A DNA stretch of 64,000 bases from Sedimentisphaerales bacterium (GTDB lineage Bacteria > Planctomycetota > Phycisphaerae > Sedimentisphaerales > SM23-30). Below the pieces are notes generated by a model. That model had not been told where the DNA came from, searched no databases, and saw only the letters and a list, made by a program, of their open reading frames with translations. Below are positions 1-64,000 of the stretch, one piece after another. The stretch lies in the NCBI GenBank assembly GCA_963666285.1, contig OY762711.1. One strand, given 5' to 3'. How positions within the stretch are numbered: position 1 is the stretch's first letter; every line of letters begins with the position of its first letter. Position numbers and translations under genes: made by a program.

Positions 1-1
1 C

Positions 2-106
2 CTGGAAGGTAATGATTTTGGCGGCTATACCGAAAAGAATGCCGCAAAAACCGGCATGTTGATCGAACACGGTCACGACTTAATGGAATTCTTTTTACGA
101 GTTTAA
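2..106 (+). CDS. 3' end of a gene entering the window, possibly cofactor-independent phosphoglycerate mutase (ApgM-like)
   Basis: Frame 2 reads LEGNDFGGYTEKNAAKTGMLIEHGHDLMEFFLRV* (TAA 104-106). It resembles ApgM C-termini, and ApgM often neighbours aspartate kinase. Confidence 0.4.
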   Translation: MEGNDFGGYTEKNAAKTGMLIEHGHDLMEFFLRV

Positions 107-177
107 TCAGAAGCCGTTTTTGGCTCTGTATTTATATTTATTAACATACTGTTTTATATATGACAGGATAAATTACA

Positions 178-1392
178 ATGAAGTTAATTGTACAGAAATT
201 TGGCGGTACAAGTGTTGCAAATGCCGAGCGTATACACAGGGCGGCCAGGCGTGCTATAAAAGCCAAGGAACAGGGTTACAGTGTTGTAATGGTTGTTTCT
301 GCTATGGGCGGCACGACAGATGATTTGTTGGATCTGGCCGGCCAGATTAATAGTAACCCTCCGCGTCGAGAGCTTGATATGCTGCTGACAACGGGTGAGC
401 AGGTGAGTATTGCCCTTATGGCTATGGCTATCAATGCAGCCGGTGCCGAAGGTATTAGTTTGACGGGCGGTCAAATCGGTTTGATAACTGATGCAGTGCA
501 TACAAAGGCCCGCATCCAGAAAATCGATGCCGATAGGATTCGCAAAGAGCTGGCTGATGGAAAAATTGTGATTGTTGCAGGTTTCCAGGGAATTGATGAA
601 ACCGGCGAGATTACTACTCTTGGCCGGGGCGCATCAGATACCACAGCGGTGGCTTTGGCGGCAGTTCTGGGTGCTGAAAAATGCGAGATATATACAGATG
701 TAGATGGTGTGTATACAACTGACCCTAGAAAAGTGCCTTCAGCCAGGAAAATTAATTGCATTAGTTATGATGAAATGCTGGAGATGGCCAGTCTTGGTGC
801 AGGTGTTATGCATTCCCGCGCAATAGAGTTTGGCAAAAAATATAATGTAGATATTCATGTAAGAAGCAGTTTCAGTGATACTGAAGGAACATTAATTACT
901 CGTGAGGTTGAGCAGATGGAACAAATAGTAGTTTCAGGCGTTACTTTGAAGACAGATATGGCTCAGTTTGTTTTGAGCGATTTGCCAGATGATCCTGGTG
1001 TGGCCGCTAATATATTTGCAAAGGTAGCAGGAAAGAAACTGGTAGTAGACGATATTATCCAGACAGTTGGTGACAACGGCAAGGCCAGTATTAGTTTTAC
1101 TGTAGAAAATTCTGAACTAGCTGAAGGCAGATTGATTTGTGAAGAGATAACCAACGAATATAATTTGCCAACAGTTGTTTGTACTACTCCGGTTGCCAAG
1201 GTGTCTGCTATAGGTGTTGGTATGCGAAGTCATACAGGTGTAGCAGAAGCAATGTTTAAGGCACTGGCAGAGGCAAAAGTAAACATTAGCGCAATTACAA
1301 CAAGCGAAATCAAGATCAGCTGCCTGATTCAGCCGGAGCAGGGTGAAATTGCTCTTAAAGCTATTCATAGTGCATTTGATTTGGATGACTAA
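178..1392 (+). CDS. lysC: Aspartate kinase
   Basis: VQKFGGTSV, VVSAMGGTTD, TTLGRGASDTTA and YTDVDGVYTTDPR motifs; C-terminal ACT domains. Confidence 0.97.
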   Translation: MKLIVQKFGGTSVANAERIHRAARRAIKAKEQGYSVVMVVSAMGGTTDDLLDLAGQINSNPPRRELDMLLTTGEQVSIALMAMAINAAGAEGISLTGGQIGLITDAVHTKARIQKIDADRIRKELADGKIVIVAGFQGIDETGEITTLGRGASDTTAVALAAVLGAEKCEIYTDVDGVYTTDPRKVPSARKINCISYDEMLEMASLGAGVMHSRAIEFGKKYNVDIHVRSSFSDTEGTLITREVEQMEQIVVSGVTLKTDMAQFVLSDLPDDPGVAANIFAKVAGKKLVVDDIIQTVGDNGKASISFTVENSELAEGRLICEEITNEYNLPTVVCTTPVAKVSAIGVGMRSHTGVAEAMFKALAEAKVNISAITTSEIKISCLIQPEQGEIALKAIHSAFDLDD

Positions 1393-1478
1393 AATTTCGT
1401 TTGATTTAGTGTGATCCCTTAAGAATATGAATTGTCTGTTTGTTTTGATATGAACAGCATTTCGGATTTGGAGCGTTT

Positions 1479-2570
1479 ATGAATTATGCTGTTATTATGG
1501 CTGGCGGTTCAGGAAAGAGACTTTGGCCTCTTAGTACCCGGAATACCCCCAAGCAGATTATCCCGCTTTTTAATGGCAAGTCACTTCTGCGGCTGTGTTT
1601 TAGCCGTATTAGCGATATATTCGAACCTGAAAATATTCTTGTTATTACAAATGTTGATTATGCTGAAGGAGTAAAGCAGGAGTTGGCCGAGCTGCCGCCT
1701 GAGAACGTTATTAGTGAGCCGGTTGGAAGAAATACTGCAAATGCGATTGGACTAGCTTCAACTGTAATAAGCAAACGTGATCCTGACCCGGAATCGGTAA
1801 TGGCTGTTTTTAGTGCAGATCAGCTAATCGACCCAATCGAGTCATTGCAGATTGCAATCCGAAAAGCGATAGGTTTTATCTCTGATCATCCGCAGGCATT
1901 AATAACATTTGGTATTAAACCAGCCTGGGCTCATACGGGTTTTGGATATGTCAAAAGAGGTGAAGAGATCGGCGGGGAAGGGATTTTCCCGGTGGCCGAG
2001 TTTAAGGAAAAGCCTAACAAGCACACTGCCAGCCGATATATTCGTTCAGGTGAATATTGCTGGAACAGCGGTATGTTTGTATTCAGGGTTAATACTATTC
2101 TTAAACATCTGGATAAAAATCTACCGCATAATTTTGAACGTTTTAAGTTGATAGGCGACCATTGGGGTAAACCAGACCAGCAGATTATTCTTGAAGAAGA
2201 ATACGAGCATCTGGAACACATAAGTATTGATTATGCCGTAATGGAAAGGGCAGAAAAAGATATTTATGTTATCGAACTGGATTGTCACTGGCAGGATGTT
2301 GGATCTTATGAGGCCTTGTCAGAGAATGTTTGCGTTGATATTTCGGACAGTAATATAAAAATAGATAATGCTAAAGTCAAAATTCTTGGCTCGGCAAATA
2401 ATATGTTTTTAACCAATGATCCTAACCACCTGATTGCAGCGGTTCATGTAGAAGATATGATTATCGCTCACACTCCCAAAGCGACTTTGATATGTCATCG
2501 AGATGAAACCGATCTGCTAAAGCAGCTGCTCGAAGAAATCGAAGAAGAAGGTTTTACCGAATTTCTCTAG
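1479..2570 (+). CDS. manC: Mannose-1-phosphate guanylyltransferase
   Basis: VIMAGGSGKRLWPLS, EPVGRNTA, FKEKP, WNSGMF, SIDYAVME, WQDVGS. Confidence 0.93.
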   Translation: MNYAVIMAGGSGKRLWPLSTRNTPKQIIPLFNGKSLLRLCFSRISDIFEPENILVITNVDYAEGVKQELAELPPENVISEPVGRNTANAIGLASTVISKRDPDPESVMAVFSADQLIDPIESLQIAIRKAIGFISDHPQALITFGIKPAWAHTGFGYVKRGEEIGGEGIFPVAEFKEKPNKHTASRYIRSGEYCWNSGMFVFRVNTILKHLDKNLPHNFERFKLIGDHWGKPDQQIILEEEYEHLEHISIDYAVMERAEKDIYVIELDCHWQDVGSYEALSENVCVDISDSNIKIDNAKVKILGSANNMFLTNDPNHLIAAVHVEDMIIAHTPKATLICHRDETDLLKQLLEEIEEEGFTEFL

Positions 2571-2583
2571 GAGGTTTTGCTAT

Positions 2584-2994
2584 TTGCGATATATGGCAAT
2601 AGATTATGGCTTACGCCGAATAGGTTTAGCAATTTGTGATGCAGGCGAGATAATCGTATCGCCTTTATGCCAGATTGATAATCCGACGGAAAATCGTCAA
2701 ATGGCAGTTGATAGTATTATTTCGTTAGTGAGAGAGCATGAAATAGAAGCAATTGTAGTTGGCCTGCCGGTTAATATGGATGGGACAATAGGGGAGCAGG
2801 CCAGGATTTCACGTAATTTTGGTGAAAAACTGGCAGGGCAAACAGGTCTGGACGTACATTTTCAAGACGAAAGGCTTAGCAGTCGTTCCGCAGACAGGCT
2901 TTTGGCCGACAGTGGATTTAGCAGAAAGAGAAAGAAAGCCCGGCGTGATATGCTGGCAGCTTGTGAAATATTAAAAACCTTCCTGGGGCAGTAA
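2584..2994 (+). CDS. yqgF: YqgF/RuvX Holliday-junction-resolvase-like nuclease
   Basis: AIDYGLRRIGLA, VVGLPVNMDG, DERLSS; TTG start after GGAGG; stop overlaps the tatC ATG. Confidence 0.93.
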   Translation: MRYMAIDYGLRRIGLAICDAGEIIVSPLCQIDNPTENRQMAVDSIISLVREHEIEAIVVGLPVNMDGTIGEQARISRNFGEKLAGQTGLDVHFQDERLSSRSADRLLADSGFSRKRKKARRDMLAACEILKTFLGQ

Positions 2995-4112
2995 TGGATA
3001 ATAGTAATTCCAGCAGTATTGAAAAAAAACGTAGGCGACATGATCTTGAAGACTCAAATATGAGTTTCGGTGATCATTTAATGGAATTACGTTCTAGAAT
3101 CATCAAAAGTCTAATTGGTCTTGTTTTAGGCTTTATTGTTTCAATGTTCTTTGCCTGGGATATTATCGAGTTTCTGGCAGCGCCTTTGGTTGCTGCTCTT
3201 GAATTAAATGGCATGTCTACCGATCTGCTTACAACCGGTATTGCTACTCCATTTATCACCTATATGAAAGTTGCATTGATTTCCGGTGTTTTTTTTGCTT
3301 CACCATGGATATTTTGCCAGGTTTGGGGATTCGTTGCTGCCGGATTATATTCACATGAAAAAAGGTATATTAATACATTTGTACCTTTCTCTGCTATTCT
3401 GTTCGTATTGGGCGGATTGTTTTTTGTACTGGTAGTTGCGCCGATTTCGATGAACTTTTTCCTTAACTTTAATAAGGGATTTCAAATTGATCCGGAACCG
3501 AGTGCCTGGCATAAGTTGCTAATGGGAAAGTTGAATGATGAGGCTGAACAGAACCCAGAAGTAAAAGAAAGTAGTACGGAAGTTGATGTCAAGGAGCCAG
3601 AAAAGCAGGCAAATGACAGGATGAAAATAGAACTGGTATGTCCGATACCATATTTGAATGATTATATCAAATTGTCAGCTGATTTACCTTATCATGGTGA
3701 AAAATCAGTAATTGCCTCTAATGATCCTGTTAAGCCAAATACCGAGACCGTTAGTTCTGATACTAAAAAAATACAGAAAGTGGAAAGTGAACAAGCACCT
3801 AAGCGGATGGCTTCAATTGATGTAAGATGTACTATCAACGAATATGTGCATTTCGTTATGTTGTTAGCATTAGCTTTTGGCATATCTTTTCAGATGCCGT
3901 TGGCGGTGTTTCTCTTAGGCAGGTTAAATCTTGTATCACTTGAGACCTTATGTAAAGTTCGTAAGTATGTAGTATTGGGCATAGTTATATTCTCAGCTGT
4001 AATTACTCCGCCGGATGTTGTATCTCAAATTTTAATGAGTATTCCAATGTACTTCCTATATGAACTTGGAATTCTTCTAGTAAGATTCTGGCCCAATAAA
4101 GAAATAGAGTAG
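2994..4112 (+). CDS. tatC: Twin-arginine translocase subunit TatC with a large loop insertion
   Basis: MSFGDHLMELRSRII, QVWGFVAAGLYSHEK, FGISFQMP, AVITPPDVVSQ, PMYFLYE; about 110 aa hydrophilic insert. Confidence 0.93.
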   Translation: MDNSNSSSIEKKRRRHDLEDSNMSFGDHLMELRSRIIKSLIGLVLGFIVSMFFAWDIIEFLAAPLVAALELNGMSTDLLTTGIATPFITYMKVALISGVFFASPWIFCQVWGFVAAGLYSHEKRYINTFVPFSAILFVLGGLFFVLVVAPISMNFFLNFNKGFQIDPEPSAWHKLLMGKLNDEAEQNPEVKESSTEVDVKEPEKQANDRMKIELVCPIPYLNDYIKLSADLPYHGEKSVIASNDPVKPNTETVSSDTKKIQKVESEQAPKRMASIDVRCTINEYVHFVMLLALAFGISFQMPLAVFLLGRLNLVSLETLCKVRKYVVLGIVIFSAVITPPDVVSQILMSIPMYFLYELGILLVRFWPNKEIE

Positions 4113-4118
4113 CCACAA

Positions 4119-4952
4119 ATGATTATTAGTGAACTTGTCAAAAAAGCATGTAAAAGACCACTGATAATGGGTATTCTGAATGTTACCCCTGATTCTTTCA
4201 GTGATGGCGGTATGTTTTATGATTCTATCAAGGCTGTAGAGCATGCGAAAGAAATGTTGGAAGATGGGGCTGATATAATTGATATTGGTGGGGAATCAAC
4301 TCGCCCAGGTTCGGAATCTGTTTCTGCTGCTGAGCAGATCAGGCGTATAGTTCCTGTAATAGAATTATTATATTCTGAAACAGGGTGCTGTATTAGTATT
4401 GATACTACCAGAGCAGAAGTTGCTGCCAGGGCCGTTGCTGCCGGCGCATCAATTATTAACGATATCTCAGCGTTAGAGGATGACGCTGAAATGGTTTCTA
4501 CTGTCGGAAGTACTGACAGCTTCGTTATACTTATGCATAAAAAAGGTCGACCTGCTGATATGCAGGATAGCCCGGATTATGGAGATGTAGTTGATGATAT
4601 TTTACAATATCTTTCAGATAGAATCAGTTTCGCTGAAAGCTGTGGTGTAAAAAGAGAGAAAATTATTATTGATCCGGGAATTGGTTTTGGCAAGACCGTT
4701 GAACACAATCTTTCGCTCATCAAAAATATCGGTAGATTTCATGATTTAGGAGTACCCGTTTTGCTTGGAGCCAGCAGGAAATCATTTATCGGGAAAATTC
4801 TTGATATTAATGAGCCGCTTGACAGGGTATATGGCGATTCAGCAGTTACTGCATTTGCATGCCGTGAAGGTGTTAATATTTTCAGGGTCCACGATGTTGA
4901 ATCCTGCAAGCAGGTTATAAAAATGACTACAGCTATAATGCAAAATGAATAA
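4119..4952 (+). CDS. folP: Dihydropteroate synthase
   Basis: MGILNVTPDSFSDGG, DIGGESTRPG, DPGIGFGK, GASRKSFIG, RVHDV. Confidence 0.97.
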   Translation: MIISELVKKACKRPLIMGILNVTPDSFSDGGMFYDSIKAVEHAKEMLEDGADIIDIGGESTRPGSESVSAAEQIRRIVPVIELLYSETGCCISIDTTRAEVAARAVAAGASIINDISALEDDAEMVSTVGSTDSFVILMHKKGRPADMQDSPDYGDVVDDILQYLSDRISFAESCGVKREKIIIDPGIGFGKTVEHNLSLIKNIGRFHDLGVPVLLGASRKSFIGKILDINEPLDRVYGDSAVTAFACREGVNIFRVHDVESCKQVIKMTTAIMQNE

Positions 4953-4964
4953 GGAAAGGTAAAT

Positions 4965-5381
4965 ATGAAAAGCTATCGTAAAGAACTCTGGTTTAATATA
5001 ACCAAAAGGCGTCAATTAATAAATATTACTTCAGAACTGGAACAGTGCCTGGCAGAAAGCGGCATAATGGAAGGCTTGCTTCTTTGTAATGCAATGCATA
5101 TAAGTGCGAGTGTGTTTATTAATGATGATGAGGCCGGTTTGCATCATGATTTTGAAGTGTGGCTCGAGAAACTTGCACCGGAAAAGCCTTATTCTCAGTA
5201 TCAGCATAATGGGTTTGAGGATAATGCAGACGCCCATCTGAAGCGTACTATTATGGGGCGAGAGGTAGTTGTTGCGGTAACAGAAGGCAGGATGGATTTC
5301 GGTCCCTGGGAACAGGTGTTTTACGGTGAATTTGACGGTAAGCGTCAGAAGCGAGTTCTGGTAAAGATTATAGGAGAATAA
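4965..5381 (+). CDS. yjbQ: YjbQ/UPF0047 family protein
   Basis: [33 protein letters not shown]. Confidence 0.92.
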
Positions 5382-5389
5382 TCCAGGTT

Positions 5390-8122
5390 TTAGTTGCCAG
5401 TTGCTTTCTGATTTTTTCTAGTTTCATTTTTAAGCTCTTTAAAGTTGCTTATCAGATTCTGCATTAGGATTTTAATATTATCCGTTTCGCAATCATATAG
5501 ATTGTTTTCAATATCTCTGGCAACGGAAGACAGTTGGTCTGCACCGATTCCGAAAGCACCGTTTTTAATCTTTTGAATTTCTTTTTCTACTGTATTCAAA
5601 TTGCTTCGGTCTATGGCTTCATTTAGAATGCGGATTTGAAGTTCTACATCTCTTATGAAGTCCTTAACGGTATTTTCCATCAGCGATTCATTATTATCAA
5701 ATAGTTCAATTGCTCTTTCTTTATTCCAGATTTGCATATGATCTGAATTATCGGTATTGAGTGCGGAGCTTTTACTGATTTCCGTAAAAGCGTTTTCCAC
5801 CTGCTGATTATCTTTATTGAGCCATTTTTCCAATACAGCCGCTAATTTAGCTGCTCGTACAGGCTTTTCCATTAGATCGTTCATTCGGCTGTTCAGGCAT
5901 TTATTTTTTAGTTCAGGATCAGCATCGGCAGTTAACGCGATGATTGGTACATTTTTATTGAAATTGTCATAAGATCGTATTAGTTTGGCGGCCATAATCC
6001 CGTCCATTATTGGCATTTGAATATCCATTAAAATCAGGTCATATTTGCCAATTCTCGTCATTTCAACCGCTTCTCTGCCATTTTGTGCCAGGTCTGTTTT
6101 TATCTCCAGTTTATTAAGTTGGTTTATGAGCAGATTTTGGTTAGTTTTGTAATCTTCTACAAGTAGAATTTTATGTTTTGACAATCTGGTTTTACTGTCG
6201 TATATGTTAATTGTTTCAAAATCATTCAATTGTTTCAATCTTGTTGAGTCGCATAATTGAACCGAAATTTCAAAATGAATTACATTTTCAGTGTTTTCAT
6301 TTTTTCGGATTTGTATTTTTGCGTCGAGAAGTTCGGCCAATCTTTTTGTTATCGATGGGATTATACTGTTTGCAAGCGATCCGAAGTTGTGTTCTTTAGT
6401 TGAAAAGGTTGGTATTTCATTGTCATTTATTTTAATTGTTTTACATCCGTTGATACTGAATCTGATTTGAGCGTTTGTTTTGTTCCTGTTCAGTGTAGTT
6501 ATAATAAGTGCTATAGTATCATCTTTTGCATTGTCAATAGCACAGCTTAGCAGGTTAATTATGATTTGCCTTAGCTTGAGTTGGTCTGAAATAATATATT
6601 GCGGGACGCCGTCTGCGATTTCAATTTGAAGATTTAAACCTCTGTTTTCAGCTTTCGGAGTTACCAGATGTCTTACAGTTTCTATCAGCTGGAACAGGTC
6701 GCATGCTTTAAGTGATAATTTTATCTTACCAGACTGTATTTTATAATCTTCAATAATTTCATCGATAGTTTCTAGTAAGAATTCAGATTCATATAATATT
6801 GTATTCAGTTTTTTGGCAGTTTCGTCAGAGTTACTATTCATAATCAGCTCTTCAGTGTAGCCGATTATTGAGCTTAGAGGTGTGCGGGTTTTATATGTTA
6901 TGCTCTCTAACAGCTCATCTTTGCCTTTATTGATTTTTGTAAGATTTTTTATCAGATTTTTGAGTTTGATTCTTTTTTGCTGATTATGGTTCTTTTCTTT
7001 TTCTGATTGTTCCAGCATTTTTACATAGTCACACAGTTTTTGCCCTATATTATTTATAGACTGGACCAGGCTGATGTTATAATTGTCTGTGATATTCCCA
7101 TTATTACTACCCAGATTATGCATGTTTTTTAGTGTGTTTTTGATAGGTATCAAAAAGTATCTATTTGAAATATATACGATAACAAGTGAAGAAAGGGAGC
7201 AGACGATTAGTGTGATGGCTAAGAGGTTTGAATATGAACTTTTGAAATTTTGAGTAAAGGTGTTATTTTTTACAAGAGAGATTCTCCATTTTTGTCCAGG
7301 ATAATCTTTGTATCCCTTCATGATATTAAATGTGCAGTATTTTTTCTGTGGATTTTCACCTTGCGTAGAATATATATATTTACCAGACTCGTTTTCAGTT
7401 AATAGTTTTTTAGAATTATCATCAGGGAAGAATTCCAGTATTTGGTCTGGGTCAGGGTGGTACAGTATCCTCCCTGAGCGGTCAGTGATTATTATATGTG
7501 ATATTACGTCCGGGATATTATTATTAGCATTTTGGAAAATTTCATTAATATCTAGATCTGCAGCAATAACTCCTGATATTCTCCCAGCCTCCGATTTGAT
7601 AGGCATGCATATTGTTATGATTGAAGTATATGCGCCAGGTGTTAGATATACAGGTGATACCGCTATTTTACCGGTTGACGCAAGTTTAAACCAGCTCTTC
7701 TCTTTCCAATCTCCCAGGTAATTATACTTTAGAGAGGTGATTACTTCTCCTTTTGTATCTATCAGGGTTATGTCTGCCAGTGTGGTGTTCTGCTGAATGA
7801 AATTCCTTAATTCGTTTAATTTTAGCTGTGTTGATATTGTGTCTGTTTTTATTGAATATTGTTCTGAAAGATATTTAAGTTCCTGCAGGCAGGTATTGAT
7901 TTCAAAATCTATATCTCTGGCAGTTTCTTCGAGTATATAATTTGTGTGGGCTTTTTCATGATCTTCAACATTAACTAATTCCTGACTGAAGTATATGATG
8001 AATGTTAGCAATGCCGGCATAGTCATTGCTAAGAAAATTAACATTCCAACCCTTAATGATGATTTGTCAAATATTTTATATTTCATATATCTATCCATTA
8101 TTTTGATAAAAGATAATGCCAT
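5390..8122 (-). CDS. Hybrid sensor-kinase-like protein (TM-Cache-TM-HisKA-HATPase-REC-HPt), degenerate kinase and HPt
   Basis: Cache-like region (GRILYHPD); HisKA-like ITYKTRTPLSSIIG; intact REC (LLVED, DLILMDIQMPIMDG, IIALTA, KP); HPt-like C-terminus. True start may be a few codons downstream. Confidence 0.85.
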   Translation of the reverse strand: MALSFIKIMDRYMKYKIFDKSSLRVGMLIFLAMTMPALLTFIIYFSQELVNVEDHEKAHTNYILEETARDIDFEINTCLQELKYLSEQYSIKTDTISTQLKLNELRNFIQQNTTLADITLIDTKGEVITSLKYNYLGDWKEKSWFKLASTGKIAVSPVYLTPGAYTSIITICMPIKSEAGRISGVIAADLDINEIFQNANNNIPDVISHIIITDRSGRILYHPDPDQILEFFPDDNSKKLLTENESGKYIYSTQGENPQKKYCTFNIMKGYKDYPGQKWRISLVKNNTFTQNFKSSYSNLLAITLIVCSLSSLVIVYISNRYFLIPIKNTLKNMHNLGSNNGNITDNYNISLVQSINNIGQKLCDYVKMLEQSEKEKNHNQQKRIKLKNLIKNLTKINKGKDELLESITYKTRTPLSSIIGYTEELIMNSNSDETAKKLNTILYESEFLLETIDEIIEDYKIQSGKIKLSLKACDLFQLIETVRHLVTPKAENRGLNLQIEIADGVPQYIISDQLKLRQIIINLLSCAIDNAKDDTIALIITTLNRNKTNAQIRFSINGCKTIKINDNEIPTFSTKEHNFGSLANSIIPSITKRLAELLDAKIQIRKNENTENVIHFEISVQLCDSTRLKQLNDFETINIYDSKTRLSKHKILLVEDYKTNQNLLINQLNKLEIKTDLAQNGREAVEMTRIGKYDLILMDIQMPIMDGIMAAKLIRSYDNFNKNVPIIALTADADPELKNKCLNSRMNDLMEKPVRAAKLAAVLEKWLNKDNQQVENAFTEISKSSALNTDNSDHMQIWNKERAIELFDNNESLMENTVKDFIRDVELQIRILNEAIDRSNLNTVEKEIQKIKNGAFGIGADQLSSVARDIENNLYDCETDNIKILMQNLISNFKELKNETRKNQKATGN

Positions 8123-9213
8123 GTTTTATTAATGATTCTATTTGTTTCCTGGCTTGAAAATTCATAGCCAAATGACTCTCCTTTGTCCAGGGCATGCGAT
8201 GGAGGATATAAGTATTTGTTATTAAGTATAGACGAGTCTGTATGTTTAGCGGCTGCTTTATTAGGGTTTGCGGCAAACAACGTACTGGAAATTTCACTAC
8301 TGATTTTGGGGTCAAGTATATGTTCAATAAAGAGCATGGCGGTGTTTTTTTTGTTAGAGCTTTTGGGAATGCACATATTGTCAATCCATAGACTGTAACC
8401 TTCAGTTGGCAGAATGTAATCGATGTCAGGATTGTTTTCAACCTGCTCAAATATCAGACCGCTATAAGTAGCTGCTGCCCAGATAGATTCATCTTGTATA
8501 CCTTTAATAATGTCAGTTTCTCCCATAATTTTGACATCCATTTTTTTCAGGCTTAGCAGGAGGTCAGCAGCTTCGTTTAGCTCTGTAATATTTTTAGTAT
8601 TTAAATTGTATTTGCGTATTAACAATGGAATTGAAATACACTCTCTTGGATTTTTTATCAGGGCGATATGTCCGGTATATTTCTGGTCAAATAAGACGTT
8701 CCAGTCTGGCGAAGGCGACTCTATATGTTTTTTATTTATTACTAAACCGGTTGTGCCCCATATATATGGAACACTATATTTATTCCCGGGGTCATACTTT
8801 TGGTTAGTGAATTTCTTATCCAGGTTATTGAAATTAGAAATTTCACTTTGATCTATTTCTGCAAGAAGTTTCATCGCGATAAGTTCTTTTACCGATGCTC
8901 CAGTTGCAATGCATACATCTGCCTGGCCAGGTGAAGATATTATTGACGAAAGCAGCTCATCTTCATTTTCAAAATAGTGTACGTTCAGCTTAATACCATA
9001 TTTACTCTCGAACCTGCTTATTGCTTTCTTTGTTATATGATTACCCCATAAATACAGGTTTAATGATTTTGCATATTCTATTTCATTTTTCTTATGTTCT
9101 ATGGCAGCGGTCGTATCTTTGGGGCCGCCTAGCATGGTATATGCGAAGTATACCATAAATGCTAAACATATTATTATTGTCAGTTGAAGAATAATATTGA
9201 TAAAATTTTTCAT
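8098..9213 (-). CDS. PotD/PotF-like polyamine ABC substrate-binding protein, membrane anchored
   Basis: LNLYLWGNHI, YDPGNKYSVPYIWGTTGL, LPTEGYSLWIDNMCIPK; N-terminal TM helix. Confidence 0.88.
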   Translation of the reverse strand: MKNFINIILQLTIIICLAFMVYFAYTMLGGPKDTTAAIEHKKNEIEYAKSLNLYLWGNHITKKAISRFESKYGIKLNVHYFENEDELLSSIISSPGQADVCIATGASVKELIAMKLLAEIDQSEISNFNNLDKKFTNQKYDPGNKYSVPYIWGTTGLVINKKHIESPSPDWNVLFDQKYTGHIALIKNPRECISIPLLIRKYNLNTKNITELNEAADLLLSLKKMDVKIMGETDIIKGIQDESIWAAATYSGLIFEQVENNPDIDYILPTEGYSLWIDNMCIPKSSNKKNTAMLFIEHILDPKISSEISSTLFAANPNKAAAKHTDSSILNNKYLYPPSHALDKGESFGYEFSSQETNRIINKTWHYLLSK

Positions 9214-9532
9214 TCTTATTATTTTCCTGAACTATTAACCAGAAAACCCAATATCATATTCTTATCATTTGTCTAAAATGTTAATGTAGCAAGTTCTGTA
9301 TAACGCTGAAGATATATTAACAATTCGTCGTATATTGCTTCGACCTTTGCCTCTTATGAAACAATAACTTATGGTTTTTGAAGATAGGAAACCGAAGTGT
9401 GGAGATATAAATGTAAGTATTTCGTATTAAGATAATTAAGGTTAGTCTTGTAGTGATTGGCAGGCTTGGCGAAAAACTCGAGTTGGCGATTTTACCTGTA
9501 TTGCTTTTAGTTATGGGACCGATAATTGTGCT

Positions 9533-9799
9533 TTACTTCTTTTCCGGTACCGGGTCAAAACCGCCTTTGGCGAAAGGGTTGCATCGTATAATTCTTTTTA
9601 TACTAAGCCAAAGTCCCTTTATTGGACCATATTCGATTAAGGCTTCTTTGCAGTATTCACTGCAGGTTGGTACATATTTACATGATGCCGGCAGGTGGGG
9701 AGATATGCCCATTTGGTACAGTTTAACAAAAGCTAACATTAGCTTTAGCAGCAAGCGGGCAGGCAAATGATATTTATTTATTGGGCTGTTTGTTTTCAA
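9533..9799 (-). CDS. yidD: Membrane protein insertion efficiency factor YidD
   Basis: [34 protein letters not shown]. Confidence 0.95.
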
Positions 9800-10166
9800 T
9801 GTTTCTTTTATTCTGTTTTTTTACAATTCTTGGCGTCAGGCTCAATAATGATTTGACATATTTTCCTGTTGCACATGATTGAGTGGGACGAGGGATGATA
9901 ACCCAGTCATACCCTTGTGGAAGACTGTTTCGGCATAATCTGAATGCCTCTCGAAGGCAGCGTTTATAGCGATTTCTGATAACTGCTCCGCCCAGTTTTT
10001 TGCTTACGGATAAGCCTAATCGGCTGATTTTCAGGTTGTTAGGCTTACCATATAGAAGAATATTGCTGTCAGAAATACTGTTGCGGTTTTTGAAAACTTT
10101 GGCAAAGGATTCTGTTTTTTTCATCCTGGCCGAACCAGGGAATTTTAATTGTGTGTTTTTGCTCAT
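9774..10166 (-). CDS. rnpA: Ribonuclease P protein component
   Basis: [28 protein letters not shown]; adjacent to yidD. Confidence 0.95.
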
Positions 10167-10250
10167 ATATAGGCAGTCAATTGACCTGATAAAACTGATA
10201 TTCTTTAGAATTCCTTAACTGTATGCTGCTTAAACGTTTACTGATCTATA

Positions 10251-10279
10251 ATTCTATTTTGGCAGTTGATTTTTGTCAA
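10251..10279 (-). promoter_or_regulatory. Sigma70-type promoter for rnpA-yidD
   Basis: Minus strand reads TTGACA-N17-TAGAAT. Confidence 0.7.
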
Positions 10280-10350
10280 GAAATCTAATGTCTCAATTTG
10301 AATATTTCTTGACTTTAATTTTGCTATAAAGATAATGCTGATAGATAATT

Positions 10351-10836
10351 ATGAGTAAAAAAACAAAAAATCAGGACCAGCAGCAAAAATTCAGTCCCAG
10401 GATAAAGAATAAGAAAGCATCTTTCAACTATAACCTGCTGGAAAAAATAGAGGCTGGTATCGTACTTGAGGGTACCGAGGTTAAAAGCCTGCGTCTGGGG
10501 CGTGCTAGTCTGGATGAGGCATATTGCCGGATTCGTAATGGTGAGCTTTGGATGTATGGATGTAATATATCACTTTACGAACATGGCAATATTAATAACC
10601 ACGAGCCCGCAAGGCCAAGGAAGCTTCTTCTGCATAAAAGAGAGCTTGATAAAATTGAGGTCAAGGTTAATCAAAAGGGACGTACTATAGTACCAACGCG
10701 GATATACTTTTCTCGAGGATATGCTAAAGTAGAGGTTGCAGTAGCACAAGGTAAATCGGTTGCTGATAAACGTTCTACCATGAAAGATAAGCAGGCTAAG
10801 AAGGATATGGATCGGGCTATGCGAAAATGGCGATAG
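10351..10836 (+). CDS. smpB: SsrA-binding protein
   Basis: NKKASFNY, EAGIVLEGTEVKSLR, RKLLLHKRE, GKSVADKR. Confidence 0.97.
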   Translation: MSKKTKNQDQQQKFSPRIKNKKASFNYNLLEKIEAGIVLEGTEVKSLRLGRASLDEAYCRIRNGELWMYGCNISLYEHGNINNHEPARPRKLLLHKRELDKIEVKVNQKGRTIVPTRIYFSRGYAKVEVAVAQGKSVADKRSTMKDKQAKKDMDRAMRKWR

Positions 10837-10879
10837 AATAATACATGATATTGATAATTTAGATAAAAGGACATATATA

Positions 10880-13009
10880 ATGACACGACTATTTCTTGTT
10901 ACTCTTTTAACTTTTTGCGGCTCAGTTTTTGGCGTTAACACTTTTTTTGAGAGCCAGAATACAGAGGAGCATTTTAAGAAAGGTAAAGCTAAGGATGTCC
11001 TGGTTGACAGTGAAGGTGTTATTTCACTGGCATACAGCTCAAATATTCTATTAAAATCAGACAATGAGGATTGGGTTGTTAATGATATTGCTTTGGATGC
11101 TTCTGGTAATGCCTTTATAGCTACCAGTGGTGAAGGAAATGTGTATAAGATTTCTAATGATGGCAAAACTGAGAGCATTTGGAGTAAAGAAGACCATTCC
11201 CGGCATATTTTCTCACTGGCAGTTTTGAGCGATGGAAGTCTTGTTGCCGGTACCGGTGGCGAAAAAGCCGGACTTTTCAAATATAATGGCAAAAAATGGA
11301 AACAGATTTGGTCGGATGATGGAGTAACCTATATCTGGGATATCGAATGCAGCAAATCTGACAAACTGTATTTGGCTACCGGTCCGGAAGGAAAGATTTA
11401 TTCTATTGATTCAAATGGCAGTAATGCCAAAGAAATATATAAAGCAAAGGCTAAAAATATTCTTGCATTATCCCTCTCTGAGCAGGGTAAGCTTTATGCT
11501 GGAACAGATACTCATGGACTGGTTTATTGTATTGATCTTGGAACGGGAGTGACTACTGTTGCCTATGATACAGGTCATGAAGAAGTTAGCTCACTGGACC
11601 AGGATTCTGCTGGTAATGTTTATATTGCTACTGCCGACAGTGCTGCTGCCAGGCCGGGAGCAAAGCTGGTTCTTTCACTTGAAAATGATGTGGAAAAGAA
11701 TTCGGAAGAAAAGGGTCAGGAAAACGATTCGCCTGAAGCCAACGAAAAGAATAATCAGCCGCCGGCAACTAAAAAACCTGAACGTCAGAATCCACCCAAT
11801 AAGGGAGGTTCGGGCGGCAAGAAAAACACTGTTTTTATGCTGTCGCCATCTGGATTTGTCGAAAAGATTTTTGTTGCACCTGTAGTGATACACGATATTT
11901 CTCTTGGTGATAATGATAAACTGTACCTTGCAACCGGTATTGAGGGCAAGTTGATATGCCTGGATATTCCTACTCGTGAATCTGTTGTTGTATTTGATAG
12001 CGAAAGCACACATTTGTCGGCTGTTACTTGTTTTAATGGCAGAGTTTATGTTGGTGGTGCGGATAAGGCTTCTGTTTTTACAGTTGAGCCTGACTATGTT
12101 AAACAGGGTGAATTTGAGTCCGATGTGTTCGATGCTTCTCAACCTGCTGCATGGGGACTAATGTACATGCAGGCAGAGCAGACAGATGGGATTGATATGC
12201 AGGTTCGTTCTGGAAATACATCCGATCCTGAAAAGGGCGGTTGGACCGAGTGGAAACAGGCTGAGATCAAGTTGCCTGCTGTTAGTGCTGACGTGCCTGT
12301 TGGAAGGTTTCTTCAGTACAAGTTAGTATTGAATGCTGTAGATGGGGGCAGCCCCAAAGTTTCTGAAGTTAAGGCTTCCTATAGTATTCCAAATCTGAAA
12401 CCGGTGATTGCGAAGTTGGACGTTATGGTTCCGCCGCTTGATCCTAAGACTCCATATGCTGAATTAAAGCAATATCAAATTCGCTGGCAGGCGGCAGATG
12501 TAAATAAAGATGAGTTGGCTTTTGATATTTATATTAAATCTGTTGCCCAGGAGGGTTGGATTAAAATTGCAAAAGAACTGGTTGAAAACCAATATGTATG
12601 GAATACTCTTAATGTGCCGGATGGAATGTATAATATAAAGCTGGTCGCATCAGACTGTATGTCTAATTCAGAGTCTGCAAGTTTGACCGATAGTGAAATA
12701 TCTGAGTTGATTTTAATCGATAATACCGCTCCGGAAGTAAATATATTTGACTTAAAAGCTGAAAATGACATATATAAATCTACAGTGCAGGTTTCTGATA
12801 ATCTTAGTGTTATTGAAAATGTTACATATTCGCTTGATTCAAATCAACTATTTCAGGCGGCCTCACCTGTGGATGGTCTGGCTGACAGTGTAAATGAAAC
12901 TTTCAGTTTTGAAATCAATCCGGAAGAACCTGGTTTGCATTTTGTAACTATAAAAGTAAAAGATATAGCCGGTAATACTCGTATATTATCACAAGAGTTC
13001 AAGAAGTAG
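10880..13009 (+). CDS. Secreted beta-propeller protein with C-terminal FN3/Ig-like domains
   Basis: Signal peptide; repeated LYxATGxxGxxY blades; low-complexity linker; VPDGMYNIKLVASD and IDNTAP Ig/FN3-like motifs. Confidence 0.7.
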   Translation: MTRLFLVTLLTFCGSVFGVNTFFESQNTEEHFKKGKAKDVLVDSEGVISLAYSSNILLKSDNEDWVVNDIALDASGNAFIATSGEGNVYKISNDGKTESIWSKEDHSRHIFSLAVLSDGSLVAGTGGEKAGLFKYNGKKWKQIWSDDGVTYIWDIECSKSDKLYLATGPEGKIYSIDSNGSNAKEIYKAKAKNILALSLSEQGKLYAGTDTHGLVYCIDLGTGVTTVAYDTGHEEVSSLDQDSAGNVYIATADSAAARPGAKLVLSLENDVEKNSEEKGQENDSPEANEKNNQPPATKKPERQNPPNKGGSGGKKNTVFMLSPSGFVEKIFVAPVVIHDISLGDNDKLYLATGIEGKLICLDIPTRESVVVFDSESTHLSAVTCFNGRVYVGGADKASVFTVEPDYVKQGEFESDVFDASQPAAWGLMYMQAEQTDGIDMQVRSGNTSDPEKGGWTEWKQAEIKLPAVSADVPVGRFLQYKLVLNAVDGGSPKVSEVKASYSIPNLKPVIAKLDVMVPPLDPKTPYAELKQYQIRWQAADVNKDELAFDIYIKSVAQEGWIKIAKELVENQYVWNTLNVPDGMYNIKLVASDCMSNSESASLTDSEISELILIDNTAPEVNIFDLKAENDIYKSTVQVSDNLSVIENVTYSLDSNQLFQAASPVDGLADSVNETFSFEINPEEPGLHFVTIKVKDIAGNTRILSQEFKK

Positions 13010-13035
13010 TAATTTCATATGTAAGGAGAGTATAA

Positions 13036-14010
13036 ATGAAAAAAATATGTGTTTTTGCTGTATTGTTGATTGCAGTTGGACTAAATGCTGATGTTATTAA
13101 ATTGACTAACGGTGATTCTTTGCAAGGTAAATTAGTGACCATGGAAGGTGGTCAGGTAGTATTCAAATCCAACCTGGCAGGGAAAGTTACCATTGATCAG
13201 AAAAATGTTGCTTCACTTGAGCTTTCAGAATCAGCTTCAATAAAGCAGGCAGACGGTTCCCTGGTAAAAAAGACAGGCAAGTGGGATAATGCCGGTTTGG
13301 CAGAACTTGGTGCTATTAACCCTGCACCGCCTGAATTTCCTAAAACAACTGGTAATGTGACTGCCGGCATTACGCGTACAGATGGCAATTCATACTCTGA
13401 AAGCGGTTCAATTAGTTTTAATGTTAAACGTGAAACGGAAAAAAATATATGGTTGGCTGACGCCATGTACAGTTCTGCCAGATCAGAAGATTCAGCTGGA
13501 AAAAAATATACTACTGAAGAATATTTGACTGCCGGAATGAAAAATGAAATAAATTTATCTGATAAGAGTTATGCGTTTCTTGATGGCAGGTTCAAAAAAG
13601 ACCATATTGCCGATCTAGACCAAAGGTTAATCGGTACTGTTGGTTATGGTTATAGATTCTATAAAACAGCAAAGTTCAAACTTAACGCAGATATCGGTTT
13701 GTCAGAAGTTCACGAAGAATATACTGTAGCAGGTGTGACTGATAAAGAAGATGCTTTATCTGCCAGATTAGGATATAACCTGGACTGGGTGATAAGTGAC
13801 AGACTTTCATTCAAACACAACCTGGAATATTATCCAAGTACAGAAAGTAAAGATGACTATTATGCCAGTACGCTTGGCGAATTGCGTTATAGATTTTCTG
13901 ATAAGGTTTATGGAAGCTTCAAGGCTCTGCTTGATTATGATGCTACACCGGCCGGTGATAATGAAAAACTGGATACCAAATATATCCTTGGCATAGGTGT
14001 GGATTTCTAA
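13036..14010 (+). CDS. DUF481/YdiY-like outer-membrane beta-barrel
   Basis: Signal peptide, DVIKLTNGDSLQG N-domain, GYGYRF, terminal GIGVDF beta-signal. Confidence 0.8.
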   Translation: MKKICVFAVLLIAVGLNADVIKLTNGDSLQGKLVTMEGGQVVFKSNLAGKVTIDQKNVASLELSESASIKQADGSLVKKTGKWDNAGLAELGAINPAPPEFPKTTGNVTAGITRTDGNSYSESGSISFNVKRETEKNIWLADAMYSSARSEDSAGKKYTTEEYLTAGMKNEINLSDKSYAFLDGRFKKDHIADLDQRLIGTVGYGYRFYKTAKFKLNADIGLSEVHEEYTVAGVTDKEDALSARLGYNLDWVISDRLSFKHNLEYYPSTESKDDYYASTLGELRYRFSDKVYGSFKALLDYDATPAGDNEKLDTKYILGIGVDF

Positions 14011-14030
14011 AATAATTTCATATTAATAAT

Positions 14031-14072
14031 AAAAAAGCGTTATTCGCCGGTTGGGCAAGTAACGCTTTTTTT
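14031..14072. terminator. Bidirectional intrinsic terminator
   Basis: AAAAAAGCGTTA...TAACGCTTTTTTT between convergent genes. Confidence 0.85.
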
Positions 14073-14086
14073 GTGTATACATACTT

Positions 14087-14641
14087 TTATGACTTAAATA
14101 AATTACCAACGTTAGGAGTTGCTCTCTCTGCTTCTGCAATTTCAAACATGTTACGTTGTTTGTAGTTTATCATGCCGGCGACTATATTGCTTGGAAACAT
14201 TTCAATTGCATTGTTATAGTCAAGTACCGCAGCATTATACGCTCTGCGGGAAGCAGACAGCTGCTCTTCAATTTCGTTTAATGAACCTTGCAGCTGTAGA
14301 AAGTTTGTGCTGGCTTTCAGGTCAGGGTATTTTTCGACAGACACCATAATATTACCGATCATATTATCCAGTTCTACCATTTGGTCGTTGCTCAGTCCGC
14401 CGCTCATAGCCTTGGCACGCATCTCTGTAACCTTGGTTAGTGTCTCGTTTTCATGGGTCATGTACTGTTTGACGGTTGCCACCAGGTTCGGAATCAGGTC
14501 AAATCGCTTTTTCAGCATGACATCGATACTGGAAAATGCGTTGTCGACCATATTTTGTTTGCCGACAAGTGAATTGTATATTCCAATATATGCCAGGATT
14601 ATTACAACAATAATACCTAGAATTATCCATAATGCTATCAT
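14087..14641 (-). CDS. lemA: LemA family protein
   Basis: N-terminal TM; IDVMLKKRFDLIPNLV, EKYPDLKASTNFLQLQ, RRAYN, FPSNIVA. Confidence 0.95.
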   Translation of the reverse strand: MIALWIILGIIVVIILAYIGIYNSLVGKQNMVDNAFSSIDVMLKKRFDLIPNLVATVKQYMTHENETLTKVTEMRAKAMSGGLSNDQMVELDNMIGNIMVSVEKYPDLKASTNFLQLQGSLNEIEEQLSASRRAYNAAVLDYNNAIEMFPSNIVAGMINYKQRNMFEIAEAERATPNVGNLFKS

Positions 14642-14734
14642 CTATTACTCCTTATTAATAAAACGTTTAAGTTTGGTTTTATGCCATAACATTCAATATG
14701 TTATACACTGAGCGGTACATAAGGTTACAATTTT

Positions 14735-16228
14735 TCAGTTTCGCCACTGACGGCCGCCACAAGCCATTAACTCATCTGATTTGGCAGGTCCAAAGCTGCC
14801 GGGCTCGTATGGCTGCGGAATCTTTTGTTTTTCCTTGATACTGTCTATTAGCGGTGAGATAAACTCCCATGCAGCCTCAGTTTCATCGCTGCGGATAAAC
14901 AGCGTCTGGTCGCCAAGCAGGGCATCGTGCAGCAGCTTCTCATATGCCGAAGGTATCGGACTTGGACATGCATCCGGATAATAGAAATTCAGTTCACGCG
15001 GCTCCAGGCAGATCTGGCTGGTCTTGCGGGTGAAGAAGTTTACTGACACGCCATCGTTTGGCTGTATTCGCAGTATCAGGCTATTGAAACCATTCGGGCA
15101 GCAGGCCTGATCGAATAATTTATTAGTGACGGTCTTAAAGAACAGTCCGATTTCGGTAGTTTTCTTTCCAAGTGCCTTACCGGTACGAATGTAAATTGGT
15201 ACATCCTTCATGGTTGGCGTGTCCACATACATCCGGAAAGCAGTAAATGTTTCTGTGGTTGAGTCTTTTGGTACGCCCGGAGCGTCCAGATAGCCGACAA
15301 TATCTTTGTCATCTATTTTGCCGCCGGTATATTGGCCGGTGACAACGCTGCAGCAGCAGTTATTTTCGCATACCGGACGAATAGCTTTGATAACCTTTAC
15401 CTTTTCGTTGCGGATATCGTTGGCATTCAGAGATTTTGGCTCTTCCATTGCAACCAGCGATACCAGCTGCATGATGTGGTTTTGTACCATGTCGCGCAAT
15501 GCACCTGACTGGTCGTAATAGCCGGCTCGTTCGCCGACATCCACTTTTTCACAAACTGATATTTGGATATGGTCCAGGTGATCTTTGTTCCAGACAGATT
15601 CGAATATGCGGTTAGCAAAACGTAATGCCAGGATATTCTGGACGGTCTCTTTGCCTAAATAGTGATCAATGCGGTATATCTGGTTTTCCTGGAAGTGTCT
15701 GCTCAATTCTTCGTTGAGTTTGCGGGCACTTGCAAGGTCAAATCCAAATGGTTTTTCGATAATCAGTCTGCGGAATTCGTCCGGGTTTGATGAGCTGCCT
15801 AGTCCGCTGCTGCTGATATTTGCAGCTATATCGGGAAACAGTTCCGGCTTAACGGAGCAGTAGAAAAGGCAGTTGCCTAACTTGCCGTTATTGAACGGCA
15901 GGGCTGCGAGTCTTGACTTCAGGGTTTCGAATGTGCTCGGGTCGTTGCCGTCACCGCTTACGTAGTGAATATGCTGACAGAATTCGTCCCAGGTTTCCGG
16001 CTTGGCAAATCCGCATTTATCAGCGTTTTTGACATCATCGAAGAGCTTTTCATGGAACTGCTGGTCTGTCATTGGTCTTCTGGCCAGTCCGAAAATAGCG
16101 AATTCCTTTCCTAGCATTCCGCGATGATACAATTCAAATAATGCCGGGATTAGTTTCAGGCTGGTCAGGTTGCCTGATGCCCCGAAAATTACAATACTAA
16201 ACGGCTTAATAGTTTTTTCTGTATTCAT
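14735..16228 (-). CDS. zwf: Glucose-6-phosphate 1-dehydrogenase
   Basis: IFGASGNL, IEKPFG, RIDHYLGKETVQN, RDMVQNH, RTGK. Confidence 0.97.
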   Translation of the reverse strand: MNTEKTIKPFSIVIFGASGNLTSLKLIPALFELYHRGMLGKEFAIFGLARRPMTDQQFHEKLFDDVKNADKCGFAKPETWDEFCQHIHYVSGDGNDPSTFETLKSRLAALPFNNGKLGNCLFYCSVKPELFPDIAANISSSGLGSSSNPDEFRRLIIEKPFGFDLASARKLNEELSRHFQENQIYRIDHYLGKETVQNILALRFANRIFESVWNKDHLDHIQISVCEKVDVGERAGYYDQSGALRDMVQNHIMQLVSLVAMEEPKSLNANDIRNEKVKVIKAIRPVCENNCCCSVVTGQYTGGKIDDKDIVGYLDAPGVPKDSTTETFTAFRMYVDTPTMKDVPIYIRTGKALGKKTTEIGLFFKTVTNKLFDQACCPNGFNSLILRIQPNDGVSVNFFTRKTSQICLEPRELNFYYPDACPSPIPSAYEKLLHDALLGDQTLFIRSDETEAAWEFISPLIDSIKEKQKIPQPYEPGSFGPAKSDELMACGGRQWRN

Positions 16229-16329
16229 AAATCCTTCCTGAGTTGTTAGTTGCAGTTTCAGTATGATTATATATCTCTATTTGCTGATACTCAAATGAAA
16301 ACATGACCATATTGAACTTTAATAAACTC

Positions 16330-16358
16330 TTGACGTAGGATATTTGTTGCTTTAACAT
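16330..16358 (+). promoter_or_regulatory. Sigma70-type promoter upstream of the HtrA-like gene
   Basis: TTGACG-N17-TAACAT. Confidence 0.5.
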
Positions 16359-16389
16359 TGTCATGTAATAAATGTAATATTAACTACTT

Positions 16390-17760
16390 ATGGAAAGAGT
16401 CGGCATGAAAAAGTACTTATTGGTTTTGGTTCTCTGTCTCGGATTTCTAAATGGTTGTACCAGTTCAAATATGACATCAAAAGGCGGGCCTGATTTTCGC
16501 CAAATTGTTTCTACAGCTAAGGATAAGGTTTTTCCGGCTGTGGTGTTTGTAAAATGCTTGCGGGAGGATTTCTCAAAAGGTAAAAAGCAATCTCAGGCAG
16601 TAACCGGCAGCGGTGTGATCATCTCGGCTGACGGAAGGGTTGTAACAAACTGGCACGTTATCGACAAGGCATTCGAAGTGCGATGCCAGCTTAACGACGG
16701 CACAGAAGCGTATGCCGAGATTGTGGGAAGCGATAAGGACTGTGATATAGCGTTACTGCAGCTTAAGGATATAGATAAGGAACTGCCTTATGCGGCTATT
16801 GGAGATTCTGCTATCCTGCATGAAGGTGATTTTGTAATGGCGATGGGTGCTCCGTTCGGGTTGAGCCGGTCAGTTTCTATTGGTATTATCTCCTGTACTG
16901 ACAGATATTTAGAAGAAGGATTATACAGTTTGTGGCTACAGACTGATGCTGCGATATGCCCGGGAAACAGTGGTGGTCCGCTGGTAAATACAGCCGGTGA
17001 GGTGGTAGGAATTAATACGTTAGGATCTAATTCCGGGGGTGGCGACCTTGGTTTTGCGGTGCCGTCAGAGACTGTTAAGTTGCTGGTGGAGCGTCTGGGG
17101 ACGTATGGCAAGGCGAACTGGAGCTGGACCGGCTTGCAGCTGCAGGCTCTAAGGGATTTCAATAAAAACATATACTTTGATGGTGAAAATGGTGTGATTG
17201 TGTCGGAAACGGACCAGTTAAGCCCGGCTCGCAAAGCAGGAATAAAGGCCCGCGACCGTGTATTGAGCATCAATGGAGAGGCTGTGGATGTGCTGCGACC
17301 AAACGACCTGCCGAAACTGCGTAAGACGATCGGTCTCCTGCCAAAGGATGAGCCCGCCACCTTCACGGTGAAGCGCGGCGACGAATTGATGGACATCGAA
17401 CTGGTACCGGTGGAAAAAGGCAAAGTTGAAGGAGATGAACTGGACTGCCCACGTTGGGACATGACTTTGAAGATAATTAACCGATTCGATAACCCTGATC
17501 TTTACTTCCATCGTAAGGAAGGTGTGTTTGTGAACTCTCTGAAATCTCCGGGTAATGCAGCCAATGCCGGACTTGTCAATAACGATATTATCCTGAAGGT
17601 CGGCACTGAGAAAGTTACGAACCTGGAAGAGCTCAGCAAGATATACCAGTCTAGTATAGATAATATAGATGAGAAGCCAAGGCTTGTGCTATCGGTATTG
17701 CGTAACGGGCTGTTGCGGCAGGTTGTTTTGGATATCTCTCGCGATTATGAGAGAGAATAA
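16390..17760 (+). CDS. HtrA/DegP-like serine protease with two PDZ domains, probable lipoprotein (start probably 16405)
   Basis: TGSGVII, VTNWHVI (His), DIALL (Asp), QTDAAICPGNSGGPL (Ser); lipobox-like LNGC. Confidence 0.92.
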   Translation: MERVGMKKYLLVLVLCLGFLNGCTSSNMTSKGGPDFRQIVSTAKDKVFPAVVFVKCLREDFSKGKKQSQAVTGSGVIISADGRVVTNWHVIDKAFEVRCQLNDGTEAYAEIVGSDKDCDIALLQLKDIDKELPYAAIGDSAILHEGDFVMAMGAPFGLSRSVSIGIISCTDRYLEEGLYSLWLQTDAAICPGNSGGPLVNTAGEVVGINTLGSNSGGGDLGFAVPSETVKLLVERLGTYGKANWSWTGLQLQALRDFNKNIYFDGENGVIVSETDQLSPARKAGIKARDRVLSINGEAVDVLRPNDLPKLRKTIGLLPKDEPATFTVKRGDELMDIELVPVEKGKVEGDELDCPRWDMTLKIINRFDNPDLYFHRKEGVFVNSLKSPGNAANAGLVNNDIILKVGTEKVTNLEELSKIYQSSIDNIDEKPRLVLSVLRNGLLRQVVLDISRDYERE

Positions 17761-17866
17761 TAAGTTAGAAGCTCTTGGTGTTGCAGAGCGACATTTAAAG
17801 GCTGATGCCTGAAATGCAAGTATGAAGGATGAAAAATTTTACAATAAAAATCGAAAGGTTGATTAA

Positions 17867-20086
17867 ATGAATAAATTGTCAAAATTATTGGTGTTGTGTA
17901 TGTTGCTGGCGGGTGTTTGTTTGGCCCAGGAAGCCGAGAAATCTGAAGGAGATAAGACTGACGTAGATAAGCCAAAGGTTGATAAGGCAGCGTTAGCAGC
18001 GAAGTATGCAGATTCGATGGTGGTTGTTGAATATTACCTGAAATATGATAAAGGTGAGAGCCCGGAATGTAACGGGCTGGGTGAGTACTGCAGTAACTGC
18101 GGAGAGGTGCATCTGATAGGCAATGCCGAAGAATTTGTCAAGCAGGAACGTCCGCTGGAGGCTGGCGGTATGGTGATAGCGTCTGATAAGATACTATCTG
18201 CTGATGTTCAGATTCATAATCGTTTTATCGATAAGATAATGGTGCGGTTTGGCGACAGCAGGGTTGAGGCAAAAGTGTTTGCTTATCCGGTTGACACCCG
18301 GACAGTTATTTTACAGGTAGAGCAGCTTCCGGAAGGAGCAAAAGCGATAGAGTTTGGTGAAAAGAGCTCTGACGACCTTTATATAATTGATTATGTTCAA
18401 CATAATACAAAGTGGTCGATTCCGGTTGCGGGTTTTAGTTTGAAGATGCAGCTGGATGAGAATGGCGAGGTTTTGAAAGGGACTAACAGTACCGGTCTGA
18501 TAGTTGATGGCGAAGGTACTGCAGTCGCGTTTTATTTCGGGCAGATGCTGGCAGATAATGACGACTGGCAGAAGAGCCCGCTGGACTATGAAATGATAAC
18601 AGCCGAGCAGTATGAGGGTTTGTTAGCGAAGATAAAAGACGAATGTACGAAAACTGTGCTGCGATGCCGGATTAATTTTCGCAGTCCGACGCGTAAGGGT
18701 TCTGATTTTTCTGGTTTGACCGGGGGGCCGGGCCAGGATCATATGACCGAGAAGAACTGTTATGCGGTGGTAGTAGCACCAGACCGGATATTGATCCCTG
18801 CGACCTTAACAGCAGATACAACAGCGAGGCTGGAAAAGATAACGGTCTTTACCGCAGGCGGTAAGAAGCTGAACGCGACATTTGAATCGACAGTCAAGGA
18901 TTACGGGCTGATAACGGCGAAGCTGGCAGAGCCGGTTTCAGATGTTGCAAAGATTTGCAGTGGTGATATCGAGAATTATAAAGATGTATTTATGCCATTT
19001 GTCGAAGTTCGGGTACAGGGCGAGGAGATGGTCTGCTATTATTCGCATAATCGAATAGGCGGCTTTGAATATGGCTGGAAAAAGATAGTTTACCCGATGG
19101 TTGCCGGAGTTGAATTCTGGGATTACCAGGATGCACCGTCTGTGTACCTGATGTATAACAGTAACGCAGAGCTGGTTGTTATGCCGGTGGTTCGTCGTCC
19201 AAAGGTTCAGGCGGCACGTGACAGCTGGGACCATTATAACGAATCACAAGATATGAAAATGACGGCAGTGGCGAATCTTACAGATGTAATAGCTCGTCCT
19301 GTCGAGTTTGCTGATGCAGATAATATCCCGTTAAGTGCTGAGCTAGAGAATCGAGCCGCATGGATGGGTGTAATTCTTCAGTCCTTGAATGAGGAGCTGG
19401 CACGCTTGAATATGGTATCGGAGGTAAGTAATAACGGTTCGGTTGGCGGGCTGGTCTCGTATGTTTACCCGGGTTCGCCGGCAGATAAGGCTGGAATTGA
19501 GCCTGGAATGATACTGGTTCGTCTGCATTCTCCGGAGAACCCGCAGCCAATAGATATAAAAGTTGATGACCGGATGAGCCGTTATATGAGTACGTTCCCA
19601 TGGGACCGGTTGAGCGAGATCCCGGCGGAATATTTTGACCGGCTGCCGGTACCGTGGCCAGCGGCGGAAAATGAAGTTGGCAAGCAATTGCGAGATATTG
19701 GTTTTGGCAAGATGTACGCCGCGGAGCTGTATTTGGACGGTGAGCGTATAGTTAAGCAGATGGTAGTTGAAGAGACCCCGACTTATTATGACTCGGCGGC
19801 GAGGCATAAGTCAGAATCGCTTAAGCTGACGGTGCGTGATCTGACCTTTGAGGTGCGTCGCTATATGCAGCTGTCCGAAGCGGATCCGGGTGTGATAGTC
19901 TCTAAGGTGGAGCCGGGCGGCAAGGCCGACGTTGCCGGGATAAAGACATTTGAGGTTATTACCCATGTTAATGATAAGCCGGTTATGAACGTGAAAGAGT
20001 TTGAAGATGCGGTGAATGGAGCTTCTGAGCTTCGTATAGCTATTAAGCGGATGAGCAAAGGGAGGGTGGTCAATATTAAAATGTGA
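17867..20086 (+). CDS. Secreted PDZ-domain protein with no visible protease catalytic motif
   Basis: Signal peptide; PDZ-like VSYVYPGSPADKAGI and VSKVEPGGKADVAGI; CSNC motif; no GNSGG. Confidence 0.7.
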   Translation: MNKLSKLLVLCMLLAGVCLAQEAEKSEGDKTDVDKPKVDKAALAAKYADSMVVVEYYLKYDKGESPECNGLGEYCSNCGEVHLIGNAEEFVKQERPLEAGGMVIASDKILSADVQIHNRFIDKIMVRFGDSRVEAKVFAYPVDTRTVILQVEQLPEGAKAIEFGEKSSDDLYIIDYVQHNTKWSIPVAGFSLKMQLDENGEVLKGTNSTGLIVDGEGTAVAFYFGQMLADNDDWQKSPLDYEMITAEQYEGLLAKIKDECTKTVLRCRINFRSPTRKGSDFSGLTGGPGQDHMTEKNCYAVVVAPDRILIPATLTADTTARLEKITVFTAGGKKLNATFESTVKDYGLITAKLAEPVSDVAKICSGDIENYKDVFMPFVEVRVQGEEMVCYYSHNRIGGFEYGWKKIVYPMVAGVEFWDYQDAPSVYLMYNSNAELVVMPVVRRPKVQAARDSWDHYNESQDMKMTAVANLTDVIARPVEFADADNIPLSAELENRAAWMGVILQSLNEELARLNMVSEVSNNGSVGGLVSYVYPGSPADKAGIEPGMILVRLHSPENPQPIDIKVDDRMSRYMSTFPWDRLSEIPAEYFDRLPVPWPAAENEVGKQLRDIGFGKMYAAELYLDGERIVKQMVVEETPTYYDSAARHKSESLKLTVRDLTFEVRRYMQLSEADPGVIVSKVEPGGKADVAGIKTFEVITHVNDKPVMNVKEFEDAVNGASELRIAIKRMSKGRVVNIKM

Positions 20087-20226
20087 AGCACATTTTAATA
20101 TTGAAGTGAAGAGTTAAGAACGCAGAGTGAAAAGTTGCGGTGTTCGGCTGCGCCTCACGTTTGTTTTATGTTGCCTACGGCGAAGATTTTTAACAACCAC
20201 AAAAAACACAAAAAAAACGAAAAATG

Positions 20227-20256
20227 AACCGCAGATAAACGCAGATAAACGCAGAT
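20227..20256 (+). repeat. Short tandem repeat (10-bp unit, about 3 copies)
   Basis: aaccgcagat aaacgcagat aaacgcagat. Confidence 0.85.
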
Positions 20257-20281
20257 TTTTAAAGCTTAAATAGTTTTTTAC

Positions 20282-20305
20282 AGCCCCATATTTGGGGCTT
20301 TTTTT
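20282..20305 (+). terminator. Intrinsic terminator
   Basis: AGCCCCA-tatt-TGGGGCT followed by a T run. Confidence 0.8.
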
Positions 20306-20397
20306 ATGTTGAAATCTGTTTGATAGTAATCAGTGATAGCGGTAAAATGAAACTTTATTTTTGGTTATTTTTTTATAATCTGGATGAGGTGAATTGT

Positions 20398-22095
20398 ATG
20401 GAAGTAAAAACAATGATTTTGGAGCATAAGATATCATTTAAGGCTACGGATGACAAGTGTTTTAGAGATAATCTTGCAGGTTTAGATGAATTTAAGCTAA
20501 TCAATATTATAATAGGGAGAAATAATTCTGGGAAATCTGCATTTTTAGATATTCTTTTGCATGACCTTGGAAGTAAAAAATCTGAGTATCAAGATGTAAT
20601 TTTGGAAGAAGATTTGAATAAATTCATAGGAAAAGATAGGCAAGGAAATTACTCAACTGTTGAAATAGCGAAGGTTAGAGAAGCAATACTTGGGCAACCA
20701 TTTAAAGGAGTTTGTAATTCATCAGGAATTACAAATCATTTTGTCTCAAGCGAAGATATCCAAGCTATTCTTGACGAAAAAGGAATAGGAGCAAGTAGGG
20801 AATATTCGATATGTTTAGATGTCTTTGAAAAAGTTAATTTTAATAGAAAAATATCTATATTTAATAAAAAGGCCATACGTAAAGTTGCAGCAGAAAGAAA
20901 TATTATACCTGAACAGCCTGAAGACTTGTCGAAAAGTGTTGGAGTTCATAACGATGGCAAAAACGCAACTTTGGCGATTACTCATCATTATAGTTTTAAG
21001 GGCGGTAAAGTATCATATCTAAAAGATATACTCAACGGGCTTAATGAAATTTTCAATCCCGATTGTAGATTTAATAATATTAAATCTAAGGCAATTGATA
21101 AAACGACATGGGAAGTATGCTTTGAAGAAGAAAATAAAGATGGTGACATTTACTTGAGTCAGTCAGGAAGTGGGATTAAGACAGTTTTACATGTATTGAT
21201 TAGTTTACATATTGGTGTTAGTGAACCAGGAAATGCAGTTTTTTTATATGAAGAACTTGAAAACAATCTTCATCCTCATGTTGTTCGAAATCTTTTCAGA
21301 TATATTGCAAAATATGCAAAAGAGCATAAATCTGTGTTTTTCATAACAACTCACTCTTCTATTCCAATTGATATGTTTAGAGATGACTTAGATGCTCAAA
21401 TAATACACGTAACGCATGATGGCTGCCAAGCTAAAGCTGAGACAATTAGTACTCTATCAAAATATAGTGATATTATTGATGACATAGGTGTTAAAGCTTC
21501 TGATTTATTACAAGCAAATGGAATTGTCTGGTTAGAAGGCCCATCTGATAGAATATATTTTAATAAATGGATAGAGTTATATAGTAACGGAGAATTAAAA
21601 GAACATATAGATTATGAATGTGCTTTTTATGGAGGCTCTAATTTAGCTAGCCATAAAGCTGGAGCAGATGAAGACAACGATTCTATTGACATTTTGAATG
21701 TAAATAGAAATGCGGTTTTAATTGGTGATAGTGATAGAAAAAGTGAAGAGGATACTATTAAACCGAGATTAGCTCGTATTGAGAAACAAATAGATAAAAA
21801 TGGTAAATATATTTGGATTTTAGATGCTAAGGAAATTGAAAATTATATTCCATATGAGTGTGTTAAAACTTTAGCCCAAAAAGGAAGCCCATCTCCAATT
21901 GGTAAATATGAAATTATGTTTACTGATGATGGCTATTTAAATAAATTTGATATCAAATATAGTTATGACAAAGTACGTTTGGCAAAAGAAGTTGTAAAAA
22001 TTATTACAGATAAGGCGTTATTAGAGCCAATTTTTGACTTAGATAAAAAAATGAAAGAGATATGCCTAGAAATTCAAAAGTGGAATAATAGATAA
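20398..22095 (+). CDS. OLD-family-like ATP-dependent endonuclease (ABC ATPase + TOPRIM); start 20398 or 20413
   Basis: Walker A GRNNSGKS, signature SQSGSG, Walker B/D-loop LYEELENNLHP, H-loop ITTHS, TOPRIM WLEGPSD and GDSD, KEIENY; AT-rich. Confidence 0.85.
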   Translation: MEVKTMILEHKISFKATDDKCFRDNLAGLDEFKLINIIIGRNNSGKSAFLDILLHDLGSKKSEYQDVILEEDLNKFIGKDRQGNYSTVEIAKVREAILGQPFKGVCNSSGITNHFVSSEDIQAILDEKGIGASREYSICLDVFEKVNFNRKISIFNKKAIRKVAAERNIIPEQPEDLSKSVGVHNDGKNATLAITHHYSFKGGKVSYLKDILNGLNEIFNPDCRFNNIKSKAIDKTTWEVCFEEENKDGDIYLSQSGSGIKTVLHVLISLHIGVSEPGNAVFLYEELENNLHPHVVRNLFRYIAKYAKEHKSVFFITTHSSIPIDMFRDDLDAQIIHVTHDGCQAKAETISTLSKYSDIIDDIGVKASDLLQANGIVWLEGPSDRIYFNKWIELYSNGELKEHIDYECAFYGGSNLASHKAGADEDNDSIDILNVNRNAVLIGDSDRKSEEDTIKPRLARIEKQIDKNGKYIWILDAKEIENYIPYECVKTLAQKGSPSPIGKYEIMFTDDGYLNKFDIKYSYDKVRLAKEVVKIITDKALLEPIFDLDKKMKEICLEIQKWNNR

Positions 22096-22150
22096 AACCT
22101 TTCAATATTGATTGGATAATTACGGATGGAAAGGAAATAAGGATTAGATA

Positions 22151-22672
22151 ATGAAAAACGAAATCGATGTATATGAGTATATGAATACGATAGTGTCGGA
22201 GTTGGGTAAGGGTGTTTTGCTGACGACTAAGTATGGCGGTCAAGTAAATACGATGTCGATTGCCTGGGGGCAGATAGGTATCGAATGGAATACCTTGATC
22301 TTTACCGCTTTAGTGAGAGTAAGTCGTCATACTCATACGATGCTGGAAGGTAACGGACAGTTTACGGTTAACTTTCCGAATGGGGCAGATGTGAAGAAGA
22401 TAATCGGCTATTGCGGCAGTAAAAGCGGTCGTGATACAGATAAGATAAAAGATATGGGGTTGACCCTGGTTGATGGTGATGCGGTTGATGTGCCGGGGAT
22501 AAAGGAGCTGCCGCTAACGCTGGAGTGTGAGGTTATATATACCCAGCTGCAGGATAAGGATGCGATACCAGCTGTATATAGAGAACAGTTTTACCCGGTT
22601 GGCAGTGGCGGAGAAGGGGATTATCATACGATGTTTTATGGTAAAGTTTTGAAGGCTTATATATTAGAGTGA
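22151..22672 (+). CDS. Flavin reductase-like (flavoredoxin) protein
   Basis: NTMSIAWG, CGSKSGRDTDK, LECEV, YHTMFYGKV. Confidence 0.9.
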   Translation: MKNEIDVYEYMNTIVSELGKGVLLTTKYGGQVNTMSIAWGQIGIEWNTLIFTALVRVSRHTHTMLEGNGQFTVNFPNGADVKKIIGYCGSKSGRDTDKIKDMGLTLVDGDAVDVPGIKELPLTLECEVIYTQLQDKDAIPAVYREQFYPVGSGGEGDYHTMFYGKVLKAYILE

Positions 22673-22743
22673 GGAAAAAAAAGAGGTTAGATGTGATGAG
22701 TTTTTGAAATGCCGCTGCGTGACCCTACTTTGAGGTTAGAAAT

Positions 22744-23496
22744 ATGTCAGATAAAATATGTGAAATTCGAATAGGAAGTCTTTCGAAATGTGCACATGAA
22801 AGCAAATTTAGATTGCCAGAATCTTCTACTGCTTTATGTGCATTTTCAAAACCAATAGAAATATTGATTACAGGAAAAACGACCGTTGGCAGCCCTCCAA
22901 TTAACGAAAGGAATATTAAAGTTTTTGTTGGGAAAGAACTGGAATGGCAAGATTCAAATATTACAGTTAATAATTTCAGAAGTATTTGGCCAGACATTTT
23001 AGAAATCCTGACAAACTTTCGAGATGAGTATTCTTCATTGTTATACATCTCAGGTGACATTCGTCACGATCGAATATTAAGCACTGTTTTCCCATTTATA
23101 CCGATAGAAATGGATAATATTTATATTAGCGAAATCAAAAATACTACACCTAACCCTTTTAGTCTGGATGCTAGAATTTGTTTTGAATATCAGTATGATA
23201 GTTTTTGTAAATTTGTCGGGCCAAAAGGGTTTCAATATACACTGGGAGTGATGTTTATCATGGGATTAATTGTCCATAAATCTTCAATTAATCAGTTTTT
23301 AGATATTGATTTTACAGATATAAATAATCTTGAAAAGACATTATTAAATGACAATGTCTTTTGTTGGTGGCTTCCAGACAGAGATTTGGAAGCAATAAAT
23401 ATTTGGCATAGAGAACTTTCAGCTGAAGAATTACTTATTCCAATAAAAGAAATGATTGAAAATAAACACAATTTTTCTGTTACTGTTTTTGATTAA
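22744..23496 (+). CDS. Hypothetical protein, AT-rich
   Basis: 250-aa ORF with GAGG RBS; no recognised motif. Confidence 0.65.
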   Translation: MSDKICEIRIGSLSKCAHESKFRLPESSTALCAFSKPIEILITGKTTVGSPPINERNIKVFVGKELEWQDSNITVNNFRSIWPDILEILTNFRDEYSSLLYISGDIRHDRILSTVFPFIPIEMDNIYISEIKNTTPNPFSLDARICFEYQYDSFCKFVGPKGFQYTLGVMFIMGLIVHKSSINQFLDIDFTDINNLEKTLLNDNVFCWWLPDRDLEAINIWHRELSAEELLIPIKEMIENKHNFSVTVFD

Positions 23497-23641
23497 CAAG
23501 TATGCAACATCGGCTGTATACAGAGAGCAGTTTTCCCCGGCGGGATTTTATTTAACCATTAAATTGACGAAATTAACAAAAAATCTTTGCGGACTTTAAT
23601 TTAATGGTGATTGTGTATAATAGAATAGTTTGAGGGAACAA

Positions 23642-24274
23642 ATGGGTTGTGACTGGTATAGAAATGAAGAATGGAATGATAATATTGAAAAAGCTTTTTT
23701 TGACAGATTAAACCGGTCCAGAGGTCAATTTCATAAAGCTCAATATTTGCGAATTCAAGCGGTATGTCTTGAAAAAGAGGAACCAGAAGTTGCCTTAAGA
23801 TTGTTAGATTTAATTATAAGCGAATATCCGGAACCGTCCGAATTGGCTTTGGTGTATTTTCAAAAAGCAGAATGTTATGTGTCTTTATCTATGCTTGATA
23901 ACGCTGTTTATTGGTATAGAAAGTCGCTTGATCAAGAGAGTGTATATAAGAATGTTAAAACGGATTGCTATCTTAATTATTCAGTCTTTGCAGTGACTTT
24001 TGAATTGGAAGAGTTATACCAGGAAGTTAAAAAGATACTTCTTTCCAATACGGAAAGATTAAAGTTCCCTGTTGATCGTTACCGGTATCATATGTCACTA
24101 TCCATTATAGAATGGGAGCAAGGAGATTGTTTAAAAGCAAAAGAACATGCCGGTTTGGCTCTTGATGCAATTTCAAATGAATATTCCGGATTTCGATACC
24201 ATTCAAAGGTTGGATTAGTTGGAAACCCTGATAACAGAATAGTTAATAAATTGCTAGAAATTTTACATTCATAG
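23642..24274 (+). CDS. TPR-like hypothetical protein
   Basis: DWYRNEEWN...KAQYLRIQA; helical repeat pattern; GAGGGA RBS before ATG 23642. Confidence 0.7.
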   Translation: MGCDWYRNEEWNDNIEKAFFDRLNRSRGQFHKAQYLRIQAVCLEKEEPEVALRLLDLIISEYPEPSELALVYFQKAECYVSLSMLDNAVYWYRKSLDQESVYKNVKTDCYLNYSVFAVTFELEELYQEVKKILLSNTERLKFPVDRYRYHMSLSIIEWEQGDCLKAKEHAGLALDAISNEYSGFRYHSKVGLVGNPDNRIVNKLLEILHS

Positions 24275-24302
24275 CGAATTATGTTTTTGTTATGCGGTGC
24301 AT

Positions 24303-24341
24303 AAAAAAAATGGAGAATGTGCTTTAGGGCACAAACTCCAC
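24303..24341 (-). terminator. Intrinsic terminator on the minus strand
   Basis: Minus strand TGGAGtttGTGC-cctaaa-GCACattCTCCA followed by T8. Confidence 0.6.
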
Positions 24342-24487
24342 TTTGCTTTTTGTGATATAATAACCCTTACACCGCCCATTCCTCCAAAAGGAGGTAATGG
24401 GTCGGCTAAAGGTGAATTCGAGGTGGTTGTAGAGTTTTTTTTTATCTATAACCAGTCTATTATGAAGCTAAAACTAATATGTTGTTG

Positions 24488-26620
24488 TTATTGCTTTAAT
24501 GGCAGAATTCTGATATTACGGAATTCGACATAGTCGCCGTGACCGAGGAACCCGATATGTCCGGTTTTATTGAACAGTCCGGGGTGTTCTGTACCAGAGA
24601 TAATACCGTCTTTGGTAGCTTCCTTGAGGTTGGCATCTACGATGGTCGTACCGTTTAGTATAACCTTAATATCATCGCCGTTTGCGATAACTTCCTCAGT
24701 ATTCCACTGGCCGACCGGGTTGAGGAACCCGCGTTTGGCCGGGTATATGCCGTAGATAGATCCATGATACTGCCAGTCGTGCAGGTTGGAGTATTTAGCG
24801 GCAGTATTGTCTAGTATCTGAAGCTCCATGCCGACATAGGCCGCATCACCTTCGAGCGGTGCTCGGATGCCCAGGCCGTTGTTGGAGCCAGGTTCAAGTT
24901 TGAAATCGAACCTGAGTATGAAGTTATCATATTCTTTTTCGGTGTAGATATTTCTGCCGGTATCTTTACGACAGAAGATAACACCGTCTTTTACGCCGTA
25001 GCTGTTGGTAGATCCGACCCAACCGGTGAGGTCGGTGCCGTTGAACAGTTGTACGAAGCCCTGTTTCTTTTCTTCGGCAGTGAGTACATTCTGCGTTTCG
25101 CCGTTTTGCAGTTCGCGGATAAATATATTCCTGAAGCGAGCTTTGCTGGTGTCGAAGCCAACTCCGCCTGGATGTACCTGAAGGCAGATAGTCCCTTCAG
25201 TAGGTACGTTCTTTGTAGATTCAGCGGTATGCTGGAAGTCAGTGATGAGTTTATCGTTCAGCCATACCTTGATATGAGCAGGTTCGCCAACGCAGGTGAT
25301 TCTCAGCTTGTTCCACTGGTCTTTCTTGAACTGTTTGACACCGTCAGGGCAGTGGTGTACGAAATTCTGAGTCCATGGGCAGTATATACCGCCGACTTCA
25401 CCGCCGTCACGATAGTCAAGTGTTACCTGATGGCTTTTACCGTGCGGACCGACTCTCAGGAATATACCACTGTCGAAAGGCCAGTCAATTTTAGTTTCCA
25501 GAGTAAGTTCGAAATTGCGGAATGTGTCGAGTGTAGTTAAAAATCCTCCTCCGCCTGGTGGGTCCTGCATGCCAACGATAGCATTATCTTCTACGAACCA
25601 TTTTCCCTTAGGCTGGTTGTTGTCACCGGGCAGCTTGTCGTGCAGTTTCCACCCGGTAAGGTCTTTGCCGTTAAAGAGAGATGCATATCCTTGCGGGGCA
25701 ATGTTGCCGGTTTCGACATATTTTGTGCCGGTAGCTTCGAGCAGGGTAATTTTAGCCGCGTTACGGATATTATCGGCGACACCGTTGGTGTTCAATATTT
25801 TAGTGCAAATCTGCTCGCAAAGGTCTTTTGCCCCGTTTTCGGCCAGCCTGGCAGCATAAGAAAGGTAGAGCGAACTGTATTTAGCACGTTTGTATGGATC
25901 GGCATCGTTAGCGGCATCTTCGAGAATGGATTTGGAAGATGGGTCACCGATTTTCGCCAGTGCGTGTAGTGAGGTTACCCTCAATTTTTCATTTTGGCTT
26001 TTGGCGTACCCGGAAATAGCCGGAATTGCGGCAGATGACTTTAGTTCGCCCAGTGCCTGGATAATGAAAGGTTTGCATGAATCGTCAGCAGAGTTCATTG
26101 CCAGCAGAAATACTTTTTCAATTTTCGGATCATTGATAGTTAATAATGCCCGTGCTGCATAGTCGGCGAGATATTGATCGTTTAATAAAGTTCCAAGGGT
26201 TTTAATCGTTTTTGCCGAGCCGACATACTGAAGCTGTCTTATTAAGAAAGCCTTGTTGGTGTCATCCGGAATTATAGTCAAGGCATATAAAAGTGCAGTT
26301 TCATATTTACGTGTTTCCCTGGAATTGGAATTGCGAGCCAGAAGGTTAGTCATCGCATTTAAGCCGAACAGGGCACTGTTGTCATTGACCTGGTCGGCAG
26401 GTTTCAGCATTTTAGCGAGTAGAATGGTTGAGTCCGGGTTGAGTTTTGCGAGTTCATTTGCCAGCTTGTCGGCAGAACCGGAATCCTGGGTCGGCATCTG
26501 GCTGACGATTTCAATTACTTTTGCCTGGACATCCTTGCTGATTTTTGAGTCAGGTTGTGAACATCCACAGAAAAATGCCAGCATGATTAGCGGCAGAATT
26601 AGATATTTGTATTGTTTCAT
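24488..26620 (-). CDS. Lipoprotein with HEAT repeats and two DUF1080 (3-keto-disaccharide hydrolase-like) domains
   Basis: Lipobox FCGC; LFNGKDLTGW and LFNGTDLTGW; NNGLGIR, ELQILDN, GHIGFLGHG, FRNI. Confidence 0.88.
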   Translation of the reverse strand: MKQYKYLILPLIMLAFFCGCSQPDSKISKDVQAKVIEIVSQMPTQDSGSADKLANELAKLNPDSTILLAKMLKPADQVNDNSALFGLNAMTNLLARNSNSRETRKYETALLYALTIIPDDTNKAFLIRQLQYVGSAKTIKTLGTLLNDQYLADYAARALLTINDPKIEKVFLLAMNSADDSCKPFIIQALGELKSSAAIPAISGYAKSQNEKLRVTSLHALAKIGDPSSKSILEDAANDADPYKRAKYSSLYLSYAARLAENGAKDLCEQICTKILNTNGVADNIRNAAKITLLEATGTKYVETGNIAPQGYASLFNGKDLTGWKLHDKLPGDNNQPKGKWFVEDNAIVGMQDPPGGGGFLTTLDTFRNFELTLETKIDWPFDSGIFLRVGPHGKSHQVTLDYRDGGEVGGIYCPWTQNFVHHCPDGVKQFKKDQWNKLRITCVGEPAHIKVWLNDKLITDFQHTAESTKNVPTEGTICLQVHPGGVGFDTSKARFRNIFIRELQNGETQNVLTAEEKKQGFVQLFNGTDLTGWVGSTNSYGVKDGVIFCRKDTGRNIYTEKEYDNFILRFDFKLEPGSNNGLGIRAPLEGDAAYVGMELQILDNTAAKYSNLHDWQYHGSIYGIYPAKRGFLNPVGQWNTEEVIANGDDIKVILNGTTIVDANLKEATKDGIISGTEHPGLFNKTGHIGFLGHGDYVEFRNIRILPLKQ

Positions 26621-26741
26621 AGTATATTTCCAGTAATTTAGTGTATTTAATATTAGTACGCTTCGTACTTCTTATTTTTCAACATTATCCTTGAAGGCCT
26701 ATAGACGATATTTGCAACGATAATAGTGCGATAGAAAAGTA

Positions 26742-28040
26742 TTATATCGTCCATGGAGCCCGCATAGGCTGTTTGATCATGCGGTTAGCCTGATCGTCGT
26801 TGATAAACAACTGTTTCTCCGGGTCAAATTTAAGGTTTCTGCCGAGTCTGACCGCGATTATGGCCATGTTGACAAGGGTACATGAACGGTGGCCGTTTTC
26901 TTCGTTAAGGGCGAATTTTTTGCGGGTGCGAACAGATTCGTTGAAATTAGTTATAACCGGTGGCAGGTCAGGCAGTTCGGCAACCTTTTCCTTGATGTTT
27001 GGAATATCAGATTTGAAATCTTTGTATAATTTTCCATTGCTTCCTTCAACGAAAGCAGCTTTTTTGTCGCGGTTATCACCATCAAGTACAATCTGGCAGC
27101 CATCGGCATATTTGAAAACAACTCTACGCCATGGTTTAGCAGCGTCCGGGTGTTGCTGTTGAGTTTCAACCAGAACTTCTACCGGGCTGGTATTGTCTTT
27201 GCCGAGAATGAACTGTGCCGGGTCGAGGTAATGCTGGCCCATATCGCCAAGCCCGCCGCCGTCATAGTCCCAGTATCCGCGGAACGAAGCATGTACCCTG
27301 TGCGGATGGTAAGGTTTTACCGGAGCCGGTCCGAGCCACATGTCATAGTCCAGGCAATCCGGTACCGGCTGGGCGGTAAGGTCGGTTTTGCCACTCCAGT
27401 AATCCAGTTTCCAGTTAAGTCCTGTGGTTTCGCTGATAGTGATCTTTAGCGGCCATCCAAGCATGCCTGAATCTACCAGTTTCTTGGTTGGTCGCACCTC
27501 TGCGCCTGTGCCGTCATTTGTATTGTATCCACCAGCAAAACCGCTTCTGAATCTGAACCATGTATTAAGTCTCAGAACGCGTCCGTTTCGCTTGACAGCT
27601 TCAACGACCTTCTGGCCTTCGTATATGGTACGTGTAAATGGTTTTTCGCACCAGATGTCTTTGCCGGCGTTGGCAGCTGCAATAGCCATTAAGCCGTGCC
27701 AGTGAGGAGGGGTTACTACGTGAACCACATCGATATCCGGGCGGGCGAGCATCTCACGGAAATCATGGTAGCCTTTACACCCGTTACCTGCCTTGTTGAG
27801 TGCGTTCTTCAAATGGTTGGAATCTACATCGCAAACGGCGAGCAGCTCACCTTCCGGGTCGTTTTTGACATAGTCGATATGCCCCATTCCCATCATGCCG
27901 GTACCAATGATACCATGACAGATTTTTTCACTTGGTGCGATAAATCCATTACCGCCAAGAACGTGCCTGGGGATAATTGAGAATGCCCCAACAGACAGAA
28001 GCGATTGTTTGATAAATGTTCGACGATTGCTTTTGCTCAT
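26742..28040 (-). CDS. Gfo/Idh/MocA oxidoreductase with Tat signal
   Basis: NRRTFIK, IIGTGMMG, TPPHWH, WCEKP, DMWLGPAP, DMGQHYLD. Confidence 0.92.
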   Translation of the reverse strand: MSKSNRRTFIKQSLLSVGAFSIIPRHVLGGNGFIAPSEKICHGIIGTGMMGMGHIDYVKNDPEGELLAVCDVDSNHLKNALNKAGNGCKGYHDFREMLARPDIDVVHVVTPPHWHGLMAIAAANAGKDIWCEKPFTRTIYEGQKVVEAVKRNGRVLRLNTWFRFRSGFAGGYNTNDGTGAEVRPTKKLVDSGMLGWPLKITISETTGLNWKLDYWSGKTDLTAQPVPDCLDYDMWLGPAPVKPYHPHRVHASFRGYWDYDGGGLGDMGQHYLDPAQFILGKDNTSPVEVLVETQQQHPDAAKPWRRVVFKYADGCQIVLDGDNRDKKAAFVEGSNGKLYKDFKSDIPNIKEKVAELPDLPPVITNFNESVRTRKKFALNEENGHRSCTLVNMAIIAVRLGRNLKFDPEKQLFINDDQANRMIKQPMRAPWTI

Positions 28041-28309
28041 AATTGATAGCTCCGAATTGTTACCTGTAATGGTTATTGTTCGTTATCTGCAGATGATATG
28101 TTGTTAGCGTATTAAAATACATTTTATGCAGATAAGGAGTGTATGTTTAACGTCATTATCATTATATTTCATATATATGTATAATAAATACCATTTTCGG
28201 TTTATTTTTCTCCATATCTTGCATATAATAGGAGTGAGGCATAGTCGTTGGCTTCGTCTATAGCAGTGTGATTTTTGGCATAGAAAGTGTAGTCAGGTAG
28301 AAAGAATTA

Positions 28310-29506
28310 ATGGCGTTAATATTGAAGCCCGGAGGTTGTGAATTGTTGAAGCTGCTCAAAATATTGCTGATTGTGGAGTCTTCACGTACATGCGAGCGAG
28401 ATTTTTTGCGTGGTATTGCCCGTTATGCGCGTATGCATGGCCCGTGGACGTTCTATCATAAGCCAAAGTTTTATTTGCGGTCAGACAGTCGGGCGATTTC
28501 CATCTCGCAGATAAAAAGTTTTGAACCGGACGGCATAATAGTGTCAGATGTTGAGAATATAGACAAGATACTGGCATTTAATGTGCCGACAGTCATTCAT
28601 ACATTCAAGAAGAATACCTATGATTTGCCGATGGTGTTGGGCGATACGGAGAAGGCAGGGCGGCTGGGTGCCGAGCATTTGCTGGGGTTGGGACATAAGA
28701 ATTTTGCATTTTGCGGGATGGGAGATTATTACTGGTCGAGAGACCGTTACGAGTATTATAGACGTGCTGTCGAGGAGAATGGGTTTTCTGTGTCGTATTT
28801 TGAGTTGAATCCGAGACGGATAAGAGTAGCGAGAGAGTCAGAGCTTCAGTCGCTGGCTAAATGGCTGAAGAGTTTACCGAAACCGGTAGGTATGATGACT
28901 TGTGCTGATGACTGTTCGCAGCATGTAGTAGAGGCCTGTAAATCGGTTGATATTCGGATACCGGAACAAGTGAGTATAGTTGGTGTCGATAACGATGATA
29001 TGATCTGCGAGCTTTCTGACCCGCCGCTGACGAGTATAAGTATGAATTTTGAGGCGGCCGGGTATCAAACGGCTGTATTGCTGGGACAGTTGATAGAAAA
29101 AGGGAAAACAGGTCAGAGATGTATTACGGTAGAACCGACCCATGTTGAGGTGCGTACTTCGAGTAATATTAATGCTATCGCCGATTCGGATGTGGCAGCT
29201 GCGGTGAGATATATTCAGAATCATGCCAGTCAGCAGCTGCAGGTATCGGATATTATGAAGCATGTTGCCTGTTGTCAGAGGCTGCTGCATGATAAATTTA
29301 AGCAGCATCTGGGCAGGAGTATCCATTCGGAGATAAAAAGAGTGCGGATCGAGAAAATAGCCGCGATGCTGCGTGATACCGAACTGTCAGTTTCGCAGAT
29401 AGCGGTCAGGCTTGGTTATATGAACGCGAATCATTTATCAAGATATTTTAAGCAGCAGATGGGTACGACGCCTTTGGCATACAGAAAAAGTGTGAATCCG
29501 GGGTGA
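28310..29506 (+). CDS. XylR-type regulator (LacI-like sensor + AraC HTH); start may be a few codons downstream
   Basis: WLKSLPKPVG, IPEQVSIVGVDND, DPPLTSI, C-terminal AraC motif FKQQMGTTPLAYR. Confidence 0.92.
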   Translation: MALILKPGGCELLKLLKILLIVESSRTCERDFLRGIARYARMHGPWTFYHKPKFYLRSDSRAISISQIKSFEPDGIIVSDVENIDKILAFNVPTVIHTFKKNTYDLPMVLGDTEKAGRLGAEHLLGLGHKNFAFCGMGDYYWSRDRYEYYRRAVEENGFSVSYFELNPRRIRVARESELQSLAKWLKSLPKPVGMMTCADDCSQHVVEACKSVDIRIPEQVSIVGVDNDDMICELSDPPLTSISMNFEAAGYQTAVLLGQLIEKGKTGQRCITVEPTHVEVRTSSNINAIADSDVAAAVRYIQNHASQQLQVSDIMKHVACCQRLLHDKFKQHLGRSIHSEIKRVRIEKIAAMLRDTELSVSQIAVRLGYMNANHLSRYFKQQMGTTPLAYRKSVNPG

Positions 29507-29710
29507 TAGAGCGATTACATGGTGGGGAAAGCGAAAAAGGTTGCATTGTTGTATCTCTTTGTTATTTATGGGTTTATGGGAGCTGGGGTTTTGTCGGCAT
29601 TAATGAATGGTCTTCTTTGCTTGCAATTTGTGTGAGATTCTACTAATATATGCGTTTTCTCTTGCCGGAGGGCAGGGGAGTATAACTCTATATATTATAC
29701 GGAGATAAAA

Positions 29711-30961
29711 ATGGCAGACAATCTTGAATTTTTGCGTCAGAGTGACCCTGAGATTTATAATCTCATAGTAAAAGAACACGATCGTCAGCAGAATACGCTG
29801 GAGCTGATTGCCTCGGAGAACCATACCTCCAAGGCGATAATGGAAGCGGCTGGAAGCTGTCTGACAAATAAATATGCAGAAGGTTATCCGCAGAAGCGTT
29901 ATTACGGCGGCTGCGAACATGTAGATGATGTCGAACAGCTGGCAATTGATCGCTGTAAAGAGCTTTTTGGCTGTGAGCATGCGAATGTTCAGCCGCATTC
30001 AGGATCTCAGGCTAATATGGCAGCATATTTTGCCGCTTTGTCAGCCGGTGACTCTATCCTGGCGATGGACCTGGCTCATGGCGGGCATTTGACCCATGGT
30101 TTCAAGATCAATTTCAGCGGAAAACTGTACCAGGTATATAGCTATGGCGTAACCGAAGATACTGAAACTATCGATTACGATCAGATGGCAAAGCTGGCGG
30201 CAGAGCATAAGCCAAAGATGATCGTTTGTGGTGCCAGTGCATATCCACGAGTAATAGATTTTGAAAAGATCGCTTCAATTGCACATGAAAACGGGGCGGT
30301 AGTAATGGCTGATATAGCACATATTGCCGGTCTGGTTTGTACCGGACTGCATCCAAGCCCGGTACCAAGCTGTGAGTTTGTTACAACAACAACCCATAAG
30401 ACCCTGCGTGGTCCTCGAAGCGGCCTGGTAATGTGTAAGGAAGAATATGCTAAGAAAGTAAACTCAGCAGTATTTCCCGGTATGCAGGGTGGCCCGCTTT
30501 GTCATGTAGTTGCGGCCAAGGCAGTTGCGTTTGGTGAAGCATTGAAACCTGAATACAAGCAGTATATGGAACAGGTAGTAAAGAATTGTAAGGTACTGGC
30601 CGAACAGCTTGTATCTCGCGGTTTCAGATTGTGTTCCGGTGGCTCTGATAACCACCTGATGCTGCTTGACCTTCGTCCTTATGATGAAAACCTGACCGGT
30701 GCCCAGGCTGAAAAATGGCTGCAGGCGGCCGGTATCATAACCAATAAGAATCTTATTCCGTTTGATACCCGTAAGGCTACAGAAGCTTCCGGTATTCGTA
30801 TTGGAACACCGGCGTTAACAACACGCGGGCTGAAAGAAGATGAAATGAAGAAACTCGCCGCTATGATTGACACTGCACTTAAGAGCGAAGGCGATGAAGC
30901 TAAATTGGCTGTTGTAAAAGAACAGGTTAAGGAAATGTGTGACCAGTTCCCGTTAGACTAA
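29711..30961 (+). CDS. glyA: Serine hydroxymethyltransferase
   Basis: [44 protein letters not shown]. Confidence 0.98.
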
Positions 30962-31014
30962 ATCCAGAGTAATATTCATTTTATAGATAAACCTTACCCA
31001 GGTTTTTCATATAG

Positions 31015-31044
31015 ACCGTTCGGCGACCCCGGGCGGTTTTTTTT
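31015..31044 (+). terminator. Intrinsic terminator after glyA
   Basis: ACCGTTCGG-cgacc-CCGGGCGGT followed by a T run. Confidence 0.8.
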
Positions 31045-31370
31045 ATGTAACTATCATTTCAAGCAAGAAAAGATTGGTATGTTGTCATTTGATTTAAATG
31101 TTGGTAACTCAATTTTGTAATTCAACGGAGTATATTGGTAATAATTCATTGGGTGAATATAATCTGGGTTAAAATAGGAAGTATAGTGGATATTAAAGGG
31201 TGCTTTTGCAGTTAAGAGAGCCGGTACCTTGAAAAAATACAAGTCCTTTGCTACAATATTATAGATTTATATGAGTGTGCCTGTATTGGTGAACAATATT
31301 AGATGCGGGTATTGGGTGATAAAGTAAATCTGACCATATACGGTTATAGATAATATCGAAGAAGAATATC

Positions 31371-33950
31371 ATGTATAAAAAAAGCTTATCAGTTGTTTTC
31401 CGGTTGTTTTTTTGTTTGATTGTTATTATTTCAAGCGGTTTGTTTGCATCGCCTGTTAATGAGGTTGATGCGGATCTGGCTATTCGTGGCTGGTTGCGAT
31501 ATAATGACAAGCCGATGACATATGCCATCAGTAAGGATGCCAGGGAATCGGTAGGTTATTCTGACGAATATGGCAGAATATTGTACTATATAGTCGAGCT
31601 AGAGCCTCAAGGTTTTGTGGTTTGCTCTGCTGATGATGAACTTGAGCCGGTTATCGCTTTTTCTGTGAATGGGAGCTATCGTGATCTGGAAGGCAATCCG
31701 TTCAGGGAGCTTTTGGTTCAGGATATGACCGAACGGCTGGATTCTATAAAGAGCAAAAAAGGTAAGGCTGCGGTAAAGTCAGCCCAGCAGGGAAAGTGGC
31801 AGACATTGTTAGATGCCGGGATGCAGACAAAGAGTGATATAGGCTTTTTGGGTGGAGTTTTGTCTGTGTCAGATGTTCGGGTAATGCCGCTGGTAGAGAG
31901 CCAGTGGAGCCAGGACGAGGCCGGCGGCGACTATTGCTATAACTATTATACACCGAACCATTATGTGTCCGGATGTGTTGCAACAGCGATGTCGCAGCTT
32001 ATGCGTTATCATACCTGGCCGATAAGCGGTATAGGTGTGCATTCCTGTTTGATTTCAGTCGATGGAGTTGACCAGTATTGGAACACGCGCGGCGGTGATG
32101 GTGCCGGAGGTGCATATAACTGGTCGGATATGCCGTATATCCCTGACTACAGTATGACAAGTGTTCAGTGTCAGGCCATAGGTGCTTTATGTTATGATGC
32201 CGGTCTATCGGTTGAAATGAGTTATACCTCTAATTATTCCAGTGCCAGCAGTAAAGATGCCAGTGATGCTTTAAGGGGTACCTTTGGTTACAGTAACAGT
32301 GTTTACGGCCAGGGCTTTTCCTCGTCCGGAGATGATGGTTTATGGGGCATGATTAATGCGAATCTAGATGCAAAGCTTCCGGTTATCCTAAGTATATCCG
32401 GTCCGGTTGGCGGTCATGCAGTAATCGCTGACGGTTATGGCTATTCCAGCGGGACGATGTACCATCATCTTAATATGGGCTGGGGTGGGACAGATGATAC
32501 CTGGTATGCGCTTCCTGTAATTGACAGCAGCTATTCTTTTAATGTTATTAATGGCTGTGTTTATAATGTTTATCCGGTCGGTACCGGCGAGATCATCAGC
32601 GGTCGTGTTACCAGTATGGCAGGAGCAGCCCTGGAAGGAGTTACTATTACAGCTTATATTGGAAGTACTGTCGTAGCCCAGGAAACAACTGACTCATATG
32701 GAATATATGCACTTCAGAATATTCCTGCTAATACGACCTGTAAAATATCAGCCTCAAAAAGCGAATATGCCTTTGTGGATCAAAATGCAGTAACAGGCCA
32801 ATCACAGGATTGGAGCTCGGTAAGCGGAAATAAATGGGGAGTAGATTTTAGTGCAGCTAATCCTATGCCTCCGTCAGCTATGAACCAGGAAGTTACGGTA
32901 CATTGCCAGTCAACTGAAATAATAACACTGGATTTCCTGGATGATAATCTGCCGGACCCGCCGGGTGCAGTAATGTGTGTAATAACTTCACTTCCGGTAC
33001 ATGGTTCATTAAATGTACCAGGAGCAGAGGAGATTGACAGTGTGCCTTATACTCTGCCTGGTAATGCAGTTGAATATGTGCCTTGTTATTATTATGGCGG
33101 CTCTGACAGCTTTACATTTAAGGCTAATGATGGAGGTATAGCCCCAACAGGTGGTGATTCTGATATTGCCACAATATCAATAGTGGTGGATAATACGTTA
33201 ACAAGTGAATTTGGCCTTGATGGTACTTTTAGCACTAATACAGCTATTGATACCAGGTATTATGCATCTCGCAGTCAGTGTTTGTATCTGGCTGAAGATA
33301 TTGGCGGTGAGAAGTACCTGACCGATCTGGCATTGAAGTTTACCGGTATACCTCCTCTGGAACTGAATGAGTGGACGATTCGGATGCAGCAAACAGATAA
33401 GAGTCAGTATACAGATGTAGCTAATGATTTTTTGACTGACGGCTGGACTCAGGTATACCAGGGTGACCTGGAAGTCAGTCAGAGCGGATGGGTGAACATG
33501 CATTTCGATACACCGTTTTATTTTGACGGCATAAATAATTTACTTATAGATTACAGTTTTGATAATTCGTCAGTAAGCAGCCAGACAGGCTGGTATTTCT
33601 GTAAGGAAATCGGCTGCGGATGCAACCGTGTTATCACCAAAAAAACGGACAGCTCAACGCATACAAGCCCATTGACATGGGATTTCTGGTATGGCGGCGG
33701 GGGCTGGTGGGGAGGCGACTGGCTACCTAGTCTTAAGCTGATCGGGCAGGTGCCGACTACGGTTATAACTGGTGATTTCAATTACAGCTGCTTAGTTAAT
33801 TTGCCTGATATGGCAATCTTTGCAGAAGCGTGGAATACACAGGAAGGGCAAAGCGATTATAATCCGGAATGTGATATTTCTGCCCCGAAAGATGATAAGG
33901 TTGACATTCTCGATCTACAGGTATTTGCAGAGAGTTGGCTTAGCGAATAG
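31371..33950 (+). CDS. Secreted C10 (streptopain-like) cysteine peptidase with prodomain, Ig-like domains and dockerin-like C-terminus
   Basis: WSQ, SGCVATAMSQL (Cys), GGHAVIADGY (His), HLNMGWGG; GSDSFTFKANDG; GDFNYSCLVNLPDM...VDILDLQVFAESWL. Confidence 0.9.
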   Translation: MYKKSLSVVFRLFFCLIVIISSGLFASPVNEVDADLAIRGWLRYNDKPMTYAISKDARESVGYSDEYGRILYYIVELEPQGFVVCSADDELEPVIAFSVNGSYRDLEGNPFRELLVQDMTERLDSIKSKKGKAAVKSAQQGKWQTLLDAGMQTKSDIGFLGGVLSVSDVRVMPLVESQWSQDEAGGDYCYNYYTPNHYVSGCVATAMSQLMRYHTWPISGIGVHSCLISVDGVDQYWNTRGGDGAGGAYNWSDMPYIPDYSMTSVQCQAIGALCYDAGLSVEMSYTSNYSSASSKDASDALRGTFGYSNSVYGQGFSSSGDDGLWGMINANLDAKLPVILSISGPVGGHAVIADGYGYSSGTMYHHLNMGWGGTDDTWYALPVIDSSYSFNVINGCVYNVYPVGTGEIISGRVTSMAGAALEGVTITAYIGSTVVAQETTDSYGIYALQNIPANTTCKISASKSEYAFVDQNAVTGQSQDWSSVSGNKWGVDFSAANPMPPSAMNQEVTVHCQSTEIITLDFLDDNLPDPPGAVMCVITSLPVHGSLNVPGAEEIDSVPYTLPGNAVEYVPCYYYGGSDSFTFKANDGGIAPTGGDSDIATISIVVDNTLTSEFGLDGTFSTNTAIDTRYYASRSQCLYLAEDIGGEKYLTDLALKFTGIPPLELNEWTIRMQQTDKSQYTDVANDFLTDGWTQVYQGDLEVSQSGWVNMHFDTPFYFDGINNLLIDYSFDNSSVSSQTGWYFCKEIGCGCNRVITKKTDSSTHTSPLTWDFWYGGGGWWGGDWLPSLKLIGQVPTTVITGDFNYSCLVNLPDMAIFAEAWNTQEGQSDYNPECDISAPKDDKVDILDLQVFAESWLSE

Positions 33951-34173
33951 ACTTTTGAATTATACATGTAATATATGAAAAAGAAAAAGAAAATAATACT
34001 AACTATCTTATGTTTTCTGCTTTTTATGCAACTTTTACCAAGTTGTTTAATGTTTGGTTTTCATGATAAATATGTTTATCTAAATTCGGAGAGTGTATAA
34101 TCTGGTAAGTTTATTCTTATCTCTTATGCCTCTCAAGCTGACCATCGGTCTGTTTGAATTTCTTATTAAACCC

Positions 34174-34210
34174 AAAGAAAAATGCCCGCCTTCTCAGACG
34201 AGCATTCTTC
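34174..34210 (-). terminator. Intrinsic terminator after kduD
   Basis: Minus strand AATGCTCGTC-tgagaa-GGCGGGCATT-TTTCTTT. Confidence 0.7.
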
Positions 34211-34252
34211 ATGGGCTCCTATTCTTATTCTTCTGCTTGCATTGTATTGTTC

Positions 34253-35014
34253 TTATCTGCTCAGCCATCCGCCGTCAACGGCAATTGTATAACCCTGCAC
34301 ATAGCTGGCGGCATCTGATGCCAGAAATACCGCGGTTCCCTGCAGGTCTTCCGGCGTTCCCCAGCGTCCCGCCGGGATCCTGTCGAGAATAGCCTTGTTA
34401 CGGGCCGGATCTTCACGCAGGGCCTTGGTATTATCTGTCGCCATATAGCCCGGTGCTATCGCGTTTACATTAATGCCGTATGCTCCCAGCTCGTTCGCCA
34501 GCAGCTTTGTCAGGCCCATAACCGCGCTCTTGGACGCCGTATAAGACGGCACAAGTATCCCGCCCTGGAAACTCAGCATAGACGCGGTATTAACGATCTT
34601 ACCGCCGCGGCCCTGTGCGATCATCTCCTTGCCAACTGCCTGGCTCAGGAAAAACAGCGTGCGGATATTGATATTCATCACATCGTCCCAATCCTTTTCG
34701 GTAAACTCGGTGATCGGTGCCCGGCGAATGATACCGGCATTATTGAACAGGATATCGATCCCGCCCAAACCGGCCTTGGTCTCGCTAACGATTGTATCGA
34801 CGCATTCCTTTTTGCTCAGGTCTGCGGTTATAGTCACACATTTCCTGCCGAGCGACTCGACCTTTGCCTTGGTCTCGCTCATATCGATAACGTCAACCAG
34901 TGCCACATCGGCTCCGGCCTCTGCCATGGCAATTGCGATACCCTGGCCTAGCCCGCGACCGCTGCCGGTCACAATCGCAACCTTTCCGTCAAGTTTGAAT
35001 TGGTCTAATATCAT
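34253..35014 (-). CDS. kduD: 2-dehydro-3-deoxy-D-gluconate 5-dehydrogenase
   Basis: SDR: TGSGRGLG, NNAGIIRR, ASMLSFQGG, YTASK, RIPAGRWG; next to kduI. Confidence 0.95.
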   Translation of the reverse strand: MILDQFKLDGKVAIVTGSGRGLGQGIAIAMAEAGADVALVDVIDMSETKAKVESLGRKCVTITADLSKKECVDTIVSETKAGLGGIDILFNNAGIIRRAPITEFTEKDWDDVMNINIRTLFFLSQAVGKEMIAQGRGGKIVNTASMLSFQGGILVPSYTASKSAVMGLTKLLANELGAYGINVNAIAPGYMATDNTKALREDPARNKAILDRIPAGRWGTPEDLQGTAVFLASDAASYVQGYTIAVDGGWLSR

Positions 35015-35202
35015 TATTTTAACTCCTTGTATATATTCTGATTATTTTCAGCTTTTAGCGATTATCTGTAGTGCTTAACTTTGCGTCAGCTTTAAAACAA
35101 GTCGTGAGGTAAAGCCAAACACTTTAACTCTTTACCCGCGTTAGCGACATGCGAAGCATACTTCTCTTCACTTTATTTAATTTATGCTGTCATCGGCATA
35201 AA

Positions 35203-36033
35203 TTATTTTATGTCGCTTATCTGCAGATGGTCCATATCGTCAAATGCCTGGTTTTCTCCGCCCATGCCCCAGCAGAAGGTATAAGATGCTGTACCTACTC
35301 CGCTATGAATCGACCAGCTTGGCGACAAAATCGCCTGACAGTTGGCAACAGCGATATGGCGGGTTTCGTGTGGCTGGCCCATAAAATGAAATACTCTTGC
35401 ATCTTCTGGCATATTGAAATAGATATATACTTCCATACGGCGTTCATGAGTATGCGGCGGCATGGTATTCCATACGCAGCCTGGCTCAAGAACCGTAAAG
35501 CCCATTACCAGCTGACAGCTTTTAACCCCGTCTGGATGGATGAATTTGTAGATTGTACGTTTATTTGACTGTTCGATGGAACCGAGTTGTACCGGTGATG
35601 CATCTGAAACTGGGATATGTGTCGTTGGAAATTCCTTATGAGCCGGGTAGCTCAGCAGGTAAAACTTCGCCGGGAAATCCGAGTCGTCGGTTGCAAAACT
35701 GATATCCTTACTCCCACGCCCGACATACAGGCAGTCAGTAGGGGCCATCTTATATTCGGTCCCGTCAATAGTAACTGTACCGGCACCGCCGATATTCAAT
35801 ATACCCAGCTCACGACGCTGACAGAAATAGTCTGCTCGCAATTCGTCCGCCGCAGACATTGTCAGCGGTTTAGTGCCGGGCATCGCGCCGCCGCAGATCG
35901 CCCGATCTACATCACAATATACCATTGATATCTCGCCCGGCAGAAACAAATTCTCGATCAGGAAACTTCCTCGAGTTTCTGCGGTTGTCATTCTTTGAAA
36001 CCTGATCGGGTCAGGACTATATCTAACTTGCAT
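35203..36033 (-). CDS. kduI: 4-deoxy-L-threo-5-hexosulose-uronate ketol-isomerase
   Basis: RRELGILNIGG, WNTMPPHTHERRMEVY, SPSWSIHSGVG, GMGGENQ. Confidence 0.97.
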   Translation of the reverse strand: MQVRYSPDPIRFQRMTTAETRGSFLIENLFLPGEISMVYCDVDRAICGGAMPGTKPLTMSAADELRADYFCQRRELGILNIGGAGTVTIDGTEYKMAPTDCLYVGRGSKDISFATDDSDFPAKFYLLSYPAHKEFPTTHIPVSDASPVQLGSIEQSNKRTIYKFIHPDGVKSCQLVMGFTVLEPGCVWNTMPPHTHERRMEVYIYFNMPEDARVFHFMGQPHETRHIAVANCQAILSPSWSIHSGVGTASYTFCWGMGGENQAFDDMDHLQISDIK

Positions 36034-36068
36034 TTAATACTCCTTGTTTTTTCTTAAAACAATTCTTT

Positions 36069-37250
36069 CTATTTATTTAATGTTAATTCCAGTTCGACTG
36101 GGTTATCCAGTTTTAATTTTGTCTGTTTCAGGTAGCTGCACCAGCTTTTATGGCTCTTTACTTCCTCGCCCGGGAAGATATCCCAGCTGCCGCCGGCATA
36201 ATATGCCAGTTTCTCGCCGGATTTTACTGTCGTTGTCAGCATGGCATGCATCTCTGCCTTTTCGCCGGTAACTTTCTTTTCGGACGGTACTATCATACCG
36301 CAGCGAATAGTTACTCCGTTTTCCGCCTTTGGCTCGCTGTATGCCACCCAGCCTTCTTCCGGTTTGCTGGTAATCTCTTCCGCTCCGCCGCGGGTGATTA
36401 TTCCAACTGCTACCGGCATAGTGTCTGCTGCTGATGTGTATGTTGTTTCCACCTTGCTCAGGTAGCTGTCCAGGTCAATTGTGATGCGCTGGGTTTCCTT
36501 TACCTTGATACCACCGGCATTCCACTGGTTGTAATACACTTCAAAAACCGAGCGAAATGGTCCGTTTGTGATTATTCGCCAATCAAAGAAATTATGGTCC
36601 GGCATCTGCAGCTTTCCGTCTTTATATATCGCTGAGCCGCCGCAGCCCAGTGTCGGGCCGACCTTATATGCATCGCAGCCTACCCCGCGTGATTCATGAT
36701 AGCTCAACCCTTTTTTCAGTCTCTCTTCCAGCTTCTTCTCGACTATCGGGTATTTGACCTCTTTACACCACAGGTCGATTCCGCAGCTGACTGTCTCCCA
36801 TTCCAGCTCTTTGCCGTAGATTCGGGCTGCCATCTTATCATTTTCCCAGGCCAGGTCGCCGTCACGCGACAGATACTGCTTGGCAAATGTTGTTATTTCC
36901 TTATCTTTTAGTACTACTTTATCTGCGGTTGCGTTGACCATATATGTCTTGCTCTGGTTCGGTGCAAAGTCAGTCTGGAATACCAGCATAACCTTACCGT
37001 CAATATCATATACTTGCGGAATAATTGTTTCGTGGTTATCCATACTGTACAACGCCACATTTTCCTTTGATATCCCCTTGATCTTGATAAAGTCTGCCAG
37101 GCTGAGCTCGATTGTTTCGTTCTGTCTCGCTATGTTCAGCGGGTTCTTGGCAACAATCTTTGCTGACTTGTATGTTTCGCCAAATGATACAGAAGCTAAT
37201 GCAAAGCAAACTATAATAACTGTAATAATGTCTTTTGATAATGACTTCAT
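36069..37250 (-). CDS. Secreted DUF4861-like protein (pectin/glycosaminoglycan loci)
   Basis: RDGDLAWENDKMAARIYG, GIDLWCK, YHESRGVGCDAYKVGPTLGCG, YYAGGSW. Confidence 0.8.
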   Translation of the reverse strand: MKSLSKDIITVIIVCFALASVSFGETYKSAKIVAKNPLNIARQNETIELSLADFIKIKGISKENVALYSMDNHETIIPQVYDIDGKVMLVFQTDFAPNQSKTYMVNATADKVVLKDKEITTFAKQYLSRDGDLAWENDKMAARIYGKELEWETVSCGIDLWCKEVKYPIVEKKLEERLKKGLSYHESRGVGCDAYKVGPTLGCGGSAIYKDGKLQMPDHNFFDWRIITNGPFRSVFEVYYNQWNAGGIKVKETQRITIDLDSYLSKVETTYTSAADTMPVAVGIITRGGAEEITSKPEEGWVAYSEPKAENGVTIRCGMIVPSEKKVTGEKAEMHAMLTTTVKSGEKLAYYAGGSWDIFPGEEVKSHKSWCSYLKQTKLKLDNPVELELTLNK

Positions 37251-37290
37251 AATGTATCCTTTCTCAATTGATTACTTTCGAACTTTTTAG

Positions 37291-37363
37291 TTTTATTTTC
37301 CTTCTCTCTTCTTCCTTTTTGTTTTTTCCCTTCTTACTTCTCTCTTCTCCCTTCTCTCTCTTC
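37291..37363 (+). repeat. Pyrimidine-rich low-complexity tract of degenerate heptamers
   Basis: ttttccttctctcttcttcc...ttcttacttctctcttctcccttctctctcttct. Confidence 0.75.
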
Positions 37364-38118
37364 TATTCTTTATGACCGATCTTCTCTGACAGGCTTTGTG
37401 CCGCGTTCTTTACAGAATTTATCAGTTTTTCGTCTTCCAGGTCAATCTGTTCTGTCGGAGCTGTTACACCGACCGCGGCAACGACAATACCGTCCAGGTT
37501 AAATACCGGGGCACTCATACACTGGACTCCCATATGGTATTCCTGGTTGTCTACCGAATATCCTCTCGATTTGATCAGCTCGGTTTCAGCGGCCATTTTT
37601 TCGACCGTCGTTATAGTATTAGGTGTCAGTTCCGGCAGTTCTAACTCCGCCATTTTTTCTGCCAGGTCGTCTGCATGCAGATAAGCCAGAAATATCTTGC
37701 CGTGTGCCGATGAATGCATATATGTCTGGGTGCCAGGCCTCGAAGCTACCCTGATCGGACCCGGACTGTCACAAACCTCCAGGATGAGTGAATGTTTGTT
37801 GCTTGGTATTACCAGGTGCGAGGTCAGATGGGTTTCAATTGTCAGCTGCTGCATTATTGGTATGGCCATTTCTCGCAGCTTATAGTCCCTTAATGCCGCC
37901 AGCCCGATCTCATATAGACTCGGCCCGGCAAAGAAATGATTCTCCCTTTTCAACGCCATCTCTGAGTTGCACAGTGTCTTCAGTATCCTGAAAGTGGTTG
38001 TTTTGGGCGTGTCTGTTGCAACCTCGATCTCCCGGGCGGTCATACCATTCTGGTTCCTGGCAAGGAGTTTCAGGATTTCGCAGGTCTTACTTAGGTTTGG
38101 AATGATGTACTGGTTCAT
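37363..38118 (-). CDS. IclR-family (KdgR-like) transcriptional regulator
   Basis: HTH TPKTTTFRILKTL; SSAHGKIFLA, TPNTIT, RGYSVDNQE. Confidence 0.93.
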   Translation of the reverse strand: MNQYIIPNLSKTCEILKLLARNQNGMTAREIEVATDTPKTTTFRILKTLCNSEMALKRENHFFAGPSLYEIGLAALRDYKLREMAIPIMQQLTIETHLTSHLVIPSNKHSLILEVCDSPGPIRVASRPGTQTYMHSSAHGKIFLAYLHADDLAEKMAELELPELTPNTITTVEKMAAETELIKSRGYSVDNQEYHMGVQCMSAPVFNLDGIVVAAVGVTAPTEQIDLEDEKLINSVKNAAQSLSEKIGHKE

Positions 38119-38161
38119 ATGTTATCCTCTTATTCACGGTATATTAGTTAACCAGTTAAAA

Positions 38162-38202
38162 GAAACATGGTTCTTATATGAAACACGAGTTTCTCTTATG
38201 AA
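38162..38202. promoter_or_regulatory. Candidate IclR/KdgR operator
   Basis: Overlapping imperfect palindromes GTTCttatatGAAAC and GAAACacgaGTTTC directly upstream of the IclR gene. Confidence 0.4.
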
Positions 38203-38630
38203 TTTTAACACATGATACCGGTTATTTTCAAGCAAAAAATACACGTTTACAAATTTAATCTGTATCTCGCCTTGGAAGTTTTAACACCATCATCTAAGTA
38301 ATATAACTTTTGATTGGAACTTCTGGATTTATTTATGCTGGCTTGGCATGCAGATTGATAGAATAATTTTTTATAAATTATGAAGTTAAAAAAGATTATG
38401 GGTGTTTTTTACTCGGTTTACACTTGATTTTATACCCATTTATGTTAACGTCATATTCATTGCTAAAATTTAGCAGGAGTGTTTTTTTCTTAATTTATGT
38501 TTGTGAATGATTAATTCAAAATGTTGAGGTAATACCCAATATTGGGTTATAAATAAAAGAGTGGAATTCTAAGGTTCGGGATATTGAAATATTCCGGGAT
38601 TATATTCTTTTACCATTATGAAGGAGACTT

Positions 38631-41345
38631 ATGATGAGGTATTTTTTTGTTGGATGTGGTTTGATGTTATGTGTGTTTCTCTCTCAAAAACTATCTGCTC
38701 AGGTTGTTGAGCCTGTTATATCACCAACAACAACTTCATGTTATTACGGTGAAACTTCAAGCTCTGCAAATGACTGCTGGGTTGAAGTTATCAGCAGACG
38801 TAGTACGGATACTTATACCAATCTGTATTTGTATGTTGATATCGATGGGTGCCTTATATCTGAATATGAGGTTTATGAAATACCTCAGTTTTCAACACCG
38901 GTACCCGTGCAAATGAATGTAAACGATATTATGGTTGTATGGGATGAAGACGCTACTCATGGCGAAATACCACCTGACGGTGATTTTAGTTTTACCGGGA
39001 TAATAGTCAAAGACCCAAACTGTCCGTATATCAGGGTTCGCACAAATGACCAGGATGACATATTAAACTGGTCTGTTCATAGAGTTGTTGAGGCCGGCAC
39101 ATTAACTGTTAACGATACAGGCCTTAATGAGCATGATGTTATATTATTTCCGAATGGTATGAGTCGAATACTATTATATAAAGATGATGATGTTGCTGAT
39201 GGCGAATGTGTCTCTCCCGATACCCAGGAGAACAAAGAATTTACTTATACTATCTGTTACAAGAATGAATCATATCACAACTTGACAAATGTTAAGATCG
39301 TTGATTATTTGCCCAAAAATGTTTACTATCCGAAGGGGTGGGAATGGATAGATAGCAACTTGAACGTGATACCGCCTGACCCGAATTATGACCCCAATTT
39401 TCATACTTATACCTGGGAAATCGGCACGCTTGCACCGGATACCGACCCCAATACTCCTTTGACATGCGTTTCACTGGATGTAGAAGTAAGCGAATATGCC
39501 GAACCGGGCGAGATTTTGCACAATGTGGCTGAGTTAATAGGTACATATTCTATTGAAGATATCAATGGTAATATAGTTACCTTTGAAACAGTTCTGGCGA
39601 TTGCAACAGAAGATACTCCTGTCTGCTGCTATGGCGATCCTAATATAATTTTCGTAGATATTAACGCAGACGGATATGATACCGGTTCAAGCTGGGATAA
39701 TGCTTATAATACCGAATCCGGCCTGCAAAAGGCATTACAACGGGCCTGGAAATCTCCTTGCAGCGAAGCGTTTACGATTTATGTGGCTAAAGGTACCTAT
39801 CTGCCGGGCATTTCAGAAGATGACAGCTTCGTATTACCCGATGGAACCGAGATTTACGGCGGTTTCCCGACCGGAGGATGTGATTTTGCCAATAGGAACG
39901 CAAAGAAATATAAGACAATATTAAGCGGTTTACTATCTGACAGGTATATTGATACTGTTGTCACTATGGGTTATGAATCATTGCTGGATGGTGTAACGAT
40001 TACTGATGGCTGGGACTATAATATCTACAGTCCGGGTTTGGATTTTACAATAAATAATTGTATTGTCAGTAATAGTATTAACTATGGTATCTATGTTTCA
40101 GATGCAAATGCTGCTATCAAATCATGTATGGTTAAAAATAATGGTGCAAGTGGTATCTTCCATGAAAGTATTTTAAGCAATCTTAATGTCTCTAACTCTT
40201 GGGTTATGAGGAATAATAATCATGGAATTAGAACTGAAGGTACTACTCCTACTATTAAAAATTGTATTATATCTGAAAGTGACCTCTCAGAAGAAGGTAA
40301 TAATGGTATTAGTATCTTGAATCCGGCCTACAGTCCTGTGCTGCATAACAACACAATCTCAAATAATAAATCCGCCGGATTATTTTTTACAGATGATATT
40401 AGCTGTGATCCTAACAGTACACCACTAGATTATCCGGACATTCAGAACTGCATAATTTACTATAACAACAGTAACGGTCCGCAGCTGAGCGGCATAGATG
40501 CAGACATGGCATATTACAGCTGCATACAGGACTGTAATGATGTCAACAACAATCATAATATCAGTTCTGCACCTATGTTTGCCTATCCTGCTGACCCGGC
40601 CGGTACACCTGACCCGAATAACTACCATTTAGCATATAACTCTATCTGTAAAGATATTGGCAATCCAAACCTGGTTTATACCGATCAGGTTGACTATGAT
40701 AATGAGGTGCGGGTTGCCGGTGCATATGTTGATTTGGGTGCCGATGAAGTGTATTCCTGTGATGGAAATTATACCGAGGAAGAATTTGCCAACGAAAACG
40801 ACTGGAACGCGGACGGCATAGTAAACCTGGAAGAGTTCAGATTCTTTGCCGATTCATGGCTTACTCTTGACCCCGGTGATCCCGGATGGGCTGACCCGAA
40901 CTATGGCGACCCCAATGATACCTTTGATTGGAATCCGGCATGTAACCTGGATGATACCGGCACCAGCCAGTACAGTATAGATATGGCGGATTTGACAGTA
41001 TTTGTATTTGATGTGCCCTGGCTCTGGCAGGCATGCTGGTATGAAAATTACAATGCAAGTATCAGCGGAGAGGTAACTATGATGGCAGCTTCGGTTACTC
41101 CGCTGGAATCTGTAGCAAGTGTGGCGGCATTAAGCCTGGATACGGATGCAGAAGCAACGGTCAATCCTTATGATAGAATGAGTAATTCTGAACTGGCACA
41201 GATAGTCAGCGATATTTATTATCTTCAGGATTGCGTAGCAGAAAAGATTCTACAGACCCATAAAGGTAAAGATAAGAAAGATTTACAGGATATTCTGGAC
41301 TTTTTCGATGAAGAATTGGCCAAAATAGCCGAATCTTTACAATAA
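38631..41345 (+). CDS. Large secreted protein: DUF11-like domain, right-handed beta-helix, dockerin-like repeat
   Basis: Signal peptide; FTYTICYKN..NVKIVDYLP (DUF11-like); GSSWDNAY, IYVAKGTY, IYGGF; N-rich beta-helix repeats; VDLGADE; DWNADGIVNLEEF. Confidence 0.82.
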   Translation: MMRYFFVGCGLMLCVFLSQKLSAQVVEPVISPTTTSCYYGETSSSANDCWVEVISRRSTDTYTNLYLYVDIDGCLISEYEVYEIPQFSTPVPVQMNVNDIMVVWDEDATHGEIPPDGDFSFTGIIVKDPNCPYIRVRTNDQDDILNWSVHRVVEAGTLTVNDTGLNEHDVILFPNGMSRILLYKDDDVADGECVSPDTQENKEFTYTICYKNESYHNLTNVKIVDYLPKNVYYPKGWEWIDSNLNVIPPDPNYDPNFHTYTWEIGTLAPDTDPNTPLTCVSLDVEVSEYAEPGEILHNVAELIGTYSIEDINGNIVTFETVLAIATEDTPVCCYGDPNIIFVDINADGYDTGSSWDNAYNTESGLQKALQRAWKSPCSEAFTIYVAKGTYLPGISEDDSFVLPDGTEIYGGFPTGGCDFANRNAKKYKTILSGLLSDRYIDTVVTMGYESLLDGVTITDGWDYNIYSPGLDFTINNCIVSNSINYGIYVSDANAAIKSCMVKNNGASGIFHESILSNLNVSNSWVMRNNNHGIRTEGTTPTIKNCIISESDLSEEGNNGISILNPAYSPVLHNNTISNNKSAGLFFTDDISCDPNSTPLDYPDIQNCIIYYNNSNGPQLSGIDADMAYYSCIQDCNDVNNNHNISSAPMFAYPADPAGTPDPNNYHLAYNSICKDIGNPNLVYTDQVDYDNEVRVAGAYVDLGADEVYSCDGNYTEEEFANENDWNADGIVNLEEFRFFADSWLTLDPGDPGWADPNYGDPNDTFDWNPACNLDDTGTSQYSIDMADLTVFVFDVPWLWQACWYENYNASISGEVTMMAASVTPLESVASVAALSLDTDAEATVNPYDRMSNSELAQIVSDIYYLQDCVAEKILQTHKGKDKKDLQDILDFFDEELAKIAESLQ

Positions 41346-41348
41346 ATA

Positions 41349-41397
41349 TTGAACCTGCCTGCCGTTATTTGGTATAATAGCGGCAGGTAAGGTTTTT
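41349..41397 (+). promoter_or_regulatory. Terminator-like hairpin overlapping a probable promoter for the PEP-CTERM array
   Basis: Stem CCTGCCGTTAT/ATAGCGGCAGG followed by GGTTTTT; TTGAAC-N18-TATAAT with extended -10 TGgTATAAT at 41370-41378. Confidence 0.55.
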
Positions 41398-41423
41398 ATT
41401 CAGTTGAGTTTACAGGAGAAAAA

Positions 41424-42071
41424 ATGAAATTATCGCAAATGGTGTTAATATTGATATTGACTGTTAACATATCCTATGGGAGTATTCGAGATGCTAACGG
41501 TATAACCAATGATGGAATAATATCAAATAATGAATATGGCTATAATGTACGAGTAAGCGAAGACAGTGTTTTAACAATTACAGGTGGCGGAGCTGATGAC
41601 ATTGAATTGAAAGATTATTCTCATTTAGATGTCCTATCAACTAAAACTCCACTATCAGACGGTAATAATGGTGGAGGTGGAATATACAACATTGTTCCCA
41701 GCGACAACAGCACTATCACTTTTTCCGGTGGTGTTGCCAACTATATTTATGTCCAAAAAGATGCAGCGGCAATCATCAATGGCGGCCAGGTCAATCTGAT
41801 CAGAACTGCACAATATGAATATGTCGGAAAAACAATTACAATAGAATGCTGTGATGGCTGGTCCTGGCTTTATGATAACGAAGGAGAAATTAACGGTATT
41901 ACCGGGCAATGGTATAAGTACGGCAATGACGAATTTTCGATAAAATTCTTGAATATTGATAAACCATTATTAACAGATACTTATACTCATGTAAAGGTTG
42001 TTACCCCTGAACCTGCAACTATCGTTCTGCTTACTCTGGGCGGAGTGATAATGAAAAGACGATGTGTATAA
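41424..42071 (+). CDS. PEP-CTERM surface protein, array copy 1
   Basis: AGGAG RBS; signal peptide; C-terminal TPEPATIVLLTLGGVIMKRR. Confidence 0.92.
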   Translation: MKLSQMVLILILTVNISYGSIRDANGITNDGIISNNEYGYNVRVSEDSVLTITGGGADDIELKDYSHLDVLSTKTPLSDGNNGGGGIYNIVPSDNSTITFSGGVANYIYVQKDAAAIINGGQVNLIRTAQYEYVGKTITIECCDGWSWLYDNEGEINGITGQWYKYGNDEFSIKFLNIDKPLLTDTYTHVKVVTPEPATIVLLTLGGVIMKRRCV

Positions 42072-42094
42072 TTCTCTTAATCACAGGAGAAATA

Positions 42095-42745
42095 ATGAAA
42101 TTTTCACAAATGATGTTAATATTGATATTGACTGTTAACATATCTTACGGGAGTATTTCTGATGCTAATGGGTTAACCAGTGATGGAATAATATCAGATG
42201 GTGAATATGGTACTAATGTACAGGTAAGTGAAGACAGTATTTTAACTTTTACAGGAGGAGGATCAAATGTTGTTGAACTTGGAGACTATTCTCATTTAGA
42301 GGTTATTTCAACTAAAACACCATTATCAGGCTACTATGAGGGGGGGGGTGGGATTTATAACATTACTTCTAATGATAACAGCACTGTTACTTTTTCCGGT
42401 GGTGTTGCCAACTATATTTATGTCCAAAAAGATGCAGCAGCAATCATCAATGGCGGACAGGTCAATCTGATTAGAAGTATTCAAAAACCTACTGCCGGCG
42501 AAACAATTACAATTGAATGCTGCGAGGGTTGGTCCTGGCTTTATGATAACGAAGGAGAAATCAACGGCATTACCGGGCAGTGGTATAAGTACGGCAATGA
42601 CGAATTTTCGATAAAATTCCTAAACGATACCATACAATACAAATATCCAGATACTTATACTCATGTAAAGGTTGTTACCCCTGAACCCGCAACTATCGTT
42701 CTGCTTACTCTGGGCGGAGTGATAATGAAAAGACGATGTGTATAA
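42095..42745 (+). CDS. PEP-CTERM surface protein, array copy 2
   Basis: Start reassigned to ATG 42095 after AGGAG; paralog of copy 1; G9 tract at 42340-42348. Confidence 0.92.
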   Translation: MKFSQMMLILILTVNISYGSISDANGLTSDGIISDGEYGTNVQVSEDSILTFTGGGSNVVELGDYSHLEVISTKTPLSGYYEGGGGIYNITSNDNSTVTFSGGVANYIYVQKDAAAIINGGQVNLIRSIQKPTAGETITIECCEGWSWLYDNEGEINGITGQWYKYGNDEFSIKFLNDTIQYKYPDTYTHVKVVTPEPATIVLLTLGGVIMKRRCV

Positions 42746-42768
42746 TTCTCTTAATCACAGGAGAAAAA

Positions 42769-43416
42769 ATGAAATTTTCACAAATGATGTTAATACTGGC
42801 ATTGGTTAATATCTCATATGGAAGTATTTACGATTCAAATGGTCTTGCAAGCGATGGAATAATTTCTGATGGTGAATATGGCACTAATGTACAGGTAAGC
42901 GAAGACAGTATTTTAACAGTAACTGGCGGAGGAGCTGAACAGATTAGACTATTTGATAATTCTCATTTAGAAATCATTTCAACCAAAACACCATTATCAG
43001 ACTACTACGAAGGCGGAGGTGGAATATATTATATTACTCCCAGCGATAACAGCACTGTTACTTTTTCTGGTGGTATAGCCAACTATATTTATGTCCTAAA
43101 AGATGCAGCAGCAATCATCAATGGCGGACAGGTCAATCTGATTAGAAGTATTCAAAAACCTACTGCCGGCGAAACTATTACAATTGAATGCCGCGAGGGC
43201 TGGTCCTGGCTTTACGATAACGAAGGAGAAATCAACGGCATTGCCGGGCAATGGTATAAGTACGGCAATGACGAATTTTCGATAAAATTCCTAAATGATA
43301 CTATTGTATATTCATTCCCCGACACCTGGACTCATGTAAAGGTTGTTACCCCTGAACCTGCAACTATCGTTCTCCTTACTCTGGGCGGAGTGATAATGAA
43401 AAGACGATGTGTATAA
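42769..43416 (+). CDS. PEP-CTERM surface protein, array copy 3
   Basis: ATG 42769 after AGGAG; PEP-CTERM tail. Confidence 0.92.
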   Translation: MKFSQMMLILALVNISYGSIYDSNGLASDGIISDGEYGTNVQVSEDSILTVTGGGAEQIRLFDNSHLEIISTKTPLSDYYEGGGGIYYITPSDNSTVTFSGGIANYIYVLKDAAAIINGGQVNLIRSIQKPTAGETITIECREGWSWLYDNEGEINGIAGQWYKYGNDEFSIKFLNDTIVYSFPDTWTHVKVVTPEPATIVLLTLGGVIMKRRCV

Positions 43417-43439
43417 TTCTCTTAATCACAGGAGAAAAA

Positions 43440-44081
43440 ATGAAATTTTTACAAATGATGTTAATATTGATATTGACTGTTAACGTATCTTACGGGAGTA
43501 TTTCTGATACAAATGGTTTTGCCAACGATGGTTTGTTAGTGAATAATGAATATGGTTCTAATGTACAGGTCAGTGAAGACAGTATTTTGACAGTGTCTGG
43601 CGGAGGAGCTGAACAGATTAGGCTATTTGACTATTCTCACTTAGTAGTCACTTCAACATCTCAACCGTTTATCGAGTATGAAAGTGGATTGTCATGGGTT
43701 GTTCCTAGCGACAACAGCACTGTTACTTTTTCCGGTGGTGTTGCCAACTATATTTATGTCCAAAAAGATGCAGCAGCAATCATCAATGGCGGACAGGTCA
43801 ATCTGATTAGAAGTATTCAAAAACCTACTGCCGGCGAAACAATTACAATTGAATGCTGCGAGGGTTGGTCCTGGCTTTATGATAACGAAGGAGAAATCAA
43901 CGGCATTACCGGGCAGTGGTATAAGTACGGCAATGACGAATTTTCGATAAAATTCCTAAACGATACCATACAATACAAATATCCAGATACTTATACTCAT
44001 GTAAAGGTTGTTACCCCTGAACCCGCAACTATCGTTCTGCTTACTCTGGGCGGAGTGATAATGAAAAGACGATGTGTATAA
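43440..44081 (+). CDS. PEP-CTERM surface protein, array copy 4
   Basis: ATG 43440 after AGGAG; PEP-CTERM tail. Confidence 0.92.
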   Translation: MKFLQMMLILILTVNVSYGSISDTNGFANDGLLVNNEYGSNVQVSEDSILTVSGGGAEQIRLFDYSHLVVTSTSQPFIEYESGLSWVVPSDNSTVTFSGGVANYIYVQKDAAAIINGGQVNLIRSIQKPTAGETITIECCEGWSWLYDNEGEINGITGQWYKYGNDEFSIKFLNDTIQYKYPDTYTHVKVVTPEPATIVLLTLGGVIMKRRCV

Positions 44082-44104
44082 TTCTCTTAATCACAGGAGA
44101 AAAA

Positions 44105-44755
44105 ATGAAATTTTCACAAATGATGTTAATACTGGCATTGGTTAATATCTCATATGGAAGTATTTACGATTCAAATGGTCTTGCAAGCGATGGAATAATT
44201 TCTGATGGTGAATATGGCACTAATGTACAGGTAAGCGAAGACAGTATTTTAACAGTAACTGGCGGAGGAGCTGAACAGATTAGACTATTTGATAATTCTC
44301 ATTTAGAAATCATTTCAACCAAAACACCATTATCAGACTACTACGAAGGCGGAGGTGGAATATATTATATTACTCCCAGCGATAACAGCACTGTTACTTT
44401 TTCTGGTGGTATAGCCAACTATATTTATGTCCTAAAAGATGCAGCAGCAATCATCAATGGCGGACAGGTCAATCTGATTAGAAGTATTCAAAAACCTACT
44501 GTTGGCGAAACAATTACAATTGAATGCTGCGAGGGTTGGTCCTGGCTTTACGATAACGAAGGAGAAATCAACGGCATTACAGGGCAGTGGTATAAGTACG
44601 GCAATGACGAATTTTCGATAAAATTCCTAAACGATACCATACAATACAAATATCCAGATACTTATACTCATGTAAAGGTTGTTACCCCTGAACCTGCAAC
44701 TATCGCTCTGCTTACCCTGTGTGGTTTGCTTGCCAAAAGAAATAGACAGTTCTGA
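44105..44755 (+). CDS. PEP-CTERM surface protein, array copy 5 (distinct tail)
   Basis: ATG 44105; tail TPEPATIALLTLCGLLAKRNRQF. Confidence 0.92.
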   Translation: MKFSQMMLILALVNISYGSIYDSNGLASDGIISDGEYGTNVQVSEDSILTVTGGGAEQIRLFDNSHLEIISTKTPLSDYYEGGGGIYYITPSDNSTVTFSGGIANYIYVLKDAAAIINGGQVNLIRSIQKPTVGETITIECCEGWSWLYDNEGEINGITGQWYKYGNDEFSIKFLNDTIQYKYPDTYTHVKVVTPEPATIALLTLCGLLAKRNRQF

Positions 44756-44784
44756 TTCCATAATTCCACAACAATATAACTTGC

Positions 44785-44823
44785 AAACGCTGGACGAATT
44801 TATAATCGCCCGGCGTTTTTTTT
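44785..44823 (+). terminator. Intrinsic terminator closing the array
   Basis: AAACGCTGGACGA...TCGCCCGGCGTTT followed by a T run. Confidence 0.8.
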
Positions 44824-45110
44824 CAACAAACACCTGAATGGGCCTTCCTGTTGCCTGTGTTATTAAAAAAGCTTGGTCCGCGTTGCAATGGCAAAATATA
44901 TCGATTATACCGCCTGATATAATCGTATCAGTCAGGCATCTAAGGTCATCCTGATAATATCAATAATTCTTAACAATTATATGTATTCCTTCACTTTAAA
45001 TATTACACTTTCCCTATATTGTCCACCTGTTCTGACCGATAATTGTCAATGGTGTGATAAGTAAAGCGATAATGGATGAATATATATACCTTAATGAGGT
45101 TGAGAGAGAA

Positions 45111-48100
45111 TTGAAAAGAGCTAGAGGACCAAAAAGAATAACCGGGCTGTTATTCTGTTTTCTGATTATTATTTTTGTCAGTGATGCACGTGCAATTATT
45201 CGTCATCCGGACGATGGCGGCGGCAATCCGTTTGCCCATCCATCTGACAATATTATCGGAAAATGGGGATCGAACGCTTCTTGTGTTGCGATTGCGCCCG
45301 ATCTTGTTATTACCACCTGTCATCAGGGCGGTGGGGTCGGCACTTATGTCTCTATTGCCGGCGGCAGCTATCGTGTATCTGCTGTTTACCAGGCAACCTA
45401 TGATGGTACCGACCTCGATATGAGAATCGCCCAGCTCACCGGTGCCTCTCTTACCGAATACGTTGAAATCTATACCGGATCTATAGACTCTCTGCTCAAT
45501 GCCGAACTTACTATTGGCGGATGGGGTAAAGACCGTGGTGATACCATTGAATATGGTGGTAAGCCCTGTGAATATTATTGGGCGAGCCAGAGAAGTGATT
45601 CTTTGCAGTGGTGTACCAATATATGCCATAGATTTACGCCGTTGACAGGTATTGATTATCTCGTCTGCGATTTTGACGGTCCGGACCCGACAATCGATGA
45701 TCCGGCGACAACTTACGAAGGCATTATTGCCGAGTATGATTCCGGCGGCGGATGGTTTGTTTATAGCAATGGCTGGAAGCTCGTCGCTCTATCTGCACGG
45801 GTTGAAAGAGCTGATAAAGCCAGGTTCCGCAGGTATTATCTCGAACAGTTTGTAGCTGACCCTGACGATTTCAAAGGGCCGAATGTTACTGTTGTTGCTG
45901 ACTGGATTGATGGCTATGTTCAGCAGCATCTGCCAAACAGTGGTCCGTACCTTACTTCGCCGTCCAACTATACCGTAACTGCCGGCAGCAGGCTAAGCTT
46001 TAACCTGTATCTAAGTGATGCCGAAGGTGATGGCTTTTCTGTTGCTTGCGATAGCAAACCAACCGGCTCTGCTTTTGATTCTTCCAGCAAGACGTTTTCA
46101 TGGGAGCCGGACTACGGTTCTGAAGGCAGTTATTCTGCCGGATTTACCGCAACTGATGATAGGGGCAAATCGACTAGTTTTGATATCGCTATTACCGTAC
46201 AGCGTGGCAACCGCTCACCGGAACTAGACTCTGTAAGCAACCAGGCAGTTACCGAAACGGGAAATCTGTCATTTAGCGTATCAGCCTCTGACCCGGATGG
46301 TGATACCATTTCTTATAGCTTAAACAATGCGCCGTCCGGCATGCAGATCAACAGCAGCACCGGCGCTGTCAGCTGGCTGACGGATTATAGTGATGCCGGT
46401 TCGTATTCTATAACAATAATAGCTTCAGACGGTTCGCTTTCAGACTCACAGTTAATAACTGTTACTGTAAATAATAAAAATCGCGATCCGCAAATTTCCG
46501 TTTCCGGTGATACCACCCCGAAATTTACCGATGGGCTAAACTTGACTGTTAATACTTCAGATCCGGATAATGACGGACTTACTGTCAGCGTAAACAATTT
46601 ACCCACTGGTGCGGTTTTCAACTCATCTACCGGTAAGATCACTTGGGCTACCGACAAAGATGATATGGGTGATTATAGCTTTACCGTCAATGTTTCCGAC
46701 GGCCAGGCAAATATCAGCAGCAATATTAGTTTTACCATTGCCGACGATCCGGATTATGTCGAAAACTACCCGCCGGTATTGTCTCCGCTTAACGAAGTCT
46801 CTGCCGATGAAGGCACTCTTGTTACCTTCACTGCCCAGGCTTCCGACCAGAATGGTGATACCATTACTTACAGCTTGAGCGGCGCACCGTCCGGCATGCA
46901 GATCAACAGCAGTACCGGCACAGTTACATGGTCAACCGACTACTCCGATGCCGGTTCCTATACCATAACTGTTATCGCCTCTGACGGTTTGCTTTCAGAC
47001 AGTCAGCAGGTTGCTGTAACCATAAACAACAAAAATCGCAGCCCGGAAATATCTGTTACAGGCAATACCGCTCCAAAATTCACGGCTGGACTTTCTCTTT
47101 CTGTAAATACCACAGATCCGGATAATGATGCTCTAACCATAACTGTTGAAAACCTGCCGACTGGAGCGCTGTTTAACTCTTCAACCGGCATGATCACCTG
47201 GTCAACTGATAAGGATGATGTCGGTCAGTATAGTATCAGGGTTACGGCTTCTGATAGTCAGGAAAATGCGATAAGCACAATAGTTGTTACTATTGCTGAC
47301 GATCCTGATTATGTTGAAAACCATAATCCTGTTATGGCTGCAATCAGTGATATAGCTGCTGATGAAGGTACTCTTTTTACCTTTACTGCCCAGGCTTCAG
47401 ACCCGGATGGCGACACCATAATATACAGCTTAGCCAATACCCCGTCCGGCATGCAGATCAACAGCAGTACCGGCACAGTTACATGGTTAACCGGCTACTC
47501 TGATGCCGGTTCCTATACCATAACTGTTATCGCCTCTGACAGCTCGCTTTCAGACAGTCAGCAGGTTGCTGTAACCATAAACAACAAAAATCGCAGCCCG
47601 GAAATATCTGTTTCCGGCAATACCGGTCCGCTGTTCACTGCCGGTCTTGAATTGACCGTTTCCATCACCGACCCGGATGGCGATGATGTTACTGTCTCTG
47701 TTGATGATCTGCCAACTGGTGCCAAATACAACAAGGCAAGTGGCATTATCAGCTGGACAACTGAATTTGAAGATATTGGCCAATACACAATAATTGTATC
47801 TGCCTCGGACGGCGAAACTGATGTTAACAAAAGTGTTACTATTACCATCGCCGATGACCCTGCATATGTCGATAATGACCCTCCGGTAATCGTTCCGGTT
47901 GATTCTATCTCTGTTAATGAAGGTGAGACTATCGCTTTTGCCTTACAGGTAAGCGATCCGGATGGCGATTCGCTCACTGTCAATGTCAGTAACCTCCCGA
48001 ACGGTGCTGTTTTTGTTAACAATACATTTACCTGGCTGACCGGGGCTGATGATATTGGCAACTATTCGCTGTTGTTTACTGTCTCTGATGGTATTGACAC

Positions 48101-50336
48101 TGCGTCAATGACGGTTTATATGGAAATAAAAGACGTTAACTATTCTCCGTCTGCTAAAGTTACAGGCAGCACCAAGGCCATAGCCGGTGAACCGATCTCG
48201 CTTGTTATCGAGGCGAGTGACCCAGACGGCGATGTGTTAACTTATTCGCTTAAAGCCGCCCCGAAAACTATGGCTATTAGCGGCGCTAATATCAACTGGA
48301 ATACTTCCGAAGATGATGACGGTACCTATAAATTTACAGTTATCGTTTCTGACGGTCAGGACAATGTGTCGGTTCCTGTTACCATAACTCTGATATCAGC
48401 TGACCAGGACAGGGAATCGCCGTTTATCGTCTCAACTTATCCGGCTGACGGCAATATCCAGATTCCGCTGAATCCGCTTATTACTATTACCCTTGCCGAT
48501 TATGGTGATGGTATTGACTATGAAACTGTCAGTATAACGATAGATGGCGAAGACATCTTGGCCGGTTCTTCCATTTCTTCTGTTGCCGATGATTCCGACC
48601 AGGTATTATACAGCTCTCAATCAAGCAAGGTTGTTCGTACCGGAAACTCTTCTAGATACACCTACCAGTATCAGGCCGAGGATATGTTCGATTACGACTA
48701 CAGCCCGGAAGTTATTGTCAGTGCCAAAGACCTCAACGGCAACCAGATGCCGCCGTATAGTTTCAGCTTTACTACCGAAATGTTCAGTATGGCCGCGGCA
48801 ATACCCGTAGATGAAGCCAAATCCGTTACTGGCAGCGAATATCAATGCGATCCGGTTATCTCAATCGGCCAGAATGATATCGTCTGGTCAGCATGGTGTG
48901 AAGGACCTTCTGCTAGCAGGGCGATTCAGTTCGCTCCTTATTATAACAATACCGGCCAATTCGATACTGCCCGGACTATCACCGGCACTGCTGATATGGC
49001 ATCCGTTGATATTGCGGTGGACGATTCTGGACGATTGTATTTCGTCTGGCAGGATAACTCCGCCGGTAACTGGGATATCTACGCCGCTCGCAGTAGTGAC
49101 GGTATTACACTTGATATCGAAACCGCAGTTGTCGAAGGTGAAGAAGATCAGACTGCACCTGTTATAACTATTGGTGAAAACGGTCGGCTGTATGTCGCTT
49201 ATGTGGTAGAACGAAAGACCGGCAGGGATATTTATCTTTCCGAGCTGGACGACAGTCTCAGTTTTATCTCAGAATCTGCCGTCTGCTCCTATTCCGGCCA
49301 ACAGGACAATCCTGTCATAGCTTCCGGCCCTGACGGCGATATTCATATCGCCTGGGAAGACTATCGCGATGGCAATTGTGCCGTATATGCAGCTTCGCTT
49401 AACAACAGCTTTACTAATTACATAATTGCAGCAAACTCAGACCAGCCTGATATTGTTACCGACAGCAGCGGTAAATACCTCCACACCGCATGGCGATCAA
49501 ACGATGATATCTTCTATAGCAAGATAGCACTTCCGCTTTCCGGTAAGGCTGTTACAGCTGTTAACGTGATTGACGACAGTACCTTGGCTGCCCAGTCCGG
49601 TCCGTCTATATGCCATTATAGTGACGACAAAAAATCCCGGACGCTTGTCTCGTGGACCGACGCTCGCAATGCCGCTGATAATAACGATTATGATATTTAT
49701 TTCGCATCTGTTGACAAGGCTTCTATGACCAATATACTGGCTACTGTCGATACCAATCTGGATTGTCAGTCTGCTTCGGCTATTGCTTCCGGCAGCTCCG
49801 GCACTCCATATGTCCTTTTCCAGGAACTATCCGATTCCGGTCGACAGATACAGATGGCGTCAGCAACTCTGGTCGAAGCTACTCTAAGCAGGATGAACGT
49901 AACTGCCGCAGACGGTGGCTGTGTCGGCATACCGCTCGAAATGGTTGACAGTGTTGACGATGTCTCTATTACCGTCCCGCAAAACGCGCTCAGCAGCGAT
50001 ATCGAAATGACTATCTCGCGTGTTAGTAACCCGCCTAGTGACGGCCAGGGCGTAACCAGCCTGTTCAGCTACGATTTCGGCCCGTCCAGTACCCGCGAGT
50101 TCCGCAAGCCGCTAACTGTGGTTATACCATATCCCAAACAGATTGGCGGCACAGAAGTTACCGTTTACTGGTACAACCCCCAGACCGGTTCTTACTCACA
50201 AACCGGCATGTCCGGCATAGAAACGCTAAATATCAACAGCGAGCTCAACGCTGTACGGTTCAATACCACCCATTTCTCTCAATATTCGGTCTCGTCGAAT
50301 TTTGTACCGTGGATTACCAGCAGTTTAGCGGAATAA
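45111..50336 (+). CDS. Giant secreted protein: trypsin-like protease, tandem cadherin/He_PIG-like Ig repeats, propeller-like region, ZU5-like C-terminus (ORF open from 45054)
   Basis: Signal peptide; TTCHQGG / DLDMRI / YDSGGGWF triad-like motifs; repeated ASDPDGDTIxYSL..PSGMQINSSTG..W; SLFSYDFGP...RFNTTHFSQY. Confidence 0.82.
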   Translation: MKRARGPKRITGLLFCFLIIIFVSDARAIIRHPDDGGGNPFAHPSDNIIGKWGSNASCVAIAPDLVITTCHQGGGVGTYVSIAGGSYRVSAVYQATYDGTDLDMRIAQLTGASLTEYVEIYTGSIDSLLNAELTIGGWGKDRGDTIEYGGKPCEYYWASQRSDSLQWCTNICHRFTPLTGIDYLVCDFDGPDPTIDDPATTYEGIIAEYDSGGGWFVYSNGWKLVALSARVERADKARFRRYYLEQFVADPDDFKGPNVTVVADWIDGYVQQHLPNSGPYLTSPSNYTVTAGSRLSFNLYLSDAEGDGFSVACDSKPTGSAFDSSSKTFSWEPDYGSEGSYSAGFTATDDRGKSTSFDIAITVQRGNRSPELDSVSNQAVTETGNLSFSVSASDPDGDTISYSLNNAPSGMQINSSTGAVSWLTDYSDAGSYSITIIASDGSLSDSQLITVTVNNKNRDPQISVSGDTTPKFTDGLNLTVNTSDPDNDGLTVSVNNLPTGAVFNSSTGKITWATDKDDMGDYSFTVNVSDGQANISSNISFTIADDPDYVENYPPVLSPLNEVSADEGTLVTFTAQASDQNGDTITYSLSGAPSGMQINSSTGTVTWSTDYSDAGSYTITVIASDGLLSDSQQVAVTINNKNRSPEISVTGNTAPKFTAGLSLSVNTTDPDNDALTITVENLPTGALFNSSTGMITWSTDKDDVGQYSIRVTASDSQENAISTIVVTIADDPDYVENHNPVMAAISDIAADEGTLFTFTAQASDPDGDTIIYSLANTPSGMQINSSTGTVTWLTGYSDAGSYTITVIASDSSLSDSQQVAVTINNKNRSPEISVSGNTGPLFTAGLELTVSITDPDGDDVTVSVDDLPTGAKYNKASGIISWTTEFEDIGQYTIIVSASDGETDVNKSVTITIADDPAYVDNDPPVIVPVDSISVNEGETIAFALQVSDPDGDSLTVNVSNLPNGAVFVNNTFTWLTGADDIGNYSLLFTVSDGIDTASMTVYMEIKDVNYSPSAKVTGSTKAIAGEPISLVIEASDPDGDVLTYSLKAAPKTMAISGANINWNTSEDDDGTYKFTVIVSDGQDNVSVPVTITLISADQDRESPFIVSTYPADGNIQIPLNPLITITLADYGDGIDYETVSITIDGEDILAGSSISSVADDSDQVLYSSQSSKVVRTGNSSRYTYQYQAEDMFDYDYSPEVIVSAKDLNGNQMPPYSFSFTTEMFSMAAAIPVDEAKSVTGSEYQCDPVISIGQNDIVWSAWCEGPSASRAIQFAPYYNNTGQFDTARTITGTADMASVDIAVDDSGRLYFVWQDNSAGNWDIYAARSSDGITLDIETAVVEGEEDQTAPVITIGENGRLYVAYVVERKTGRDIYLSELDDSLSFISESAVCSYSGQQDNPVIASGPDGDIHIAWEDYRDGNCAVYAASLNNSFTNYIIAANSDQPDIVTDSSGKYLHTAWRSNDDIFYSKIALPLSGKAVTAVNVIDDSTLAAQSGPSICHYSDDKKSRTLVSWTDARNAADNNDYDIYFASVDKASMTNILATVDTNLDCQSASAIASGSSGTPYVLFQELSDSGRQIQMASATLVEATLSRMNVTAADGGCVGIPLEMVDSVDDVSITVPQNALSSDIEMTISRVSNPPSDGQGVTSLFSYDFGPSSTREFRKPLTVVIPYPKQIGGTEVTVYWYNPQTGSYSQTGMSGIETLNINSELNAVRFNTTHFSQYSVSSNFVPWITSSLAE
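46332..47611 (+). repeat. Intragenic 555-bp (185-aa, two-domain) tandem repeat, about 3 units
   Basis: ccgtccggcatgcagatcaacagcag recurs at about 46332, 46887 and 47442; units 2 and 3 are near-identical over about 170 bp. Confidence 0.8.
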
Positions 50337-50611
50337 TATTGTTTTAATATGGTTTACTTCTGACCGGTTCTGTACTACTATCCATTATATTCTTGTTTTT
50401 TTATGTGTTGTCTTACCAATACCATTCATAAGTAATTGCAACTTTAAATATAATAGCAGTTTCAAACTGAACGAACATTTTTTATTTTATACTTTACACT
50501 TTCTTAGGAGCGTCCGTCCTAAGTGTACTTGCATGGCGAATGTATTTGCGTTATAATTTCTCCTTGTGCTTTATTTTTTGGACGATTTCTTTATGCATAA
50601 GGATATGGCTT

Positions 50612-51607
50612 ATGAAAGCTTTTGCGTGCAATATATTGTTCGGTACTGTTATATTTCTTATTTTCCCCGCTTTGCTGTCTGGCTCAGAAAAACAGAATAT
50701 TGCGTTTGGCAAAGATTCTCGTCTCTGGCTTGATAACGGTGTAGTCAAGCTCGCGGTAGACAAGGATTACGGCGGTGCTATTATGTACGCATCTCCGTCA
50801 GACAGCAGCGAAAATATGATAAATATCCACGATCTCGGCCGCGAGATTCAGCAGTCGTATTATGCCGGCAAAGATTTCAACCGGCAGGATTCCGGCCAGA
50901 GCAAAAACTGGAGCCCGTGGCCCTGGAACCCTGTCCAGGCCGGAAACTGCGACCATGACAAATCCGTCATCCTGAACTTTGAAACCCAAAACGACAACTC
51001 CGTTATCTATGTCAAATGTCAGCCTCGGCTCTGGGATATGACCGAAGAAATTGCACAGTGTTATTTCCATCAATATATGCAGTTCGAAGAGGGGATGGAC
51101 AATGTCATTTGCGTCACCAATAAAATCGAATGTTTTCGGGACTCCGATGATCTCTGGACCGAATCTGCTTCACGAAGCCAGGAGCTGCCCGCCGTTTATC
51201 CTGTTCGAGATTTGAGCAGGCTCGTAATATACGACGGCGATAAACCTTGGCAAAACGAAAAGCTCACTAATGTTACCTATGGCCCCGATGATAAATGGAT
51301 TTGGGTCAGGCGCAAGCCCACCGAACCTTGGGCCGCATGTGTCAGCCCTGCAACTAATATTGGTCTAGGCGTATACAGTCCCGAAGGTTCCGGCAATACC
51401 TGGAATATGGGTTGGGTCGGTTCACCCAATGGCAAGGAAAAAGATGCTCCAACTATGCATTTCGCCCCGCTTAATAACTGGAAACTGGAAAGAGACAGCG
51501 TCAGGGAATATAAATACTGGATTATCATCGGCAAGCTTGACGATATACGTTCAAGAGTATACGAGCTTCACAAAAAATATCCGGCGAAAAAGGAAAAATC
51601 TGAATGA
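50612..51607 (+). CDS. Secreted hypothetical protein
   Basis: Signal-like N-terminus after AAGGA; NIHDLGREIQQSYYAG, WPWNPVQAG. Confidence 0.7.
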   Translation: MKAFACNILFGTVIFLIFPALLSGSEKQNIAFGKDSRLWLDNGVVKLAVDKDYGGAIMYASPSDSSENMINIHDLGREIQQSYYAGKDFNRQDSGQSKNWSPWPWNPVQAGNCDHDKSVILNFETQNDNSVIYVKCQPRLWDMTEEIAQCYFHQYMQFEEGMDNVICVTNKIECFRDSDDLWTESASRSQELPAVYPVRDLSRLVIYDGDKPWQNEKLTNVTYGPDDKWIWVRRKPTEPWAACVSPATNIGLGVYSPEGSGNTWNMGWVGSPNGKEKDAPTMHFAPLNNWKLERDSVREYKYWIIIGKLDDIRSRVYELHKKYPAKKEKSE

Positions 51608-52101
51608 AAGATAAATTGAGCTTCAAAGACTGGTCTTACGTGACACTCTGCTGTCTCGGCGGTGCTTCTGTCGGTGGCTATTTCGGTAAGATGACAGGCG
51701 ATTTTTATGCTGAAGGGGATCTTGGGATAGATATCTTGAAGTATATCGGTTTAGTTGTCGGCATAATTGCCGGTATTGTCGCTGCCCGTTTGTTCGCTTT
51801 GTATATTTTTGAATGTAGAGGTGTGCAAAAAAACTTTATTGTCTGTTCTGCCACTGGCAAAGGGATCAAGTACGGCCTATTCTCAGCTCTGACGGTCCAT
51901 ATTGTTTCCATTATTTTTAGTTTTTTCATATTCTATAGAGTGAATTCTTTTTTACTGTTAGCTTTAATAATCGGTTCTGTTATTGGTATTGTTTCTGGCC
52001 TGTTTGCTGGTTTTTTGCTTGCTCTGCTCGCTTTGGCTTTTGGCTATCATCGACCCATGCTCCAAAAAACACTTTCCTTGGATGAAGTACTGTCAAACTG
52101 A
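51604..52101 (+). CDS. Hypothetical membrane protein (about 4 TM)
   Basis: Gly-rich hydrophobic segments; ATGA overlap with the upstream gene. Confidence 0.7.
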   Translation: MKDKLSFKDWSYVTLCCLGGASVGGYFGKMTGDFYAEGDLGIDILKYIGLVVGIIAGIVAARLFALYIFECRGVQKNFIVCSATGKGIKYGLFSALTVHIVSIIFSFFIFYRVNSFLLLALIIGSVIGIVSGLFAGFLLALLALAFGYHRPMLQKTLSLDEVLSN

Positions 52102-52270
52102 CCATTGATTCGTAATTTCCAACCAACCCAACATGTCATTATATTATCAGAGCCGCGACCGGGAGAAAGCGGGACATTCGGCGAAGCCGTTTAAACAAGG
52201 TTGCGCAGCAACACCACTCTTCACTTCTTCCCTTGCCGTTTTTCCACTTTTCCGCTATAATAACAAACTT

Positions 52271-53443
52271 ATGAACTCGTATGCGTTTAAAGTTAGTATT
52301 ATGTTAATTGCTCTGCTGACCAGCTCTTATGTAGTTAAGGCCGACGACGGCCGCCTGGCCGCTGTCTACTTCTCGGACGGCACCGTTAAGCAGGGCAAAC
52401 TGTATCTCACCGCCGGACGCGACTTCAAGCTCAATATTCCCGAGGGCGGCTCGATCTATACCACTGATATGATTACCGGCGAACCGGTCAAATACGGCAA
52501 AGTACGCAGGTTCGACCTCGCCCCGGTCCGCAGTATCGAATTTTTCCCTCAGAAAGAACAGCTTATCCGCAAATGGCGGTTCACCGGCAAAACAAAATAC
52601 AACGAAGAGACCGCCGAGGCTGACTATACTCCGGCCCCCAAGGAATATTACGGCGAGCCGTACCCCGTCCGCTATCTCGCCGCGATTGTCACTTTCAACA
52701 GCGGCGAACAGATCGCCGGCCATCTCTACAGTACCATCGCATACCTCGACAGCGGCAGCCGGGTCGAAAAAATTCGTCTTACCCAAAAGAGCAGCGGCAG
52801 GGAAGGCCAGGCCCTGGACGACCTCGTTTATGTTACCAATATCAAAATGCTCGATCAGGGCAAACAGTTCGAGAGGTTCGTCACTCTCAAACCCGACGGC
52901 TTCGCTCTCGAACCAGGCGATGAATTCTTCGCCGTTACCGTCGACACCCTTACCCCGGTACCGGCCCGTTTCAACGGCGACAAATCCGCTGTAATGATAG
53001 AGGGCACATTCGGCGAAAAGTTTTACCTCGCCGTCAAACGAAAAGAAAAATATCTCGTCAGCTTTCCCGGCAAAGGCGATGGAACTCTGTATGAATTAGC
53101 ACAGAAACACATCGACAGCCTGCGAGACTTTTACAACGAGCGAAAACTGCAAGGCGTGATTCTCTCGCCCGACGGCAAAGAGCTGCTTTCTCTGGTTAAT
53201 ATCAGGCGGCGGTTCAGCCCGACCAATTACGGCGAGATAGGGGGCGAATGGGACAAACAAGTGGGCGGCATTGTTGAGCCGTGGCGGCTCAGCTTATGGC
53301 GCTGGAAATATGATAGTATTAACAATGAACTGCTGCTGACTGGGCGAGGCACATTTGACCGCAAGGTATTTCTGCCCGACGATCCGTCACCGCAGTCGGA
53401 GATTTCGGAGAGTTTATGGAACTGGATAGAGCCGTTCAAATAG
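52271..53443 (+). CDS. Secreted hypothetical protein
   Basis: Signal peptide from ATG 52271; the longer ORF-track start runs through a hairpin-rich intergenic element. Confidence 0.65.
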   Translation: MNSYAFKVSIMLIALLTSSYVVKADDGRLAAVYFSDGTVKQGKLYLTAGRDFKLNIPEGGSIYTTDMITGEPVKYGKVRRFDLAPVRSIEFFPQKEQLIRKWRFTGKTKYNEETAEADYTPAPKEYYGEPYPVRYLAAIVTFNSGEQIAGHLYSTIAYLDSGSRVEKIRLTQKSSGREGQALDDLVYVTNIKMLDQGKQFERFVTLKPDGFALEPGDEFFAVTVDTLTPVPARFNGDKSAVMIEGTFGEKFYLAVKRKEKYLVSFPGKGDGTLYELAQKHIDSLRDFYNERKLQGVILSPDGKELLSLVNIRRRFSPTNYGEIGGEWDKQVGGIVEPWRLSLWRWKYDSINNELLLTGRGTFDRKVFLPDDPSPQSEISESLWNWIEPFK

Positions 53444-54231
53444 CACAAGATGCCGCACGCGCGGCCGGAATATATGCAAGTCAAAATATCGCCGCCGAAA
53501 GCTACGCCAAGGAATGCGACAACTCGATTGTCACCGCGATTGATGTCAAATGTCAGGCGATGATCATCGAACAGCTTCAGGCTGCCTTCCCCGACATCGG
53601 CATTATCGCCGAAGAGCCCGACGAAGGCTCCGGCCAGATGCTGCTCAAGGTACCGCCAACCGGCGAGCTCAACGCATACTGGGTTATCGACCCAATCGAC
53701 GGCACTCGCAACTTCGCCTTTGGTATGCCGTATTTCTGCGTCAGTATCGGCCTGCTCGTCGACGGCATGCCGGCCTGTGGCGTCGTATATTACCCAGAAT
53801 CCGATAAAATGTATCATGCCGTATCCGGCGGCCCGGCATTTTGCAATGAAAAGCAGATCACCGTCAAACAGGACACCATCCACCACAACACCCAGATCGC
53901 CGTATCCGGACTGCTCCATGAAGACTGGTCCTGGCCCCAGATCGAAAGCGTCTTCCAGGGCTGCGTCCATGCCAACCTCGGCTCCGCCGCATTGCATATG
54001 GCATATATCGCCGGTGGCCAGTATTCCGCAGGCATATTCCCACGCACCAAGCTCTGGGACGTCGCTGGTGGCGCAGCCATTATCTACGCCGCCGGTGGGA
54101 TAATGACCGATTATTCCGGCAGCAATATCTTCCCGTTCGACTGCGAAAACTACGATGGCTCTAAGGTCAAGGTCATCCTCGGCTGCGAAAATCTCGTCCG
54201 CGAAATGGTCAACCGTATCTCAAAAGTTTAG
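53416..54231 (+). CDS. Inositol monophosphatase family protein (SuhB-like)
   Basis: IIAEE, WVIDPIDGTRNF, LGSAAL, LWDVAGG. Confidence 0.92.
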   Translation: MELDRAVQIAQDAARAAGIYASQNIAAESYAKECDNSIVTAIDVKCQAMIIEQLQAAFPDIGIIAEEPDEGSGQMLLKVPPTGELNAYWVIDPIDGTRNFAFGMPYFCVSIGLLVDGMPACGVVYYPESDKMYHAVSGGPAFCNEKQITVKQDTIHHNTQIAVSGLLHEDWSWPQIESVFQGCVHANLGSAALHMAYIAGGQYSAGIFPRTKLWDVAGGAAIIYAAGGIMTDYSGSNIFPFDCENYDGSKVKVILGCENLVREMVNRISKV

Positions 54232-54248
54232 AAGGAACTGACACCAAT

Positions 54249-54290
54249 GTAGGGGGGCAATTTTCGCAGGCTTGTTTGCGAACTGCCCTC
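54249..54290 (+). repeat. GTAG-type REP-like hairpin
   Basis: GTAG followed by GGGCAATTTTCGCAGGC...GTTTGCGAACTGCCC imperfect inverted repeat just after the stop codon. Confidence 0.5.
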
Positions 54291-54311
54291 GCTGCCTTCT
54301 GTGAGCGAAAT

Positions 54312-54953
54312 ATGAATAAACCAAATATATATAGAATAAGTAGATCAATGGGAACTTATAGCCCAATAAAGTCATGGGCCATTGTTTCTGACATTATTAA
54401 TAGAGAGCCAGTATTTAATTGTGATAAATGTCATTCAACAAATAAATATAGGTATGATCTTTTGATACAGGGTTTTGATGATTTTAGAGATATTGACTAT
54501 TGCATGAAAGGTTTTATAGGCAGTTGCTGTCCATTGATTTCAACTCTTGAAAATATTGACAGGGCTGTAAATACCTTGACAGGTGTTAGTGCTATAAAGG
54601 TAGGATATTCTGAGTGGAATCAGGAAGGCAAAATCCCTAAAAACAAGCGATTTATGACAGAGCCTAAACTTTCAGCATTATTTGTTGATGCAATTTTGAA
54701 AGATATTGTTGGTGTTAATAGGAAACCAATTGAGATTTGTAGTGAATGTGGTCATAAGAAGGCTAATATGGTTACGAATTCTTCTGATGAACAATGCACT
54801 TTTCCAGTCTTTGAGTCATGGAACGGCGAAGATATGTTTACAATTAGTACTTTAGGTCAGTTTACCGGTACTATTATTACCGAGACAGGTGTGGAGAAGC
54901 TTAAGGAGCTTGGCATGATGGACCTTGTTCTGGAAGAAATTGAATGGGCTTAA
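54312..54953 (+). CDS. Hypothetical double-CxxC protein, resembles polymorphic-toxin immunity proteins
   Basis: CDKCH, CSECGH, C-terminal WNGEDMF...IITETGVEKLKELG; AT-rich. Confidence 0.55.
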   Translation: MNKPNIYRISRSMGTYSPIKSWAIVSDIINREPVFNCDKCHSTNKYRYDLLIQGFDDFRDIDYCMKGFIGSCCPLISTLENIDRAVNTLTGVSAIKVGYSEWNQEGKIPKNKRFMTEPKLSALFVDAILKDIVGVNRKPIEICSECGHKKANMVTNSSDEQCTFPVFESWNGEDMFTISTLGQFTGTIITETGVEKLKELGMMDLVLEEIEWA

Positions 54954-55026
54954 ATTAAAGTGTAATTAAAATGTGCTTACCATCTTTATTTTCAATTTAG
55001 ACATAATTTACGAAAAATAGCATTTT

Positions 55027-55329
55027 ATGCGTAAAAGAACTTTACTCAACTTAATGCAAATAATAGCTGCGATCTGTTTGTTTCCTCTTTTTTTTACTGT
55101 AATTAGTTTTATGGTAGCAGAAACACCGGAGCAGGCAAGACTGAATGGCCCGCCTTTCATTCCGGATAGCTGGGAAGCAGGTGTAATGAACCATGGTGAA
55201 TATTATCAATGGTATACGATATCAAACCATCCATTTGTTTTCCTTTTCTGCCTTATGGCATTTGTTTTTTTATACTTATTCATTGTTATTTCAGCTATAA
55301 TATGTACAAAGATTGAAAAGGATAATTAA
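55027..55329 (+). CDS. Small 2-TM hypothetical protein
   Basis: Two hydrophobic helices in a 100-aa ORF. Confidence 0.55.
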   Translation: MRKRTLLNLMQIIAAICLFPLFFTVISFMVAETPEQARLNGPPFIPDSWEAGVMNHGEYYQWYTISNHPFVFLFCLMAFVFLYLFIVISAIICTKIEKDN

Positions 55330-55520
55330 ATTTGCCAGGTGCCTTCATTATAAAATAAGGTAAAATAATCAAAGTGACCGATTTAATAGTTTGTTTTGCT
55401 CTAAACTGTGTAGTACAATATATCAAAATTTAAATTGGATGCCGTTTTGCGGCAATCTCTGGCTAACACCCAACACCCAATACCTCTCAAACAGACCTTT
55501 AGTCAGTTTAAGTAAATCTT

Positions 55521-56837
55521 ATGCAAAAAACAGACATATATTCTAGACGTTCTTTTATCAAAGCCGCCGGGCTCGCCGCCTGTTGCGTGCTTTCTTCTTC
55601 TTGTTGTTCAAATGCGGCCCAGCCTGATGTCCCGCTTCTGAAATGCTGGCTCGAGACCGGCCCGAAGGTACCTCAGCTCGACAGCTTCGATTCTGCCATG
55701 AAAGAGTTCATGCAGGCCCGCTCTATCCCCGGCGGCTCGCTCGCGGTTACCTGTCAGCAGCGGCTCGTTTTCGCACGCGGCTATACCGGCCTTGATGACG
55801 GCTATATCGTTCAGCCAGACTCGCTCTTTCGCATCGCCAGCGTCAGTAAGCCTGTCACTGCCGCCGCTGTTATGACACTCGTCCAGTCCGGCCAGCTGTC
55901 ACTGGACGCAAAAATGGTCGAAATGCTGCCCAAAGAGCTTCTCAGCCTCAAATACAAGGACACCCGCACCCAAAATATTACCATTCGCCATCTGCTCCAG
56001 CATCTTGGCGGCTGGAACCGTCTCGAAACTTTAGCGCCGATGTTCTACGACCGCCATATAGCAGACTCATTAAATGTTTCCTTACCTCTCTCAAAAATCG
56101 ACATCGTAAAATATATGGCAGATAAACCCCTCCAGTACGACCCCGGCACAACCCGCTCATACAATAACTACGGCTATATGCTGCTCGGCCTGATCATCGA
56201 AGCCGTTACCGGCCAGTCTTATGACGACTATGTCAAAAGTTCAATATTTAAACCGCTCGGTATCACCCGGCCCGTCATAGGTCGTTCTTTATTGGAGTAC
56301 CGTCAGCCCAACGAAGTTAAATACTATTCCTGCGATAGCAAAAAACAGAGTGTCTTTGATAAGAAATTAGACAATGTCCCGTTCCAATACGGAGGATTTA
56401 ACATCGAAAACATGGCCGCTCACGGCGGCTGGATTACCTCCGCAATCGACCTGGTACGCTTTGCCGCCGCTTTCGATAACCCCGACCAATGCCCGATTCT
56501 CTCCAAACCGGCAATTGATACCATGTTCGGGCTGCCTGCCAATATCGCTCCCGATCGGTACAAACCCGGAGATGGCTATTACGGCTGCGGTTGGTCCGTC
56601 CGCGACTGGCATAACGGCAATCGCAATACCTGGCATGGCGGCAGCCTGCCCGGCACCCACACGCTTCTGATCAGACGATGGAAAGACAACCTCAACTGGT
56701 GTGTTCTCTTCAACCAGCGGGACGATTCCAGCGGCTTAAACTATGGCGATATCGACGGCATGCTCCACGATGCCGCTAATTCAGTCAAACAATGGCCCGA
56801 CCACGACCTCTTCAGCCAATACCTGTCCCCGGCCTGA
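55521..56837 (+). CDS. Beta-lactamase-family serine hydrolase with Tat signal
   Basis: SRRSFIK; FRIASVSK (SxxK), LLQHLGG, YNN (YxN), HGGSLPG. Confidence 0.9.
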   Translation: MQKTDIYSRRSFIKAAGLAACCVLSSSCCSNAAQPDVPLLKCWLETGPKVPQLDSFDSAMKEFMQARSIPGGSLAVTCQQRLVFARGYTGLDDGYIVQPDSLFRIASVSKPVTAAAVMTLVQSGQLSLDAKMVEMLPKELLSLKYKDTRTQNITIRHLLQHLGGWNRLETLAPMFYDRHIADSLNVSLPLSKIDIVKYMADKPLQYDPGTTRSYNNYGYMLLGLIIEAVTGQSYDDYVKSSIFKPLGITRPVIGRSLLEYRQPNEVKYYSCDSKKQSVFDKKLDNVPFQYGGFNIENMAAHGGWITSAIDLVRFAAAFDNPDQCPILSKPAIDTMFGLPANIAPDRYKPGDGYYGCGWSVRDWHNGNRNTWHGGSLPGTHTLLIRRWKDNLNWCVLFNQRDDSSGLNYGDIDGMLHDAANSVKQWPDHDLFSQYLSPA

Positions 56838-57091
56838 GCTTAAAAGTAGCATAAGCGGGCTTGTCGAACCAAAGCTTTAGCGAAGATTGAAGCGAGTAAC
56901 CTTATAATAAATTCGTGTAAAAATGGTTAAAATCTTCGGCGTTAGCCAAGTTTGCGTAGCAACCCCTTAATTTTTGCCTTTTACCTGTATTCGCAACCCA
57001 TTTACTTTTCGTTCTTGCCCCCAAAGTGCCAGAGTGCGAAGCAAGAAATTATTATACTGCTTGATGAATGTTTATTACTTACAGCTGGCTG

Positions 57092-57961
57092 CTAAACTAA
57101 TTTCTTCTTCTTAACATCCAGTGTCAAAGATTTATTTAGCTTATGCGAATATTTAACTTTTTCAATCCGGTATTGGTCATCAAGGTCTATATGAACTAAT
57201 TCGCCTGATGGACAATGAATGCTGACATATCTTTCAATAACCTTATTTTTCCTGCTCAATCTTTCATTCCAGCTTATCTCTGTCCCCGGGAAAATGTGAT
57301 CCAGACGGTTCTTTTTATCATCAAAACAAGAACCGCGGAAGTAATCTTCTTTGTATTCATGTATATCTGAAAACAAGCAGGCAAAAACTGTTGCCTTGCC
57401 TTTATCCTTAACATCTGTCATAGCTTTAGGTACAATCGTATTTGCCAGTTTCGGTGTAATTAGTTTGAGCCCGTTCGATTTGAAAATATCATTGATCTTA
57501 GCTTCAATTTGAACTTCTCGTTTTGTTGATGGTCTATAAGGCAGTAACTCAATCTCGTCGATTTCTCGTATATATTTCATCAGATAGTAATCTGTCGAAT
57601 AATAGGGAAACAGCAGGCTCGACCATATTGTACATATCTTAGAGCCGCCTTTACATCTTTCCGCCAGCTCAATATCCCAGTCCATCCCGTCTTTAACACC
57701 GCCGTTCAAAATGATCTCATAATAGAAACTGCAATCTCCGATATCTTCTATTTTCGCTTTTGGATTCTTGATCCATTCAGCCATATCTTCGCTTATCAGC
57801 TCAGCTCCTCGTATCGGCTGCCTGGTCTTCTTATGTATCTCAGCTCCGATATTTTCCCATCTGGCTATATCTCCCATCGCGACTTTAAGCCTGTCGCACA
57901 GCTTGTCCCTGTTCTTGCCAAATAAACTATTCAATTCATTTATCAATTCTGCTTTTGTCAT
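57092..57961 (-). CDS. Hypothetical protein
   Basis: 289-aa ORF with AAGGA RBS; no recognised motif. Confidence 0.65.
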   Translation of the reverse strand: MTKAELINELNSLFGKNRDKLCDRLKVAMGDIARWENIGAEIHKKTRQPIRGAELISEDMAEWIKNPKAKIEDIGDCSFYYEIILNGGVKDGMDWDIELAERCKGGSKICTIWSSLLFPYYSTDYYLMKYIREIDEIELLPYRPSTKREVQIEAKINDIFKSNGLKLITPKLANTIVPKAMTDVKDKGKATVFACLFSDIHEYKEDYFRGSCFDDKKNRLDHIFPGTEISWNERLSRKNKVIERYVSIHCPSGELVHIDLDDQYRIEKVKYSHKLNKSLTLDVKKKKLV

Positions 57962-57981
57962 TTTTCAGATTCCTTTTTATT

Positions 57982-58008
57982 CCTGGGAACGCCGAGCACC
58001 AGCTCGGC
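57982..58008 (+). repeat. REP-like hairpin
   Basis: CCTGGGAAC then GCCGAGC-acca-GCTCGGC perfect 7-bp stem. Confidence 0.5.
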
Positions 58009-58154
58009 AAAGATTGTTGCCAGTCGTTTAAAAGTGACATCTCAGAAACTAATTTTATATTTCCCCGCATCCTCGCGAGCAAAAAACATATACTACAAAC
58101 ACTGTAAACCAAAAAGCCAAAAGGGATCTACTCCGATTTTTCATCCTTCATACT

Positions 58155-59174
58155 TTAACTTCTGCTTCTCGCTCTTATCTCCATCGGCAATATACTCGAA
58201 TACACAAACCGGTTCACCGGCACATCGACTCCCAGCTCTTCGCCCAGCCGCACAACCGTACCGTTCTGATACTCGATCTCTGACGGCCTGCCCGCCAGCA
58301 CATCCCTCGTCAGCGAACAGTTCGAATCATACGGACACTTATCTATTATCGCCATCGTCTTTTCCACCACATTCGGCATCGGCGTCACTCCCTTAGCGAT
58401 CGCTACATTATTAACCTCCGTCATAAGCTCAATCATCATCTTTCTGGTCTCCGGTATCTCCCTCAGCGGACCATAGGTGCTGTTACTTACTACCAGCAGA
58501 CCGCTCGTACATATGAATGTAAACTTCTGCCATATCGCGGCAATAATATCGTCCGGAACCTTGCAATTGACACCCGCATCATCGAACACTTTTTGAATTT
58601 TCAGAACCCGCTCAGACTTCTCATTACTGGGCTCACCAAGCTCTATTGTTGGGTTCACGCCAAAATGGGTGATTACCCCCGGCATATCCGCCTTACTAAA
58701 GATTCGACATAGCCCGCATAACGCCGCGCTATAGCCGTCACCCGCCGCACCTGTGCCGTGGCCGTTCGTTAGCTCGTTTTGCGCCGCGCTGCCTCCGTTC
58801 AACGCCGTACTACTGCCGCGGTTGTTCGTTAATACGCCGTTAAGCTCCTCGGTCGACAAGACACCGTTTTGCAGCGGCAGTACCGCCGTACCAGCGCCGC
58901 AGATGCTTTGTATCTGCTCCGCGGCCTCCCGAACCTGCCACGATTTCACGCCGAGCACAACCAGCTCTACTTCACCTATCTCCGACACATTATCTGTCAC
59001 CTGAACTTCGGGTATAAAAAAATCGCCGTCTACACTCTTTACCGTCAGCCCGTTTTTACGCATCGCCTCCAGCGTCGCACCTCGTGCGACAAACGTAACG
59101 TCGTTACCCGCTTGTGCCAGCTTACCGCCGAAATATCCGCCGACCCCGCCGGCTCCTATCACTGCTATCTTCAT
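58155..59174 (-). CDS. panE: 2-dehydropantoate 2-reductase with an in-frame low-complexity insertion
   Basis: IGAGGVGGYFG, LGVKS, LPLQNG, IWQKF, SLTRD, EIEYQNG. Confidence 0.92.
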   Translation of the reverse strand: MKIAVIGAGGVGGYFGGKLAQAGNDVTFVARGATLEAMRKNGLTVKSVDGDFFIPEVQVTDNVSEIGEVELVVLGVKSWQVREAAEQIQSICGAGTAVLPLQNGVLSTEELNGVLTNNRGSSTALNGGSAAQNELTNGHGTGAAGDGYSAALCGLCRIFSKADMPGVITHFGVNPTIELGEPSNEKSERVLKIQKVFDDAGVNCKVPDDIIAAIWQKFTFICTSGLLVVSNSTYGPLREIPETRKMMIELMTEVNNVAIAKGVTPMPNVVEKTMAIIDKCPYDSNCSLTRDVLAGRPSEIEYQNGTVVRLGEELGVDVPVNRFVYSSILPMEIRARSRS

Positions 59175-59430
59175 AATATCGTTTCTTTATCTTAAAGTTT
59201 ACTTTTGCAGTTTTTAAGTTGCAAAAATCGCCTAAAAGGGCCTTCCTGCAACGCTTATTTTTAAACAAAGCGTGAGACGATAGTCGAACACCTGAATTTT
59301 TCACTTTTCATTATTCATTTTTCACTTAATTGGCTCTGTTCTGGCCTTTGCGTGTAATGTTGAACAGTCAAAATTGCTCTAGGTTCAAATGATTATAACA
59401 CTCTGCAAAACGTAAGTACAATAAATATAA

Positions 59431-59460
59431 GGCTCAACATACAATCAAATATGTTGAGCC
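59431..59460. terminator. Hairpin, probable terminator for the minus-strand gene 59567-60538
   Basis: GGCTCAACATA-caatcaaa-TATGTTGAGCC perfect 11-bp stem. Confidence 0.55.
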
Positions 59461-59566
59461 CTGTATAAATTACTTTGTAATATTTAAGTGAATTTTTGCG
59501 TAAGCCTTTAAATTAAGGTCCCGATGTATATCGGGACAAACTTCTTTACCTTTTTTATTTTACACT

Positions 59567-60538
59567 TTACTCTTTATTTACCATCCACTCCGAAGCCAGC
59601 ACCGCAAAGTCTGCCAGGTTTACGACACAGTCGTTACCGCCAAGATCAGCCGCCAGCGGACACGGCAGCATATCAGAACTTTCCAGCCATTGGTTAGTCA
59701 TTACCTGCAAGTCATTTATGCCGACCTCACAATCATTATCCGCCAGGTCGCCCTTGTATTTACAGCTGTTAACTGAGAAACTGCCTTCAGCTTTTATCGT
59801 ACCAACAACCGTCATATCAATCTGAACTTCATAGCCTTCTTCCTCATCAGCCTGCGTCAGCATTGTCTGGCTCATATCTATTGGTATTATCAGCTCAACG
59901 TGATAATAATCCAGGTTGCCGATAGTATAATCATAGCTGACTGTCAGGCTCCCTTGAGCGTCAACAGTAGTAGGAGAGCTCGGCTCTGTTCCATAGTCCA
60001 TGTTCTGGTCAAACATGCCGCTTGCCAGGCCTGTACCGTAAATTGTTGTTGTTCCTTGGTTAACTACTGCATAATGCTCACTCACTTCGAATGCGGTCCC
60101 TGTGACGGTGCCAAGCCCCGGCATAAATGTGCCCGGGTACCCGGCAATATCGCTATTGGTCACCGTAATACCTCCCAATGCTCCGTAATCAAAAACAAAC
60201 TCCGTATCGCTCATTGCCACCTCGCCGCCGTTAAACGCCAGTGAGCCGACAGCCGCGTTTTTTGTATCATCAAAATCAATTATCATTCCGGCATTGAAAT
60301 ATCCCGATACTGTTGCACTGTCTGAATCCGAATTGCCTATATCAACCTGGATATCTCCAAAAATAGTTGATACTGTCACATAACCGGACGTACTGATTGT
60401 TGCGTCAAAAGTATTAATGTTTTGTTCTGGCGGCGAAATATCAAGCGTAACAAAAACATTTTTAGCTTCTGTCGTTCCTGCCGCAACTGGCAGTATGCAT
60501 AGTAACATCATCCTGAAAAAAGACTTACCTGTCTTCAT
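59567..60538 (-). CDS. Secreted beta-rich protein with dockerin-like C-terminus
   Basis: Signal peptide; GDLADNDCEVGINDLQVMTNQWL...ADLGGNDCVVNLADFAVLASEW. Confidence 0.78.
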   Translation of the reverse strand: MKTGKSFFRMMLLCILPVAAGTTEAKNVFVTLDISPPEQNINTFDATISTSGYVTVSTIFGDIQVDIGNSDSDSATVSGYFNAGMIIDFDDTKNAAVGSLAFNGGEVAMSDTEFVFDYGALGGITVTNSDIAGYPGTFMPGLGTVTGTAFEVSEHYAVVNQGTTTIYGTGLASGMFDQNMDYGTEPSSPTTVDAQGSLTVSYDYTIGNLDYYHVELIIPIDMSQTMLTQADEEEGYEVQIDMTVVGTIKAEGSFSVNSCKYKGDLADNDCEVGINDLQVMTNQWLESSDMLPCPLAADLGGNDCVVNLADFAVLASEWMVNKE

Positions 60539-61203
60539 TAGTAATTTTCTCTTTCTCCGGATTATCTCCGGATCTTTCGGTTTGTGCTTCCCGGTTCTTT
60601 TCCGATTAAAGCATGTACATTTACATTATTCCTCAGGCCATAAAGAAAAACAACTATAAATGCCTCCCGATTGCCGCAGTATATCATACCCTGTTACTAT
60701 AGTGAATATTATCAAAATAGGTAATTTTGGCAAAGCAAAAAAGTGATAAAATAGCAAATACTAGGTAAAAAGATAATTCTTAACGATTGTAATGACTAGA
60801 TTCAATCTTGCATTTTATAATTGTCTGTATTTTTTGACCGGAAAATGTCACTATTTATGTGATTGTGGTCAATATTATGTCGAATATATACTATTATCAT
60901 TCAAAACGTTGTTTTTTATGTGTCGTTTTCACTTATAACGTTCATAAAATATTACAATATATATAATTGCAACGATCATAAAAGGAACCAACATGTGCGT
61001 CAGCTTTTGAAAGGTAGCGTTAGCGACACCTTCTTTACAATTTTTATTTTACACTTTACACTTTCTTAGGTGCGGCTTGTCCGCCCTGAGATCATCTCCT
61101 GTATTGTTTATTGTTGTAAATGGCTGATAAGTATGTATGATTGACATAAGCTGTTTCAGATAAATATTTTAATATAGGTCTGAAGGAATGGAATTATTGC
61201 GAA

Positions 61204-63543
61204 ATGAATAGAATTAAGTATCTTTTTATAATATCTGTGCTCTGTAGTTTCTTTTTTATTTTCAGCTGCAAAGACAAATCCTCTGCGGTCGATACTCAGG
61301 GTAGTTCTGATGCTGAAACCGCCGCTGCTGTTCAGCAGGAATGGCATTTTACCGGCTCTGAAAGCTGCAAGGAATGTCATCATAAATTCCACGAGCTTTG
61401 GGCCACCTCACGCCACGGCAATTCATTTAATATCGTAACTGACGAATTTGCAAAGGCTAACCTGCCGCCTCATGATGATTTTATCGAAATTGAAGGTGCA
61501 AAATATAGAGCTGATGTAGAAAACAAAATTATTATCGAAGAAACCGACCAGGGCACCAATACCTATCCGATGAAATATGCCGTCGGCGGCAAAAATGTAT
61601 TTTACCTTATTACCGAACTCGAAGGCGGCAAGATGCAGACTCTGCCTTTGGCATATGACCTGTTACTCAAGCGATGGTATGATATGGCCAAAAGCGGTGT
61701 CAGGCATTCTCATGAGTTTGACGATGCTCCTTATCACTGGAAGGATTACCCATATACCTTTAATTCAAGGTGTTACGGTTGTCATGTGAGCCAGTATTCA
61801 CAGAATTACGACTTTGAGAATGATTCATACAGCACAACCTGGAAAGAGCCGGGCATTAACTGCGAATCTTGTCATGGACCGGCCAGTGAGCACAACAGGG
61901 TATGCAGGGAGGCAATGAAGAATGACAAACAGCCTGAAGACTTAAAGATGATTATGGTGGTACAGTCCCATGGCTCTACCCCGGAACAGGTTGACTCTGC
62001 CTGCTCCAGCTGTCATACCAAGGGCGGCGCTATCACACCTAGCTATATTCCCGGCGAGGCCTACTACGATCATTATGACCTCGCAACTTATGAAAATATT
62101 GACTATTACCCTGATGGTCGCGACCTCGGCGAAAATTATACCTTCACTTCATGGAGCCTCAGCCCTTGTGCCCGAAACAGTAAACTCGACTGTATGTACT
62201 GCCACACTTCCAGCGGACGCTACCGCTTCCATGAAGATGCTAAGGCTAACGATGCCTGTGTCGAGTGCCATAAGGGCAAAGTTGACAATATAGTTAAGCA
62301 TAGCCGCCACAAGGAAGGTGCCACCAAATGTATTCAATGTCATATGCCTATGACTCGTTTTGGTAATATGATGAGAAGCGACCATTCCATGCGGCCGCCT
62401 ATGCCAAGTGCCACTATTCGTTATAAGTCGCCCAATGCCTGTAACATATGTCATAAGGATAAAAGTCCGGAATGGGCCGACAAAAAGGTCAGACGCTGGC
62501 ATAAAGAAGATTACCAGCAAGCTACCCTGGAAATTGCTGACCTCATCCAGCAGGCACGCCATGGCAAATGGGAAAATCTGCCGAAAATGCTGGAATATAT
62601 CAAGGAACCCGCTAACAGCGAAATATTTTCCAACTCGCTTGTAAGGCTATTGGAAAATTGTAGCGATGATAGAAAATGGCCGGTCCTGATTGATATTCTT
62701 AACAAGGATAAATCGCCGCTTGTTCGTTCCAGCGCTGCTTATGCTCTAAACACATATCTTACCGAGCAGTCGTTATTAGAGTTATTTAAGGCTTCTCGCG
62801 ATAAATTCCGGATTGTACGTGTTAAGGCCGGTATTACGCTTTCGCAGGTTCCTGACCAGTATATTCCTGATGAATATAAAGAATCTGTCAAGAAGGCTGT
62901 TGATGAATATCTCGTTTCGCTGGATGCCAGGCAGGATGATGGTACTTCCCATTACAACAAAGGTAATTACTATATGGGGATCGGCCAGTATCAGAAAGCA
63001 ATTGAGTGCTTTGAAAATTCTTCTCGATTGCAGTATGACTTTATCCCGCCGCTGGTGAATGTTGCCATGGCATATAATGCTCTTGACCAAAACGAAAAAG
63101 CCCTGGAGTCTCTGCAAAAAGCGATTAAACTTGATCCGAAAAATAGTGCCGCTCATTATAATTCAGCATTGCTGCTGGCCGAAGTGAATCAGCTTGATAA
63201 AGCAGAAGATGAGTTTCGTGAAGTACTTAAGCTGCAGCCCACAAATACCGGTGCTTTATATAACCTGGGGATTCTGGTGGCTGATAAATCTCCTGAAGCT
63301 TCGCTGGAATACTGCAAAAAAGCATATGAAATTGAACCTGCTGATATTAAACATGGGTATACCTATGCTTTCTATCTGGATAAATCCGGACAGGCTGATG
63401 CTGCGATAGCTATTCTGGAAAAGATGGTTGACAATAATGTATATGATCAGAATACTGTTAAGTTAATGGTTGATATATATAACAGGGCCAATCAGACAGA
63501 AAAGATAAACCGGCTTATGAACAAAATCCGCAACAATAATTAA
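61204..63543 (+). CDS. Multiheme c-type cytochrome lipoprotein with HEAT and TPR repeats
   Basis: Lipobox IFSC; eight CxxCH motifs (CKECH, CYGCH, CESCH, CSSCH, CMYCH, CVECH, CIQCH, CNICH); C-terminal TPRs. Confidence 0.9.
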   Translation: MNRIKYLFIISVLCSFFFIFSCKDKSSAVDTQGSSDAETAAAVQQEWHFTGSESCKECHHKFHELWATSRHGNSFNIVTDEFAKANLPPHDDFIEIEGAKYRADVENKIIIEETDQGTNTYPMKYAVGGKNVFYLITELEGGKMQTLPLAYDLLLKRWYDMAKSGVRHSHEFDDAPYHWKDYPYTFNSRCYGCHVSQYSQNYDFENDSYSTTWKEPGINCESCHGPASEHNRVCREAMKNDKQPEDLKMIMVVQSHGSTPEQVDSACSSCHTKGGAITPSYIPGEAYYDHYDLATYENIDYYPDGRDLGENYTFTSWSLSPCARNSKLDCMYCHTSSGRYRFHEDAKANDACVECHKGKVDNIVKHSRHKEGATKCIQCHMPMTRFGNMMRSDHSMRPPMPSATIRYKSPNACNICHKDKSPEWADKKVRRWHKEDYQQATLEIADLIQQARHGKWENLPKMLEYIKEPANSEIFSNSLVRLLENCSDDRKWPVLIDILNKDKSPLVRSSAAYALNTYLTEQSLLELFKASRDKFRIVRVKAGITLSQVPDQYIPDEYKESVKKAVDEYLVSLDARQDDGTSHYNKGNYYMGIGQYQKAIECFENSSRLQYDFIPPLVNVAMAYNALDQNEKALESLQKAIKLDPKNSAAHYNSALLLAEVNQLDKAEDEFREVLKLQPTNTGALYNLGILVADKSPEASLEYCKKAYEIEPADIKHGYTYAFYLDKSGQADAAIAILEKMVDNNVYDQNTVKLMVDIYNRANQTEKINRLMNKIRNNN

Positions 63544-63573
63544 CTCAAGGTTAATGTATTTGGGTGTAATACT

Positions 63574-64000
63574 ATGTCAATTAAAAGCTCAATAATGGAA
63601 TACGTTCGGCAGGGTGCTGATTCTTTAGATCCTGCACTGCGTCAGAAAGTTAGAGATTTTACTGTCAGCCAGATTACCCGCGAGGCTGGTTTTGCCGATC
63701 GCGATGGTAATGTTGATTTGTATTATACGGTTTTCGGGCTCCAGCTGCTGGATGCTTTCAATGTGGAGATTCCATATGAGCGAGTTGCCGGATTTTTACA
63801 AAGATTTTACCCTTATATCGAGGAAATGGATTTATTGGAAGTGGCCTCCCTTGGACGATGTGCAGGGTGTCTGCCTCTGGAATTCAAGCATAGTGTTATA
63901 AGTGACCGTATTGCTGAACGGATAGCTGCTTTTGTCTCTCAGGACGGCGGATACGGCATGGCCGAAGGTGATGAAAAGGGCAGTATTTATGCTGCGTTTC
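63574..64000 (+). CDS. Prenyltransferase/squalene-cyclase-repeat-like protein, 5' part (runs off the window)
   Basis: Open frame MSIKSSIMEY...AGFADRDGNVDLYYTVFGL...SQDGGYG...SIYAAF. Confidence 0.65.
   Translation, partial: MSIKSSIMEYVRQGADSLDPALRQKVRDFTVSQITREAGFADRDGNVDLYYTVFGLQLLDAFNVEIPYERVAGFLQRFYPYIEEMDLLEVASLGRCAGCLPLEFKHSVISDRIAERIAAFVSQDGGYGMAEGDEKGSIYAAF

Follow-up and report, generated by a model that had tools for sequence, protein, structure and literature searches.

The five tandem PEP-CTERM genes in the window (the whole 64,000-nt stretch of DNA that was analyzed) belong to a cassette of two parts: a large gene comes first, and the small PEP-CTERM genes form merely its 3′ portion. 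Our overall reading, which we hold with belief and doubt about evenly balanced, is that the cassette, which phage-like contigs also carry, has small genes that are mosaics of a few old alleles, likely reshuffled by RecA-type recombination, whose products are likely displayed together as varied surface binders.

Cassette Organization

The five small ORFs lie on one strand, starting at 41424, 42095, 42769, 43440, and 44105 (unit spacings of 671, 674, 671, and 665), and encode proteins of 215, 216, 215, 213, and 216 aa; the units are 77–91% identical in pairwise comparisons, and each ORF leads into a 23-bp spacer with an AGGAG site ahead of the next ATG. These coordinates and spacers agree with the five head-to-tail units of a first-pass annotation of the sequence, and the invariant and variable blocks quoted there are present as given. 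The array that it took as a unit does contain five real copies but is not standalone, and starts functionally at the upstream gene (38631–41345). The features, in base-pair order, are:

38373..38630, + strand: upstream region and left edge of the duplicated cassette, common only to the sister cassette at contig C1:5.49 Mb
38631..41345, + strand: large partner gene, 904 aa (Pfam, homologues, and structure model)
41349..41389, + strand: terminator-like hairpin (41356-41389) overlapping an extended -10 promoter-like site (41349-41378), consensus matches only
41424..42071, + strand: copy 1 (B1), 215 aa PEP-CTERM beta-roll protein
42095..42745, + strand: copy 2 (B2), 216 aa
42340..42348, + strand: G9 tract in the copy 2 glycine loop, in frame, a candidate slipped-strand switch
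42377..43165, + strand: first 789-bp repeat copy (copy 2 3′ half, spacer, copy 3 5′ half)
42769..43416, + strand: copy 3 (B3), 215 aa, the protein used for the structure model
43440..44081, + strand: copy 4 (B4), 213 aa
43713..44501, + strand: second 789-bp repeat copy (copy 4 3′ half, spacer, copy 5 5′ half)
44105..44755, + strand: copy 5 (B5), 216 aa, array-terminal tail variant
44787..44823, + strand: likely array terminator, a GC-rich hairpin of imperfect pairing with a T run behind it, recognized by eye and unlisted in the hairpin scan

The same terminator element is found 3′ of sister-array copy C3. The hairpin and promoter-like element at 41349..41389 sits between the large gene and the array; promoter-like sites showed no excess over shuffles (31 vs 29.1).

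The large protein has, in order, a signal peptide-like start, an exchangeable N-terminal domain, a DUF11-like beta-sandwich, a right-handed beta-helix, a dockerin-like double EF-hand, and an acidic two-helix tail, and it has no PEP-CTERM. Pfam matches were to Beta_helix (E 1.5e-11) and DUF1565, with DUF11 below the cut-off; the nearest Atlas cluster was Dockerin_1 at 0.92 with 115 shared features, a lead only. The structure model has a pLDDT of 63, and its dockerin region is of low confidence. The BLAST match to the sister cassette starts at 38373, with 91.6% identity over 5 kb and 94% over 278 nt.

The large and small genes are tightly linked. All 15 dockerin-plus-tail matches in this genome (G000) have a small gene downstream of them, and in 27 other genomes the large-gene end lies directly upstream at 25 of 27 loci. 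Other cargo of the same cassettes comprises PEP-CTERM genes of LRR, pentapeptide-repeat, and FGE-sulfatase-fold types, all plausible binding scaffolds. Rfam returned only two tRNAs over six loci.

Distribution and Association with Phages

A search of the genome for other arrays found two sister arrays and, more widely, 13 full cassettes with one to five small genes each, together with two truncated "orphan" modules. The first-pass annotation had overlooked the sister arrays, as well as the large partner gene and the link to phages. Within the order, 40 of 201 genomes contain the family, and orphan modules, consisting of a large-gene C-terminus plus a small gene, also occur several times in relatives.

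Four of the 13 cassettes sit on three 65-kb phage-like contigs (C2–C4). On contig C3 there are genes for terminase, portal, integrase, and replication proteins; contigs C2 and C4, which show homology to C3, have integrases. Carriage inside a temperate phage genome holds for the copies on these contigs, and 8/13 cassettes either lie on them or adjoin phage genes, an integrase, a tRNA, or a tmRNA. The window cassette is not in a prophage; it lies among housekeeping genes. In the relative G001, clear phage genes were found at none of eight loci. Scans of IMG/VR and JGI metagenomes, which required short exact patterns and may omit near genomes, confirmed no relative.

Predicted Fold, Anchoring, and Poly-G Tracts

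The beta-solenoid scaffold proposed for the small proteins is supported by the AlphaFold model of copy 3, a beta-roll with a pLDDT of 90. A fold search gave no matches at E<=0.001 in PDB and BFVD, and only weak RTX-type beta-roll rows. A bias of the variation toward one face had also been looked for, and was found: entropy is 0.82 on face A and 0.72–1.0 in the loops, compared with 0.29 on face B and 0.34 in the core. The difference between faces has p ~0.01, with faces assigned from strand alternation rather than coordinates and confounded with position along the roll; the membrane-distal end of the predicted roll is also more variable.

Copies 1–4 pass the PEP-CTERM model TIGR02595 (cut-off 16) at 17.5–18.9 bits; copy 5 scores 14.8, with the motif visible, and all five copies fall below the cut-off of Pfam PF07589. 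By eye, the copies have a basic-hydrophobic N-terminus, a putative signal peptide. The exosortase search of the genome gave two PF09721 matches above cut-off.

Two poly-G tracts are each found in frame and frameshifted among paralogues (G9/G8 and G10/G11). The G9 tract of copy 2 corresponds to a frameshifted G8 in sister-array copy C2; both lengths are present in contigs of run X2, where the states belong to different paralogues. Four of the 18 G/C runs of at least 8 in the genome lie inside the 12 close copies defined below, and, among the 785 Gly3+ runs of intact ORFs, six are encoded by such a tract, two of them here.

Mosaicism of the Small Genes

Inside the window, alignment columns 1–400 are the same in copies 3 and 5, and columns 283–677 in copies 2 and 4. 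These identities, read earlier as shuffled halves, are real, but both belong to a single contiguous 789-bp perfect direct repeat (42377-43165 = 43713-44501), and inside the window they therefore represent one event rather than separate ones. A "copy-1-like NNEYG" in copy 4 does consist of three shared sites; the tract is short, however, and argues only weakly for transfer. The V3 loop of copy 4 is a short allele of a type known from phage-borne and other-species homologues.

The shuffling becomes clear when the window array and its two sisters are taken together, and all copies of these three arrays make up the 12 close copies. Read by eye, all 12 carry different block combinations. A PHI-type test gave p=0.001 on the 12 copies and was not significant on the five window copies alone (p=0.36). 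When the gene was divided into four segments, each rejected the trees of the other three in all 12 cross-segment comparisons (AU p<=0.0013, 12 copies); the first segment did not reject the tree of the whole gene. The PHI-type and AU results on the 12 copies support the earlier proposal of recombinational shuffling of loop blocks. Hudson–Kaplan counts of 18 and 37 were set aside, since repeated mutation inflates them.

Individual tracts can be followed between arrays. The 5′ tract of copy 1 is identical to sister-array copy A3 across 231 columns, columns 49–246 of copy 2 are identical to sister-array copy C2, and, overall, identical tracts of 120–400 nt link arrays separated by 0.25 and 4 Mb. 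At its 3′ end, A3 has 80% identity with a copy on phage-like contig C3, as against ~70% with its own subfamily. Among 11 copies in the relative G001, pairs are 31–68% identical at the 5′ end and 95–100% in 3′ windows (PHI-type p=0.002). Contigs of a second sample (X3), used only where there was cover, contain an in-register block combination missing from the 12 copies; their uneven depth and adapter-like loose ends mean that it could be a library chimera. Together, the sequences suggest that a few old loop alleles make up the small genes as mosaics, with ordinary recombination of the RecA type as the likely means of reshuffling.

Note that the large gene is itself mosaic across cassettes. Recombination is therefore not peculiar to the array; any cassette that is repeated in this genome is subject to shuffling.

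Age of the Loop Alleles and Selection

The blocks had been called hypervariable, but the substitution rates do not support diversifying selection on them: by pairwise NG86, dN/dS is 0.24 overall and <=0.49 in each of 20 ten-codon blocks, with no positive selection detected. Nor do the blocks represent newly generated diversity; they are instead a small set of old alleles common to other species and phages, where they occur in homologues of 50–60% identity. G003 and the phage-borne copies again have both alleles of V4 and all three types of V5. Where a loop is shared, 11–15 of its 13–18 residues are retained, with more than half of the synonymous codons different, in homologues otherwise ~52–59% identical; the allele-sharing pairs were chosen by eye, and four of the 12 (the short-V3 and Q-Y V4 comparisons) are just 46–70% identical in the loop. 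Along the gene, dS is 0.07–0.4 in codons 101–150 and 0.4–1.1 in codons 21–90.

The low dN/dS favors the alternative that the cassettes evolve in concert without selection for diversity: phages would bring in cassettes repeatedly, tandem copies would be retained for the dosage of a structural coat or of the large protein's anchor, and recombination among redundant paralogues would yield the mosaics as a by-product. We regard this as possible, if somewhat unlikely. The mosaic large gene fits it, as do the decay seen among the cassettes (2/12 copies frameshifted, one large gene broken by an IS3-type element, and common orphan fragments) and the frequent duplication and loss known for PEP-CTERM genes (PMC1569441, available text). 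It accommodates less readily the persistence of the same two or three loops across lineages whose synonymous sites have diverged, while the scaffold is homogenized (the dS contrast between codons 101–150 and 21–90), the presence of both V4 alleles in six of the seven multi-copy cassettes of the subfamily (counted by eye), and the greater variability of one outward face. Divergent patches by themselves resist conversion, however, and so the pattern does not require selection.

Relationship between the Large and Small Genes

A polymorphic toxin–immunity locus is a further explanation, in which the large protein would be a secreted antibacterial toxin, the small proteins immunity paralogues, and the orphan modules spare cassettes. 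The near-obligate linkage and the orphan modules would suit it, as would the gene order, which is like that of esaG and tipC loci, where tandem non-identical immunity genes recombine via conserved blocks (PMC9484751, in part). Prophage-borne toxin–immunity pairs are known (PMC11699363, available portion), and the tandem lpl lipoproteins of Staphylococcus aureus proved to be TilA immunity proteins (according to the accessible text of PMC10730906). Sequence searches of the large proteins against Pfam, NCBIfam, PHROGs, and PDB gave no recognizable toxin domain, however, and PHROGs has no family for either cassette protein. The conserved part of the large protein is its C-terminus, which resembles a dockerin plus acidic helices and has invariant residues of calcium-binding and structural type; the swapped N-terminal domains include RCC1 repeats, and the same small-gene alleles are found behind large genes with different N-termini.

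The large-gene end and the adjacent small gene do not covary in G001 (Spearman -0.25 to 0.16 for dockerin and tail, nine pairs), so allele-specific binding of the two proteins is not indicated; the correlation in G000 reflects two deep subfamilies. The toxin–immunity explanation is weakly contradicted by these findings, and we judge it quite improbable.

Recombinase Searches and Assembly Support

As first proposed, no dedicated recombinase accompanies the array: searches for tyrosine, serine, and IS110-type recombinases and for reverse transcriptases were all empty in the 64,000-nt window, and the closest that any of the three arrays comes to a tyrosine recombinase is ~40 kb. Programmed variation by a dedicated machine, whether one expressed copy with silent donors, an invertase shufflon, or a diversity-generating retroelement (DGR), could draw on the reverse transcriptases, recombinases, and IS110 enzymes encoded elsewhere in the genome and on the conserved blocks flanking variable ones. 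It is very improbable given five complete same-strand copies, each with its own ribosome-binding site. DGR mutagenesis is adenine-specific, unlike the changes among the copies, which occur at every one of the four bases and, judged by rate, are mostly synonymous.

A false five-copy array, made by strain mixture or by collapsed or expanded repeats, is scarcely credible. In its favor, the genome is metagenome-derived, the perfect repeat is 789 bp long, and no contig in the runs spans the array; against it, every copy has sites that are private to it, independent genomes contain comparable arrays and mosaics, and the depth steps in runs X1/X2 match the assembled copy numbers. The DNA specific to copy 4 is at ~1x (20.9/26.4 vs flank 21.9/21.4), the 5′ half of copy 1 at ~2x, and the segment common to copies 3 and 5 and two sister copies at ~4–5x; X1/X2 may be the source sample, and contig depth is a rough measure.

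A Model for the Cassette

Our preferred reading, a phage-linked cassette of reshuffled surface binders, can be set out in steps. Its starting point is observed, namely a large beta-helix/dockerin-like gene followed by one to five small genes. The pattern of the arrays is that expected if unequal crossing-over lengthens them; gene conversion among tandem and distant copies would then even out the scaffold and swap loop blocks, some of which would be imported from a phage-type cassette. Each copy is a complete gene that has its own ribosome-binding site and a predicted signal peptide and anchor, so that the copies would all be expressed together and anchored by exosortase rather than serve as silent donors; poly-G slippage would turn some copies off. 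One face and the conserved domain at the C-terminus would be held constant and might serve as a tether for the dockerin-like end of the large partner, and the membrane-distal end, the other face, and the three loops would contact an outside ligand. Most speculatively, that ligand would most likely be viral: temperate phages would bring the cassette as lysogenic-conversion cargo, several alleles would broaden the blocking or decoying of related phages, and the host would have retained and expanded copies outside prophages.

In its fullest form, the model would have temperate phages of these planctomycetes seeding, and the host domesticating, a combinatorial repertoire of beta-roll receptors, with loops balanced across species, recombined among tandem, dispersed, and phage copies, and switched by poly-G tracts, to act, with no dedicated recombinase, as an antibody-like and heritable decoy or shield against related phages. 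This version we consider unlikely.

Comparison with Known Systems

Segmental mosaics on a conserved scaffold, as here, are familiar from the gene-conversion systems Borrelia vlsE and Neisseria pilE/pilS and opa; opa, with its slipped-strand switches in complete dispersed genes, also resembles our arrays with their candidate switches, and the lamprey VLR solenoid receptors share variation on one face. Unlike in vlsE and pilE/pilS, all five window copies are complete with ribosome-binding sites, and there appears to be neither a single expression site nor silent donors. In contrast to antigenic variation systems, the arrays have few alleles, which are old, and show no sign of positive selection or of variation at a rapid, somatic-type pace. 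In cohesin–dockerin anchoring, a dockerin-ended secreted protein is held by a cell-anchored partner. The cassette may be likened to this in placing a gene for a dockerin-like secreted protein beside one for an anchored protein, but the small protein is a predicted beta-roll with no cohesin match in Pfam and fold searches.

The closest precedent is found in the S. aureus lpl/tilA and esaG arrays. The lpl/csa/tilA genes (DUF576) of island nuSa-alpha are, like ours, tandem membrane-anchored paralogues on a mobile island (PMC2568036 and PMC10730906, in part). According to the available text of PMC2568036, crossover at conserved blocks shuffles their variable regions with no dedicated recombinase, and the 3′ part of one gene, the spacer, and the 5′ part of the next are duplicated as a block, like the 789-bp repeat. 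The protein family and anchor are unrelated (a beta-roll with PEP-CTERM here, a DUF576 lipoprotein there), and the copies gave no match to DUF576 (Lpl/TilA) or EsaG families in Pfam/NCBIfam at E<=0.1. Furthermore, about five blocks are shuffled here, also between distant loci and with phage-type copies, and the large gene has no recognized toxin domain, whereas TilA inhibits the TslA lipase (PMC10730906, accessible text). The esaG/tipC type VII strings, as far as the text of PMC9484751 was available, share several conserved blocks, extensive recombination among tandem paralogues, copy gain and loss, and a position downstream of a large secreted-protein gene; those genes follow proven toxins with polymorphic C-termini, whereas here the C-terminus is conserved and does not covary with the small gene.

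Our copies match PEP-CTERM/exosortase systems (TIGR02595, PF09721) in a putative signal peptide, the PEP motif, a hydrophobic stretch, and the basic tail; many proteins per genome, the presence of exosortase, and lineage-specific expansion are further common points (PMC1569441, in part). The available portion of that paper covers duplication and loss; the words "phage" and "recombination" are absent from it, and it describes no arrays of mosaics, no fixed partner gene, and no carriage by phages. Among papers outside subscription, none was found that joins PEP-CTERM with Sedimentisphaerales, with paralog gene conversion, or with Planctomycetes and dockerin, titles and abstract openings showed nothing on this cassette, and PEP-CTERM, dockerin, prophage, and exosortase have no occurrences in the available text of a 2025 planctomycete review (PMC12673574).

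PEP-CTERM proteins are abundant in environmental bacteria, and their function is mostly obscure. One family of them now has a fixed partner gene, a route of spread by phage, and defined swappable loops, and allele-specific function is therefore directly testable. The same pattern in S. aureus turned out to mark immunity proteins (PMC10730906, in its available part), and the identity of the ligand thus matters under either reading. If phage pressure maintains the loops, the cassette would represent a trans-species balanced surface polymorphism in a free-living bacterium, achieved by ordinary recombination.

The window's array

All five ORFs of the array (41424-44755), with the unit spacing and the blocks quoted in the first-pass annotation, are present in the sequence. 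PEP-CTERM tails were correctly recognized, as four of the five copies exceed the TIGR02595 cut-off, and two exosortases are encoded in the genome; each copy carries a ribosome-binding site and an anchor. The reported shuffling of alleles holds in part: copies 3 and 5 are alike in their 5' halves and copies 2 and 4 in their 3' halves, but both likenesses are a single 789-bp perfect repeat that crosses a gene boundary (42377-43165 is identical to 43713-44501). Repeated shuffling is unproven by the window alone, because a PHI-type test on its five copies gave p = 0.36. That the array is an assembly artefact is very improbable: contig depth steps in sequencing runs X1 and X2, possibly of the source sample, agree with the assembled copy numbers, which argues against false duplication.

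The 1760-aa multi-Ig surface protein encoded 3' of the array (45054-50336) has internal repeats of 555 bp; a paralogue of its C-terminal part lies at C1:3.58 Mb.

Mosaicism

Twelve close copies lie in three arrays, of 3, 5, and 4 copies. The block combination, read by eye, is different in each of the 12, and 14 of the 66 copy pairs share identical tracts of 120-400 nt linking copies across arrays. On these 12 copies, the PHI-type test gave p = 0.001; with the gene divided into four segments, AU tests rejected, for every segment, the trees built from the other three (p ≤ 0.0013). In its 3' end, copy 3 of sister array A (A3) matches a copy on phage-like contig C3 at 80%, versus ~70% for its own subfamily. 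Independently, 11 copies in the relative genome G001 show the same pattern: their 5' halves diverge and 3' windows are nearly identical (p = 0.002). A 425-nt contig from a second sample joins a copy-5-type start in register to a copy-2-type middle across 17 letters in common, a combination absent from the aligned copies and possibly a library chimera. The large gene upstream is likewise mosaic, and recombination therefore acts on the entire cassette. RecA is encoded; as first proposed, the window has no dedicated recombinase, with tyrosine, serine, and IS110 recombinases and reverse transcriptase all absent. Programmed variation is scarcely credible as the source of the pattern. The recombination step, taken alone, is very probable.

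A ~200-nt repeat (window 59170-59380), REP- or MITE-like, has dozens of chromosomal copies at 70-90% identity, one immediately upstream of the sister cassette at C1:5.493 Mb.

Cassette structure and distribution

The 904-aa gene (38631-41345) and the array recur as a pair: the match is 92% over 5 kb at C1:5.49 Mb and 78% at C1:1.26 Mb, and there are more distant recurrences elsewhere. An HMM census of the source genome gave 25 dockerin-region matches; all 15 that also have the helical tail precede a small gene, and none of the other 10, which are weak, does so. The total is 13 full cassettes and two orphan modules (large-gene end plus small gene). Among 201 genomes of the order, 40 have the small-gene family (E ≤ 1e-20), mostly in the same genus and in family f6. 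Of 27 loci drawn from 27 other genomes, 25 have the large-gene end directly upstream of the small gene, and one of the two that lack it stops at a contig edge; four of the 27 genomes were also among the relatives whose loci were fetched. The wider small-protein family comprises 762 clusters at E ≤ 0.001 and 25 at 1e-30; a Pfam search of the small proteins returned the anchor as the sole domain. LRR, pentapeptide-repeat, and FGE-sulfatase-fold genes bearing PEP tails are among the other cargo of the cassettes. Two f6 genomes have two small domains fused in one ORF of ~430 aa (L035:1906-3195, L037:2026-3330) and the large gene split into separate ORFs. An IS3-type element interrupts the array A large gene near its 5' end (L045:1005-5615), and the small genes there keep exchanging blocks despite it.

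Relatives of the cassette are carried by phage. Contigs C2-C4 (65-67 kb) are mutually related and hold four cassettes; C3 has genes for terminase, portal, integrase, and replication proteins (18 proteins scanned, 13 matched), and C2 and C4 also encode integrases. A simple test found no terminal repeat on any of the three, and an IMG/VR scan returned no relative. Each (L041-L043, L048, L049) encodes a giant protein of 3700-5500 aa. Four chromosomal cassettes adjoin phage replication genes, integrase, tRNA, or tmRNA; five, including that of the window, have no such mark, and the eight loci fetched from G001 lie among housekeeping genes.

Upstream elements and expression signals

Five phage-associated loci share a conserved ~160-nt element upstream of the large gene, and a second element, with a long inverted repeat, occurs upstream of large genes in G001 and at L046.

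Upstream elements of large genes
L043:10500-10695, + strand, ~160-nt element
L046:3576-3770, + strand, ~160-nt element
L049:957-1156, + strand, ~160-nt element
L047:15432-15631, - strand, ~160-nt element
L048:10506-10701, - strand, ~160-nt element
L022-L028, ~200-550 nt upstream, second element, 70-90% identity over 350-600 nt
L046, ~550-700 nt upstream, second element

The ~160-nt element, absent upstream of the window's cassette, is a candidate leader or antitermination RNA; it folds as one long rod and a small hairpin, with two-sided changes in 7 of 51 predicted pairs, and an Rfam scan covering three of the five loci gave no match. The seven G001 cassettes that follow the second element are inserted at housekeeping sites unrelated to one another; the element may mark cassette movement or regulation.

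By consensus only, a hairpin and an extended -10-like site lie between the large gene and the array. A perfect TATAAT lies across the stop codons of copies 1-4 (42045-42072, 42719-42746, 43390-43417, 44055-44082), and because this consensus match overlaps the preceding stop, the copies downstream might each be served by a weak promoter. Four of the 18 genomic G/C runs of 8 or more fall in the 12 close copies; they represent two kinds of tract, and for both kinds one copy is in frame and another is frameshifted; run X2 contains both lengths of one tract. This suggests poly-G phase variation, although with two origins only, plain decay is also possible. An in-frame G12 tract at C1:1797361 marks another candidate phase-variable surface gene; judged by eye, the encoded protein has a prepilin-like N-terminus.

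Structure and age of the variable blocks

The mature small protein is predicted to form a two-sided beta-roll of five turns plus a C-terminal sheet (pLDDT 90, pTM 0.86), bearing out the proposed beta-solenoid; PDB and BFVD fold searches gave no significant match. Variable sites favor one face, as anticipated: across the 12 copies, entropy is 0.82 on face A and 0.29 on face B (p about 0.01; faces assigned from strand alternation), 0.72-1.0 in three loops, 0.68 in the N-cap, and 0.33-0.34 in the core and C-domain. In the model of the large protein, a beta-sandwich, a beta-helix, and a helical tail are seen, and confidence is low for the N-terminus and the dockerin-like region; the N-terminal domain of this protein is swapped between cassettes, one having RCC1 repeats.

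The blocks are not hypervariable by dN/dS. Pairwise values, with two frameshifted copies read through, are 0.24 overall and at most 0.49 across 20 ten-codon blocks, giving no sign of positive selection, and dS is high as well as dN in the variable blocks. In a set of 56 proteins, the alternative loops seen here turn up again in homologues of other species and of phages (V3 long or short, V4 QKP or QY, V5 of three types). In 12 hand-picked pairs, the best-conserved common loops retain 11-15 of 13-18 residues, and more than half of their synonymous codons differ; likeness is lower in four pairs, and two V4 pairs have one synonymous change each. The V4 pair of A3 and phage copy C3a (10/10 residues, one synonymous change) points to recent import. 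Because dN/dS is low and the same loops occur in other species and phages with diverged synonymous codons, the blocks are old alternative modules under purifying selection and not freshly mutated sites.

Interpretation

Such modules fit balancing selection. Divergent patches, however, also escape conversion passively. Neutral concerted evolution is the strongest alternative, though somewhat unlikely.

The S. aureus lpl cluster, down to duplication of a unit that extends over two genes (PMC2568036), and esaG/tipC strings (PMC9484751) share this mode of evolution, and PEP-CTERM expansion was already known (PMC1569441). Later work identified the lpl proteins as immunity proteins (PMC10730906). 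None of the lpl, esaG, or tipC families includes the proteins described here. Other systems that offer comparison are vlsE, pilin, opa, VLR, DGR, and cohesin-dockerin. Our search of the main text of openly accessible literature found no paper on this cassette. A toxin-immunity locus would have the gene order observed, but no toxin domain was found in the large proteins, nor do large and small genes covary within G001, and we consider it improbable.

To the whole reading, a recombining cassette with surface co-expression and a binding role, we give about even chances. RecA-type unequal crossing-over and conversion would reshuffle the copies, which would be co-expressed on the cell surface, where the small proteins may bind a partner, most likely phage.
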